Assembly: GCA_049999805.1 (NCBI GenBank)
Contig: JBNGIO010005882.1
Span: forward strand, 126,157-190,156
Reading direction: 5' to 3'
Source of the DNA: Folioceros fuciformis
Taxonomy: Eukaryota
DNA: 64,000 nt
A program made the translations under genes and the position numbers. Within the stretch, counting starts at the first letter, position 1; the number at the start of each line of letters is the position of its first letter. Under the pieces are notes generated by a model. That model was not told where the DNA came from and searched no databases. It saw only the letters and a program-made list of their open reading frames with translations. Of this stretch, positions 1-64,000 are shown one piece after another.

Positions 1-1582
1 GCCCTGAGTCCCTCCGATATAGAAATAAGGCGACGTGGGCGCTAGCTACCGCCTCAACGGCCACAAAGCGTTTTGACCGTTGTCCTTCCAGTTTGAATCT
101 GAGCAACAACATGTTGATCCGTACTGCACTTTATGTAGACGTCCTACATATACAATGTTCATACACTACGTACGGCTATAGCGATATTTGATTCCAACAC
201 GCCCAATTGTGGCAAACGAGGGAACCGTACCGGGCCCTTTTCTGCTAATCCAGATTTATATTTCTTTGTAACTGTCTAGAATTGTTATCTTTCTTCAGTA
301 CTCGCTAACCACTTTAGAAATATCATGAGCTCCTAGCTATTGTGTCAATTTTGAAGAGAGGACAACAAAGGTACCTTTGTAATGTAGGGAAGGAATTTAG
401 AGTTCATATGATCTTTACTATTACTCTAAGATAATTTTATATTACAAGCTTAGGACTAGGAAACTTGCTCATGCGTAATATATGCATGAGACTTCTCCAA
501 CTTTCTCATTGAGTCTTACTAAATTTGACAATTAGGTTATGAGAGCATTTGGCGACATTATAAGTCTTGGCACCTTCGAATGTGTCATTTGTGATTTGGC
601 CCATCTTGCCAGCTTTTTAACCTACAGCAGTCAGCCCAAATTATGTCGTAGCCCATTGATTAAGGACGCTTAGCTCACCATAAAGTATCTGGTAGGGAGA
701 AATAGAGAGCCAAATGTGTCATCAACTTAGGAATCCAAAGCTTGGTGCAAGTGTTTCCATCAACTCCACATTGCATACATTGGGTAAGAGGACTAGATAA
801 ACCTAAGCAAGGGCAAGGGAGGATGCAATAGTGGTGGCCAACCTTTGTCCTAATCTAGCATAGAGAACCGAGCAACTAGCAATTAGAGACTGCATGTAGC
901 GGAGGTGGAGTAGATAGATCACAAGGTACCTACACACAAACTGAAATCCCATTCCACACCTCAACGCAATGAGAGACCATAGTGCATAGTGATTAGTGAA
1001 TAACAATAAGCTAATTGATAGTTAACTAGCTATTAGAATTAATAGCAAATAAACAAACGTGAGGACAAGACAAGAACCACACGGGGAGGCGCCCACTCAT
1101 TCGGGTTCATGGAGGATCTTGCCCTGTGCCTGCCTAGGCTACATGTAGCTACATATGCTAGAGTTCCTGGAGGATCTTGGCCTGTGCCTACCTAGGGTAT
1201 ACCGTTTGTATGGATATGTTTGTATCCCTTGGTTGGTTATTCCGGGTTCTACCAGGGATTCGATTTGTAAGCATGTCATCATCAACCTCCCTCAATGAAC
1301 CTCCCTCAATGAGTAGGTAGGGTTGGGCAATGTTGTAGGGATTCGATTTGTAAGCATATCATCATCAACCTTCGATTTGTAAGCATGTCATCATCAACCT
1401 TCCTAAATTCGATTTGTAAGCATGTCATCATCAACCTCCCTACTCATTTTCATCAACCTCCCTGAATGAGTAGGTAGGGTTGGGCAATGCTGAAGCCCAT
1501 AAGTATTCTCCCCTCTTTTGATTTTAAGCATGTCCTCATTAACATCAATAGATCGAGTAGGAGAGGATTGTGCAATGCTAAA

Positions 1583-1786
1583 GCCCATAAGTATTCTCCC
1601 CTCTATAGGATGACCATGTTTTCATCTCCTTGCTCTCAAGACTACAAGGCCATTCGGCAAGGACTTGTCCAATCTCATCAAAGAGCCCATAAGTATTCTC
1701 CCCTCTATAGGATGACCATGTTTTCATCTCCTTGCTCTCGAGACTACAAGGCCATTCGGCAAGGACTTGTCCAATCTCATCAAAGA
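1583..1786. repeat. Two-copy ~102-bp tandem duplication, preceded (1257-1480) by short dispersed repeats of GATTCGATTTGTAAGCATGTCATCATCAACCT
   Basis: GCCCATAAGTATTCTCCCCTCTATAGGATGACC... starts at 1583 and again at 1685, near-identical; this explains the repeated peptide in ORF 1487..1813. Confidence 0.9.
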
Positions 1787-2533
1787 GTGTGCTGTGCTAT
1801 ATCATGGCTATAAGAATGGGGCTTCTCCCGTTTGCCAATGCAGTCTATAGTCAAAGTGACATCTTTGGAATCGGTTATAGGTAGGCCTTTTATTATTTTG
1901 CATTACAACATTTTGGGAGCTGTAAGTAGTTTGGAAGAGGGCAAAGGCTGGGCTTGGCCCTCTTTTGGGTTGGCCTAACAGCAGCCTTGGCCCTCTTTGG
2001 GTTGTTCCTCATCTTTGTGAGAGATAGAATTTTATTTCTTTTTGAATAATAGTTATCATCCATTTAAAGCATGCAAGAATTTTCTATTTTATTTTAATAA
2101 TACACACCACCCATTTTAAGTGTGCAAGGTGCAACTTATCGAAGTACCAGCTCCTGTGATAAAAAAATTCCATGTAATGGCTGTTGTGAATTGACATGAG
2201 ATGGGCGAGGTAGGGGCCGTCACGCTCCCTTGATTTCTAAGCCTGGCCACCTGATGAAATGTACTGATGCACTCTGGTGTCCAACTGATCACAACAGAAC
2301 AGAAGGATGGATACTTTATGGAACAAGAAGGGACCCGAGCCGGTGGGGGAAGAACCCACCAGGGGCGGAAAGAAATAAGAGGGACTACCAACCATATGGT
2401 GTGTGGGTCTTGCTACCGATGCAACTTATGGCAAGGAGTGTTTTGCGCTTTTGCGTCACATCGTTGCTCTACACAGGCGTCCTGTTTCTGTAGTTCGGTG
2501 TGTGCCTCATGTCCAGACAGCGGTGCCTGTGTA

Positions 2534-5128
2534 ATGGCGACAGCATGGCAATCGGACCCGTTGGGGATGCAACAAATTGGTGGAGTTCAAGCCCACCTCG
2601 GAAGCTTATGTTGTCAATCGCTGGGAAACAACCAAGGTTTCAGGTGCAGAGGTGTGAGGAACCCAGCACTTGCACTTGCACTCGCGAGGATATATGTGGA
2701 TGGCGATGGTATTCGCAGAGATGGTCATCGGCAGGAGCCGGAGCACTTGTGGCAGCAATTTTTCCTGGACCCCACTATGTGGTGGGACATAAGACGGGAT
2801 AAGAAGAGCTCCCATTCGCCTGACTTTCGGCATAAGGGGTCCGGCGAGGTCCTGTTGATAGGCAGCATGGTCAAGCCAGCTTGGGTTGATGAGTACCTGG
2901 TTTCTTTGGATATGCAGATAGGTCATGGTGGAAGTCCTTCCATATCCATCCCTCCAGAAAAGCCTGAACCTGGCAGAAGCGAAGGATCGGGAATCGGCGT
3001 CGTAACGGCTGAAACCGTGAGCTTGTTATGTGAGCAGGGGAAGCTTACTGAGGCAGTTGGAGCCATGGAATCTCTTGCGCAAACAGGTTCTTGCATTTCT
3101 TTGGCTGTGTTTTACACTGTGCTGAAACTGTGTACAGCTCAGAAGGATTTGGTTGTGGGGCGACGAGTTCATGATCTTGCCGTCAAACTTGGGTACCACC
3201 AGAATGCTTTCCTGGGGAACCATATCTTGCGCATGTATGCATGTGGAGGTAGGTTGGAGGAGGCCATGGATGTGTTCACCAGGGTGCGCAAACCAGATGC
3301 CTTCATGTGGTTTTCCTTGATCTCCGCATACGCTAAACATGGGAAGCCTGAAGCGGCCATACAACTGTACCACGAGATGCGGAAATCGGGAGTGAGGGCG
3401 AATGGTCATGTCTTTGTGGCTGCCGTTCAGGCTTGTGCATTCGCTGCCGACGTGAAATCAGGCAGGAAAGTCCATTGTGATGTGTTGCACAGTGGCATTC
3501 CTCCTGACATGTTTGTTGGCACCGGCCTGGTGGACATGTATGCAAAATGTGGTGAACTGGAAGATGCACGCCAGGTTTTTGACAGCATGGCAAAAAAGAG
3601 TGTGGTGACATGGACGACCTTGATCGCCGGGTATGCACAGCAAGGGCTCAGTCAAGAGGCACTTGTGTTGTATGGAGAAATGGAACGGGAGGGCCTGATA
3701 TTGGCTAACCATGTTACCTTCTCTTGCCTTCTAAAAGCTTGTGCCAGCACTCGTGCCTTGCAGAAGGGCAGGCAACTGCACTCACAGATTGTCGAAAGGG
3801 GCCTGCTGAATGAAGTTGTGCTTGGCAACTGCCTGGTGGACATGTATGCAAAATGTGGTGAACTGGAAGATGCTCGCCGGGTTTTTGAAAGCTTGCCCAC
3901 AAAGGATGTGGTGACATGGACTGCGCTGATTGCCGGGTATGCGCAGCAAGAACTCGGCCAGGAGGCGCTTGTTGTGTATGGGCAAATGGAGAAGGAGGGC
4001 CTCATTTTGGCTGATGATTTTACATTCTCTTGCCTCCTGAAGGCCTGTGCCAGCACTGGTGCCCTTCAGAAGGGGAGACACCTGCACTCACAGATAATGG
4101 AAAGAGGACTTCTGGACAACGTAGTGTTGGGCAACTCCCTGGTGGACATGTATGCAAAATGTGGTGAACTTGAAGATGCACGCGGGGTTTTTGACAGCTT
4201 GGCCACAAAGAATGTGGTGACATGGAACGCACTGATATCTGGATACGGGACGTGTGATGATGGTCACAGAGCATTGGCCTGTTTTGAGGAGATGTTAGCT
4301 GCAGGCATTCTGCCTGATGGTGTTACTTTTACTTGCCTTCTAGTAGCATGCAGTCATGCGGGACTGGTCCACGAAGGTCGCAAGCACTTTGATTCCATGG
4401 CTGACAAGTACGGCATCCAACCTGATATTGAGCACTACAATTGCATGATTGATCTTCTTGGGCGTGCAGGCCATTTAGATGAGGCAGGGAAGATGCTTTC
4501 ATCATTTCAGGGCCAAAGTAACGTTGTGGGCTTGACGTCTTTGTTGAATGCCTGCAAAAACTACGGGGATATAGAGAGGGCGATTTGGTGTTTTGAATGC
4601 ATTGTCAGGATGGACCCTCAAAGAGCGTCTGCATATGTGCTCATGGCCAATGCATACGCAGATGCAGGTATGTGGGCAGATGTAGACAGGATTGAAATAC
4701 AGAGAATCGTAGCAGGAGCTAACAAGAAGCCTGCTGTGGCGAGCATAGAGGTGAATAAGCAGGTCCATAGTTTCCTGGTGGGAGAAAAGAGGGAGGATGT
4801 TGCGTTTAAGGTAGAAAGCACGAATGAACGTCTGAAGCAGGAAGGAGGCCACGTACCTCACACGAAGTTGGTGTTGAAGCCACTGGCTGAGACGGAGAAG
4901 GAAAACATGCTTTGCGGGCATGCTGAGAAGCTAGCTCTAGCGTTTGGTCTCTTGAACACGCCAAGCGGAACTTCTCTGGTGGTAACCAAGAATCTGCGCA
5001 TGTGCAGTGACTGTCACAGTTCCACGGAGATCATGTCAAGGGTTGAAGAAAGAGACATTGTTGTGAGGGATGGGTACCGCGTGCATCGATTCGCATCTGG
5101 TTGTTGCAGTTGTAAGGGTCGACCGTGA
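2534..5128 (+). CDS. PLS-class PPR protein with E1/E2 and DYW:KP (GRP-ending) domain, candidate organellar U-to-C RNA editing factor; N-terminal OSB/PDF-like motif
   Basis: Intronless ORF. P-L-S triplets (VVTWxALIAGY / VTFSCLLKACA / LVDMYAKCGELEDAR), P2-L2-S2, E1/E2, KKPAVA in place of the PG box, HAEKLA...CSDCH zinc motif, ends CSCKGRP. Start placed at ATG 2534 (MATAWQSDP) by alignment with the paralog's MGRAWKADP; the ORF is open from 2267. Confidence 0.93.
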   Translation: MATAWQSDPLGMQQIGGVQAHLGSLCCQSLGNNQGFRCRGVRNPALALALARIYVDGDGIRRDGHRQEPEHLWQQFFLDPTMWWDIRRDKKSSHSPDFRHKGSGEVLLIGSMVKPAWVDEYLVSLDMQIGHGGSPSISIPPEKPEPGRSEGSGIGVVTAETVSLLCEQGKLTEAVGAMESLAQTGSCISLAVFYTVLKLCTAQKDLVVGRRVHDLAVKLGYHQNAFLGNHILRMYACGGRLEEAMDVFTRVRKPDAFMWFSLISAYAKHGKPEAAIQLYHEMRKSGVRANGHVFVAAVQACAFAADVKSGRKVHCDVLHSGIPPDMFVGTGLVDMYAKCGELEDARQVFDSMAKKSVVTWTTLIAGYAQQGLSQEALVLYGEMEREGLILANHVTFSCLLKACASTRALQKGRQLHSQIVERGLLNEVVLGNCLVDMYAKCGELEDARRVFESLPTKDVVTWTALIAGYAQQELGQEALVVYGQMEKEGLILADDFTFSCLLKACASTGALQKGRHLHSQIMERGLLDNVVLGNSLVDMYAKCGELEDARGVFDSLATKNVVTWNALISGYGTCDDGHRALACFEEMLAAGILPDGVTFTCLLVACSHAGLVHEGRKHFDSMADKYGIQPDIEHYNCMIDLLGRAGHLDEAGKMLSSFQGQSNVVGLTSLLNACKNYGDIERAIWCFECIVRMDPQRASAYVLMANAYADAGMWADVDRIEIQRIVAGANKKPAVASIEVNKQVHSFLVGEKREDVAFKVESTNERLKQEGGHVPHTKLVLKPLAETEKENMLCGHAEKLALAFGLLNTPSGTSLVVTKNLRMCSDCHSSTEIMSRVEERDIVVRDGYRVHRFASGCCSCKGRP

Positions 5129-5694
5129 GAGGGAAGGAAAACTAGTCGGTGCTATATCGTACGCTGTGTTTTCCTTCGAGGGCGATTGTGGTTGTTCAAA
5201 CTGAGACAGCTGAGACTGGACCAACCACTCTTCTCACCGCAGAGAACCACATGTCTTCTGTGAATCTCCTCCTGTACGTACTTCAGTTCTGAGACAGAAC
5301 TAAGTTGTCGATTTTCCCAGAAGCAGACCGTGCAGGCGTCTTGGTTAGCCAGTCCCTGGACAGGAACAGAGAAAACGTTGTGCGACGAAGAGCAGGCTCA
5401 GGCTGTGGAGACTGTGCCCAAACCTAGGACTCGTAGGGATCCTTCTTCAGTAAACCAGTCGTGTACAGATCCTCGTTCAGTAAATCTTCCGTGTAGGGAT
5501 CCTCACTTCAGTAGAGCTTCACACAACAGAAGGCCTCTGACGTGCATGAATGTATTTGGTAGCCAATTCGTCTGTCTTGGTGTCTTCTGCCATGGGTAAC
5601 GAAACTACTCATTCACTACCCTTGAGGGTAGTGCCGTGATTCCAATTACGTGGGCATCCTGCCATCGACAGCAGTTCAGTCCAGTCCTTATACG

Positions 5695-8682
5695 ATGGGC
5701 AGGGCCTGGAAAGCGGATCCGGCGTGGACGCAACAAAATGGTGGAGCTCTTGATCACCTCGTAGGCGCAGGGAGTAAAGCTCTAGGAAACAACCAAGCCT
5801 CCAAGTGCAGCCGTGTGAGGAGTCCAGCACTACCGCTTGCGATCAAATTGGTGGGTGGGGACGGAATTTGCAGCGATGGTCGTCGCAAGGAGCAGGATCT
5901 CTTGTGGCAACAATTTTTTCTGGACCCTGATATGTGGTGGGACGACAGACGAGATAAGAAGAGCTCCCGTTCGCCTGACTTCCGGCATAAGGTGTCCGGC
6001 GAGGTCCTGTGGCTAAGCAGCATGCCGAAGCCGCCTTGGGTTGATGAGCGGCTGACCTCTTTGGATATGCAGATGGGTCATGGTGCCTCTCCGTCCAAGT
6101 CGAGCTTTTCGGATGAGCATGAGGCTGGGAGGCCTGCAGGACCGGAAATGGGCGCGGTAACGGCTCAAACCGTGAGCACATTATGCCAGCGTGGGAGGCT
6201 GACTGAGGCAGTCGGAGCCTTGGAATTGCTGGCTCAGGCAGACTCTGGTATTTCTCAGTCTCTGTTTTACACTGTGCTAAAGGTGTGTGCAGCCACGAAG
6301 GATATAGTTTTGGGGCGACGAGTTCATGAGCTCGTTGTCGAACTTGGGCACGAGTCGGATGCGTACTTGGGGAACCATATCTTGCGCATGTATGCAAGTG
6401 AAGGTAGATTGCAGGAGGCGTTGGATGTGTTCACCAGGGTAGGAAAACCGAATGCCTTCATGTGGTTTTCCATAATCTCTGCACATGCCAAGCATGGCAA
6501 ACCTACTGAGGCCATACAGCTATACCATGAGATGCGTGGGTCAGGAGTGAAGGCGGACGCTCACGTCTTTGTTGCTGCTCTTCAAGCTTGTGCACTTGCC
6601 GCCGACTTGGAATCTGGCAGAGGGGTGCACTGTGATGTGTTGCGAAGTGGGATTCCTGCCAACCTATTTGTTGGAAACTGCCTGGTGGACATGTACGCGA
6701 AATGCGGCGAACTGGAAGAGGCACGCCGGGCCTTTGATAGCTTGACCTCAAAGGATGTGGTGACATGGACGGCCCTGATTGGGGGGTATGTACAGCAAGG
6801 GCTCGGCCAGGAGGCGCTTGTACTGTACGGACACATGGAGCAAGATGGCCTCATTTTGGCTGACCGTGTTACTTTCGCTTGCCTTTTGAAGGCCTGTGCA
6901 AGCACTGGTAACTTGCAGAAAGGCAAGCAGCTGCACTCACGTATTGTGGAAAGAGGACTGCTCCATGACATGCTGGTGGGCAACTGCCTGGTGGACATGT
7001 ATGCCAAATGTGGGGAACTCACAAATGCGCGCCATGTCTTTGACAGCCTGGGAAAGAAGGATGTCGTGACATGGACGTCCCTGCTTGCTGGGTATGCAGA
7101 GGAAGGGCTCGGCCAAGAGGCGCTCGTTGTGTACGAACAAATGGAGCAAGAGGGTGTGATTTTGGCCAACGATGTCACTTTCGCTTGCCTTCTCAAGGCC
7201 TGTGCAAGTACTGGTTCCTTACAGAGGGGCAGGCAGCTGCACTCACAGATCGTGGAAAGGGGACTGCTCGATAACATAATGGTTGGCACCTGCCTGGTGG
7301 ACATGTATGCAAAATGTGGAGAACTTGACGCAGCACGTGGTGTTTTTGACAGCTTGGCCGCCAAAAATGTGGCGTCATGGACGGCCCTTATAAGTGGTTA
7401 TGCAAAATGTGGCCAACTGGATGGTGCACGACAGGTGTTTGACAGCTTGGACACAAAAAGTGTGGTGACATGGAATGCCCTGATTGCTGGGTATACAGAT
7501 CAAGGGCTGGGTCAAGAGGCGCTTCTTCTGTATGGACAGATGGAGCAGGAGGGCCTCATTGTGGCTAACGATGTTACATTTGCTTGCCTTCTGAAGGCCT
7601 GTGCAGGCACGGGTGCCTTACAGAGAGGCAGACAGCTGCACTCGCAGATTGTCGACAGGGGACTGTCACGTAGCATACTTGTTGGCACCTGTCTGGTGGA
7701 CATGTATGCAAAATGCGGTGATCTGGGAACAGCCCGTCAGGTGTTTGACAGCTTGGCCACAAAGGATGTGGTGTCATGGACGACCCTGATATCTGGGTAT
7801 GGTGCGTGTGATGAGGGGCACAAGGCACTAACTTGTTTTGAGGAGATGTTGGTTAGTGGTATCCAGCCTAATGATGCTACTTTTACTTGCCTTTTGGTAG
7901 CATGTAGTCATGGAGGACTGGTGGAAGAGGGTCGTCACTACTTTAGGTGCATGGCTGAAAAGCATGGCGTCAGACCTACTACTGAGCACTACAATTGCAT
8001 GATTGATCTTCTTGGGCGTGCAGGCCATTTGGATGACGCGGAGAAGATGCTACTGTCATGTGAGGGTCAAAGTAATGTTGTGGGATTGACGTCTTTGCTG
8101 AATTCCTGTAAAAGTCACGGGGATATTGAAAGGGCGTCACGATGTTTTGAGAGGCTGGTCAGTCTGGAGCCTCAAAGTGCATCCGCATATGTGCTCATGG
8201 CCCATGCCTATGCAGACGTAGGTAGGTGGACCGACGTAGTGAGGATTGAAAAACAGAGAATGTCAGCAAGAGCTAGGAAGAAAGCTGCAGTGGCGGGTAT
8301 CGAGGTGAAGGATCAGGTACATACGTTTGTAGTGGGAGATAGGAGAGAAGATATTGCGCACAAGATAGAGAGCACGAATGCTCGTGTGAAGGACGAGGGG
8401 GGCCACGTACCCCACACAAAATTGGTGTTGAAGCCACTGGCTGAGAAGGAAAAGGAAGATGCGCTTTGTGGACATGCCGAGAAGCTAGCTCTGGCATTTG
8501 GTCTCTTGAATACGCCCAGTGGCACCCCCCTGGTGGTGACCAAGAATCTGCGAATGTGCAGTGACTGCCACAGTTCCACGGAGATCATGTCTAGGATTGA
8601 AAAGAGAAACATCGTTGTCAGGGATGGGTACCGTGTGCACCGATTTGCTAATGGTTGCTGCAGTTGCAAGGGTCGACCATGA
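5695..8682 (+). CDS. Tandem paralog PLS-class PPR DYW:KP (GRP-ending) protein with one more PLS triplet and an SS motif; N-terminal OSB/PDF-like motif
   Basis: Same architecture as 2534-5128; KKAAVA, HAEKLA, CSDCH, CSCKGRP; first in-frame ATG at 5695. Confidence 0.93.
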   Translation: MGRAWKADPAWTQQNGGALDHLVGAGSKALGNNQASKCSRVRSPALPLAIKLVGGDGICSDGRRKEQDLLWQQFFLDPDMWWDDRRDKKSSRSPDFRHKVSGEVLWLSSMPKPPWVDERLTSLDMQMGHGASPSKSSFSDEHEAGRPAGPEMGAVTAQTVSTLCQRGRLTEAVGALELLAQADSGISQSLFYTVLKVCAATKDIVLGRRVHELVVELGHESDAYLGNHILRMYASEGRLQEALDVFTRVGKPNAFMWFSIISAHAKHGKPTEAIQLYHEMRGSGVKADAHVFVAALQACALAADLESGRGVHCDVLRSGIPANLFVGNCLVDMYAKCGELEEARRAFDSLTSKDVVTWTALIGGYVQQGLGQEALVLYGHMEQDGLILADRVTFACLLKACASTGNLQKGKQLHSRIVERGLLHDMLVGNCLVDMYAKCGELTNARHVFDSLGKKDVVTWTSLLAGYAEEGLGQEALVVYEQMEQEGVILANDVTFACLLKACASTGSLQRGRQLHSQIVERGLLDNIMVGTCLVDMYAKCGELDAARGVFDSLAAKNVASWTALISGYAKCGQLDGARQVFDSLDTKSVVTWNALIAGYTDQGLGQEALLLYGQMEQEGLIVANDVTFACLLKACAGTGALQRGRQLHSQIVDRGLSRSILVGTCLVDMYAKCGDLGTARQVFDSLATKDVVSWTTLISGYGACDEGHKALTCFEEMLVSGIQPNDATFTCLLVACSHGGLVEEGRHYFRCMAEKHGVRPTTEHYNCMIDLLGRAGHLDDAEKMLLSCEGQSNVVGLTSLLNSCKSHGDIERASRCFERLVSLEPQSASAYVLMAHAYADVGRWTDVVRIEKQRMSARARKKAAVAGIEVKDQVHTFVVGDRREDIAHKIESTNARVKDEGGHVPHTKLVLKPLAEKEKEDALCGHAEKLALAFGLLNTPSGTPLVVTKNLRMCSDCHSSTEIMSRIEKRNIVVRDGYRVHRFANGCCSCKGRP

Positions 8683-9212
8683 GAAGGAACCAGAACGGGT
8701 TCGGCTTCCTTCTGATGAGGAGGAGACGTGCATATTCTGATCAGGTCCATGGCTGTTGAATCCGATGACTCGTGCTTCTGTACATAAGTGCTGCAAAGTG
8801 TCCCCGAGTGGGGAGGAATGGAGACAACTACACCCAGTGTGCCGTGGGCCATGGATCCACATGACATAAATCTAATGTGTCTTTGGGGCGGACTTACCTG
8901 GGTAGCTTGCTGCCTCCGCTCCGCGCGCCCGCCGCTCTGGTATTGCACTACATCCATTGTTTGACGCACCCGCCCCCTCACCATCTAGAGCAAAAAAAGA
9001 AGACAATGAGAGGCGGTTGCGAATCCATTCGAGGCACCGAAGCAAGTCGCAGCAGCAAACGGTGAAGCAAATCGCGTCGCGCCCGGTTGATTCCACCAGC
9101 AGAAGATTTCAGAAGTCTCATCCATCAACTCTCTAAGCAAAAAGAACACGCAACTTAAGGCAGCATCTTTCTCTAGCCGGCTAGAACGAATGAAACTTAT
9201 GGAATACCTATA

Positions 9213-9411
9213 CGGTCAGGCTGGCTTTCAAACAAAGTTTTGAGTTTTGTGCGATCAGGTTGGCTTTCACACAAAGTTTTGAGTTTTGTGCGGTCAGGTT
9301 GGTTTTCACACACAAAGTTTTGAGTTTTGTGCGGTCAGGTTGGCTTTCACACAAAGTTTTGAGTTTTGTGCGATCAGGTTGGCTTTCACACAAAATTTTG
9401 AGTTTTGTGCG
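9213..9411. repeat. Minisatellite, ~5 copies of a 39-41-bp unit (CGGTCAGGTTGGCTTTCACACAAAGTTTTGAGTTTTGTG)
   Basis: Directly visible tandem copies. Confidence 0.9.
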
Positions 9412-9606
9412 GCAGTCAATGTTCTAACCAAACATTTTGGACGTAACAAATGTGCCCCCTTCGGTCGTAGGGCGTCATTTAGGGTCCCAATCGGATACCT
9501 ACTTTGTGATAATATTCGGAACCCCAAGACGGCCGGTGGGGTGGTGATGCGGATCAAAGTTCCGGGTTCAGCATCCCGCCAACGAGGAGGGTGCGGAAGC
9601 GGCAGC

Positions 9607-9713
9607 GCGAGCTCTCCTACTCTGAGATGTGCTTTTCTGGGGAGGAGGAGAATGACACGAGCGAGCTCTCCTACTCTGAGGTGTGCTTTTCTGGGGGAGG
9701 AGGAGAATGACAC
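9607..9713. repeat. Two-copy ~54-bp tandem repeat (GCGAGCTCTCCTACTCTGAGxTGTGCTTTTCTGGGG...GAGAATGACAC)
   Basis: Directly visible duplication. Confidence 0.85.
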
Positions 9714-10520
9714 ACCTGTGTGTCCACGGCGAGGTACCGCCCGTGGCAGACAACCATCTCTCACTCGCCGTGAGGATCTCACGACGACATCAATCGGATC
9801 TCACGACGACATCAATCGGTGCATCTCTGAAACACTACCAAACCCTAACCCCTGCGACCCCTCATGAGGGTGCATGAACCAAAATAAAAAATGTAGTATG
9901 TGTCTGTATCGGTCCACATGCCCGCTACAATGATGAGAAAAAAAGTCCTTGTACATGGTAGTCCCTCTAATGTGTACAAGTAGGTCCCTTGACGTGACGT
10001 GGTTATGTTCAGTATAGGAATCTGTGGTAGATTCCACGGTATATTCCCAAATGAAATATGTATATTAGAAAAAAGAACATCATTGTCTAGGGTGTGTCCA
10101 AATGCGTATTCCATAGAAACCTTCCTCGCCGAGGAGCACATTGCCTAAAGACCTGACCTTTAAGTGGCTTAGGGCGGATTTTTTAAAGTGGCAAGGCGTC
10201 CACATGTAAAGTGGCAAATCAAACCCGGAACCTTTCGTAGCAGGTCTCCGGTGTCTTTATACGGGACTGAAGACATAAGCCTGGCATTCTTGGCCGGTGC
10301 TCCATTGCTTCGAATCTTGGCCGGTGCTCCGTTGCTTCGAAATGGAGAGTCTGCTGCTACCATTGCTTGGAGGTCTCCTTGCAGTAAATGATTCCTTTAA
10401 TGTCGTTGCTTTGAGGTCTCATCTCTATAATTGTAGGCAACGGTCAACAAATGGTTCTTCCCCACATGATGTAGATGCCCAATTCAAAGAATTAGAGACC
10501 ATGGTGCACTCTTTACCGTC

Positions 10521-10745
10521 TAATATCACTGTGCTTCTAGGTCTGATATCACTGTGCTTCTAAGTCTAATATCATTATCACTGTGCTTCTAGGTCTGATA
10601 TCACTGTGCTTCTAAGTCTAATATCATTGTGCTTCTAGGTCTGATATCACAATGCTTCTAGCTCACCACAGTGCTTCTAGGTATGATATCACAAAGCTTC
10701 TAGCTCACCACAATGCTTCTACATATGATATCACATTGCTTCTTA
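10521..10745. repeat. Degenerate ~23-bp tandem repeat (ATATCACTGTGCTTCTAGGTCTG)
   Basis: About 8-9 visible imperfect copies. Confidence 0.85.
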
Positions 10746-10879
10746 CTCACTTGCAACGTGTCCTACGAATCTCTCACCGCATGCTTCATGGGATGCACTA
10801 CAGTAAGTATTACATTAAGCCGAGAGTAGATGGGCTTTTTCCCTTCACCACAACTTGGTTGCAAGAGAGGATCACTTAG

Positions 10880-11742
10880 GTTTGCTATGTTCTATCGCTT
10901 CAAGCCTGATTCTTTCAATTACTTGTTTTCGCTAGTTACAGTGGACCCCAAACCCACATAAATTCCTAGCTGCCAAAATTATCCCAAGGAGGATTTTACT
11001 AGTTGAGAAGCAAGTTGGAATTGCTCTCCCAAGACTTATAACTGTGAACTCTTACCACACCCTCGGTGAGTTGTTTGGTGTAAGTTTGTCCACGGCCTTT
11101 AATATTTGTTGTATGTTCGTAACTTCTATTTTGCAACATGGCAAACATCACCTACAGCGGCCAATTGCTCCAAGGTTCACAGATATCAAGCAAGGCTTTC
11201 AACTTCAACTTGGATTTGTGAATTGTTGTGGTACAATTGATACCACTCATTTCACCACTGAACTGCTTGTAGGCTCGCTAAGCACGAATTGTTATGGTAG
11301 GTATGACATCTACACCATGGCTATGCAGGCAGTTACAGGTCCCAATAAAGCTTTCCTTGATGTAGTGATTGGGTGACCTGGAAATGCCACACATAGTAGA
11401 ATGTTTGGAGCAATTCGTTGTATGCTGATGCATGTTCAAGCAAATGCCTGAACGGTCCAGTCTTGCAACTTAGTACGAGTGTGGTTCGGGCATACATTGT
11501 GGCGGATGTTGTGTATCCCAACATGCTTTGGGTTGTCACACCATATCCTGGAAGACAGCTATCAGCTCAGTGGGATTCTTTTAATTTCAAGCAGTCCTCC
11601 ACTCGCATGGTAGTGGAGGGAGCCTTTGGTTAACTTAAATGCATCTGGCGTATACTCGGACGAAAAGTATGGAGGGGATCAATTGAATATTTCGCTGAAG
11701 TGACATATGCCTGTTGCATTTTACACAACATACGTCTCTAAT
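10880..11742 (+). mobile_element. PIF/Harbinger (HARBI1-like) DDE transposase pseudogene
   Basis: Motifs VEKQVGIAL, FGVSLSTA, NCCGTIDTTH, MQAV..FLDVVIG*PG, YIVADVVYP, FNFKQSSTRMVVEGAFG*LK, ACCILHNI; in-frame stops at 11374 and 11631 plus a frameshift near 11410. Confidence 0.88.
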
Positions 11743-11908
11743 GTGGTAAGCCTGAGTACTATAGGCTGCATATTAGAGCCTGAGTACTATAGGTTGTTTG
11801 AAGGATATCTTCCCAAGAGAAGAGTGCACATGTAAGGTGAAAGGCACGAAGGAGACAATACTGAAGAATCCTACAAATTGAGAGAAACACTAATGTTGTA
11901 GATGTATG

Positions 11909-14900
11909 CACTACAAGAAATGGGTGGTATATATAATGTTTTCTTGTTTCACTTTTTGTTACAATGGTCGAAAGTGTTACAACAACTAGCTCGATCCTTT
12001 ACCCTAGTCATCTTGTTACGCTCCTTTGTAACACAAAGTTTCTCAATTGATTTCTACATAACTTGAGCTATTCCGAACCCGCTCCCCATATGGCCCCTTC
12101 TTTTGAAACACCCTCAATAGATGGGGATTCGGATTTCAAGCACGGCCCTCAAATACTAAAGCTACGGAAATGTAGTTTATTCTCCTTGTCATTAAAAACT
12201 ATTTACATAATACTTGCAACGATCCGGTCCTAGACAAACCCCACGGTGCACATGCTGAATGAAGGTACTATTACAATCTGTATTATTCCTCCACCACAAG
12301 TGTCATGCCATTGTAGTAACATGTGTGTCTAGTACTAGTGCCATCAAAAGCAAATTTGCCTTGCACTGCTGCCCTTGAGAAACTCCCCCTCATACACCTC
12401 GACTCTCAATGGATTAAGGAGGGTTGTGATTTGAAACACATATGCATGTGTTCGGCCCGCAAGCAAATTAAACAACAAACCCCCAGCAAGTATGGCTACA
12501 AACCTGTCTTGCTGAAGGTTCGGTGGTTCCAGTGCAATCCAAACAGGAGGTCCATCCTTGTATTAGAGAAACCATCACGGGATTCCACTCTATACATTCT
12601 GGCCGGCATTGCTCTTACATCCCTGATGGAGTCAATACCCCATTCATATGGCCTGAACAAGTAACACAATGTGTCTTAGTACCGGACGCATAAGTAGAGC
12701 ATGGAGGCTGGGTCTTGGCTGTTCCAACACCAGCACAGGCATGGAGAGTGGAAAATGAATGATGTGAATCCGGCATTAATGATCAGATGGGCAAGTGGTG
12801 TGCGTGCTTTTGATTCCTCCCTCAGTTGTAGTTTGGTCAATGTTCAATGACAAACATCGAAACGTGAGTGAGTAGTTTTATTTTCATTGAGAAGAAAGCA
12901 CTTGCTTTTGAAACAGTCGCCTTGCGAAGATGGATATGCCCACGGGGATACATCCCCTTCATTTTGTGCATGCCATACATGGGTAGGCATGATTACCGGC
13001 CACGTTTTGTGCATGTGAAGTTGACTTGGTTTGAAAGTGGTGCTTGCTTATCTAATTTGTGGTCTCATTATCTACAAGTAAAAAATGATGGCCTAATTAT
13101 AATAGATTCCTCTACATGGCATGCATGCAAGACCTCTGATCTTCGCGAAGTTAAATTTGGCTCTAACTACATGGCAACTTTTTTATTAAGATAAGACGGA
13201 AGTCGAAAGGGCTTGGTGGGCTTGTAAGCTCAACTGCTCTTCATTGAGTGGCATGCATTGTGGCCTCATTATCTACACGTCAAAAATGATGGCCCAATTA
13301 TAATAGATTCCTCTACATGGCATGCATGATCGATCTCCGCGAAGTTAAGTTTGGCTCTAACTACGTGGCAGCTTTTGTGCATTAAGATAAGCCAGAAGGG
13401 CTTGGTGGTAACGGCTTCGCATAGGCTCGACTACCCGTCATTGAGTGGCATGCATTGCAGCCTCATTATCTACACGTAAAAAATGATGGCCTAATTATAA
13501 TAGATTACTCTACATGGCATGCATGCAGTACCTCGATATCTGCAAAGTTAAGTTTGACTCTAACTACATGGCATCTCTAAGTTTGACTCTAACTACATGG
13601 CATCTCTAAGTTTGACTCTAACTACATGGCATCTCTGTGCATAGTGATAATCCTTAAGGGTGCGGTGGTGAGAGCTTGGCTGAGGCTTGACTGTCACTCC
13701 TTCAGTGGCTCCTTGTTGCAGGACGATCTCGACCTCGAATTTGGATTTGCATGAACTTGCCAAACCTCTACGCCAACTCTCTCATCATGGATGCGTTTCA
13801 TCTCGGTTTTCATTTGCAGTGAGATGCATAGGAACTTCAAGCCATCCAAGGAATCTTTGGCTGCAAAGGCCCGCCTTCAAAAAGCGAATGATGAAGAACC
13901 CAATCCATGGGGCCAATTTGGCCGTGCAGGTTGGGTTCACATTTAGGGAAAGATTTGGAAGGGACCCTTCGGACGTAGAAGCTCAGTTTGGTTGCCCAAG
14001 GCCACTCTCAACCATGGAAGAGCTTTGGGAAGTGCAGAAGAAGGGCCAATCTGTCCCACAATTCATCCATGCTCTTTGATCTCAGATAAAAAGACAATGC
14101 ATGGCGAGCAAGCAGACAGCCACACCTCGTACATGTATGTCCATTCCTCCAACTGTTAACAATGAGGTGGATGTGGTGGCAATGGACCTGGAGCCAGAGG
14201 TAGGTGGTGAGAATGAGGAGCTAAGGAGTGAAGGACATGAAGACCACTTACGTGAAGATGCAAACCATGAAGAAGTGGTGGAAATAGACAGTGATGATTT
14301 ACAGCCCGAGCGGCCAAGGTGCGGAAGGGAAAGAAAATCTCACATCTATGGGGACAAATTCATGGAAAATCCAACTGAAGGTAGAATGACACGAGTGAGG
14401 GCTGCTGCAGTCGCAGTCGTCGACCCCAGCTTAAAGCAGAAGAAGATCGAAAGGAAATCGAGAGTTGGGTATAGCAAGAAGAAGGTATGTTTAAACGGTG
14501 TACTCCAATTTAGCAATGACGAATCATGTTTCCTTACTAGTGTTTTCTTGTAGGTGGCAAAAGAGCCTGTTGAAAGTGAATCAAGTAAGGAGGCAAGTGA
14601 GGAGGAGCAAGGCCCCGAAGAGCCTATAGTTAGTGCTGAACTTCAGAGGCGTTCGTAGAAACCTTCAAAACCCTCCAAACCCACGCGGCAAAAGACAAAA
14701 AAAGTGAGATGTTGCAAATCCGTTATGAGCGACAAGGCGATCAAGTATGCATCTCGTGAATATGACTAAGGAGAAAAGCAAAAAGCGAACCCCTCCAACC
14801 ATCATACGGCGAGTGTGGTGGGGAAAGTAGGAGGAACACAGGCCATGAAAGTATGTAGGAGGAACATAGGCCAAGAATTTTGGAGGAACATGGGCCATGA

Positions 14901-15670
14901 ATTTTGGAGACACGAGCAACACTAGATCTTTGTGTATACATACCATGATGTTTATATGTTTATACGTCTTTTCTCGTGTACAACATATGTAGACTATACC
15001 ACTGGTCTGTAACATTAATGTGGCATTGATAAAATATAATGACACGTAGCGGCGTAGTCAAGAGGCCCAAACAGTTTTTATGGCATCTTGGGTCCAAACA
15101 ATATTAATGGCATGGTATCCCAATAGCATTAATGGCATGGTGTCATATATTGTGTGAAATGAATAGCCGCCAGACTTAGTATATGTACATCTATTATGTG
15201 GCATTAATAAAATATAGTGACCGGAGCCCAATCAGTATTCATGGCATCTTGGGCCCAAACCGAATTAATGGTATAGCATTAATGGCATGGTGTCCTAGTG
15301 AAATGCGTAGCCCATCCTTTCTCATATACAGCATATGTAGATTCAGTATACCGTATACCGCTATTATGTGGCATTAATAAAATATAGTGACACGGAGCCC
15401 AATAGTCTTATCAGTATTCATGCCATCGCCCAAATAGTATTAAAGGCATGGTGTCCCATGATGTGTGAATGTGTGTAGCTCGAGGTGTAGTATAGCAGGC
15501 CCACAAGGGGCCATAATGCAAACCATACCAAACACGTAAGCAAAGAAACCCTGACAACTAACCCCATGACAACGGTTAGTTGTCACGATGTTAGAGTTAC
15601 AATTTTTGTTACAATATCTTGGCTCGATATCACCGAACCTAACTGTACACAAATGTGTTACAAATAACCC
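11909..15670 (+). mobile_element. CACTA (En/Spm) transposon remnant: left TIR, DUF4216-like transposase C-terminus and a degenerate second spliced ORF
   Basis: CACTACAAGAAA at 11909. Frameshifted peptides YGYKPVLLKVRWF and TPFIWPEQVTQCVLVPDA*..GGWVLAVP at ~12490-12740 resemble the CACTA DUF4216 region. GTTACAA-rich motifs near 11960 and 15590-15665. Right TIR not found, so the right boundary is approximate. Confidence 0.6.
13060..13636. repeat. Three ~200-bp tandem repeats followed by three 29-bp repeats (TAAGTTTGACTCTAACTACATGGCATCTC)
   Basis: CTCATTATCTACAxGTxAAAAATGATGGCC recurs at ~13065, ~13265 and ~13462. Confidence 0.85.
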
Positions 15671-15673
15671 CTA

Positions 15674-16910
15674 CCGTTGATTAAATATCTAGATGCCTAC
15701 GTTGACTAGATAGATATCTAGATGCCTATGTTAACTAGATAGATATCTAGATGCCTACGTTGACTAGATAGATTTCTAGATGCCTATGTTGACTAGATAG
15801 ATATATAGATGCTTATGTTGACTAGATAGATATCTAGATGCCTACGTTGATTAAATATCTAGATGCCTACGTTGATTAGATATCTACATGCCTATGTTGA
15901 TTAGATATGTACGTGCCTCCGTGGATCTACGTGCCTACGTTGATTACTGTTAAGCATGATTAATGTTGAGATTAATTAGTGCTAATCCAGCTTATTGAGT
16001 TTGTACTAATTAGTGGTAAGAGTGATTAAGGTTATGAACTAATTAGTGGTAAGAGTGATTAAGGTTATGATTAATATATATATATATAGCTTATTAGACT
16101 TTACTATGTTAGGCAAAAGAAGTATTGTAGGGTTTGGGGTCATTTATCCCATATTGGGCACGAAATGAGAGTGCCACCCATAGGTCCATAAAAGAAGGGA
16201 TGAACCCACTTAGTATATGTAGTCTAACTCCCTCTTCACTTGTATTGTGTTGTTTTTGTAATTCTCCTTTTTATTTGAGTTTAAGAGCCTTGTTATAGTG
16301 CTCTTAGTTTTGGGATTCTGCATCTTGCTTCAACTAACTTGTTTTAACCTCCTTTGAGCATGGCGGGGGTGACATCTCAACAATTACATATCTACGTGCC
16401 TACGGTGATTGGATATCTACGTGCCTACGTTGATTGGATATCTACGTGCCTACGTTGATTGGATATCTACGTGCCTACGCTGATTGGATATTTACGTGCC
16501 TACGTTGATTGGAGGTGACATCTCAACAATTACATATCTACGTGCCTACGCTGATTGGATATCTACGTGCCTACGTTGATTGGATATCTACGTGCCTACG
16601 TTGATTGGATATCTACATGCCTACGTTGATTGGATATCTACGTACCTACGTTGATTACATCTCTACGTGCCCACGTTGATTACATGTCTACGTGCCTACG
16701 TTGATTAGATATCTACGTGCCTACATCGATTAGATATCTACGTGCTTACGTTGATTAGATATCTACATGCCTAAATTGATTAGATATCTACGTGCCTACG
16801 TTGATTAGATATCTCTACATGCCTACGTTGATTAGATATCTACATGCCTACTTCGATTAGATATCTACCTGCCTACGTTGATTAGATATCTACATGCCTA
16901 CATTGATTAG
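15674..16910. repeat. Minisatellite of 26/30-bp units (TAGATATCTACGTGCCTACGTTGAT) interrupted by a solo LTR
   Basis: About 30 visible copies in two blocks, 15674-15947 and 16383-16910. Confidence 0.93.
15948..16382. mobile_element. Solo LTR (435 bp) with 5-bp target-site duplication ATTAC
   Basis: Begins TGTTAAG and ends CTCAACA (TG...CA, imperfect inverted ends); ATTAC at 15943-15947 and 16383-16387. Confidence 0.88.
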
Positions 16911-18199
16911 GTTGAACAAATTCTATGTGTTTTCTATCATGACTAGTGTCAACAATTGCCAATGCCTCAACTAAGGCCTAGTTGTTACTCCTCAAAGTAG
17001 AGGTGTGTAGAGGGAAAGTCATTAGAAGGTGTTCTCTCTGAGAATTATCCCGCCTGGCGTGTGTACAAAGAGGCCTGTTGGTGCCTCTTTAATCAGCAAA
17101 TGTTGGAGACTCATCCCAGTCGAGATCCCTGTGTTGTCTATGGTTAGATTGGAGATGTCTAGGTGGGCAATGTGTGCGTGATGTTCCTAGGGGTGGTCGA
17201 GAGCTTTTGCTCCGCAGCTTGTGGTGAGGGGGACAAATCAACAAATTCTCTGATTATTGGAAGATCACCTTCCCTTATTCCCTAAATTGCTAGTTGTGTT
17301 TTGCGGCGAGTAGTGAGGGGGATGAATCTCCCAATTGCACGGAGTGGAAGGAGAACTTCTCTTTCCCTTATTCCATGAACGACTGACTGTGGTCCGTAGT
17401 TGAGGTGAGGGGAATGAATCCGCCAGTTGCGCGGAGTGGAAGGGGAACTTCTTCTTCCCTTATTCCCTGAATCGTTGGCTGCGTTTCGAATCTGGTGTTG
17501 AAGAGAGTGTGTGAGAACACGAGGTGTTGAAGAGAGTGTGTGAGGAGATGGAGTGTTGAAGAGAGTGTGTGAGGAGACGGAGTGTTGAAGTGTGGGTAAA
17601 GGAGTGAGTGTGTAAGAAGGAGAAGGGTGAAAGAGTAAGTGTGTGAGAGGAAGACTGACTGGGCCCGTAGTTGAGGAGAGGGGGATGAATCTGCTAGCTG
17701 CGTGGAGTGGAATAAGGGTTCTCTTTCCTTTATTCCCTGAACTATTGGCTGCGTTTCAAATTTGGTGAGGAAACGTAAGATGAGAGGTTGAAGAGAATTG
17801 CTGAGGAAATTGCTGGGTGAGTGTGGAAGATTGTTGAAGTTTGTGGGAATTGCTGAGAGATTGTTGGGCATTTGCGGATATTGCTTGAGGAGTGAAGACA
17901 CTCGGGGAACAGACCTGTACGGAATAGGTGTACACCAGAGTTAAGGTGTGCTTTGCATGTGTGGGGAGTGTTGCAAGTGCATGTCGGGGGAGCGTGGTTG
18001 ATCAAGAGGGTCTTATTTCCTAAGGATTGGCATGTGCTTTTGAGAATGTAGCTTTTGAAAATGATATTCGAAGGGGGTAGTACCCTTTTGGCCTTTAGCT
18101 AGCTCGGGTTGTTCCTGCAACCTTTGGAGTAGATGGGACTTTCCATCTCTTTTTCAATAATAGTAAATATTACTTTGGTAAATATTAGAACGAAAGATG

Positions 18200-18600
18200 T
18201 TAGTATACGCTACAACATTCTATGCACAAAGAAAGATTTTTAATATATTAAGATATGGTTATTACAAAATGCACAAAAAAAAGAGTGTTTAGTATATTAA
18301 GAATGAGTTATTTGACGTGCCCTCAAAAAGGATACGAGTTAGCATACGCTACAATGTTGTTGGGTTTTGGTGGTGTTTATATATAGAACGCTATTTATTA
18401 TGTTTATATATAGAATGTTATCTATTATGTTTATATATAGAATGCTATCTATTATGTTTATATATAGAATGCTATTTATTATGATAGAGTTGGCATATGC
18501 TATTATATTCTATATATAATATGAAAAAAAATACTTAATGTATGAAAACACAAGTTGGCATACGTTACAACATTCTATGTATAAAGAAAAATAGTTAATA
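18200..18600. repeat. AT-rich repeats (27-bp TATTATGTTTATATATAGAATGCTATx units and dispersed GTTGGCATACGCTACAACATTCTAT)
   Basis: Visible imperfect copies. Confidence 0.7.
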
Positions 18601-18756
18601 TATATTATATATATAAATTAAATATAATTTAGGGTTTAGGATTTGGGTTATCACGTGCATGCCTAAGATACTCCAACAGGTTACTTAGGTCAACCTTTTC
18701 ATGTGGTTTGGAATCACCTGAGATGTGGTCCTTACAGTGATGCAATATGACCCCCT

Positions 18757-19773
18757 TTACTGTGATCCCTCGTTTGGAAATGGGTTAGGATGACTCTTTT
18801 TTGAGTTTGGGTTAGAAACACCTATGTATTCTTCCGATGGGTTTGAGTCAGACATACCTATGTCTTCTTCCGATGTGTACTCTTCTTTTGCCGAGGGGTA
18901 TATCTTCCTCATTTGTGCTCTAAAAAGAACTAAATTATGCTCGTGATCATCTTCCGACATTGGGCCTATGACTCCTCTTCTAACAAACCATTCATGCTCC
19001 TTTATCTCTGGGATGGTGATGCGCAAATTTGGATCAGGGTGTAGCAATTTTAACAATAGATCAACACATACAGGAGATACTCTTTCGATATCGTAAAATG
19101 CATCCTCGTTAAGTTCAATGCCATAAGGACCATTTCTTGTAAAAAGTAGACTTCCACTTAGCATCTTAAACAAGGTTATTCCAGCAGCCCATACATCGCA
19201 TGGCCCTCCCCTATGGTCCACTTTTGCAAAATTCTCAGGAGCCATGTACTCGCGTGTGCCACTATTGTAGTTGAAAAGAGAATTTGGAGTACCTGAGCAG
19301 GAAAGTCCAAAATCTGCAATTTTCAAAACTCCATTTTTATCCAAAAGTAAGTTCTCCGGTTTGATATCAAAGTGAAAAATGCCATTCCGGTGACAATACT
19401 CCAATCCAGAAATGAGGTCATGAAAATAACCAGCAGCACATGTTTCAATGAAAAAATTGCTCTTTTGAAGATGGCTTTGCAATGAACCTTCTTCTGCAAG
19501 TTCTTGAACCATGTATACATCGACGCCCAAGCGATACAAGTCCAGTGATTTGATTACATTAGGATGATCCAAGTACTTTGTAACTTGGAATTCGAACTCT
19601 ATTTCCGTCATCTCGTTGTTGGCCGCAAAGTCGAAGATCTTGACGGCAACGAGCTTTTCTGAATTGATGTCTTTTCCTAGAAAAACTTTCGCAAAAGAAC
19701 CTCGCCCCAAAAAACTGTCATGTAAAACCTCATAATGGGCCAGCTTTGTGATGTTCTTTGGCAACGAAGCCAT
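18757..19773 (-). CDS. Intronless Ser/Thr protein kinase, CIPK/SnRK(CAMK)-like catalytic domain, non-RD, no NAF domain
   Basis: LGRGSFAKV, VAVK, HPNVI, HFDIKPENLLLD, IADFGLS, GTREYMAPE, DVWAAG, PDPNLRITIPEIKEHEWF; first ATG at 19773. Confidence 0.85.
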   Translation of the reverse strand: MASLPKNITKLAHYEVLHDSFLGRGSFAKVFLGKDINSEKLVAVKIFDFAANNEMTEIEFEFQVTKYLDHPNVIKSLDLYRLGVDVYMVQELAEEGSLQSHLQKSNFFIETCAAGYFHDLISGLEYCHRNGIFHFDIKPENLLLDKNGVLKIADFGLSCSGTPNSLFNYNSGTREYMAPENFAKVDHRGGPCDVWAAGITLFKMLSGSLLFTRNGPYGIELNEDAFYDIERVSPVCVDLLLKLLHPDPNLRITIPEIKEHEWFVRRGVIGPMSEDDHEHNLVLFRAQMRKIYPSAKEEYTSEEDIGMSDSNPSEEYIGVSNPNSKKSHPNPFPNEGSQ

Positions 19774-20690
19774 TGCGATTATGGAGTAGAGTAGTTGAAG
19801 CACAAACCAATCTTAAGACACAACTCCGAATCCCTAAACCTTAATCCCAATAATCTCTATGACAATCGCTCTTCTCTCAATATCAATTCGTTGTTGCCTT
19901 GCCTTCAAGACAAAACATGAAACCAATGATCTTGATCTAATTAACTTGATGTTGTTGTCGAGCAATGTTGGCCTTCAAGGTTTAGACTTCTATTGATGTC
20001 ACCCGTTTCTTGATGAACTAGCAAAAATTGAAGGATGAAGTGAGGCAAAGAGGAGGATGAAGTGAACCCAAGAGAAGGAGCTTGTCGAGCTCTCCTTGGT
20101 TGGGTATATACGAATGAATATTTGGTTCTCTCCAACCCATTAAATAGTAAAGAAAGTGTCATAATTTTTACTTTCTATTTTAAGATTACTATGTTTGTTT
20201 ACGTTCATTTTAGAACTATGTACTTTTGGTTTACATTTATTCTATTTTAGGACTATTTCTATTTCTAGAACGAGTTTTCTTGTGGAAGGCATTGTCCTTC
20301 TTCTTTTTTTTTGTTTTCTTACTTTCATCTCAAGAGATGATTCTTGGGTAAACTTGACATTTATGTAAACACATATTTGTGACCGAGAATTTTTGAGGCC
20401 TGGCTCAAGGTTACTAAACCCAAAGTGTATACGAGCGAGCGATTATTTTACCAGGGGATGGGATGTTTCCCGTCCATAGGCGTGGATCAAAGTTGGTCGC
20501 GTGGGGCAAGTTGGACAGAGAAGTCTAATATTTATTCAAGTAGGAAAATTGAAAAACAAACATGCGAAATTGGGACTTCGCGTCAGTCCGATTTGGAGTG
20601 GCCGACTGAATTCACGGACACCCTACACGTCAAGAGCTGACGTTCCGAACCGGAGGCTTAAACCTCTGCAGAACCCACGGCTGGCTCGCC

Positions 20691-23600
20691 ATGGCGAAGA
20701 GGTCGAAGTTGAACGATGGGGCTTGGTTCCCTGCGGCGGATGCTGCCGACGATGAAGCAGACTTTCCAAGAGGTACTCCGCAGGCATCATTCGATGCCAC
20801 CTTGTTGGACTGTCCCTGCCTGTGTCATGAATTCAGGGCCAGTTCTTGAATTTCCTTCTGACTCCCGGATTGCAGGCGGTGTGGAAGCAAAGACAGCAGG
20901 ATTTTCCTCGGAGGAGAGGTATAGGAAGCAATCTGGGAATAAGGGTCGTGATGGGACCAAACAATTTTCCACTGTTCCCTCTGAGGTCGCCGTTGGATTG
21001 CGGTTAGGCGTACCGGATGAGAGGGGCTTGCAAAAATCTGTGCAAGTTCTGCGTTACAAGGTAGGCTGATGGTCGAGCAGTCTTTCGTGAAAGTGAATCG
21101 GAGACCTTCCTTGCTTCGGAAAGAGTGTGAATCCTCCCTCGTGCACGGCGGATCAGATGAAGCTAGCATTGATTGTGTATCTTATGGCATTGGAATTCAT
21201 ACGCATGGGGAGACCACGAGGAGTACTCTGGCTTGTTTTTTAATCACTTCGGAGTTGTCCTTATCAGTTTATTCTTGTCTGTGTGCAGAACTTAGCTGTG
21301 GGCATGAAAATACTAGGGATTATCACCGAGATACGACGGAAGGATTTGGTAGTCAGCTTGCCAGGTGGTTTGAGAGGGTTTGTTCCAGCCCAGGAGTCCA
21401 TTGACAGGATCTCCAGCATATGTCCACCTGGTACTGCCAATACGACTGGGCTTGGAGACGCTTCATCGGACCAGCAACAGGATTTGGCAAGTTGATCCAT
21501 TCGACCATTGCGAGCTTGATGGTATGATTGAGGAGGGTGCATTTGGCCAGGTCTGAATCAAAGTCCCTATTCCTTGCAGGGAAGGATCTTGAAACTCTTT
21601 CATGTTGGGCAAGTGGTACCATGTACAATAATAAAGCTAGAGCTCCACAAGTTAAAGAGGTTGAAGAAGGAAACCAAACGCATAGAGCTCTCTCTCCGGC
21701 TTTCACATCTCTACCACGGCTTGAGGCGTGACATGCTGCACGAGGGACTGGTGAGGGCTAGTGTTGCTTTTTGCTGCAAAAACTGTTTTCAGGGCACGCC
21801 TTTTGTTATCAAAGGTTGGTATGCTGTGATGTCCTTTTGGCTAGTGCCATCCTGTATGTATTACGAAGGGCAACATCGTCTGGATCAACTCATTGAGGAA
21901 AAAACGTTGTCTGTGCAAACGTCTTAATGGCTAACCAGGGACATTACCTGCAGGGTATGATTGCGTATGTGAGGAGTGTTGAGGACCATGGCTACCAACT
22001 CGGGGTTGGTGTGGATTCTGTTTCTGGATTTGCACTCAACAGAGATTACGGAGGTGTGCACACTGGATCTACACACATCAATACATTGTCTGTAGCCCTT
22101 ATGCTGGATGCTTAGTCAACTCTCTGCACGATCGACACCTACGGACTTCGCAGTCTGACCACTGTTACTCTCTGTTGAGGCAGATGATGAGGCAAAGAGA
22201 CTTTGCCCCGGCCAAATGGTGTTTGGAGTGATTTCTGTTGCAGACAGTGCGCAGGGGACTTTTCTCTTAAAAGAATATCGCAAGTCGTTGTTTTCATTCG
22301 CGGTATTCTTTTCCGCCCAGGCGGTTTGTTTCAGTGAAACGTTGCACTTGTGCGTGCTGACAATGGCAAGGATTGTGTGAAATAGTGGAGGGTGTCCATA
22401 CTGTCATTCACCTCTCATGGTCTGATGTTTTATTGCCTGTGGACAATTGTTGAGGTTCTTTGTGGCCTTCTATTGTTCTTATCTTTCATTTTCCTGGCTG
22501 GGATAGGTAAAAGAGCATGAAGGACTGAGCCTAGAGCACCTTGTACCAGGTTCACTGGTTGAGGGCTGGGTGAAAGCTGTTGCCAGGTCCGGTTTGGTCC
22601 TATGTTTTCTAACATTCTTCAGTGGCACGGTGAGTACTTTTGGAGTGCATTGTGTTTTCTAGAAAAGGTCAAATTGTAGTGTAAACTGATAATGTACGGT
22701 CACTGGTTTTTGTTTACCAGGTGAATATATTCCATCTTGAAAATGCCCTCCCAAGTTCTGACTGGAGTGCACATTACTCTGTGAATCAACGCGTTAGTGT
22801 CCCTTTACACTCTTTTCGTTAATAGCTTCATCGTTTTCTTTTCCAAGAAGGAGTTTTGCAGAAAACATAGCTAATTTTTGGCGCCTGCTGCAGAGGACTC
22901 TCTGAATTCTTTGTTCACTGATTTGCTGGTTACCTCTCTTACAGGTAAGGGCACGTGTTTTGTACATTGATCACAGCAAAAAGTGTGTGGGGTTGACTTT
23001 GAACAAGCATCTTGTTGAAGGAGTACAACCAATCCTGGTAAGACCGTGATTTTGTGATTTATTTAGGCATTTGCTATGATTGATCGCTTTGCCTGTGGCC
23101 CATTTTTTTATCAGCTCCATGGTATCTAGTCTCCGTGGTCATCACGCATTTGGTGTATTCCGTGTTGTATCCTGAGGGATGTACAAGTTGTAATGTCTCA
23201 GGAATATTTTCCAGTCGATTGTAAAACTGTGTGTGAACGTGGAGAATACGTCAGCTCTGCAGGATTTCTTGCTGTTCCCTGAGCGAAGTACACGCTGTAC
23301 TGTCTTGCACGTTTTGTTAGTCAGGAACAGCGTCCAGTTGATCATAAATTATGTGTGAATGTGAAGGTCATGTCAGCTCTGCAGGAAATGCGCAATAGAA
23401 TTTTTGATGGCTCTGTATTTCTGTGAGATCTGAGTTATGGAAGCGATCTAAACCATCCTACATCCTGACAGCAAGTCTCTTGTCCTTCAGTAGGCCTCTT
23501 CTATATTGTTGTGTGCGCTAGCTTTAAGATTACTTGGACAGGTGGAGCTGCAAAGTTGCTTTTACTCCCACTGTGTTGTTGTTTCAAGGGTAAAATTGAA

Positions 23601-26600
23601 GTACTAAAAGGCTGGGGCCGTGTCACTGGTCTGTGAAGCAAGCGACTGTCGGAGAAGCCTTGGAAAATGCTCAGATTCGCAGGATTGATGAAAGGACTGG
23701 GCTGTTATTGGAGCTATCCACAAAGTCAAGAGTGATTGCAGCGTATGCCCATGTAAGCACGGCTGTGATGTAGTTGATTGTTTTTTCGTGCAGCTTAGAA
23801 TAGCAGCTGTTAGCATTTCTTGGTTTTGTTCTAACCTTGTACCACATTGTTTGTAAAGATTTCTCATGTCTCCGATGAGCATGTTGAAAAGCTGGAAGAC
23901 AAGTTCAAGGTGGGACAGCTAGTTCGAGCAAGGGTGATTGGCACCCGACCAATTGACGGCCTTTTGACAGTAACAATGAAGGTAAATCATTTAATTAGAT
24001 TTATTGAGGTCCTTATTTGTTGTTTCTGATCTTAGCTTTTTCAACCATTTTCACATCCTATGTGGACGGGTTTCTTACTTTCTGTTATCTAACTTTCTTT
24101 TGCTTTTTATTGTTTTACAGAAATCCCTGCTTGAGCAGCCTATCTTAAAACTTACAGATGTCAAGGCGGGAATAGTTTTGCAAGGAAGGATTACAGCTGT
24201 AGAAACAGGTGGTCTCTCGGTAAATCTGGGTGTGGGAGTAGATGCATTTTGCCCTTCTCAACAAGCATCAGAGTTTGATGGTGTTCCATCCAGCGAGAAG
24301 TTCCGGGTATGCGTCCTGCTTTGTTTCATCAATAGTCATAGTGTCAAGTCAATATCTAATTGGTGATCTTGCCTCGCTCTGCTGGTATTTCCTGATTGGC
24401 AGGTCGGTGCCCTGTTAAAGTTTCGGGTTTTGGTTTGTCCTCCACTAGCCCGCAAGATAACTGTTACTCACAAGAAAACTCTGGTATATCCGTGTGGCCG
24501 TTGTCAGAAAGTCAGGTAGTGATGTTGATATTGTGCCATCTAGCTGGGTCTACGTACTGAATTGCACAGGATTTTCCAGGTTGATTCAAATTTGCCTATC
24601 ATCACCTGCTATAAAGATGCTCTGGAAGGTCTGGTGACACACGGCTGGATATTTTCAGTGGGAGATTATGGGTGCATTGTGAAATTCTACAACAAAGTGA
24701 AAGGACTTGCACCCAGGCAAGTAGGCCTCTTTTTCTAAACTATCCTTGCCATTTTCCTCCTTGACTTCTCTGAGAACGTGTGTGGTTCTCGCCTTTTTCA
24801 GGTCTGAGCTATGCCTTGATAGCCATACTCCCATCAGTGCATTATATAGGTGTGGTCAGGTAGTCAAGTGCCGAGTGCTGAGGGCAAGTGCTCAATCCAG
24901 GAAGCTTACAATCAGCGTCAATTTCTCTCCTGGAAGGTTTGACCCGAATTGATTCCATGATAATGCTTGCTCTGTTTTGCTTTGTGCTTGTGAAGTTCCT
25001 GATGGTCGCTGGCTTTCTGTCTCGTTGCAGAGTCAATCCATTGTTAGCTGTAGATGTTAAACCCGGAAGCATTGTTTCTGGAGTAGTACAAGAAGTGGGT
25101 GAGAATGGCCTGATGCTGGGGGTTTCGCTTCCAAATGGATCCACTGTAGGCACCCTGGATTTCGCACATTTGTCCGATAATCCAGGTGGCCAATCTTTCC
25201 TCTGACTCCTTTAAAGGCAAAACATTTCTATTCCAGCGTCATCTTGCTGGGATTAGAGCTCAGAATTTCATCCTCACTGCAGGCCATGTGAATCAGTTGA
25301 AGGTTTTGCTTAAAGTGGGCTATACATTCGACCGGCTTGTTGTCTTAGGTATGCTTTCTGTTAAGTGAAAGAGAGAGTTTCCGCTGAGGGATTACAGTTC
25401 CTGCACAGTTTATTTTGTTTTTACTAATACAAGATCGTAGTTGAGGTCAAAACTTAGAATCTCTGATTTTGCAGATGTTTCAGAACACAGAGTACTGCTC
25501 TCTTCAAAGTTTTCTCTGTTGCAAGCTGCTCAGTCTTTGCCATCTGACATCAGCCAGCTTGAAGCACACGCAGTCATACCAGTAATTATCTGCAGTCCCT
25601 GGATTGCTGTTGGCCATTTGGTTGATATAGGCCTTCCAATTTGTTTTACTCCATGGCTTAGCAGTGTGCATGTATTGCAGGGTTATGTGGTCCGTATAAC
25701 TACATTCGGTGTGTTTGTGAGGTTCCTTTCACGGCTGACTGGGTTGGCTGCCAACTCGCAAGTGAGTGCTATGCTTGTTGATTTTTGTACGAACTTTTGT
25801 TAGTTTGCTCTGAAGATAGGATCCAGATTGTACATAAATTCATTGATTGTATGAGACTCGTTCATTTGTGGAAAGTTGCCGTAATTGGAAATATGGGAGT
25901 TGCGGTTTGTCCCACGCCCAGGAGATTGAAAATGGACACGAATGGCATTCAGACCGCTTGCCAAATCTCACGTACGGCGTTCTTGTAACTGGCTTTGTTG
26001 GGTGGCTTGGCATTGCGGGTATTGCAGGTTTCGGATAGTTTTGAGCAGGATCCTTCGTCTTGCTATTCTGTTGGGCAATCAGTTCGTGCTTATGTTCTAG
26101 AGGTGTGTCATTTACCTTTGCTTCCTCCTCTATAGATGAATTATGTTTCCACCAAGCACTTAGGGAACAGCATTGTGACGAATGTGGTGTGCAGGTGGAT
26201 AGAACAGCTGGAAAAGTCAAGGTAAGCCTGAAGCAGTCTGTCTGTTTCTCCAGGGATGCAACTCTGATGGAAGGGTACTTCATTGACGAAGCCAAGGTGA
26301 CTCAACCTGGGATGGATTAAAGTCTTTGCACTGTGTGGCACGTGATCCTTTAAAAATGTCATCCTGGATGCTGACTTGCTGTGGAAATCTGGAATGAAGA
26401 TTAGGGAGTTGAATACGTCAGGCGATGTGGAATGTGTAAACAACATACAATTTGGATCATTTGTTGAAGGCAAGGTACAAGACATTAAAGACTATGGTGT
26501 TATAATCAGGCTGCGAAACTATGAGGAAGTTGTAGGCTTTATAACTCAATATCAAGGTATTCACCCCTTGAATCACAGCGTGTTCCTTCCCTCTTGTTAT

Positions 26601-29600
26601 TTTGTCTTGAGAAAATTTATTTTTACAAGTTCTTCATGCAACTGTGGCTGTTTAGTTGGCAGTGCTGTCAAAGTGGGGCAGAAGGTCACAGCTCGTGTTT
26701 TAGATGTTGCCAAATCAGATGGCATTGTTGACTTGACTCTTAGAAGTGGGCACATGGACGAGCTAGAAAAGCGTAAGGTGAGTTTGAAGAGGAATGTTTT
26801 TCTTGACTGCAAATAGATCCAGAGTAGTGTCATCTTGAGCTGGTCATATCACCTAAATCATTAATAGAATCAACCATTAGACTGAAGAAGCTCCTTATGC
26901 AGAAGGATGGACACAGACTATTCCAAGTTTTCCACAATGATGTTCCGTTTCTTGAAAAGACTTTCTGCTCTGTGTTATTTTATCACAGAGTAATGTGCAA
27001 GCTGCAGCGCAGACTCTGGAGGTTGGCGAAAAGGTTGAAGCATTGGTTGAGCTCGTGAAGGATGAGTACCTGGTCAGTGCTGGTTGTGCCTTGGTTTTAT
27101 GCTGTATTTTCTCTAAACAACTATCCTCAGATTGGACTCAGTAGTAATCTGGTGCAGGTCCTATCACTCCCTACTCACGGTTATCATATTGCATTTGCAT
27201 CAACTCGAGACTTCAATTCTCGTGTCCTGGATCCCCACCACCAGTTCAGACCGGGTCAAAGGTGCTGTGACGTATGCCACTTCCTGTCTTTGGCGGGAGT
27301 TAGTCCTTTATGGTCACTGGCACACTAAATTTTTCCATTAGTGTCTGGGATGCAATGGTTTTGTTGAATTTTTTCTAATTCAGCGGTACTTGGTATCTGT
27401 TCTCTGTTAAGTTCAGATAGACATTGTGCTGACATTGTCAGTAACTTTTTCTCTTGTGTCGGCAGAGTGGCTGCGACAGTTTGCCGATTGTCAGCTGGCG
27501 GAAGAGACCTTCTCCTCCTTTTAACTTTCAGTGATCCTCCGTTGGTCCGCACGAAGATCTCCAGGAAGGATGTAAAATATCAGACTGGCGCCCTTGTCCA
27601 GGGAAAGGTTCATCTCAATTACCACACCTGCCCCTTTTTTTGCCAATGGCTGCTTTGTTTCATCCTGCATGTCTTGCAGCTTTAACACATTCCCCTGTTC
27701 TGTTATACTGAGTTGGTACATTAAGTCCCATGTTAGTGTAACTAGCATGGTCCCGGTGTTGTATAACATCGATTTTAGATTCTAGGTGGACTCATGAAAA
27801 GTTGCATGAACTTAATTCCTTTAAAACAAAGGAAACGGATATGGCCGGTGTTAGTAGAAATGTTGGATGAGCTGATCGTCTATTTGTGCTTGTATGCAGA
27901 TCACCTCGATAGAATCTGTCTACATGTACTTGTGGGTTGAGAGTGCTGTCCAAGGAAGAATCCATATCACAGAGGTCTTGTCTTTTCAGTTCTTGCTATT
28001 GAAGTGCGTGCGTGTTGAGTATTATTTCCATTCAGTGTAGTACTCACGTTTTCCGGATTATGAGTGCAGGTCAAAGATGACTTTGAGGAAGGTTGCCCTT
28101 TTGATGTTTTTTCTGTCGGAGAAGTACTTAATGCGAGAGTATTGGAGAAATCGAGAGTTTCAAAGTCAGCTGGAAAAAATGTTGTCCTTGAACTTTCAAT
28201 CAAGTCCTCTTCTATCTCAGGTGGAACGTGTTTTAGTGCTATACTTACAGATTCCAAGCTACGTAGCTTGTTTGGTTTATTGAGTCCTGTGGTGTATGGT
28301 GTTCCCTTGGTTTAGATTCTGGTGCAGCAACCAAGGCATCATGCAGCCTCCGACCATTGAATGACTTCAAAGTTGGGAACACAGTGACAGCGTTTGTGCA
28401 AGAAGTAAATGATGAATGGGCTTGGCTACTTGTGCATCGTCATTTACGAGGCAGATTATCTGTTCTTGATTCATCTTCGTCTCCAGCTGAACTTCAAATT
28501 TTCAGAAACCGATTCCGCATAGGGCAGGCAGTGCGTTGCAAGATAATGCGTGTAAATTATGAGCATGGCACAGTAGACCTATCATTACGGGTTGATTCCA
28601 GCACACACTCAAATTCCGTTACAGGACAGGAAGATGCGGCCATGCAGGTAGGGGACGTGGTAGGCGGAAGGATTACACAAATTTTTCCTGGAGCTGGAGG
28701 ATTAGCTGTCCAAGTTGGTGCACACACTTATGGAAGGGTGCACGTCACAGAAATTACTGATGTTTGGGAGGATAATCCAGGCGAAAAATTTGTGGTCGGT
28801 CAGTTCGTAAGATGTGTTGTTGTAGGGATCAGTGATGGAGACCAAGGTAACGTGCAAGTTGATCTGTCATTAAGGGCGTCACCCACAAGGTTTCTGCAAA
28901 TGCCTTTCACATTTTTGGCTTGGAATTTATACTTAATGAGGGGTGAGGGGGAGGGGGGCGTGGGCGATGGGAGAGGTAATACCTGACGTACATGTTCTTC
29001 ACATGATACAGCGCGCAGTCATATTTATCGACCGTCAGGGAATTTACACCAGGGCAAGAAGTACAGGTTGGCTTTCTTAAAAGCTCGGTGTGCTTTCTTC
29101 AGAGTTAGCAGCATTCATTTTATCCGGGTTAACCCGTTATTGAACGGCAGTCTGACTGTTGCGTAGGCTTACATCAAGACAGTATCGAATAAGGGGTGTT
29201 TTGTTACAATAGCTCGACATGTAGATGGAAGAGTACTCCTGAAAAACTTGTCTGATTCTTTTGTTGAAGATCCCGTCCACAGTTTCCCTCCTGGCAAGGT
29301 GGTTAAAGGAAGGTACTTTGATAACATCTTTGGCTTTTTTGTATTCGTTTCACCTTGTTGGCCGTTCATTGCAGAACTTTGACCGTTTAGACCTGTCATC
29401 TGTTCAGAATATCAAGTGTGGATGCTGCCTCTGGGCTTATTGATGTCAGTTTAAGAACAAGAGGCACGCCTTCGAAGCAGATTGATCCAAAAGACATTGA
29501 AGACCAGCTGGAAAAGCTCCGTGTTGGGGAAACGATGTCTGGCACAGTGCGGAGAATAGAAAAATTTGGTGTTTTCATCTCCCTACGGCCGTCTAATCTA

Positions 29601-31664
29601 GTATGCCCAAGCCTGCAATCTAGTCATCTCAGCTTTGAATTCATGCGCTTGATTTTCCCAGACAAACCTCTTTCGTCCAGTATATGTGCCTTTTCATTGA
29701 GTCGCAGAGTGTATGTGGTACAGGTGGGAATGTGCCATGTCTCAGAACTTTTTGATGGGTACGTTGAGGATACACTGCAGGTCTGCAAGGTTGGCGAGAA
29801 GGTTTTGGTTAAGATACTTAAGGTGACGTGCTACCGGATCTCTCTTTTGTTTGGTTGAACGGAGTCTATAGCCTCCAATAGCTGCTCTGTCTTACTATGT
29901 TTAACCTACGCAGGTTGATTTTACCACCAAGCGTGTTACACTTGGTATGAAGGCGTCATACTTCAATCTGGAGGAAGGTTCTGAGGTTGACCCTTCGCCA
30001 GAAAGTCTGCTCTCTGAGTTGGAGCAATCAGGCAAAGAGGAGAAGAAGCACATGTTGCGTGTGATGAAGGGGCAGGGGGAAACAGAGGAAGAGGATGCAG
30101 GCAGCAAGCCAGATAGGATGTCAGACACTGGTCTGGCACTCTCTTCTGTTCCATCTCTTGACTTGTTTTCTCAGGTAGGAGATGAGGCAGTTCAGGAAGC
30201 TGGACTCGGTTCTGAGGAAAATCCATCGGAGGACTGTGAAATACGAACCAGGTACTTGAAGCTGAACATATTTGTTTGCTAGAGGCTCTGTCATGGTGGC
30301 TATCTGCCAACGAGTTTGAGTCTGATTCCAAACTGCAGGCCCCAGCTCATTAAAGGAAGCACTCAGGAATCTACGACGGTCACCAATGATGCAGTACTTG
30401 AGACTGCAGAGGACTTTGAGAAGCTCTTGGTTGTGTCTTCTTCCAGCAGTTTCCTTTGGATAAAGTACATGGCTTTTATGTTAAGCATTTCTGAAGTGGA
30501 AAAAGCTCGTACAATAGCCGAGAGGTAATAAAATGCGGAGCTTAGACACAAAACGACAGGTGAAACTTTGCAATTAGTCTTGGCTGTGTTTTGCTGCGGT
30601 TGGCATGAAATGTTCCATGGCTAATTATGCAGGGCAATCCAAACCATCAATTTTAGAGAGGAGACAGAGAAGCAAAATATTTGGGTAGCCTACCTGAATC
30701 TGGAATATGAGTATGGGCCTTCTAATGGGGTATGTTATCGCTTCTGACAGTTGAGGCCCTGGACGTTGAAGTGTTGCACTTGTGATGTTGTCTCGACTTG
30801 CCATCTGCAGGAATCAGTAGACAAAGTTTTTGAGAGGGCACTTAAACAGTGCGACCCAAAGAGCATGTACTTCAAGTTATTGAGTTTGCATGAACGACAT
30901 GAACAAAATCAGCGGTGTGAGGAGCTGTTGAAGACTATGTTACACAAATTCAAGACATCCACGAAGGTGGGTTGTTGGTGAGGAGTTGAAATAGTTTTGA
31001 GAATCATGAAGGCTGTTCTACAGAGGCATCCACTGATGCGTGGTGCAACATGACAGGTCTGGATCAAGCACCTCGAGACCACTATAAGCAGAGGAGCTGA
31101 GGATGTGGGCAAAACTGTGTTTGATCGAGCACTTCTAAGCCTGCCACGACAGAAGCATGTGCGGTTCATAACTCAGGCTGCTATCTTGGAATTCCGACGC
31201 GGCTCTCGAGACAGGGGAAGGACGATTCTGGAAGGGGTTTTGCTGCACTACCCTAAAAGAGTGGATCTGTGGAGTGTATACCTCGATCAGGTAAAGGTTC
31301 CAATGTTCTCTAGATCGTGATAATGAACTTCTTATGGATCGTGATAATAATTCGATTATCTCACTAGCTCTGATTTCTTATATTTTGGGCTGTCTTGTAG
31401 GAAATACGAATTGGAGACTCTCCCATTGTGCGTGCTCTTTTTGAGAGGATAATTTGCTTGGATTTGCCTCCGAAAAAGATGAAGGTGAGGTCTGTTGTAC
31501 TTTGTGAGCTTTCGTCTTTCTATCACGGTGGATCTTCTCTCACTCCAGTTGAGCAGGTCTTTTTCAAGCGGTTTTTGGAGTATGAGAAATCAACGGGTGA
31601 CAGTACCCGTGTTGAGTATGTCAAGCTTAAGGCGAGATCCTATGTGGAATCGGAGCTTGAGTAG
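20691..31664 (+). CDS. RRP5: rRNA biogenesis protein RRP5 (multi-exon; S1 repeats plus C-terminal HAT repeats)
   Basis: N-terminal DFPRG; many S1 exons ([39 protein letters not shown]); HAT region ([57 protein letters not shown]); short GT-AG introns. Confidence 0.93.
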
Positions 31665-33177
31665 GCCAAAAGTCTTAGTAGTAGAGAGTACTAGACGAGC
31701 GCATACATCCGGGGCATTGCTAGTGAAGGCTAGAACTAGCCTTCAAATATTTTTCAATGCTACTGAATTACTCCGAACGCCGGCCGACGAGCTCTAACTT
31801 GGGCAATGCCATAGAAGTGTGTAGAGGAGGTACCTGATGCAGTAATGAGGTACTAAAGGCCTAATGCATTAACAAGGTATTGATAAAATTTAATGTTTTT
31901 TATTATATTTTTTAAAAGGGTTTGTATCGTTTTCTTTAGATGTAAAGTAATGTTGCTTAAAATATATCTTGTATTATATTTGTTTGTGTATAATTATTTT
32001 TGTTCGATGTTTGTTCAAATGATTAGTGGTCTATGTGCCAAGTTAAGAGTCATAGCAACGGTGTTCTCACATACGAATGGTGTTCTCACATACGAATGGT
32101 GTTCTCACTCTCTTTCTTTTTTTCTTCCGACAGTGCCTATCCATTGCTTTACAAATATGGCTTTCTTCCGTCAGTGCATATCCATTGCTTTGTTTTACAC
32201 ATAGAATTGGCCAAAGTAGTTCTAAAATATCCCTTGCTTTGCTTTACAAATAGAATTGGCCAAAGTAGTTCTAAAATATCCATTGCTTTGCTTTACAAAG
32301 TAGTTTTTAGAATGCCAAGTCTTTTGTTATTCCATATCATGACATTTTGGGAGCATAGTTTTTGAAAATCGTTCCACGTCTATTTTATCGCACTCTACAT
32401 TACTCTACTCTATGTCCCACTCCACTTCATTATTCCACACACTACTCCACTGATCCACCTACCACTCACCACAATCACCACTCAAAAGTGTTAGTATACA
32501 AAGTGTATGATGCTCACCCCTAGGAACATAGCAAAGGGTCTTGGTCTCACCCCACTACAACTAAAAATATTCATGCTTATTCTTCTCACAACCACAATCT
32601 ACAATTTGTACATCCCCAGCAAAGTGAGGGCATCAAATATTAACAAGAGCTAAAACTAGTGAAATCCATCTTGCGAAACATTGTTTACATATGGCACGTG
32701 GGCCACCGAACGTTTGAATTGTGTGGTTAAGTACTTTTTGCAAGTTTAATAGCAAAAAGGAGGTTCTTTGAAGCACCCATTAGTCATGGTGGATATCTAA
32801 GAGAAGGAAGGTTGATTTAATTGGGCAAAATTTTATATTAAGAACACTTTAATAGATAACACATAGATAACATAAGATGATGTTTTATGTCAATTGCTTT
32901 CAAACAAAGAATGGATTCTTTGCAATATAAACATACTCCAACATAGCATCACTATAAGATTCGGAATAAAGTGCATCAAAAGGCTAGCGCACTTTGGACT
33001 AGGGTTTGGTAGAGTGTGTTGGTCTATCAACGCACTCCGTATTGGTTGTAGGGTTTAGGGTTGTACAAGTTGTAGGATTTAGGGTTTATTGGTTGTACAG
33101 AGTGCTAATAGACCGAGGAACTTTGGACTGATTGTAGAGTGCACCACCCAATTAGTACTCTCTACAAACATGGACAT

Positions 33178-33220
33178 TATCACCAAGGGTATTGGTTTTC
33201 AACCAATACCCTTGGTGATA
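33178..33220. other. Perfect 20-bp-stem palindrome with a 3-nt loop
   Basis: TATCACCAAGGGTATTGGTT-TTC-AACCAATACCCTTGGTGATA. Confidence 0.9.
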
Positions 33221-33729
33221 GGTTTTTATATCAAAATTTGAAATTCAAATTTTAAATACAGCAATCATTGTGAATTCCCATGTATATTGGTATGCTTAGC
33301 ACACGAGTGCATTGGTAGACCGAGCTTTCAAACATGTTTAAGTTTGCAAAACCTCATGAATACAAGTCAAAACTTTGTTATTTGAGACTATGTGGGTCAT
33401 TATAAAAGAGAAGATTAAAAATAGTACGAACTTTTCCATTTAAGATTATGTGAATCATCATAAACATGGTTTATTAGTTAATGACTATTCACATCACATC
33501 ATAATGTGCACACTTGAATTACAATAATTATATTTTAATTACTAGCTTGGTTTTACTTGCATGCACCTCAATCGACAAGAGAGAGAATATAAGTGCAGAA
33601 AATTACAAATCTTATTTATTTTATAAAAATAGATGGAGAACTCCATCTAAGTGTATTTTAGAAAAACAAGATGGAGAACTCCATTTACACTTAGAGAGAG
33701 ATAAATCATGATAGAGATAGTAGAGGCTA

Positions 33730-33995
33730 TGCCTTGAAGCCTAATGACTATTAAAAACATCAGGGTCTCTAATGACTATTAAAAACATCATGGTCTAGGA
33801 GGAGAAAGGGTCTGCCTACCACTAACTGGGAGGAGAAAGGGTCTACCTAACTGGGAGGAAAAAGGGTCTACTTATTATCGAAGCCCCCGATGACTATTAA
33901 AAACATTATAGTCTGGGAGGAGAAAGGATCTACTGCCAAAGCCTAATGACTATTAAAAACATCATGGTCTACAAGGAGAAAGAGTCTATATCACT
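33730..33995 (+). repeat. Dispersed repeat family (GAAGCCTAATGACTA...ATCATGGTCT..GAGGAGAAAG), related to 36160-36380 and 56798-57140
   Basis: Same motifs recur locally about 4 times and upstream of the Sola-like ORF at 57213. Confidence 0.65.
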
Positions 33996-34514
33996 AGAGT
34001 TTATTGAACCAATGGAGTAAAGAAACTACAAACTTGTAGTTACCTCGTACACAAATTTGTTTAAAAGAGGGTGTTAAACTTGAATAAAGGTATTCGTTTA
34101 CCCTAATTTTTTTTATAATTAATAAGTTTGAAACAAGTTATTACTATATATGCTAGTTTACAGAAAATAGTAATAACCCATATTTAGAGAAGATAATAAT
34201 AACCTAGATTAAGGGAAAATAATAATAATTTATTTATTATGGCCTATTTTGGCAAGTTTAGGGTTTATTGTTTTGGCAAGTTAAAAGTTGTTTCTAAAAC
34301 GGGGTGAGCAAGTATTTGACCTTGCCTATCAAAGGATTTATTGGCATGTCAAATAGCTTATAAGCAACATTACAAGGAGCTCCATGAGCACGTAGAAGAG
34401 AATGATTTTGGCTCCGTACGCCAAAGGATATGCGAAAGTAAAATATTGCGAGTCTCGTTGGTGATTCATGTTGAAATAAATTATTGAAAGTCTTTTTACG
34501 TAGTTTAGCAAACT

Positions 34515-35513
34515 ATGAGTAATCAAATGTTGGAAGAGATGGATGCGAAACTTGGAACACTAGCTGAAGACATGCATTGCCCCCTTGATTGGTTACCAAT
34601 ATTTCTTCGGCAAAAGTATAACGAGAACTGCAAGCTTCACACTTGCAAGAAAAAGTCAAAGTGCAAGAAGTTTTGTATTCAATGCCAAGATGTTTCATTT
34701 TGCAAGAAGTGTCGAAAGAATTCACATGTTGGGCATAAAGTATTAAGTGTTCAAACAGTAAATCAATGCAATGTTATTAGCGTTTCAAAGATTCAGAGGC
34801 TTTCACTTATGATATGCCTTGAAGATGTTACTATCTTCTCGCATAACAACAAGAAGCGCATATTGTTATCTCCTAGTTTGATGCAAGATTCAAAATGTAT
34901 GAGCACCACATGTGTAATGAGTCATCTTGTTATTGGATCCAATGAATGTAGTAGCTTGAAGACTTATTGCAGCCTTTATTGCAAGTACGTACACCGTGGC
35001 ATTGAAGGGTTTAGATCTAATTGTCACATGTCGAAGAAGAGAAGCGCGAGTTGCCAAGCTGCTTCTAATAACGGTGATGCAACCATGACAAATGATTCTT
35101 ATTACAATGCTACTATGAATGCAGGTAACGTGGTTAACGTTTGCATTGTGATGACAAACCATCTTCAATATGTTTTGAAAAATATGTAAGAATTTTAACA
35201 GAATGTTTCTTTTAATTTTGTAGCCACGCCTTTGAACACGTGGAGTGAGGAAGTTTATGGTCTAGACGAATTGAAGAATGAGAATAAGATATCAAAGATA
35301 AACGATTATGGTCCAAACAAATGAATAAAGAGGGACACTATCAAGTTATCTCAAGGAGAAGTGAGTGAACCAAGCAATGCTACGTATGACACCGAGTTAT
35401 CTGAGTTAGAGAAAGGAGCTTTGGAAGGTCTTGTTATGTTGAGAAAAAAGAAAGAAGAATTAGAAAGGTGCAAGTCACGCAAACCTACAAATGAGGCCAA
35501 GCCATTGAGTTAG
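34515..35513 (+). pseudogene. Divergent PLATZ zinc-finger transcription factor, probably with a premature stop in exon 2
   Basis: PLDWL..CKLH..FCIQC..FCKKC..HVGHKVL..IQ..YCSLYCK matches PLATZ Cys/His spacing. Candidate intron 35125-35223; TGA at 35322 interrupts a frame that continues to ...KSRKPTNEAKPLS* at 35513. Confidence 0.7.
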
Positions 35514-36769
35514 AGAAAGATACTCGAAAGGTCTTCTCTTGCAAAACAAATAAAACAAAGCTTTGCAAGGTCTCTTCCTTTGTTGAAGATATTGACAAAA
35601 GCTTTTGGATAGCTTCTTCTGCATAAGATTTATCAATGGAGTTTCAATCAATTGACCACTAACATGATTATTAGAGATTTAGTTCAATAGACCAAGATTT
35701 AGTTATTCTGGAGCATAATCAATCAATCCTAGCTCTGCAGATTAATCCTAGCTCTGTAGAATTCACATCCCAATGTTAAGAGTTTATATAAGAAACTTAA
35801 TCATGTTTCGAAAGAACACGTCGAATATGTGAACCTTTTAATTTTCAATATATATTTATTTTATTTTATATACATATTTAATATAATCAAAATTTAAAGC
35901 ATTAGTGATAAGATTTAATATATCGTGATGTTTTCCATAGGTCCAACTTTAAGTACATGCCATACAAATCTCATTCTTAATTTGCACAGGGATAAGAGCA
36001 TAATTTCAAGATCTTATATGTTTTTACTTGAGAAAAATAAGAAAAAAAAAATCTACTGCGAAAGAGAGAAGACAAATCACTAAAGGTGACAACCCCATTT
36101 GGGGTTAGCCCCTGAAGATACATACCACCAAAGGTACTACAATCACGGGAGGCACCCTAGCCATTAAAGTTGTTTAGCCTAAAACCCATGCACAATATCA
36201 ATGTCCAAGCCTAAAACCCATGCACAATATCATGGTCCGAAAGGAGGAAGAGTCTACCTATTATTGGAGTCCTTGACACTACCATCCTTCCCATTCATGT
36301 TGTCCTCTATATGGTATTAGCCAATGGCCACTATTGTGCAATGAAAACTCTTTGATGAAAGAATGCTATAGTACATGTGAGAGTAAGACCAAACCTATTT
36401 TTCCAGTTGTGAACCGTCTTGATGCGAGACTTCAAAAGACTTGGAAAATGCTTGATACATGGTTGCACGGATCTCACCGACAAGAAAGATAAAGATGTGG
36501 CCAACCTTTACAGGGTTGTACTTGTCAATCTTGGCGGATGCGCTCCCCTTCATTGATCCAAAACATGCTCATTGATCCAAACCTGTGTGCGGTCTGTCAC
36601 AACCACATCAGCAACATAAACTTGTTCTCTTTGGATGGGGAAAAGGTTATCTCGGAGAGAAAGACTACTCAGTACAGTGTACAGACTCTTCTTCAAAATC
36701 ATACTATTGGCCAACAAAAACATGACATCAAGCATGGCAAACTTAACTACGTGTTGTCCCCTATTGGGC

Positions 36770-37262
36770 AACGAGCAAGGTGTGTTACAAAGTTATCAAG
36801 TGGGACCTCATAAGTGCAAGAGGAGAGAGGGTAACGAGCAAGAGCAAGGTGTGTTACAATGTTGTCGAGTTGTGCAAAAGGAGAGGAGGTAATGACCAAG
36901 GTGTGTTACAACATTGTCCAGTCGCGCCCCACAAGTGCAAGAGGAGAGAGGGTAACAAGCAAGGTGTGTTACAAAATTGTCGAGTGGCGGTCCATGAGTG
37001 CAAGAGGAGAAAAGGTAATGAGCAAGGTGTGTTACAAAGCTGTTGAATGACGCCCATAAGTCCAAGACGAGAGAGGGTAACCAGCAAGGTGTGTTACAAA
37101 GTTGTCGAATGACGCCGAATAAGTGCAGAAGGTAACTAGGAAGGTGTGTTACAAAGTTGTCAAATGACACCAAATAAGTGCAAGACGAGAGAGGGTAACC
37201 AGCAAGGTGTGTTACAAAGTTGTCGAATGGTGCCGAATAAGTGTAAGAGGAGAGAGGGTAGG
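36770..37262. repeat. Minisatellite, ~8 copies of a ~56-68-bp unit (GCAAGGTGTGTTACAAAGTTGTCGAAT...AAGTGCAAGAGGAGAGAGGGTAAC)
   Basis: Directly visible; generates the repetitive ORFs at 36635-37173. Confidence 0.9.
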
Positions 37263-37599
37263 CCTAAGTTTTGCCTTAACCAAGGTGAAACCTCATCGCA
37301 ATAGAATGCCTCATTGCAATACAAAATGTGGCTTGTGCAATTGAGAAAGCTGGGATGTTGGGTTGAGCTAAGAGCTTAGGACAAGATTATATCTTCATTC
37401 CAATGTAGATGATACAATCGTTTAAATGATGTGTCTATCACAAATTGCTGAGCAATTAGTGTAATACACGAATTACAAAAATTGTCGAGCAATTAGTGTA
37501 ATACACGGATTAATAAGTGCATTGTCTCAACTTTGGTTGCTCTATACATGTCTCAATCATAAACATTCAAGTAAGGAATGAGATGAAGAAGATAGCTAG

Positions 37600-37772
37600 G
37601 GATATCCTCTAGTGATCCTTTTGGTTACCTCTTTAGAGGTAGATGGTGCTTTGTCTCAACTCTTTAGGGGTATATGGTGATTTATCTAACCTCTTTAGAA
37701 ATAGATAGTGATTTATTATACCTCTTTAAGGGTTAATTATGATTTATCTTACCTCTTTAGGGGTAGATGGTT
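37600..37772. repeat. Degenerate ~31-bp tandem repeat (ACCTCTTTAGGGGTAGATGGTGATTTAT)
   Basis: About 5 imperfect copies. Confidence 0.7.
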
Positions 37773-38379
37773 ACGAAGATATCTGGACTTGCTCATCGAT
37801 GTGGAACTTATTAGACGAGCCAAGATCATTCGGGGCCGTTGGTACCCTAAAACTAGATAGGCTTGGGCTCGTTCTCTTGGACCAATCAACTTTTTGTAAC
37901 CATTTTTCTTGTTTACTCGACTGCGAACTTTTCCATCTCGATTTAAGTCTGCATGTTTTGTGCCAAGATCATTTTGGTTCCACGAGCTGACAGGATGTTA
38001 TCCACACATAGTCTGGAATGGAGTATTTTGAGCATCATGCCATGGGAGAAAGGCCAGATTTTGAATGATAGGTGGATAGAGTACATAGCTATGTGCTCCG
38101 ACACAGCATCGTGGCTCGAACCCACACAGTCTAAGCTATGGAGGGGATGGACGTTGGAAGGCCATGTGACATTAGACGGCCATGCTGGTGATTAATAATG
38201 TGTACCTGTGGAGTGAGATGCGTGGGTAAGTGGGCAAGACAGTCCAGACAGTAGAAGGTACCTGCCCACCTCTCTGAGAAGAGAGAGCTCGCCCCACTCG
38301 GCGCTGGGCTGGCCAGGGAGTCACCAACTCTGTGTGGAGGGCTGGTCAGGTAGGTAGGTCCTCCGGCCTGGGCCTTGGC

Positions 38380-38415
<36 letters not shown>

Positions 38416-38484
38416 CTTTGGCTCAGACTGATGTCAATTGCCTGCCCCAGTTGCATCTCCATCACCCGCGCGCCACTCGGGTAG

Positions 38485-41252
38485 ATGGCCACATTGCTGA
38501 TGCGGACGCCAGAGCTCTCCAGCAGCGCTGACAGCCTCGGCCTCCCCAACCACGCCCGCATCCATGTTGCTGACACTACTCCGCGCTTCTCCCGCCTGCC
38601 GCAAGCTGAGGTGACGATAGCCAAGGGGCAGGGCCAGGCTCCATGTACCGGCCGCTCAAGAAGGGCCAAGAGTGTGCACAAGAAGCAGCCGCAGCGGGGA
38701 CTCGGAGTTGCGCAGCTCGAGAAGCTGCGGTTGCAGGAGCAGAGCAAGCAGGAGGCTGCATGCCTCGCCTCCTTCCACGCCTCCTTCCCGGAGCAGTGCG
38801 CGACCTCCTTGTGTTTCCAGGCGTCTGCGAACCCGTCCTGCCATGTTAAGGCTCACCTCCCGCTGCCTGTGCCTGCACTCTCCCTCGCCACCTCCAACGA
38901 CTCTCCGCTCACCTCCGACACCGATGCCACTGGGTGCATTGTGTCCCTCGGGCCCTCGCAATCTTTTCCGGGATCCAGCTCCCGGCAGCTGAAGCTCGGA
39001 CGGCCGCACGATGAGGAGGCTGCGATGCCGTCACTGGAGCTGCGGAGTTCCGGCACGCCGGTGGTCGCATTCTGCCTGGAGAAGGTGGACTCGGCTGGAG
39101 CTGGGGCCGGGGTGGAGGCGGAGAGCAGAGTTGGAACTCTGCTCAGGGTTTGCCCGCCTAATGCTGCGTCCCTGTTCCCGAATGTATTTGCTACGCAAGT
39201 TTCAGGCGTGGATGCTCACGTCAGGTCAGAGGAGGAGCAGGAGGAGGCCAGGCGTCAGGCCAAGAGGGTGTATGGGGAGAGAGGGAAAGAGGTTCCTCGC
39301 ATCAACGGGAAGGATCCGCTTACCTTCATGGATCTTGATTATTATGACTCGGACGCCTCTCATCTGCAGAGGAGCCACATGCTAGAGGAGCTCTCTTCTT
39401 TCCAAAGCTTTTCAAGCAATCAAGTCTGGCCTCCCGGGGAAAAGGCAAGCGTCTGGACCTGGCGTCTAGTAGGGCCTCCCCATTTTCCTGTCTGTTTGGG
39501 CTCTACACTGACTGACCTAGGCGTGGAACAGACCGGTGTAGTGCAGTGTGGTGGTTGTCATGTTTCAATCGCGCTGCTTATGTTGCCGGCACAAATGAGC
39601 CTTCATCTCTCCATTTCAATTTGTTTGACAATGCAGATTCTTGGAAGGAAACGACCTTGGGGTGCTGTGCAAGACAGACTCAAGTCTCTGAGCAGTTCCA
39701 ATGGACTGGATCTCAACTCCGAAAGTTGTAAGCGAGACGTGCTGCAGACGGAGCAGCACAGCACCGATGCTGCTGCCCACGTGGCAGACAACCAGGCGGG
39801 AGTTCATTACACAACTGGAGCTGTGAGGTACTTCTACGTCACTGCTTCATACTGTTGCCTTGTGCTGGTTACAGGGACCTTCCTCGCAGATGGCCTTACC
39901 ACATTTTTGAAGGCAAGTTTGCTGAACTGTAGACCTGGCTGGCATTCCAGAACGGCCCTGGGCCAGACATCATGTCTACCTACCATTGGTAAGGGAAAGC
40001 AGGGTTGCCTAACCTCTCAAAGGCAGGACAGTGGGAGCCCTTCCTCTGTTAGCGGATGTTTCTCAGAGATGAGTGTCTTTCCTGTCCCGGCCCTGCATTC
40101 GGAATTGTGTACAGTGAAGGACAGTTGCTCAAGCGCATCTCCGAATAGTACATACTCTGTCGCTGGGCGGATTGGAGGGTTGGAGATCACGGATGTCTCA
40201 GATGATGTTGGCCTAAGTCCCCCAGTATCCGACAACGATTTCTTGAGTCTGGGGCTCTCAAGCTGTGCATACCTTCCTGCAGAGCACTACGACAACAAAG
40301 AGAGTATGCGGAGTAGTGATGGGAATCCACAACGACAGGATAGCTTGAAGCACAGCATGTCCAGTACCTGTGTCAATGTTCAACCATGTTCTGGCAAAGT
40401 ACAGCTATCAGTTAATTACAAGGTACTTCCCCGTAACTTACCATGGAAGTCCTAGTCCTCTGTTTGGTAAGTAGAGCATGGAAGTGGGATCCGGAAAACG
40501 TAAAGGCTTGCTTTGCGTGTGCTGCACCTCAGGGGCAGTTTGCAGCAGGGACAGTCCACGTGACCCAGATGAGGTTGCTCTCTTTCGTTATGTCACACAG
40601 CAGATCTTACGTTGTCGGGGAGATTTCAGTTCTTGCTGAGCTGTAGTGGGCATGCTTTCAGAAGCACTCGGGAGTCAGTGTCTGGATACCAGCCCAAGGG
40701 GAAGTGAAACTATCTTGGTACATTTTTTTCCCACTTTTTGATCCACTTTGAAAGTCTAGGTGTGTCGAAGAGAGAACCCATATCCTTGTCCCGAAGTACT
40801 TCAGGCGTGACGAACGGGGAAGAGGGGTGTGGGGAGTTGAGGAGGGGACAAGAAGAGTGTAGACAAATGCTCGATGGAACCATGGCCCACCTTGCGTGTT
40901 GTCACCTGGTGCACATCTGAGAATGCCATGCCCTGCTTGGTATGTTCCCATGGTGTCCACGATGTAGGAACGCTGGCTTGGAACTTGTGCTGACGCTCAA
41001 AGATTTGTGTCACAGGAACAAAATTGTGAGGTGGCTGCGGACAAAAAGAGAGGCACTTTTGACCCTGGCCGAGAGAGGAATGTGCTCACCTCAACTGACT
41101 GGACAGGCCTGCCTTGCACACCATCGGAAGTTTACAACAAGACTTTTTTCTCGTCATATGGTAGAGGCCTCGAAGACGACCATGAGCTGGTGCATTATCT
41201 AGAGAAGTGCTCCGAGGACAGCTTGGATTTGAGTCTGAAGTTAGCCTTGTGA
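38485..41252 (+). CDS. SPOROCYTELESS/NOZZLE-SPEAR/TIE family EAR-motif transcriptional repressor (multi-exon)
   Basis: N-terminal KKQPQRGLGVAQLEKLRLQEQ (SPL/SPEAR motif), RKRP basic stretch, C-terminal LDLSLKLAL* EAR motif in the last exon; internal exon structure uncertain. Confidence 0.8.
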
Positions 41253-41514
41253 GACCTGGGTAGCCATAGTGCTTTGTGCAACCTCAGGCTTTTACTGAAG
41301 CCACAACTAGTGCTACGCACAAGGACACGATCATTTCCTGGATTGTGAAGCAGGTCGTAGTTCACAAATCTGGCGTAGCAAGACATATCATGTATCTCCT
41401 AATTGTCTCTGTGTTTTTCCTTAAAACGCCAAAACTTCAGCTGGAGATCTGACGGTCCCTCCACCGAGATGTCACGTTATCACACATGCTTCGTGAGGAG
41501 TCTGTTCCACTGCT

Positions 41515-43995
41515 ATGAAGGGTGGCAAAAGGGAGGGTGAGACGTGCTCACCGCTAGGTGAGCACCTCCTGGATCGTTTGGACTGCATCTTCGAGTGGGA
41601 TCCGCTTATGTATGGGCCACCCTCTCTTTCGTGTTCCCACGTCTTCGCCGCGGCTGTAGGGGATCCTTACCTACCTTTGGTGCTTGCAGCGATGAAGTCG
41701 GCTTTGTGCATCCGTCACAACTGTCAAGCCTGCAGCTTGAGGGCAACTGCCCGGCCGATGATGCCGCCCTTGCGCTCTCTCCCTTGTCTGGAGAGCTACC
41801 CCACAATGAGAATGGTGCACGCGATGACCTTGTGGTCTACTGCGGGAACCACAAGCTAGCCATTGCCTTCCCGGCACTGCGGGCCTTGTACAGGGCCGCC
41901 AGATCCATCTTCGCCAGCGCAAGCGATCAGTACAGGTCATGCTCTCGGGTTTATGGAACTCGTGTCTCCACCGTGGAGGCCTCGAAGTTAGAGGACACGC
42001 TCTTGAGCTGTTCCAGAGCTCTTGTTATCGTCAATTGCGATCATGCCAGTGCTTGGAATATTCGGTACTTGCTGCCTGTCGAGCTCACAGGGTTTGGATT
42101 GTGGTTGGCTCTGCTGTCAAATTCCAACTTCGTATGTTTTGCAGAAAACGGATCTTTTCGGGCCGGCCTGTCACTTCAGATGCAATGACTGCAGAGCTTC
42201 GCCTATCCAGCGTTGTACTCTGCTGTAGACCGAAAAGCGAGGAAACATGGAGCCACAGGTGCGACTCCACTTGCTTTCATATCGTTGCGTTGGTATGGCT
42301 GTTTGTTCGGACGGTGAGCATATCCTCTCTTGTGCAGGCGGTGGGCGATAAAAATGTTGTTTGCACACGGGACTGGGTCTACCAACATGGATAAAATTGT
42401 TGAGGATGAATCATTGCTCGTAGAGCTCTTCGCCGAGGTAAACAATCAACTGTAATCCTGTTCTGCAGGGTTGAAATTTTGCCACGGCTTGCTCTGAAGG
42501 GGGCTTCATGGCAATCGAGCGTAAGTTCTTTTGGGTCCCCCGGTTGTTATACTTGCACATGCTCCTTTTTTATGCCTGCTAGTAGTGCTTGTTCTTTTCT
42601 CTTATGTCAGTACGCCATCCTCGGAGTGCAGACAGTGGGCTTACAGCCGCCTTCTTGATTGGGGTGTGGCAGAGATCACACATGAATTATCGAGCATGGC
42701 GACATCGCTACTGGCTTGTCTCCTTCATGTCCTTGTCCCAGGTATTGACCGTTGTTCCTTTCGCAAGTGTGTGCTCTCTTTTTCGTGTCTGTTGCAGACT
42801 CTCATTGTATGTCATTCTCAGAGCATAGGAAGGTTGTTTTATGTTTGAAGTCCTTAAATCTTTGCTTCTGCTGTACAGATAATATTAGAGCTGAAGAGAA
42901 CAAAGCCATGGGCTCAAGTTCATGTGTCAGACAATTCCTGCTTTCACTATCGAAGGGTTTGAAATCTGTTGCACACCACTCCAACCTCTCCTTGCCTGAT
43001 TTCATGACCACGTGCTCCAGAGAGTTGCGAAGCATAGGTCTGCGTATGGTTTTTGTGAGCGGCCAGTGGAACCATGCGGTAATGCATCACGCCATGGTCT
43101 TGGCATGACAGTAAGACATCACATGGTTGAAGGAAGTTGCTTTGCTGTTGCCAGTGCTTGTTGCGACGATTGCTGGAAGGAAGCCCTCCTGACGTACAGG
43201 GGATGGATGACTTTAGTGCAGCCAGTATTCTGGACACTGCCCCAGCTTTATCCTGGAAGGCACGTGCCTCCTCGACCTGGAATGTTGTACAACTGCTCCG
43301 CCATTGCAGCCGCCCCGCTGCCTTGTGGTCATGGAGTCTGGTTTGTTTCCTCTGTATTTTGACATAACCGTTTCCGATGCTGCAGGAGGAACTTCTGTGG
43401 AACAGAGAATTGATTTGCCGGTTCATAGGGCATGAGGTTATAAACAGTCTCACTGTTGAAGACATGCAGCTTGTGGGGATTCCCATTTCACCTGGGATCT
43501 CCCAGTGCAGCTGCCATTACCGATCTCTGACCTGTCTGATTGTCTACAGGCCTTGTGGGTGCATCGGCGGTTTCTGGTAGGATCTTGGCCATGGCAGGCA
43601 ACGACCGATCAAGATGGGCATGGTCACATCAGTCCAGTCAGCAGCGAGGAGAACCAGTCATCCGTCCCGACCATCTCGGTCAAAGGCGAGCTCACGATGG
43701 CTGACCTGTGCATCTCCTCTTGCACGACGTCGTCGCCAGAGGATCTGCGTCAGCGGGAGTTCGCTGCCACCTACAAGCTCTGGCTTGTGGCCCAGGTAGG
43801 CATGATGATGCTGTGCTCGGCAGCCGGTTTCAAATTGTTTTGTGCTGGGACACTGTTGGTGATGGATGGGGTCGTGCTGACGGCAGGGTAAGAAGGAGAG
43901 TAGTGGGTTTGATACCACGGGCCTGGACCTGGATAGCATTGGAAGCCTCTTACGCGAGGCCAGCGGGCATCGACAACGTCTCTGGGATGGGCTAG
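41515..43995 (+). CDS. PTAR1: Protein prenyltransferase alpha-subunit repeat-containing protein (PTAR1-like), multi-exon
   Basis: DPL/DEVGFVHPSQ, HKLAI, VNCDHASAWNIRKR, PKSEETWSHRRW, NYRAWRHRYWLV, ELLWNRELI..GHEALWVHRRFL (PFTA repeats). Confidence 0.8.
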
Positions 43996-44389
43996 TGCCC
44001 AATCTTTTGCGGCCAATGGGGAGTAATAACAGTGGGTTGAATGTCGCGTCGGGCTACTCTAATAATAGTACACTCAGCTAGAAGCGTGTGTATGCATGTC
44101 CATTGTATCTCCTCCTTTAAAGGAGTCAGCATATTTCCGGGGAAAGTCTTCAGCCACTGTCTCGCAGCGATCGAAGGGCCGTCGTATCCGAGGCGCCGAG
44201 CAGTCATCTCGTTGCTTCTCGCACTGTTCCGCGGGCAGATGCGGAATCTCACAACATTTGAGCCGCCCGGTTGGACCTTTCTTGGGCTTGCCATTCAGAT
44301 CCCGTGGATCAGAGGTATAATATGCTGCTTCTCGTTTGCACTGTGGCCAAGATCAGGAGGAATCCTTTACTGCTGTAGTTACCTGTGAT

Positions 44390-45745
44390 TCCACCTACAG
44401 CGGAATGGAGACACGCTCGTTTTCAAGCTCGTCGGTACAGTTTCCCCAAAGCACGCAAACCAGCTGGGTGGGCCACCAGCCTAGTCAAATCTGTGAGTTT
44501 GGCCATGGGTATCTTGCCCAACTCCATCTGCAGGCCCATCAGAGCTGGCTGCGGTGGTTCGAAGCTTCCAGGAGGAGAGAAGTCACGTCACCAAGTCCAG
44601 GTCCGCCTCCGGCAAGCCATCACCTGTGAACGTCACTCTGCTGTTCAACCTTGTGAATTTGAACTCCGTAACTCGTATGGGCATAAGCAACAAAAATTCT
44701 TCGGCTACCACAGTCAAGCAGATACCGGGAAGCAAGGCACCTTGGATGCAAATCAGGTAGCCGCATTCGACTTGCTTTCACGACCGGTAAGGTGTTCACC
44801 TGACAGGAATGAACAGAAAATTTGGGATGCCCAGACTTTCCTCAGACTAATGAACTAGCTCACATGAGTGATTGCAACCCAGCTGTTCCAGGATTGTACC
44901 CCTTGTCTGTCCATTTGGGACAACTTGAAACCTGTCAAATACAGAATTCAGCGGATCCGCAAGGGAATGGACCATTTCTTGACAGCACTGATCGAGGAAC
45001 ATCTCACCGAGTGAAGAAAAGAATCTGGCCGAATAGAGGAGACTATCTTGACGCCTAAGGCACCTTTTTTGAATGAACTAGGGCAGCTGTCCAGCGATTC
45101 TGCGAAGGGACAGGTCATTGTAAGCCCCCGACGGATGATGAGAGCTACGGTGACTGTGTGGTCCAATGTAGGCAACCTCGATGTTCTTCTAGGTTTGCAA
45201 CACTGACGCTCGATTTGACGGACATGATTTTGGCAGGCCTCCACCACGAAATTTACCATGGCTGAGTTATTGCGACATCCCGCAATTTTGGAGAGGGCAG
45301 CAAAGGAGGTGAATTCTGTGGTAAGCAGCGATCGGCAGGCCACTGAAGCAAGACTTCCGAACCTACCATACCTTGCAGCCGTAGCGATAGAGACCTGAGC
45401 TCAGGTTTACATCCAGTTGTGCCTTTGTTAGTTCCGATTGTTCAACGGAGGACACCAAGGTTGCTAGCATGCTACGACATTCCTGCCCAGACAATCGAGT
45501 TTGTCAACGCATGGGCCGTATAAGCACACCCCCTGCTGTGTGGAAGGATCCCCTCCTGTTCACTCCGGAACGATTTCTCACCAGGTTCCCTTCATTCCCC
45601 TGGTTCCATTCTCGCCTTGCTCAGCTCACATCACGGTTACCCCAGGAATCGAAGTGCGAGTGCAGGCCGGACGTGAATGGTTATTCGAGGCCAGAGCTTT
45701 GAGATCCTACTTTTCATTCTATCCCTAAGCCCATTCGGCGCGGCT
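44390..45745 (+). pseudogene. Cytochrome P450 (clan-71-like) pseudogene
   Basis: Fragments TMAELLRHPAILERAAKEV, LPYLAAVAIET*, VWKDPLLFTPERFL, GQSFEIL..PFGA; many frameshifts and stops, no intact heme-binding Cys motif. Confidence 0.8.
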
Positions 45746-46344
45746 CAGTTCGTGCTCAAGGCTGGCTCAAGTTCTTGGCTCGAAAGGCTCAGGCTCTCGG
45801 CTGGACCCAGCCTCCAAGCAGGGAAGAGTAAGTTCTTCACTCGACGCCATAGCCACTTTCTCACATAGTTTCAATGTTCTACTTCACTTGTGGCAGACCA
45901 TTGTGAATTTCTCCGCTCCTTTGCAAAGAAACAGTCTGAACGAACGGCAGTGACTCTTGACATATTTGCCCAACGAGTACCCCATTGGTCTCGAAAAACG
46001 GAACGGTCCGGTGTGATGTGAAGATAACTATATATGTAGCTAGATGCGTTCTGTGAAAATGAGAAATAAGACAGAGATGCGTGTGACCACAGAAGCGCAA
46101 GGACAGGCATGCCACGCGGCAAAAACAAGTCAGCATCCGGTGGCGTGACAGCTCTGTAACAAGTCTGTACAACTTGGTTGGGGCGAGTCTCGCTCCGCGC
46201 CTGACTCGGCCTTGGGCTCGCCATCCCCCGCTCCCCTCGGTCTCGCCCATCAGCTCGTGTTTATAGCATCGCAGCGCGCTGTGCCGTGCTCCTTCGCTTA
46301 AAAGTGCCCTTTGCTCGGCTTTTGTTCTGTCTCCTTGAAGCCGA

Positions 46345-46396
46345 GGCTGGGGCTGGGGCTGGGGCTGGGGCTGGGGCTGGAGCTGGAGCTGGGGCT
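46345..46396 (+). repeat. (GGGGCT/GGAGCT)n hexamer repeat directly upstream of the ProDH start codon
   Basis: About 8 hexamer units ending 4 nt before ATG 46401. Confidence 0.9.
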
Positions 46397-46400
46397 TGCC

Positions 46401-48442
46401 ATGGCATGGCGTTCTCCCCGTGCAGGCTTCTTTTCGAGAGTGTCCCGACGAGCCTTCGCCTTTGGATCACGTCTGGATCAGGCGCAGACACCTGCTGCAG
46501 GGCCTTTGTATCTCAATAGCGGAAACGCATCACGCCAATCTCGCGTCCTTTCCCGCTTCGTCTTCCTGTGGCGGGCCAACTCCTCCGCAGCGCCAGCCAC
46601 CTCGGCCCCCGCCCCTGCTTCCGGTGCCGCGCACATCAGGAGCCTGCAGGAGGCGGAGATCCTGCAAAATTCTGTCTCCTCTGCGGTCACGGAGAGCCAG
46701 GCTGACATTCTGGAAACGCACAACGGGCAGCTGCTTTACGCGGGGTTCACCTCGGGTGAGCTGCTTGCCACTCTGTTCAATCTCAATCTGGTGGCGTCGG
46801 AGCCGCTGGTTGATCTCAGCATCAAGCTTCTCAAGTCCCGCCTGTCTGAGGCGTTTCCGTTGAGGAACGTGCTCCATTTCGTTGTCAAGAGGACTGCGTA
46901 TCTCCACTTCTGTGCAGGGGAGGATGTGGTGGAAGCCTCCGCCAAGCTGAAGCGGATGTGGGAGCTCGGGCTGAGAGGGATACTGGACTACAGCCTGGAG
47001 GACGCAGAAGACAACCAGGCTTGCCAACGCAATCTTACCGGCTTTCTGGAAACCGTATCTCAGATCCGCGGATTGCCACCCGGTTCGGTAAGGCATCTCA
47101 CCTTCGCGTGTGTGCCTGCGGATGAAATCGTGACAACAGTGGCTTCTCATTCTCTCGCACGCTCATCCGTGTCTGCAGCTTGTCAGACTTGTCACTCGTT
47201 TGATGACGTTGAGAGGAACTTGAGTCATTAACAGGTCCGTCTAGCTGGTTCGCCACTCTGTCACACCTGTCCGCTTGATGCTCAACTTTGGTCTGAGTCT
47301 GTTGGATTTTTTTTTTTTTGGGCGGTCATGGCAGGTGAGCTCGGCTTGTGTCAAAGTTACTGCCATTGCACCGATACCTCTGTTGGAGAGAGTGAGTGAC
47401 CTGCTTAGGTGGCAGCATGTCGACAAGAATTTTCAGCTGCCGTGGAAAGGGTCTGGATTGCCTTTGCTAGCGCCAAACAGCCCCACCTTCCACGTCCAAA
47501 AGGCTCCTGAGCCCCTTACCGCTCAAGAGGAGCAAGACTTGTCTGCAGCTGAGAAGAGGTTGTGGAGGCTGTGTGAGGCTTGCAAGGAGGTGGGACTCCC
47601 TCTGCTGGTGGATGCAGAATATACTTCTGTGCAACCTGCCATAGACCACCTTATATTTGGTGCGGCGATGGAATTCAATACATCTGGCCCTCCTCTGGTA
47701 TACGTTACAATACAAGCGTATCTCAAGGACGCGCTTCCACGTCTCTCTCTGGTCTTTACTGCAGCCTCCGAGAGAGGAGTGTCCCTTGGTGTCAAGCTTG
47801 TGAGAGGAGCTTATCTTACTAGGGAGAACTCTCTGGCTGCCTCGCTCAACGCTGAATCTCCTATTCATTCGAGCATTGAGGAAACACACCGTTGCTACGA
47901 CGCATGTGCTGCTTTTCTGCTGGAACAAGCATCAGCAGGGGAGACTCATGTTGTTCTAGCTACGCACAATATTGATTCTGGTGAGCAAGGACAGATCCTG
48001 ATAGGGATCAGCACTTTCCTATTTTGCCCTATGAATGTTTTTCTATTTAATCTGTTGATAATAAGAAGTGCAATTTCAGGCAAGGCTGCTGCACTCAAGG
48101 CTGAATCGCTTGGACTAGCGAGAGGGGATCGCAGACTACAGTTTGCCCAGCTTAAGGGCATGGCAGATGGCTTATCACTGGCCCTGATAGCTGCAGGGTT
48201 CCAAGTGAGCAAGTACCTGCCATTCGGACCAGTTGCTCAAGTTCTGCCCTACTTGATTAGGAGAGCGGAAGAAAATCGTGGACTCCTTGGAAATACTCGT
48301 GGAGAGCGGGAGCAACTGAGGTGAGATTACTTTTGACACTGATTTGCACAATGCTGATTCGTGCTTCGCAAGATGACGCGATTTACGTGTCTGAAGGGAG
48401 GAGCTGAAGCGCCGCTTCTACGCTGCACTCGGTTTTAAGTGA
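46401..48442 (+). CDS. ProDH: Proline dehydrogenase (mitochondrial), 4 exons
   Basis: HFCAGED, GILDYSLED, VKVTAI, LLVDAEYTSVQPAID, TIQAYLKDA, GVKLVRGAY, LATHN, FAQLKGMAD, SKYLPFGPV..PYLIRRAEENRG; introns approx. 47088-47334, 47981-48079, 48321-48396. Confidence 0.93.
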
Positions 48443-48602
48443 TGGAACGGAAAGGAAAAGAGTGCCCCACATCGTTTTGGGCAAACATATATTATTGCAC
48501 TGTTGCAACAACATTGTAAAATCTCAATCATTGTTTCATAATGAATATGATACATACCGTTGGCCAAAAAGAAGGCCAACGACAAAGAATCGAGTTACTG
48601 TA

Positions 48603-51600
48603 TCAAATAATTTGGTTTTCTTTATCGCCATTTTTCAACTGTTCTGTGGGAAGACAAGAATCATCAACACCCGCAGATGGGACTCCGTAACATCCAAAAC
48701 TGGGGCTTCCGGTTGGGATCATATTATCACAAGCCAATAGAGGCCCAGCTCTACCCCTGGTTTCGTCGGCCTCCATTTTTGAAGCAGCTCCATCTTCCCT
48801 GCGCTCTTCATCGTTGTCGCTCTTTCCACCATCAGTTGGCAATCCACCTGTCGCAGCCACTAACGCGTCAACAGTGGACTTGTTGTAACTCAGGTCAAGC
48901 CTTTCCGCTGGCAGACTACCCCTCTGTACTCTTCGTCTGTGCTTGAACAAGGTACGTACTTGGGCTTTCACCTGCACAGAGATTTTAAGTTCGTAAGATA
49001 ACACGTCCAAGCTGGTTCAAGGACGGAAAACAACAAGAGACCAGACGAACCTTCTTGTTTCCTATGTCACAAAGCGGAGTACGTCTAACTGAGCTAACCC
49101 CAGCAGCCTCTTGGGTTGCATGCCCTTCCTCATCATGCTGGATTTCCCTCCATGCATAGTCCAGTACGTTCGCTCCATGGAGCGCAAGCACCTGCTGTGC
49201 TTTTCTGGTGCCGGCATCTGCTACCCACTGCTCCTCCTGTTTCATAGTGCCCCCTTGTGAGTTCCCAGACTGCTCAGTGACCCGTCGCCGCTCCTTATCC
49301 AGTCTGAGAGTTTCCACGGCTTCTGCCATTTCCATTTGAACTGCAGTTGCCACCGCGGATGGGTCCGCTTCCACCTCCACACTTTCCCTGTTTGCACACT
49401 TGCCGGCTTTGCATCCGCAGTTTGGCCCGCAGAGACCACCTGCAGCCTTGCATTCACATTTCCTTGTCTTACATCCTGAACAAGGACTACATGAGCAGCA
49501 CCTTTCTGTTCCTGAATGATACTTACGTTCATTTTCGTCAAATACACTCTCACCTGCCAGAGGCCTTGACCTGCATTCTGACACTTGAGAGGCCTCAAGA
49601 TCTTGTAGTCTGGATCTTGCAACCCTCGATTTTCTGTTTACCTGCGAACCTTTTCCGTCTCTCCGTAGTCTAGTTTTCTGTGCACCATCTCTGTTTTTCT
49701 TGACAATGGATCTTGCCGTACGATGTTCCCATTCCTCATCGGACACGCCACCATCAGAAATATCCATGTCTGACTCCGCTTCTAAGCCGTCATTCTCAGA
49801 ACAACGAGCTATCTTGCTGCTCTGAAGCTCGCGCGAATCCTAACGGGGATAAATAGCATCACGCCCACCGAGGAGGCAGGGTTAGACGTGCCCCGCAACA
49901 CCAACCTAATTCTCCATAAAAAGGAGAGACTTGCTATTTATCTTTGGAACGTAACTGCTGACAAAACCAAAGGAATTGAGAAAAGAACAACAAGCACTTG
50001 TGCAAGCTGTTCATTTCCAGGACACGTCAATCCTCTTGTGAGCTACTAACTTCAATTGGGGTAGCAAAGACCTAGCGCAACCTACTCGAACACTGCCAGG
50101 TGTTCGGGCAGCAACTTCCTCAAACTATATACAAGACCACAAGGAGAGACAGATGAATTCTCGACCTACGACGCGCGTAAGGCAAAACTATTTCGACCAT
50201 TTTTGCTCCAAGGATAGGGATGCTGAGAACGCTAAGAGACACACCACTTTGATCATAACTACAGAGTCGTTAAGCGGCCGACACCGGTTAACCAGCCTCG
50301 CAACAGATTTGATCGTCAGGACACCACTCAAGCCAAGAAAGATCTTTGACAGAACGACCACAAATTCGATCTCTGGTATCTTTTATCAAATTTTTGCTAG
50401 TGTAAACGATCATACTACTGAATCTAGCTTCAGGAACACAATAAATCACAAAAGGAACGCAGATCCAAGACAGAATTAACCGTGCAAAGGGCGAAAGGGG
50501 TGAGGGAGCATGCCTTCCTGAGCGTGTACGGGAAGCTGCTTTTTCCCACAGATGCATCGCAGTCAACATTGGTGAAATCTCTGAAGTTCTCCGCGCTACG
50601 TTCCTTAGCGTCAGCAACGCTGCTCTGAGATGCTGCACCACTACGCTGATCCACAACAGACTTGCCACTCAAGTCCGCAACAACCTGTGCCACGAAACTC
50701 CATGTGAGCCAAGCTATTCCGGTAGAAACAACACTTGGACTGTTGGGCACGAAGTAGACGACCACTCACCAACGACGGAAATTCTTGAGCCAAGGAGGCT
50801 TTGTTTAATTTGACTTTGTTGACAGCCGGATGACTTTCTCGTACCTTCGTTGCTGATGCGACAACTGCAGCGACAGCCTGATCTTTAAGCCTGTGCTGCC
50901 TTTCGATATCAAGCCGCTGTGCATCACGTTTCCTTAGAAGATCTTGTAATTCTGCAATCTTCTCCTTGAGTTCTCCGATCTCTTCTTCTTTATCACGTAA
51001 CTGACACCTGCAAAGTTGAAGATGGGTCAGCCTTAGGCCCTGTATTTTCCACCAAGATGTCAACAAAAGAGTGTGGTATGTCCATAATTTGCCTGGAAGA
51101 AGCAGCTGCGTTGAATATGAATTGCAGCAGATTCTTGGCATCCGCGAGAGTCCTTAGATGTTGCCATCGTGCCCGACCACTCAGGGTGCGTTCCCGCTCT
51201 TCTGCTTCAGACAACTGTGAAGCCATGGACACCAGTGCTGTCGATGAGGTGTTTACAATACTCTCAAGCAAACCAATCCGAGCTCGTCTTGCGTTCGGAG
51301 ACATGGAAAGTGGTGACCTGTAGGGAACCACACTTAATATTGCTTCCAATAACCGCTTAGGTTCAATGTCTAGAAGTCGCAACGTCAGTCCAACCGTCCG
51401 TCCATATCTCAACAAATAAGAGTAAAGATGTATTCAAGTACCCAGTAGCAGCCCCGTTCGGTGTATGTGGGCGGGGATCCGGTGAATTTTGAGATCTCTC
51501 TTCCTCTTCCTGAAGGGTCCGTAACTCCTTCGCAAAAGTTACACGCCTGCAAGTACAATTTAGAAATGAAAAATGCTCGTAAGATTTAAACAATCAAGAT

Positions 51601-54600
51601 CAAAGCTCGCAAAAAGCAAAAGCAAAGGGTCACAAACTCACGATTCGGCCTGTTTTTCGTATGCTGATCTCACTTCATGGACGCGCACTGTCACTTCAAG
51701 CTCCTGCTCCAACCAGTGTTGGAGGGCATTTTCGTTGCTCTGCAGCATCCACACCAAGGTTGCATCAGCGCAGCTCGCCAAACTCGGCACACAATGATGA
51801 TCTGAAAACTCACCCGGCTTGCAAAAACACTTGAGACAGATCCACCTGGGAATAGACACAGGGGTGTCAACAACAGTCCGGTGGAGACGCTACGCCATCA
51901 CTGCTTTTTCAGAGACCTCAGGCTATCTTCCTAAAGGCAGGAAGAGCCAGGACGGGCTTACCATTAGATGCAGTATCACGAGGAGATGACTTCCGGGCTT
52001 CCAGTAGTTCCTTCAACCGCCGAGTTGCAATAGCAGCTTCTTCTGTTTTCCGCTGCAATACCTGCATGAAGGATGCAGAGCTCAGCACGTTGGACGTGGA
52101 CTTCCGTCAAGATGGCAGGTGACATCTATTCGCAAGTCACAAGCATTCTACAAACGTACACCCCCAGAGTTCATACAATTCGACCCTACTTGAGGCTTAA
52201 AATTGGAGTCTCACCATTTTCTGACGTTGATTCAAGGCTTGGAGTTTGTGCATCTCGTATTCCGTTCTTCGGCCTTCCTTACGAAGCTGCAGGAAGAAAA
52301 CAATTTTCAAGATATGCATAGACGTACAGCAGCGGAAAATGAGATCGAATCCTCGTAAGTATTTGCAAACCTGTAGAACCTCCTTTTCGCGGCAAGCCTT
52401 CCAAAGGCGGAACTGCTCGGCTTCCTGCTTGATCTTATGTTGCAATTGAACCTGAAGGTGCACAAGAGGAAGTAGTAAGACCAGAGCAAGGGTACCAAAA
52501 CTTGATTACAGTTGATCGGTTCGGCCCCTACTTTCTGAGTTTTAATGCGTTGTATATCATCCAGCAAACGTTTAGCAGCTTCATCGCTACGCTGTTTCTG
52601 CCGCAAAAGGTGGGACTGATTTTCTTGTCTCTTCTTCAAATCTGAGATCTGAGATGTATCCCACGATTTTGAGTGTTATTCGTACGGATTTCCCCATGCA
52701 TCGATAACAACTGCAGCAAAGAGGCATACCTGTGACTCTAGTAGCCTCAACTTTTGCTGATAGATCTCTTGCATCTTCTGAGTGTGCTCGTCAGAGTTCG
52801 TGGTCAGAGTTTCCAGCTCGAGTACAAGAGCATCCCTCTCTTTCTGGTAGACAAAGGGCTGACATAAACTTGTAGGCCAAGACCGCAAAACAAGTGCAAG
52901 CCGAAGAAAGATTTATGTCGTCTCCAGAACCTTTCAGAACGATTTATACCTGCAGCAACTTCTTCTCCTCCTCCAATTCCACAAGCTTTTTCTCAAAGTG
53001 GTGTTTCAAAACTAAAGTCTCAGATTTTGCAAATGTCTTCATTTCAGCCTGCAACACCCGCAATGGTTAAAGCAACTTGTAAGAGCGTACACCGCAATGG
53101 TTAAAGCAACTTGTAAGATCGAACTTGTAAGACAAACGACAATAAACCCACAGACAGTACCTCTTTTTGCTCTAAATGCTTATTCAACTCCTGCAGTTCC
53201 TTGTCCAGCTTGTCTTGCAACAGTGTATGTTCAAGCTCCTTCGCTTCCACGTATTCTTCACCGTCACCTACGTGTCTTAAACCTAGTCAGAATATGCTGT
53301 TCCAAGAGCATCATTGTGCTCAGAAACACAGGACGGGACCAGGCATCACCTCCTGGTTCCTCTTCGGTAGAAGATGGACAGCTGACTTCCTCTGAATCCA
53401 ACACCAAAGAATCCGGATGCCTCTTGCTCAAGCAAAGGTTTACATCAGCAGCACTATAGTTTGCATCAGACGCTACCACTTGGTCCTCTTCCATCTTCTG
53501 GATCCTCCTCACAAACATATTCTCCTGTGAACCCGATCCATTATGTTCCTTATATTACTTACAGAAGTAAATGGCATCGGCAAGACAAGTCGAAAGCTAA
53601 CGCAAACGGTGGAAGCATAGTTAAAACTGGAAAAAGTACATACTTCGGAGCCATTTCCTTCTTTGATTTGCGCTTTCCCGTCTCCAGGTTTGCTGCGCTT
53701 GCTGTTCAGAGTGTCCTGCGCCACTTACATGCACTCTTAGATGATACAATGACATCACAAGTGACCAGAAGCAAAGATCATGGCACACAAAAACTTTCCA
53801 ACTGGAAGAATGACAGAACGTATCAATGGGCAAACCTGATCATCCAGCCCATGTTGTGACAATGCATTTGTTCTGCCAGACAAAGCTTCCAGGTGTTGCT
53901 GAAGCTCTGTGTTGGTGGACTCCAGCCAGGCAACCCTTTCCTTCAGCATCTGCATGCAAAGACATTCAAAATTCAGAGAAACTTTGATAGACAAACTAAG
54001 CCCCCTTGATTGAATGGGCGACATTTGGCCAAACCTGCACATCCTCAAAAGAAGTGCCACCAGCTCGGGCACAGAGAAGCTCAGCCTGCATAAGGTCCAT
54101 CTGCTGTCTCATCCTTTGCATTTCAGCAGCGATTGGGTCCCGGTTGACCTGCCACGGTTGGAACACGATGAAGTACTTGTACTCCAGGAAAATTTCCCCC
54201 AAACTAAACAACAAGACACTCACTGTAGGCTTGTTTTGAATGTTCCGTGCCCTATTAGCATATTTCAGCGTATTCAATGTCTCCTCAGCATTTGAGTCTG
54301 CTGGGCTGACACAAGCTGCAAAATGTACAACTTGAACTGAGTGTCCAACCAAATACATGCAAAGAATGATTTATTCAATCATCAGACAGCGAGCAAGCTT
54401 ACCAATCATAACCGTTCGGCTGTTGCCCCCCAAAGAGTCCTGCACCAAAGTACAAAGAGGAAAAGCTAAACCAAAGAAGTCTAACTGATTTGAACAATTT
54501 CAAAACAAACTGCAAAACAAAAACAACACCTGCAGCAGTCGTGTTAGTTTACTGTCGCGGTAAGGCACATGACCACCCTCCTTCCTCTTTTTATCATCCC

Positions 54601-56348
54601 CCAGAGCACTGATAACATTTCCAAGAGCAAGAAGCCCCTTGTTGATGTGGACTCCTGCATACCGCCATTCACGTAGGCTAGAATCCAGAGCAAACACACA
54701 CGGAAAAAAAAACAGGAAAACGGCACTGACCTTCTTTGAAACGCACTCCATCAGCTCCAGTTCGTTTAGCCCTCTCGGACCCTGCAAGGTCCACTAAGTG
54801 CAGTTTCGCACACAAGAAGTCGTCATGCAACTCATCTAAGTCAGCCCCACTATCAGGGGCAGGAAGGTCCCACTTCCGCCGCTGTTCGACTGTCACTGTG
54901 AAGATAGCATGCGAACGACTGCAAAAACGATGGGGACACAGAAAAGGGGCTGTCAGCAGTCGTTTAAATTAAACAAACGGATGCTACTCAAGATGTAAAA
55001 GGACAAAGCAGTACTCAGAACTTGTTTCTGCAGTGATGCACAGTACTCGGCATTAGCAAACAGAGCCGCAGATTAAACAGGAATGGCTTTTCTCTTGCCA
55101 CTCTGTACAGCAAAAGCATCCCACCTGGAGCTTGTGTTCATGTTCGTGCTCCCAGTTGCACGACACAGGGATCCTTGCTCCAGACACGATGCCATCTCAG
55201 AAACGTTGTTTACAACTGTCTCCGTTATTCCAGCGATAACAATGCCACCACTTGTGGTTTCTCGGATCTGAATCGGAGGTTTGACTGGACCTGATATTTT
55301 TAACACTCCCCCAAACACCCCAGCACCATTTGCCGGATCAAGTTTAGACGCAGCTTGACTTGAATCAAGGAGATCATGTATCTCCTCCTTAAGAATCTGC
55401 AAGACCGAGCCTCATGATGATGATACTGAGACCAAAACAGTATTCGACAGAGACCGCAAGGGCTCTCTGTAGCTGGTGGCAAAAGAGCAGACGTGAAAGC
55501 GCGCACGCTGTGAATAGCATACCTCTATGTAGGACACTCGAAGGAGGAACTCCATGTTTTGCTGCAACGACTCAATTTTCGCAAAGATGGCTGCCATAAC
55601 CTGTGGTATCACAGCTTCTGCGGTGCCCCCCACCGTGTAACCCGTTCCCATGGTGAAGGTTTTCCCAGAACCCGTCTACAAGAACGCAAATAGTTATGAG
55701 CGGTGCTCACAGTGTAGGAGCTGAATGCACGAGAGGATGAGCTACACTGGTCACCAAAGTTTCACAGGATGCCAGGCACAGGCTAAAGAGGCACAAGTTA
55801 GAGAAGAGAGGTACATTCACGGCGCTAGAGCAACATCCGGTGCTACTCAATAGTCACAACATAGAAGACAAAGACTGAGGCCATAAAGCAGATCCTCAGG
55901 TTCCAGGGCGGACCTGTCCATAGGCCAGAACTGTTGCATTGTAGCCATGGAAAAGGCCGTCAACCAGAGGAGCAACACATTCGCTAAAAAGCGCCGACAG
56001 AGGGGTGCCAGTGCTTCCATATACATGATCGAACGTGAAAGAGTGCACACCTATCTGGACCTGTACAAGAAGCAAAACATTCTATGTGAAAGGGGCCTCA
56101 CGGTGCCGAAGCTACCAAGCAGCGGTGACAGAATCTATGGAAAGCACACGGCGGTGCCAATTGAAGTACAACAAGATAGAGGCAGCCAGCCGAATTGCGG
56201 TGCGCGCTTTCCACGGCCCAACCTGAGGCTCGCCGGGGACAACGGAAATGCAATCCTTGCAGCCTTGCATGCGCTCTGATGCTATAAGAGGACGGATGTT
56301 CAAGGCCACTTGCACAGCCTGCGTTGCATCACTGCCAGAAACCTCCAT
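48603..56348 (-). CDS. Kinesin-4 family motor (KIN4C/KIF4-like) with coiled coils and a Cys-rich CXC tail, multi-exon
   Basis: [119 protein letters not shown]. Confidence 0.92.
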
Positions 56349-56916
56349 GGAGCTGCTTTGATGGAGATGCGAATTACATGGATTGTGGCCAAGGGAAAGG
56401 AGTGGACGGAGAGAGTAGCAAAGGAGAAAGAGACGGAAGCTGCAGCACCAAGCAGCGTCCACCGCGGGACTGAAGAGTGTTAGCAAGAAGCCCAAGCGGC
56501 TCCCTCCTAGCAAACGGCAGTCTCACCGAACGATGAACCGAATGCCCCCTTCGGTTCGGATAGAGAGGCGTCGACTGGCGACCAAATTCAAAATGTCTAA
56601 CTTTGGCAGGTAGGTACTGTATGTATGTAACTACGTATGTAGCTGGGTCGGCCCTTTTTCAAATATTAACCGGGCGGAGGGGAACGTTGCCGACATGTGC
56701 ATATAGATCTTATGGAGGTATGCAGACTAAGCTATGTCTTCTTAGAAAAACCATCTCCCTTAGAGAGGAGGTAGACCATGGAGATACTAGGGACTAGTCC
56801 TTGAAGCCTAATGACTACCAACAGCAGTTAAAATATCATGGTATACGAGGAGAAAGAGTTTACTTGCCATTGGAGTTGTTAATGCCATCTCTCGTCTCAA
56901 CACTGTCATGTTGTAA

Positions 56917-57140
56917 ATGGCATTGGCCAACACTCACTACATAGCAATGGAAACCCTATGCCCACAAAACGCTACCCTATGCCCACAAAACGCTACCCTA
57001 TGCCCACAAAACGCTACAATATACGAAAGAGGACCAGCACATCTTGTAAATGAAATGGCATTGGCCAACACTCACTATAGAGCAATGGAAACCCTATGCC
57101 CACAAAACGCTACAATATACAAAAGAGGACCAGCACACTG
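56917..57140. repeat. 21-bp tandem repeat (CCCTATGCCCACAAAACGCTA x3) inside a ~138-bp duplication
   Basis: ATGGCATTGGCCAACACTCACTA at 56917 and 57055. Confidence 0.85.
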
Positions 57141-57212
57141 GATTCTTCGAAAGTACTATAGCCAACTGATTATCACACCGTAAAGGTGTTGGACTAGGTT
57201 GTAACTGTTCCA

Positions 57213-59990
57213 ATGGTGCGGAGGAAGCCCATCAATCAAACGCTTATGAAGAGGCGGCCCGTCACTAGAGAAAACACCCGTTGTCGAACCAGTGTCCCAT
57301 TAAGGAAGAGAGATGCAGCAGTCATAGCTGGCTACTTCATGAAGTTATGTTGCAATCAAATGTGCATTCGACGTTTATCAAAAGAGACGTTCCAAGAACA
57401 ACGGTATAGATTTTTACAGATGGGGAGACAAGAACAAGAAACATTATTGGAGTCACTGGTTCAAGTGGAGACATCTGGAAGATCAAAAAAGAAGGTTGTA
57501 ACATACTTGAAGGGTGAGAGATCGGTGAGGTATTGTTTGAAGTCATTTCGGCGGGTGTATTGTATTGGCTTCAAACGATACGATGAGCTTTGTGCCAGGG
57601 TGCTAGCAGCTGCTCCCTGGGACAGCATGCAAGGGAACCCACCTATCTCATCTTCAGCGAGCAGCAATGCATTAGCGTGGATGGATACCACCTTCCTCAA
57701 CATGGCTGAGCGCCTTCCGAATGTGGAGGTTTACAACTTGCCGGACATCTACACCAAGCTTGAGATTTCGAACCAATATGAGCAAAAGTGTGAGAGGTCC
57801 ATGTGTGCCTTCATTTCGTACCAATGGTTCTTATACATTTGGAAGCAGCACTTTAGCAAGGTAAAGATACCAAAGCCCAATCGCTTCTCCACTTGCTCCG
57901 TTTGTGCTGGATTGAAAGCCACGATGAAGAATACATCAACTAAAGCAGAACAACGTATGTACTGTCATTTGCTGACTAAACCATAGGTCATTTCCTCATA
58001 CCAATGGACACCGCACAGTATGGTCAGCGTGCGTACGTTTACACTAGAACTTTAGTGTTTGTCGATGACCTAGACATAGTTGGATTGCCTTCACCTTATA
58101 TGCCTGTGTTTGTACTGCCGATGGGCTGGGAGCTGCCCCCATCAGGCCGGTGTATGATCAAGCACGCGGTGTCTATTTAGCTGTCTATATACATGAAGGG
58201 CCCCAACTTGCCAGAGCCCTACCTATGTGTAGGCTTTCGTGCTTATAGTAGGGTCTTTTGATCAACCCATTCTGTGGGAATTATAGGTGGGTTTTGTGAT
58301 CACACTTGGCCCGTCCCAGAATCCCCGAAAGTAGGGTTTAACTGTCGTGAAGCACTGCTCAACTGCCCCTGCCGTTAGATTGGTCCTTGACTAAATGAAT
58401 GTCATCGATCAGTCAGACCCAACTCACCTGATATTCGGTGTCGTGCATGCAGAGAAGTACCAGACTGCTCTTGACGCCCACTGACATCAGTTATGCGCAG
58501 AGCGTGAAAAGATGTCCATGCATCAAATCAAAAGCTATGTGTACCCGCGGAAGTACCTGATGATGGCAATCCATGGGATAGATCAAAAGAAGATGGAGAT
58601 TCCACACTTCTTACGATGGTACAATAACCTACATGAGGAAAGCCGCGTGGCAGTGCATGTAGTAGGGTGTATGGTGCACAACGACGTGTATAGTGCGAAG
58701 GCATACCAACATCTGGCAAACTTGTGGAATGATGCAAACTTGACTATATCAATCATCCTTGATGCTATTCACACATATGCAAGCGTATTGCTAAAGGTTC
58801 TATACTTACAACTGGACAACACATGTAGAGAGAATAAGAACCAACTGCTCTTCGCATACCAGAAAATACTCGTGGATATGAGAACGTTTGAAAAAGTCAA
58901 AGTTGGTTTTTTGCTTCTGGGCCACATGCATGACCAAATAGACCAAATGTTTTGCAAAACGCTTACACAACTACTCCACAGGTGAAGATCCTCACACAAG
59001 TCCTAGATTTCAGATCCTTCGTGTGGCCAGTTCAAAGGGGAGCGGGATGCAGTGCCCGCAGAACGACACGATGTTTGAATAATCTCTTGTTCCAACATCA
59101 ATTCAAAATAACCCGCAAGTAGAGAGATGACCAGGGGCTCGTCAGAGTGATGCGAAGTAAGCAGTATTCGACGTCTCCCACTTGGGACACAGTAGAAGGC
59201 CTAGAGTTTTTGAAATTTGTCCTAACGGCCACTATCTCTTCTGCACCACCCCTCTCTCTACGAGCAAGGGACAAGAAAGGAAGTGATACTAATATGCAAC
59301 CAGTAGCCGGGGTTACCCACTTGAAGGATGGCCTTGCCGAGTTGCTTGCCTATATCTTGTTGGAGGATGGATTGTGGTGGGATGAGTTCTGAGAAACCCA
59401 AAATGCAATAGCAGAAATGGTAGAGATCGAAATAGAGCTCCCTCTACAGGTTGCGTGGAAATGGTTTTAGAGGGATGCAGCCCAGGAGAGTGTTGAACCA
59501 TTGCAAGTCCCTGATGAAACGTTTCTTCACGAGGCAGTGCTGAGGGAGCTCCCACAGAGGGACACGTACATAGGCAACTATCGGTAGCCCATACAACAAC
59601 AACAGCAGATGGATCGCGTGAACGGTGATGTGTCTGAGATAAGGGAGGGAATGTTCATTGCAACCCCATGCTACACAGATACACACAATTGGCCTTTCTA
59701 GATAAGAAAAGTGGAGGAAGTGCAAATGGAAGGTGCCCAGCCAAGCTTGCTCATCAATTGGTACCAAATTGAACATACAAATGCATATGAAGGGACGTAT
59801 GTAGAAGAATTCATTATCAAAAGCAATAGGCGACAGGACGGCGGTAGGGCAACCTAGCAAGGGCGGAAGGACAAACACCCCAAAAATGTTCAAGAGTTGT
59901 TTTTGGATGAGACTGTTATCCTCTATTACGGTTTCAACCTCACGAAAAGAAAGCACCTTTATGCCACTAATAAAAAGGGGATTTGAGACA
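57213..59990 (+). mobile_element. Degenerate spliced DDE-type transposase, Sola-like (DUF7869-like)
   Basis: N-terminal CC..C / YCLKSFRRVYCIG / WKQHFSKVKIPK..RFSTCSVC; core LYLQLDNTCRENKN...VKVGFLLLGHMHDQIDQMF; candidate intron ~57955-58452; in-frame stops. Superfamily assignment is from motif memory only. Confidence 0.6.
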
Positions 59991-60599
59991 AACTCCATCA
60001 GTTGCGTGGGATAATAAAACTCCCAAGTGACTCTCAAACAGTAGGCAGTGACGACAAGTCACAGTAGATGGTTGTTGGCATAGGCCTCTGTCTGCCTGTA
60101 TGTAGGTTGCCTAAAAGCAAGCAGTTGTGAAACAATGTGCCAAGCCATTTTGGAATGAACCATTGGCATGCACCTTCACCTTGGGACGACGAGTGTCCCT
60201 GACAATAAGAAGTTGGCATTGCCATCTGTCAAGGAGTGAGGGTTGGAATTCACTAAACTTATTAGCGTTCATAAGATAGATGACAATAGATAGCCACAAT
60301 GTTATGAGTGCAGTGAAACAAGGGATGTAATCCATTACCGTTTGTATTGTAGTCATGGCTACAATGACAAAATTTTGTCCGCATTATGTACAGTTGTGTA
60401 CGGACTTTCGATAGCAGAGGGTTGTAGCACATGATCCTAACATTGCCCACATCTAAATATGTAGACTTGCCTTCATCATGCAAGTCGGGTGTTGGAAGGC
60501 GCCGGCCGACGTGAAACTTCCACGTACAAGATGGATGTCTATATTTCAAGCTGGGAAGATCATGGGTCCATACGAAAAAGTGGTCTAGCGAATGAGAAC

Positions 60600-61867
60600 A
60601 GGGAGCATGTGTCCCCTCTGTCAGACCTAGACTTTGGTTGTCCAACGAGGATTCGCTTAATATCATTTAATATCGCTTAATATGATTTTCCGGATGAGGC
60701 ATTTTCAGCAGACCTAGTGGGGAGGGAGAGGGCCAAACCAAATGCTAGGCTACCAAGAGGTGAAGGTGCAGCGCCGAATGAGAAGGGAAGAGGGGGATTC
60801 CGTAAACCCTCTTACCAAGAGGTATCTGATTTTTTAGGCACGGGGAAGTTCTCGGTTGATCTCTCACGGCCGCAGTAGCGGCTGTTCCTTTACTTCACAA
60901 GACTAGTTGTTAAGCACAAGGGCAGGCTATATCGCACAAGAGCTGATGGGATGGAACGTTTGTGGGTCAACCTTGGCCAAGTGGAGCAAGTTATCAGCTC
61001 CTTGCATGAGGGAGAGGTTGGAGGCCATTATGCAGCCCATGTGACCTGTAGAAAAATTCTGGCAGCAGGGTGTTGGTGGCCAACAATGCATGCTAATGCT
61101 GGAGAGTTCATCAGGAGGTGTGATGCGTGCCAAAGGGTGGGGAAGCCTACCATGACCACACAATGGCCACTGGTCTCCATCCTAGCCCTAGCACCATTTG
61201 AGAAGTCGGGGATTGATTTTGTATGACCAATTCAGCCCAACTCCAAGGGAAGGCAAAACCAATACATCTTGGTAGCAATCGACTACTGCACACGCATGGT
61301 AGAGGCTCAAGCTTTGCCTGTGGACATAGCCAATGTGGTGGCCAGATTTTTGTTTAAGCAGATCATCACAAGGTATGGGTGTCCGTTGGAGCTGGTGAGT
61401 GATAGGGGGACTCACTTCATCAATGAAGTGGTCGAGCACATGACTGAATATTTCAATATCAGTCATAGGAAGACCACCCCCTACAATCCTAAGGCCAATG
61501 GGCTCACGGAGAAGGCTAATGGGCTGTTGTGCAAGATTCTCAGCAAGCTAACCATCACATATGCTCATGACTGGGATAGGAAGCTTCATTCAGCCTTGTG
61601 GGTGTATAAGACTGCGGAGAAGGTTACCACCTGGAAGACCCCTTATTACCTCACCTATGGACGCTCACCAATTACGCCCATTGAATTTGAGGTACTCACC
61701 TTGAGAATGCAAGAGAGCAATCGATTGCTCGTGGAGGAGAGTCAGCTAGAGAGGCTGACCAGTTTTGTGCAGCATGATGAAGATAAAGAACGGGCCTTGG
61801 CTGTTTTCCTTGATGTCCAGGAGAGGAGGAAGAAATGGCATGACTCGAAGTTGCGTAAACAAGAGTA
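60600..61867 (+). mobile_element. Ty3/Gypsy retrotransposon pol remnant (integrase)
   Basis: HEGEVGGH..CDAC zinc finger, PFEKSGIDFV*P, VAIDY, LVSDRGTHF, TTPYNPKANGLTEKAN, TPYYLTYG; stop at ~61224; truncated by the Copia insertion. Confidence 0.9.
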
Positions 61868-64000
61868 TGTTGTGCCTAGGGTTTATTTAGGTAGTTAGTA
61901 GTTATATTAGTTGTAACCGCTTACGGTTGCAACTACTTACGGTTGCAAAAACTTATGGTTGCAACCGCCCAATCACCTAGCCTATTTAAAGGCTTGTACT
62001 TTACTCATTAATTGATTCCGTTGTTTTCCTTCTTATCTGAGAGCTATTGATTCTCATCATGGTATCATAGCATCTTTGCTCTCTTGCGTATTCTTATGTT
62101 TCTTATATATGAGGAGATTGTTTACAAGGCACTCTTAAATCTAGCATTTGTCAAAATGGAGTGCTATTGTCCTATATTCTCTATTTCACCAATCCTTTAT
62201 CTCTTCCTTTAACATGCTTATATGTTCTAATCTTCTACAATTTCTCCATGGACTTCAATTCTATTAGAAGGAGAAAACAGAAGGTTAAAACGAAAGAGAA
62301 TCTCATTAAGCAACAAGCTATTGAGAGTGAAATAGAAGAAATCTCTTCATCTATAGCAAATTTCATTGTATCAATTTTATTTCCATAACCAAATCAAGGG
62401 AAGCTTATCAAGTTATCAAGATGTAATTTGCTTGAATACTTCAGACCTGTCCATATTAAAGCTTTGGAATTAGCTCTTAATCATATTCCAAATTTAATAA
62501 ATGGATTGATTTCTTCCTGTACTTCTATTTTGTTAAATAAAAATAGAATTCAAATTCCATCTCTTCATGATTTTTATGATCAATTTTCATCTCTCAAAAT
62601 TCAGGTCTCTAATCTACAAACTGAATTATTTGATTTGAAAACAAAATTTTCTTTGATTAATACTAATCAAGAATTAGAGAGTAGGCCATCATCTCCTGAA
62701 AACAGCCTAATGGAGGAATTCTATATGTGCAACAAAATTGAACATAAGCCTTACCGCAAGAGCTTTGTCCTTTGAGGACGATTAGCTATGGCCGGAGTGA
62801 TTGAAGAAGAATTTGAAGCTACCCCAAACTCACCTTTGGGTAATGATAATGTTCATCCTCCTACACATTATCATTTTGGTGATGGTTTCAAAGAGAAAGG
62901 TAGATTCAACGGGAAAGATTATGATATTTGGGCATTACGTATGCGAGGAGCATTGAGACAAAGAGCATTATGGGGCATTATTGATGGATCCATAACAAGA
63001 CCAAGGTCTGATGATGAATGTGAACTTCAGATTTCCTGGGATACCAGGGATGAGAAGACACAAGATTTGTTAATAAGTGGACTCTCTCAACAAATGGTCA
63101 GGTATGTTGCACATGCAAAAACATCTCATGAAATGTGGCCTCACCTTGCTCAATTATATTCATCACAAGATGTAATGAGCATTGTGGCAGCTTCTCGTAA
63201 CTTCCATAATTTATCCATGAAGGAATCCGACACTATTGAACATCATATTAATGCTTTTAGACAAGCATGCTCCCAAGTTGAATCTGCAACTGGTGTACCT
63301 ATATCTGAGATGGATGCTTATGTAACCCTTCTATCTTCATTGCCTCCCTCCTATCGTCCATTCATCACTACTCAAAACGCAGTTATTCGTAATTCACGGA
63401 GAACTGCAGATGATGGGACAAAGGGTTTTGACATTTTCTGAATTGATCGGAGCACTTCTACAGGAGGAGGCAAGTGGGCGCCATTCTCACTCCAGGCCTA
63501 ATAAACAACAAGTAATGTACTTGCAGAGAGGCAGAGGAAGAGGACGAGGCAGAGGCCGAGGTTTTTCTTCCCAACGTCCTCCATATTCTTCGCCGAGTAC
63601 CAACATTGGAGAGAGTTCTTCATCCACACCTTCAAAGGGTAAAAAGAAGAGCGGCATTATATGCAATTGGTGCAGGATTCCTAATCATACAGAAAAGGAT
63701 TGTCGCAAAAAGAAGAATGGTGAACCTCGCAAGGAGGCTTCACAAGGAATTAATGTAGCTTCCAAAAAGCAATCTTCATCAACTCCAACAGTGCTCACTG
63801 TATGTTTGGCATCACCCAAACCTGCTAATACCTCATGGTATTTAGACAGTTGAGCAACATCACATATATTTTACAACAAAAGTTATTTTCAGTCATACTC
63901 CCCAACCACAAGACATCAATCTGTCCTCTTGGGAGATGATCACAACCTACCTATTGAAGGCACTGGTTCTGTTGTACTAACATGTGATTCAAGACAAGTC
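61868..64000 (+). mobile_element. Ty1/Copia LTR retrotransposon (5' part), inserted in the Gypsy integrase; degenerate
   Basis: 5' LTR 61868-62059 (TGTTG...CATCA); PBS TGGTATCATAGC at 62060-62071 (tRNA-iMet-like); gag from 62788 (FNGKDYDIW, UBN2-like, CNWCRIPNHTEKDC knuckle); frameshift ~63420; protease WYLDS*ATSH. Confidence 0.9.

What the first reader, a model, noticed from the sequence alone, without database searches (positions are those of the whole stretch)
2747..2912. OSB-type 'PDF' single-stranded nucleic-acid-binding motif fused to a U-to-C-type PPR editor (gene 1)
Seen: before the PPR array the protein reads LWQQFFLDPTMWWDIRRDKKSSHSPDFRHKGSGEVLLIGSMVKPAWVDEYL. Established: plant Organellar Single-stranded DNA-Binding (OSB) proteins carry ~50-aa PDF motifs of pattern W..F..P..WWDNR..K.....PDFKHK.TGEALW....P.WV...L, which bind ssDNA. 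PLS-DYW editors normally have only a transit peptide before the PPR array. Inference: this is a PDF-PPR-DYW:KP fusion, i.e. a sequence-specific RNA-binding deaminase-fold enzyme with an ssDNA/ssRNA-binding module. It could tether editing to nucleoids or transcription bubbles, melt RNA structure, or act on ssDNA. I am not aware of this architecture being characterised, but could not check the literature.
Basis: partly seen in the sequence, partly recalled or inferred. Interest (0 to 1): 0.9.

Follow-up and report, generated by a model that had tools for sequence, protein, structure and literature searches.

The report
OSB-type PDF domain on PPR editors

Summary
Window 2747-2899 (+) encodes exactly the quoted 51-aa peptide. 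It lies in the same uninterrupted ORF as a PLS-PPR array, an E motif and a DYW domain of the U-to-C (KP) type ending in GRP. The tandem paralogue (5695-8682) has the same motif at 5902-6054.

An HMM built only from 81 PDF motifs of 28 proteins that databases name OSB1/2/3 hits these two ORFs (E 1e-15 and 6e-17). It hits nothing else among the window's 1286 six-frame ORFs. AlphaFold2 folds the motif confidently (pLDDT 93). It sits between a disordered N-terminus and a roughly 30-aa low-confidence linker to the PPR array.

The fusion is neither unique nor KP-specific. Forty-nine further proteins fetched from Diphasiastrum, Selaginella, Adiantum, Ceratopteris, Pteridium and unnamed records carry 1-4 PDF motifs before P-, E- or canonical-DYW PPR arrays.

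No paper describing the fusion turned up in eight full-text searches.

The likely role is an accessory, sequence-independent binder of single-stranded nucleic acid: RNA 5' of the PPR footprint, or nucleoid ssDNA. This is inferred, not shown. Gene 1's copy has Leu at a Trp that is 95% conserved. Verdict: a real, new variant of known kinds, of moderate to high interest.

The parts
2534..5128 (+). Gene 1: intronless CDS of a PDF-PPR-E-DYW:KP(GRP) protein (P0001, 864 aa). The ORF stays open upstream to 2258, with further in-frame ATGs at 2267, 2318 and 2396.
   Evidence: The start at 2534 was chosen because MATAW aligns with gene 2's first possible start MGRAW.
2534..2728 (+). Residues 1-65: poorly conserved N-terminus predicted to be disordered. 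Reading it as an organelle presequence is an inference.
   Evidence: AF2 pLDDT below 50 for residues 1-65. Residues 1-60 are 50% identical to gene 2.
2741..2902 (+). PDF domain of gene 1 (residues 70-123).
   Evidence: OSB-only HMM E 1.3e-15. AF2 pLDDT 93.4, pTM 0.73. Leu replaces the 95%-conserved Trp of the 'LW' position.
2903..3007 (+). Linker between the PDF domain and the PPR array (residues 124-158).
   Evidence: AF2 pLDDT below 50 at residues 131-145 and 147-151. Residues 123-160 are 53% identical between the paralogues.
3008..4753 (+). PLS-type PPR array with the E motif (Pfam E_motif at residues 677-739 = bases 4562-4750).
   Evidence: Pfam PPR 2.8e-72, PPR_2 2.4e-71, E_motif 5.4e-11.
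4847..5119 (+). DYW deaminase-fold domain of the KP type, GRP subgroup (KKPAVASIEV, HAEKLA, CSDCH, terminal GRP).
   Evidence: Pfam DYW_deaminase 1.6e-33, residues 772-862. C-terminus printed. GRP subgroup as described in PMC9478123 (passages).
5695..8682 (+). Gene 2: tandem paralogue (P0002, 995 aa) with the same architecture and an extra 131 aa of PPR array relative to gene 1 in the pairwise alignment. Its ORF opens only 21 codons upstream of the ATG.
5896..6057 (+). PDF domain of gene 2 (residues 68-121). It keeps the conserved Trp (GEVLWLS).
   Evidence: OSB-only HMM E 6.2e-17; alignment A2.
8401..8673 (+). DYW:KP(GRP) domain of gene 2. It reads KKAAVAGIEV where gene 1 has KKPAVASIEV.
   Evidence: Pfam DYW_deaminase 7.6e-33, residues 903-993.

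Best explanation
Each gene encodes one polypeptide with five parts, in order:
- a disordered N-terminus of about 65 aa, probably the organelle presequence;
- a genuine, independently folded PDF domain homologous to those of OSB proteins;
- a flexible linker of about 30 aa;
- a PLS-PPR array with an E motif;
- a DYW:KP (GRP) domain.

Shown here are the homology, the single ORF, the confident fold, the conservation peak, and the recurrence of the same order (PDF first, then PPR) in hornwort-type, fern and lycophyte proteins.

Inferred: the PDF domain stays on the mature protein. It acts as a sequence-independent binder of single-stranded nucleic acid that adds affinity to the sequence-specific PPR array. 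PPR arrays are known to bind RNA with their N-terminal repeats toward the 5' end of the target. A PDF domain on a roughly 30-aa tether would therefore reach the transcript 5' of the PPR footprint. There it could hold that stretch single-stranded and slow dissociation while the C-terminal DYW:KP domain converts U to C downstream.

I put identity and architecture at about 0.95. I put the RNA-clamp mechanism at about 0.45.
For: Homology:
- Profile A1 (the two window motifs) finds 646 proteins at E<=1e-3 among 1.84 billion.
- These include 'protein OSB1, mitochondrial-like' of Populus nigra, at E 1.7e-26 with two C-terminal copies.
- Profile A2 finds 1009 proteins, among them many named OSB1/2/3.
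- The OSB-only HMM hits only genes 1 and 2 in the window.

Fold:
- pLDDT is 93.4 for the motif alone.
- In the model of residues 1-289, the PDF block is at about 90, residues 1-65 and 131-151 are below 50, and the PPR part is above 93.

Selection: the PDF segment is 80% identical between the paralogues (dN 0.13). The flanks are 50-53% identical (dN 0.31-0.34).

Recurrence:
- 51 of the 282 proteins held have both PDF and PPR.
- In 50 of these 51, all PDFs lie N-terminal to the PPR match, and some reach residue 339, too far in to be presequence.
- Pteridium transcript-derived ORFs carry PDF and PPR in one frame.

Biochemistry from papers (passages read): the PDF motif of AtOSB1 is sufficient for ssDNA binding, and the PDF domains rather than the OB fold carry the binding (PMC6963530; PMC6451138; PMC4166229).
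Against: - Recombinant AtOSB1 and AtOSB2 bind ssDNA in preference to dsDNA or RNA (PMC4166229 passage). This favours the ssDNA rival.
- Gene 1 has Leu where 95% of 506 distinct PDF instances have Trp. It is the only instance with Leu there. Its motif has net charge -1, against a median of +1.
- No binding, editing, localisation or N-terminal processing data exist for any PDF-PPR protein that I could find.
- Transcription of these two genes was not shown.
- The orientation rule for PPR-RNA binding is established knowledge that I recalled. It was not tested here.
Confidence: 0.5

Rival explanations
1. Nucleoid or ssDNA tether. The PDF domain keeps the ssDNA preference of OSB proteins. It anchors the editor to single-stranded DNA in organelle nucleoids (transcription bubbles, R-loops, replication or recombination intermediates), so that PPR recognition and editing happen on nascent transcripts.
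For: OSB1 and OSB2 prefer ssDNA over RNA, and PDF is the ssDNA-binding part (passages in PMC4166229, PMC6963530, PMC6451138). The core positions that are near-invariant across 431 non-PPR instances are the same in the 75 PPR-linked ones. Multiple PDFs per protein occur in Diphasiastrum, as in OSB3, where extra copies go with longer ssDNA substrates.
Against: The physically nearest single-stranded nucleic acid is the RNA held by the PPR array. PPR-linked PDFs cluster apart from the others on the tree (6 label changes against about 60 in shuffles), so a shift in preference is possible. No localisation data exist.
Confidence: 0.25
2. Protein-protein module. The PDF domain mediates oligomerisation, or docking to other PDF-bearing proteins (OSBs or other PDF-PPRs) or to another editosome partner, rather than touching nucleic acid.
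For: AtOSB2 is a tetramer (PMC6963530 passage). Many aromatic residues are conserved. Seed-plant editors rely on helper proteins.
Against: The published role of PDF is nucleic-acid binding. I ran no interaction test.
Confidence: 0.08
3. Decaying remnant in gene 1. The fusion is ancestral and functional in relatives and perhaps in gene 2. Gene 1's copy has lost function through the Trp-to-Leu change and persists only as a spacer.
For: Leu at the 95%-Trp column is seen in 1 of 506 instances, and that instance is gene 1 itself. Gene 1's residue is also rare (frequency 0.8% or less) at four further columns (H54, M84, V85, Y95). Net charge is -1.
Against: All other near-invariant positions are kept (W, P, W, D, R, K, P-D-F, L, P, W). 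AF2 still folds the motif at pLDDT 93. dN in the motif is less than half that of the flanks.
Confidence: 0.1
4. Not part of the working protein. The motif is removed with the targeting peptide, or translation or transcription starts downstream of it.
For: The motif starts only about 70 residues from the first conserved ATG. Expression was not demonstrated here.
Against: The domain is folded and conserved and begins after a 65-aa disordered stretch. The next in-frame Met downstream lies inside the motif itself (M82) or after it. Relatives have up to 3-4 PDFs reaching residue 339, which cannot be presequence.
Confidence: 0.05

Closest known systems
PDF motifs of plant OSB proteins (Arabidopsis OSB1-4 and their orthologues)
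   Same: A module of about 50 aa with the Pro-Asp-Phe signature. The conserved columns are the same (W..F..P..WWD.R..K....PDF.HK....LW....P.WV). There is a significant profile match in both directions. The published role is ssDNA binding.
   Different: Here there is a single copy at the N-terminal side. There is no OB/SSB-like domain (no PF00436). The motif is followed by a PPR array and a deaminase-fold domain. OSBs carry 1-5 copies at the C-terminus behind an OB-like fold.
Hornwort PPR-DYW:KP U-to-C editing factors, GRP subgroup
   Same: PLS-PPR array, E motif, a DYW domain with HAE...CxxC and terminal GRP. The GRP and DRH subgroups and U-to-C activity of designer proteins are described in PMC9478123 (passages).
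   Different: The passages I read describe proteins beginning with the PLS array. None mentions an N-terminal PDF domain. Gene 2 has KA where gene 1 has KP.
PDF-PPR proteins of lycophytes and ferns (unannotated database entries, e.g. Diphasiastrum KAJ7558666.1, Selaginella XP_024517303.1, Adiantum KAI5076972.1, Ceratopteris KAH7429238.1)
   Same: The same order of parts, PDF(s) and then the PPR array. The PDF segments are 39-54% identical to gene 1's.
   Different: They have 1-4 PDFs. Their C-termini are P-type or DYW-less, E-type, or canonical DYW (HSE...DYW), not KP/GRP. Only the unnamed record P0094 shares the GRP ending.
Other PPR proteins with accessory nucleic-acid domains (RRM-PPR fusions; PPR-SMR) and trans-acting MORF helpers
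   Same: The logic is a sequence-specific PPR array plus a generic helper domain or protein. RRM-PPR fusions are counted in PMC13386178 (passages).
   Different: The domains are unrelated. The PDF domain has no Pfam model. It does not appear in that 2026 survey of editing-factor fusions ('PDF' and 'OSB' occur 0 times in its main text).

Membership tests
OSB-type PDF motif | Motif of about 50 aa with a conserved Pro-Asp-Phe signature (definition: PMC6963530 passage) | tested here: met
   SPDFRHK lies within a 54-aa block in both genes.
OSB-type PDF motif | Significant profile match to PDF motifs of proteins named OSB | tested here: met
   An HMM from 81 motifs of 28 named OSB proteins gives gene 1 E 1.3e-15 and gene 2 E 6.2e-17, with no other ORF of 1286 hit. 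The reverse search hits Populus OSB1-like at 1.7e-26.
OSB-type PDF motif | Near-invariant core residues (W, P, W, D, R, K, P-D-F, L-W, P, W) | tested here: met
   All are kept in gene 2. In gene 1 all are kept except Trp to Leu at the L-W position (W in 95% of 506 instances).
OSB-type PDF motif | Binds single-stranded DNA | not testable with these tools
   Needs EMSA or anisotropy with purified domain.
OSB protein family (OSB1-4) | OB-fold/SSB-like domain preceding C-terminal PDF motif(s) | tested here: not met
   P0001 and P0002 have no PF00436. The rest of each protein is PPR, E and DYW, and the PDF is N-terminal. Some OSB hits do carry PF00436. These are therefore not OSB proteins, only carriers of the PDF module.
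PLS-class PPR-E-DYW editing factor | PPR array, E motif, DYW deaminase domain with HxE and CxxC zinc ligands | tested here: met
   Pfam PPR 2.8e-72 / 2e-89, E_motif 5.4e-11 / 3.3e-10, DYW_deaminase 1.6e-33 / 7.6e-33. HAEKLA and CSDCH are visible.
DYW:KP, GRP subgroup (hornwort U-to-C type) | Last three residues GRP; Ala in HxE (HAE); altered PG box | tested here: met
   Both genes end in GRP and have HAE. Gene 1 reads KKPAVASIEV and gene 2 reads KKAAVAGIEV. The criteria come from PMC9478123 passages. The 'KP' box spelling is recalled.
DYW:KP, GRP subgroup (hornwort U-to-C type) | Catalyses U-to-C editing at a PPR-specified site | not testable with these tools
   No organelle genome or transcriptome of the organism was available. 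An editing assay is needed.

The most novel reading that the evidence does not exclude
The PDF domain is a previously unrecognised, lineage-wide accessory domain of PPR proteins in seed-free plants with heavy RNA editing (hornworts, lycophytes, ferns). It physically couples PPR-guided RNA processing to single-stranded DNA of the transcribing nucleoid. Alternatively it substitutes in cis for the helper proteins that seed-plant editors need. In either case native U-to-C editors would work efficiently only with it, and adding it could improve synthetic DYW:KP editors.
Probability: 0.2. Interest if true: 0.8.

Novelty: new variant of a known kind. Interest (0 to 1): 0.6.

Why it matters
PPR editing factors are treated as a targeting peptide, a PPR array and a catalytic tail. 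Synthetic U-to-C editors built on that plan work only moderately: 22-50% in E. coli (PMC9478123 passage).

A conserved, folded, single-strand-binding domain in front of the array has apparently gone unnoticed because it has no Pfam model. It occurs in natural U-to-C editors of a probable hornwort and in dozens of fern and lycophyte PPR proteins of several classes. This gives a concrete, testable accessory element for RNA affinity or nucleoid localisation.

It also widens the known use of the PDF module beyond genome maintenance, and it shows that domain censuses based on Pfam miss it.

Tried and rejected
**Searches that led nowhere**
- Word-indexed single-sequence protein searches with the gene 2 motif found nothing. 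The 'longer' setting scored 14 candidates with none passing. The full protein with region 55-130 scored 12 candidates with none passing. Only the exhaustive HMMER search and the profile search worked.
- No whole genome is held for the window.
- The earlier-findings index had nothing by sequence, by words or by place.

**Expression**
- No listed holder of the stretch is on record as RNA.
- Run X3, guessed to be RNA, has a 530-base contig on 2328-2855 with 0 differences. That contig spans the ATG at 2534 and most of the motif.
- X3 also has a contig across the intergenic stretch 5102-5928, much like the DNA run X1, so it may be DNA.
- X3 has no cover at 1800-2281 where X1 has cover. I draw no conclusion from that.
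- Many contigs of four runs lie on the motif region at 85% likeness or more. For example, 14 contigs each of X1 and X3 and 12 each of X8 and X17 carry A at place 6017. This suggests paralogues but is not a copy number.

**Structure**
- The 54-aa model has no convincing match among solved structures. Foldseek's best is E 2.8. VIA-align against 48,161 chains gives a best Z of 2.6.
- A PDB sequence profile search gave 0 hits at E<=1.
- This shows neither that the fold is new nor what it binds.

**Chance resemblance** is rejected on the basis.

**Origin of the fusion**
- I built a FastTree of 75 PPR-linked motifs plus 120 others, the latter a random sample of 431. It has 54 columns.
- The PPR label needs 6 changes, against about 60 in shuffles (0 of 500 shuffles as low).
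- Only 9 of 191 branches are well supported, and near-copies inflate clustering.
- A single origin is neither shown nor excluded.

**Literature**
- Zaegel et al. 2006 (PMC1785405) and Gutmann et al. 2020 (doi 10.1016/j.molp.2019.11.002) are not held.
- Supplements were not consulted.
- A mention of the fusion in either place would lower the novelty.
Full report
**1. Observation**

Bases 2747-2899 on the + strand encode LWQQFFLDPTMWWDIRRDKKSSHSPDFRHKGSGEVLLIGSMVKPAWVDEYL, exactly as quoted. The peptide is residues 72-122 of an 864-aa protein counted from the ATG at 2534.

- The ORF is open from 2258, with further in-frame ATGs at 2267, 2318 and 2396.
- I take 2534 as the start because MATAW aligns with MGRAW. 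MGRAW is the first possible start of the tandem paralogue, whose ORF opens only 21 codons upstream of its ATG.
- Downstream, in the same frame and with no stop, Pfam finds PPR repeats (2.8e-72), an E motif (5.4e-11) and a DYW_deaminase domain (1.6e-33). It finds nothing significant in the first 155 residues.
- The second gene, 5695-8682 (995 aa), is built the same way. Its motif lies at 5902-6054, 80% identical over 55 aa.
- tblastn finds no third copy in the window. The next best matches have E of 0.23 or worse.

**2. Is it an OSB-type PDF motif?**

Papers define the PDF motif as a module of about 50 aa named after a conserved Pro-Asp-Phe. It is present in one to several copies behind an OB-like fold in OSB proteins, and it is the part responsible for ssDNA binding (passages of PMC6963530; PMC6451138; PMC4166229; PMC13393729).

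- A profile of the two window motifs, scored by HMMER against 1.84 billion representative proteins, found 646 proteins at E<=1e-3, 202 at E<=1e-10 and 18 at E<=1e-30.
- Most of the best 150 are 200-600 aa long with 1-6 copies toward the C-terminus.
- One of them, P0031, is 'protein OSB1, mitochondrial-like [Populus nigra]' (E 1.7e-26).
- A second profile of 18 motifs (A2) found 1009 proteins. The best 120 include many named OSB1, OSB2 or OSB3, some with the SSB Pfam domain PF00436.
- As a test free of the window's own sequence, I built an HMM from 81 motifs of 28 proteins that a source names OSB. I ran it against all 1286 six-frame ORFs of at least 30 aa in the window. Only gene 2 (E 6.2e-17) and gene 1 (E 1.3e-15) matched, with nothing else up to E = 10.

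Homology to OSB PDF motifs is therefore established. These are not OSB proteins, because they have no OB/SSB-like domain and the motif is N-terminal.

**3. Anatomy**

- AlphaFold2 on gene 1's 54-aa block with alignment A2 gives pLDDT 93.4 and pTM 0.73. The fold is a small helix, three short strands, then a helix.
- A model of residues 1-289 shows residues 1-65 below pLDDT 50. The PDF block is at about 90. Residues 131-145 and 147-151 are below 50. The PPR helices from residue 159 are above 93. The pTM of 0.50 means there is no fixed orientation between PDF and PPR.
- Between the two paralogues the PDF block is 80% identical (dN 0.13). Residues 1-60 are 50% identical and the linker is 53% (dN 0.31-0.34). 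The PPR array is 73% identical and the DYW domain 84%.

The motif is thus a conserved island and an independent domain on a flexible tether.

One caveat applies to gene 1. At the L-W position, Trp occurs in 95% of 506 distinct PDF instances. Gene 1 has Leu, and it is the only instance that does. Gene 2 keeps Trp.

**4. The catalytic end**

- Both proteins have HAEKLA...CSDCH and end in GRP. Gene 1 reads KKPAVASIEV and gene 2 reads KKAAVAGIEV.
- Passages of PMC9478123 state the relevant criteria:
  - Ala replaces Ser in HSE.
  - Hornwort KP proteins fall into DRH and GRP subgroups.
  - Designer GRP proteins perform U-to-C editing in E. coli.
- The genes are therefore GRP-type DYW:KP editors. 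The organism is probably a hornwort, which is an inference.

**5. The fusion elsewhere**

- Among the best 150 hits, 13 also match the PPR region of P0001, and 2 of those 13 also match its DYW domain.
- With the proteins and the cluster members added, 51 of 282 held proteins (including the window's two) have both PDF and PPR.
- In 50 of the 51, every PDF lies before the PPR match.
- P0221 has a second PDF pair inside, and may be two tandem genes merged into one model.
- Copy number is 1-4, and the last PDF can end as far in as residue 339.
- Named sources are as follows:
  - Diphasiastrum complanatum, with many entries;
  - Selaginella moellendorffii (XP_024517303.1);
  - Adiantum capillus-veneris;
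  - Ceratopteris richardii;
  - transcript-derived ORFs of Pteridium aquilinum.
- I saw no seed-plant, moss or liverwort PDF-PPR protein. However, only the best 150 and 120 rows of the two searches were visible, so absence is not shown.
- Pfam on 9 of the 13 shows PPR only (5 proteins), PPR+E (2) and PPR+E+DYW (2).
- Among DYW-bearing members, the unnamed record P0094 ends in GRP like the window's genes. Diphasiastrum P0124, P0213, P0240 and P0281 have canonical ...DYW ends, and P0124 also shows HSE.

The PDF-PPR fusion is therefore general to several PPR classes and is not tied to U-to-C chemistry.

On a short-alignment tree the PPR-linked motifs cluster: 6 label changes against about 60 in shuffles. 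Support is weak, with 9 of 191 branches supported.

**6. Mechanism**

What is shown: a folded OSB-type PDF domain sits on a flexible linker at the N-terminal end of a PPR editor.

What is inferred:
- The domain is retained after import. It begins after a 65-aa disordered stretch, and relatives carry several copies far from the N-terminus.
- It supplies sequence-independent binding to single-stranded nucleic acid.

By established knowledge (recalled, not tested here), PPR arrays align N-to-C with RNA 5'-to-3'. The domain would therefore reach RNA upstream of the PPR footprint. I favour an RNA clamp or melting role at about 0.45.

The main rival, at about 0.25, is anchoring to nucleoid ssDNA for co-transcriptional action. 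It is supported by the reported preference of OSB1 and OSB2 for ssDNA over RNA.

Lesser rivals are a protein-interaction role, functional decay in gene 1, and removal or non-expression of the segment.

**7. Novelty**

- Full-text searches found no paper on such a fusion. The term combinations searched were:
  - 'PDF motif' + pentatricopeptide;
  - 'PDF domain'/PPR/OSB;
  - OSB1 + DYW;
  - pentatricopeptide + 'organellar single-stranded DNA' + fused;
  - pentatricopeptide + OSB + PDF as whole words;
  - Anthoceros + PPR + OSB;
  - two broader queries.
- A 2026 kingdom-wide survey of editing-factor domain fusions has 'PDF' and 'OSB' 0 times in its main text. So does a 2024 PPR review.
- The 2026 OSB family survey required both the OB-like and the PDF domains and never mentions PPR.
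- Zaegel 2006, Gutmann 2020 and all supplements could not be read.

I rate the finding a new variant of known kinds. It is a real and recurrent domain architecture that is unannotated because PDF has no Pfam model, and its function is untested.

Noticed in passing
P0011 / P0005 / P0003 (hits): Arrays of PDF motifs occur outside land plants and at high copy number. There are 8 copies in a protein of the dinoflagellate Effrenium voratum, 5 in a MAG protein of the snow alga Sanguina aurantia, and 13 in a Kingdonia uniflora protein. [quoted passage not shown] It could reflect transfer, contamination or an older origin.
   Followed up: partly
P0037 (Coptis chinensis, 1526 aa) and P0054 (Striga hermonthica, 1063 aa): Three PDF motifs lie inside proteins that sources name 'kinesin motor domain-containing' and 'Interactor of constitutive active ROPs 2'. 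These are other fusions or merged gene models.
   Followed up: no
P0221 (Diphasiastrum complanatum, 1362 aa): There are two separate PDF pairs (residues 98-195 and 636-733) within one PPR protein model. This may be two tandem PDF-PPR genes merged, which would echo the tandem pair in this window.
   Followed up: no
window 8401-8673 (gene 2 DYW domain): Gene 2 reads KKAAVAGIEV where gene 1 and P0094 read KKPAV..IEV. The Pro of the 'KP' box is replaced by Ala.
   Followed up: no
window 2258-2533: Gene 1's ORF continues upstream of the conserved ATG, with in-frame ATGs at 2267, 2318 and 2396. The extension is Cys-rich and has no counterpart in gene 2.
   Followed up: partly
window 1487-1813: An ORF just upstream of gene 1 contains a direct repeat of about 35 aa (AHKYSPLYRMTMFSSPCS.DYKAIRQGLVQSHQR, twice), which indicates a tandem DNA repeat.
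   Followed up: no
window 18757-19773 (-), 47278-48324 (+), 38485-40455 (+): Other ORFs: a protein kinase domain (3.3e-60), a proline dehydrogenase (3.6e-57), and a 656-aa ORF with no Pfam match.
   Followed up: no
window 5897-6137 and 2764-3004: Many contigs from the organism's own DNA run and from runs of two other organisms align to the PDF-coding segments at 85% likeness or more. At place 6017, 12-14 contigs per run carry the other letter. This hints at a sizeable family of PDF-bearing paralogues.
   Followed up: partly
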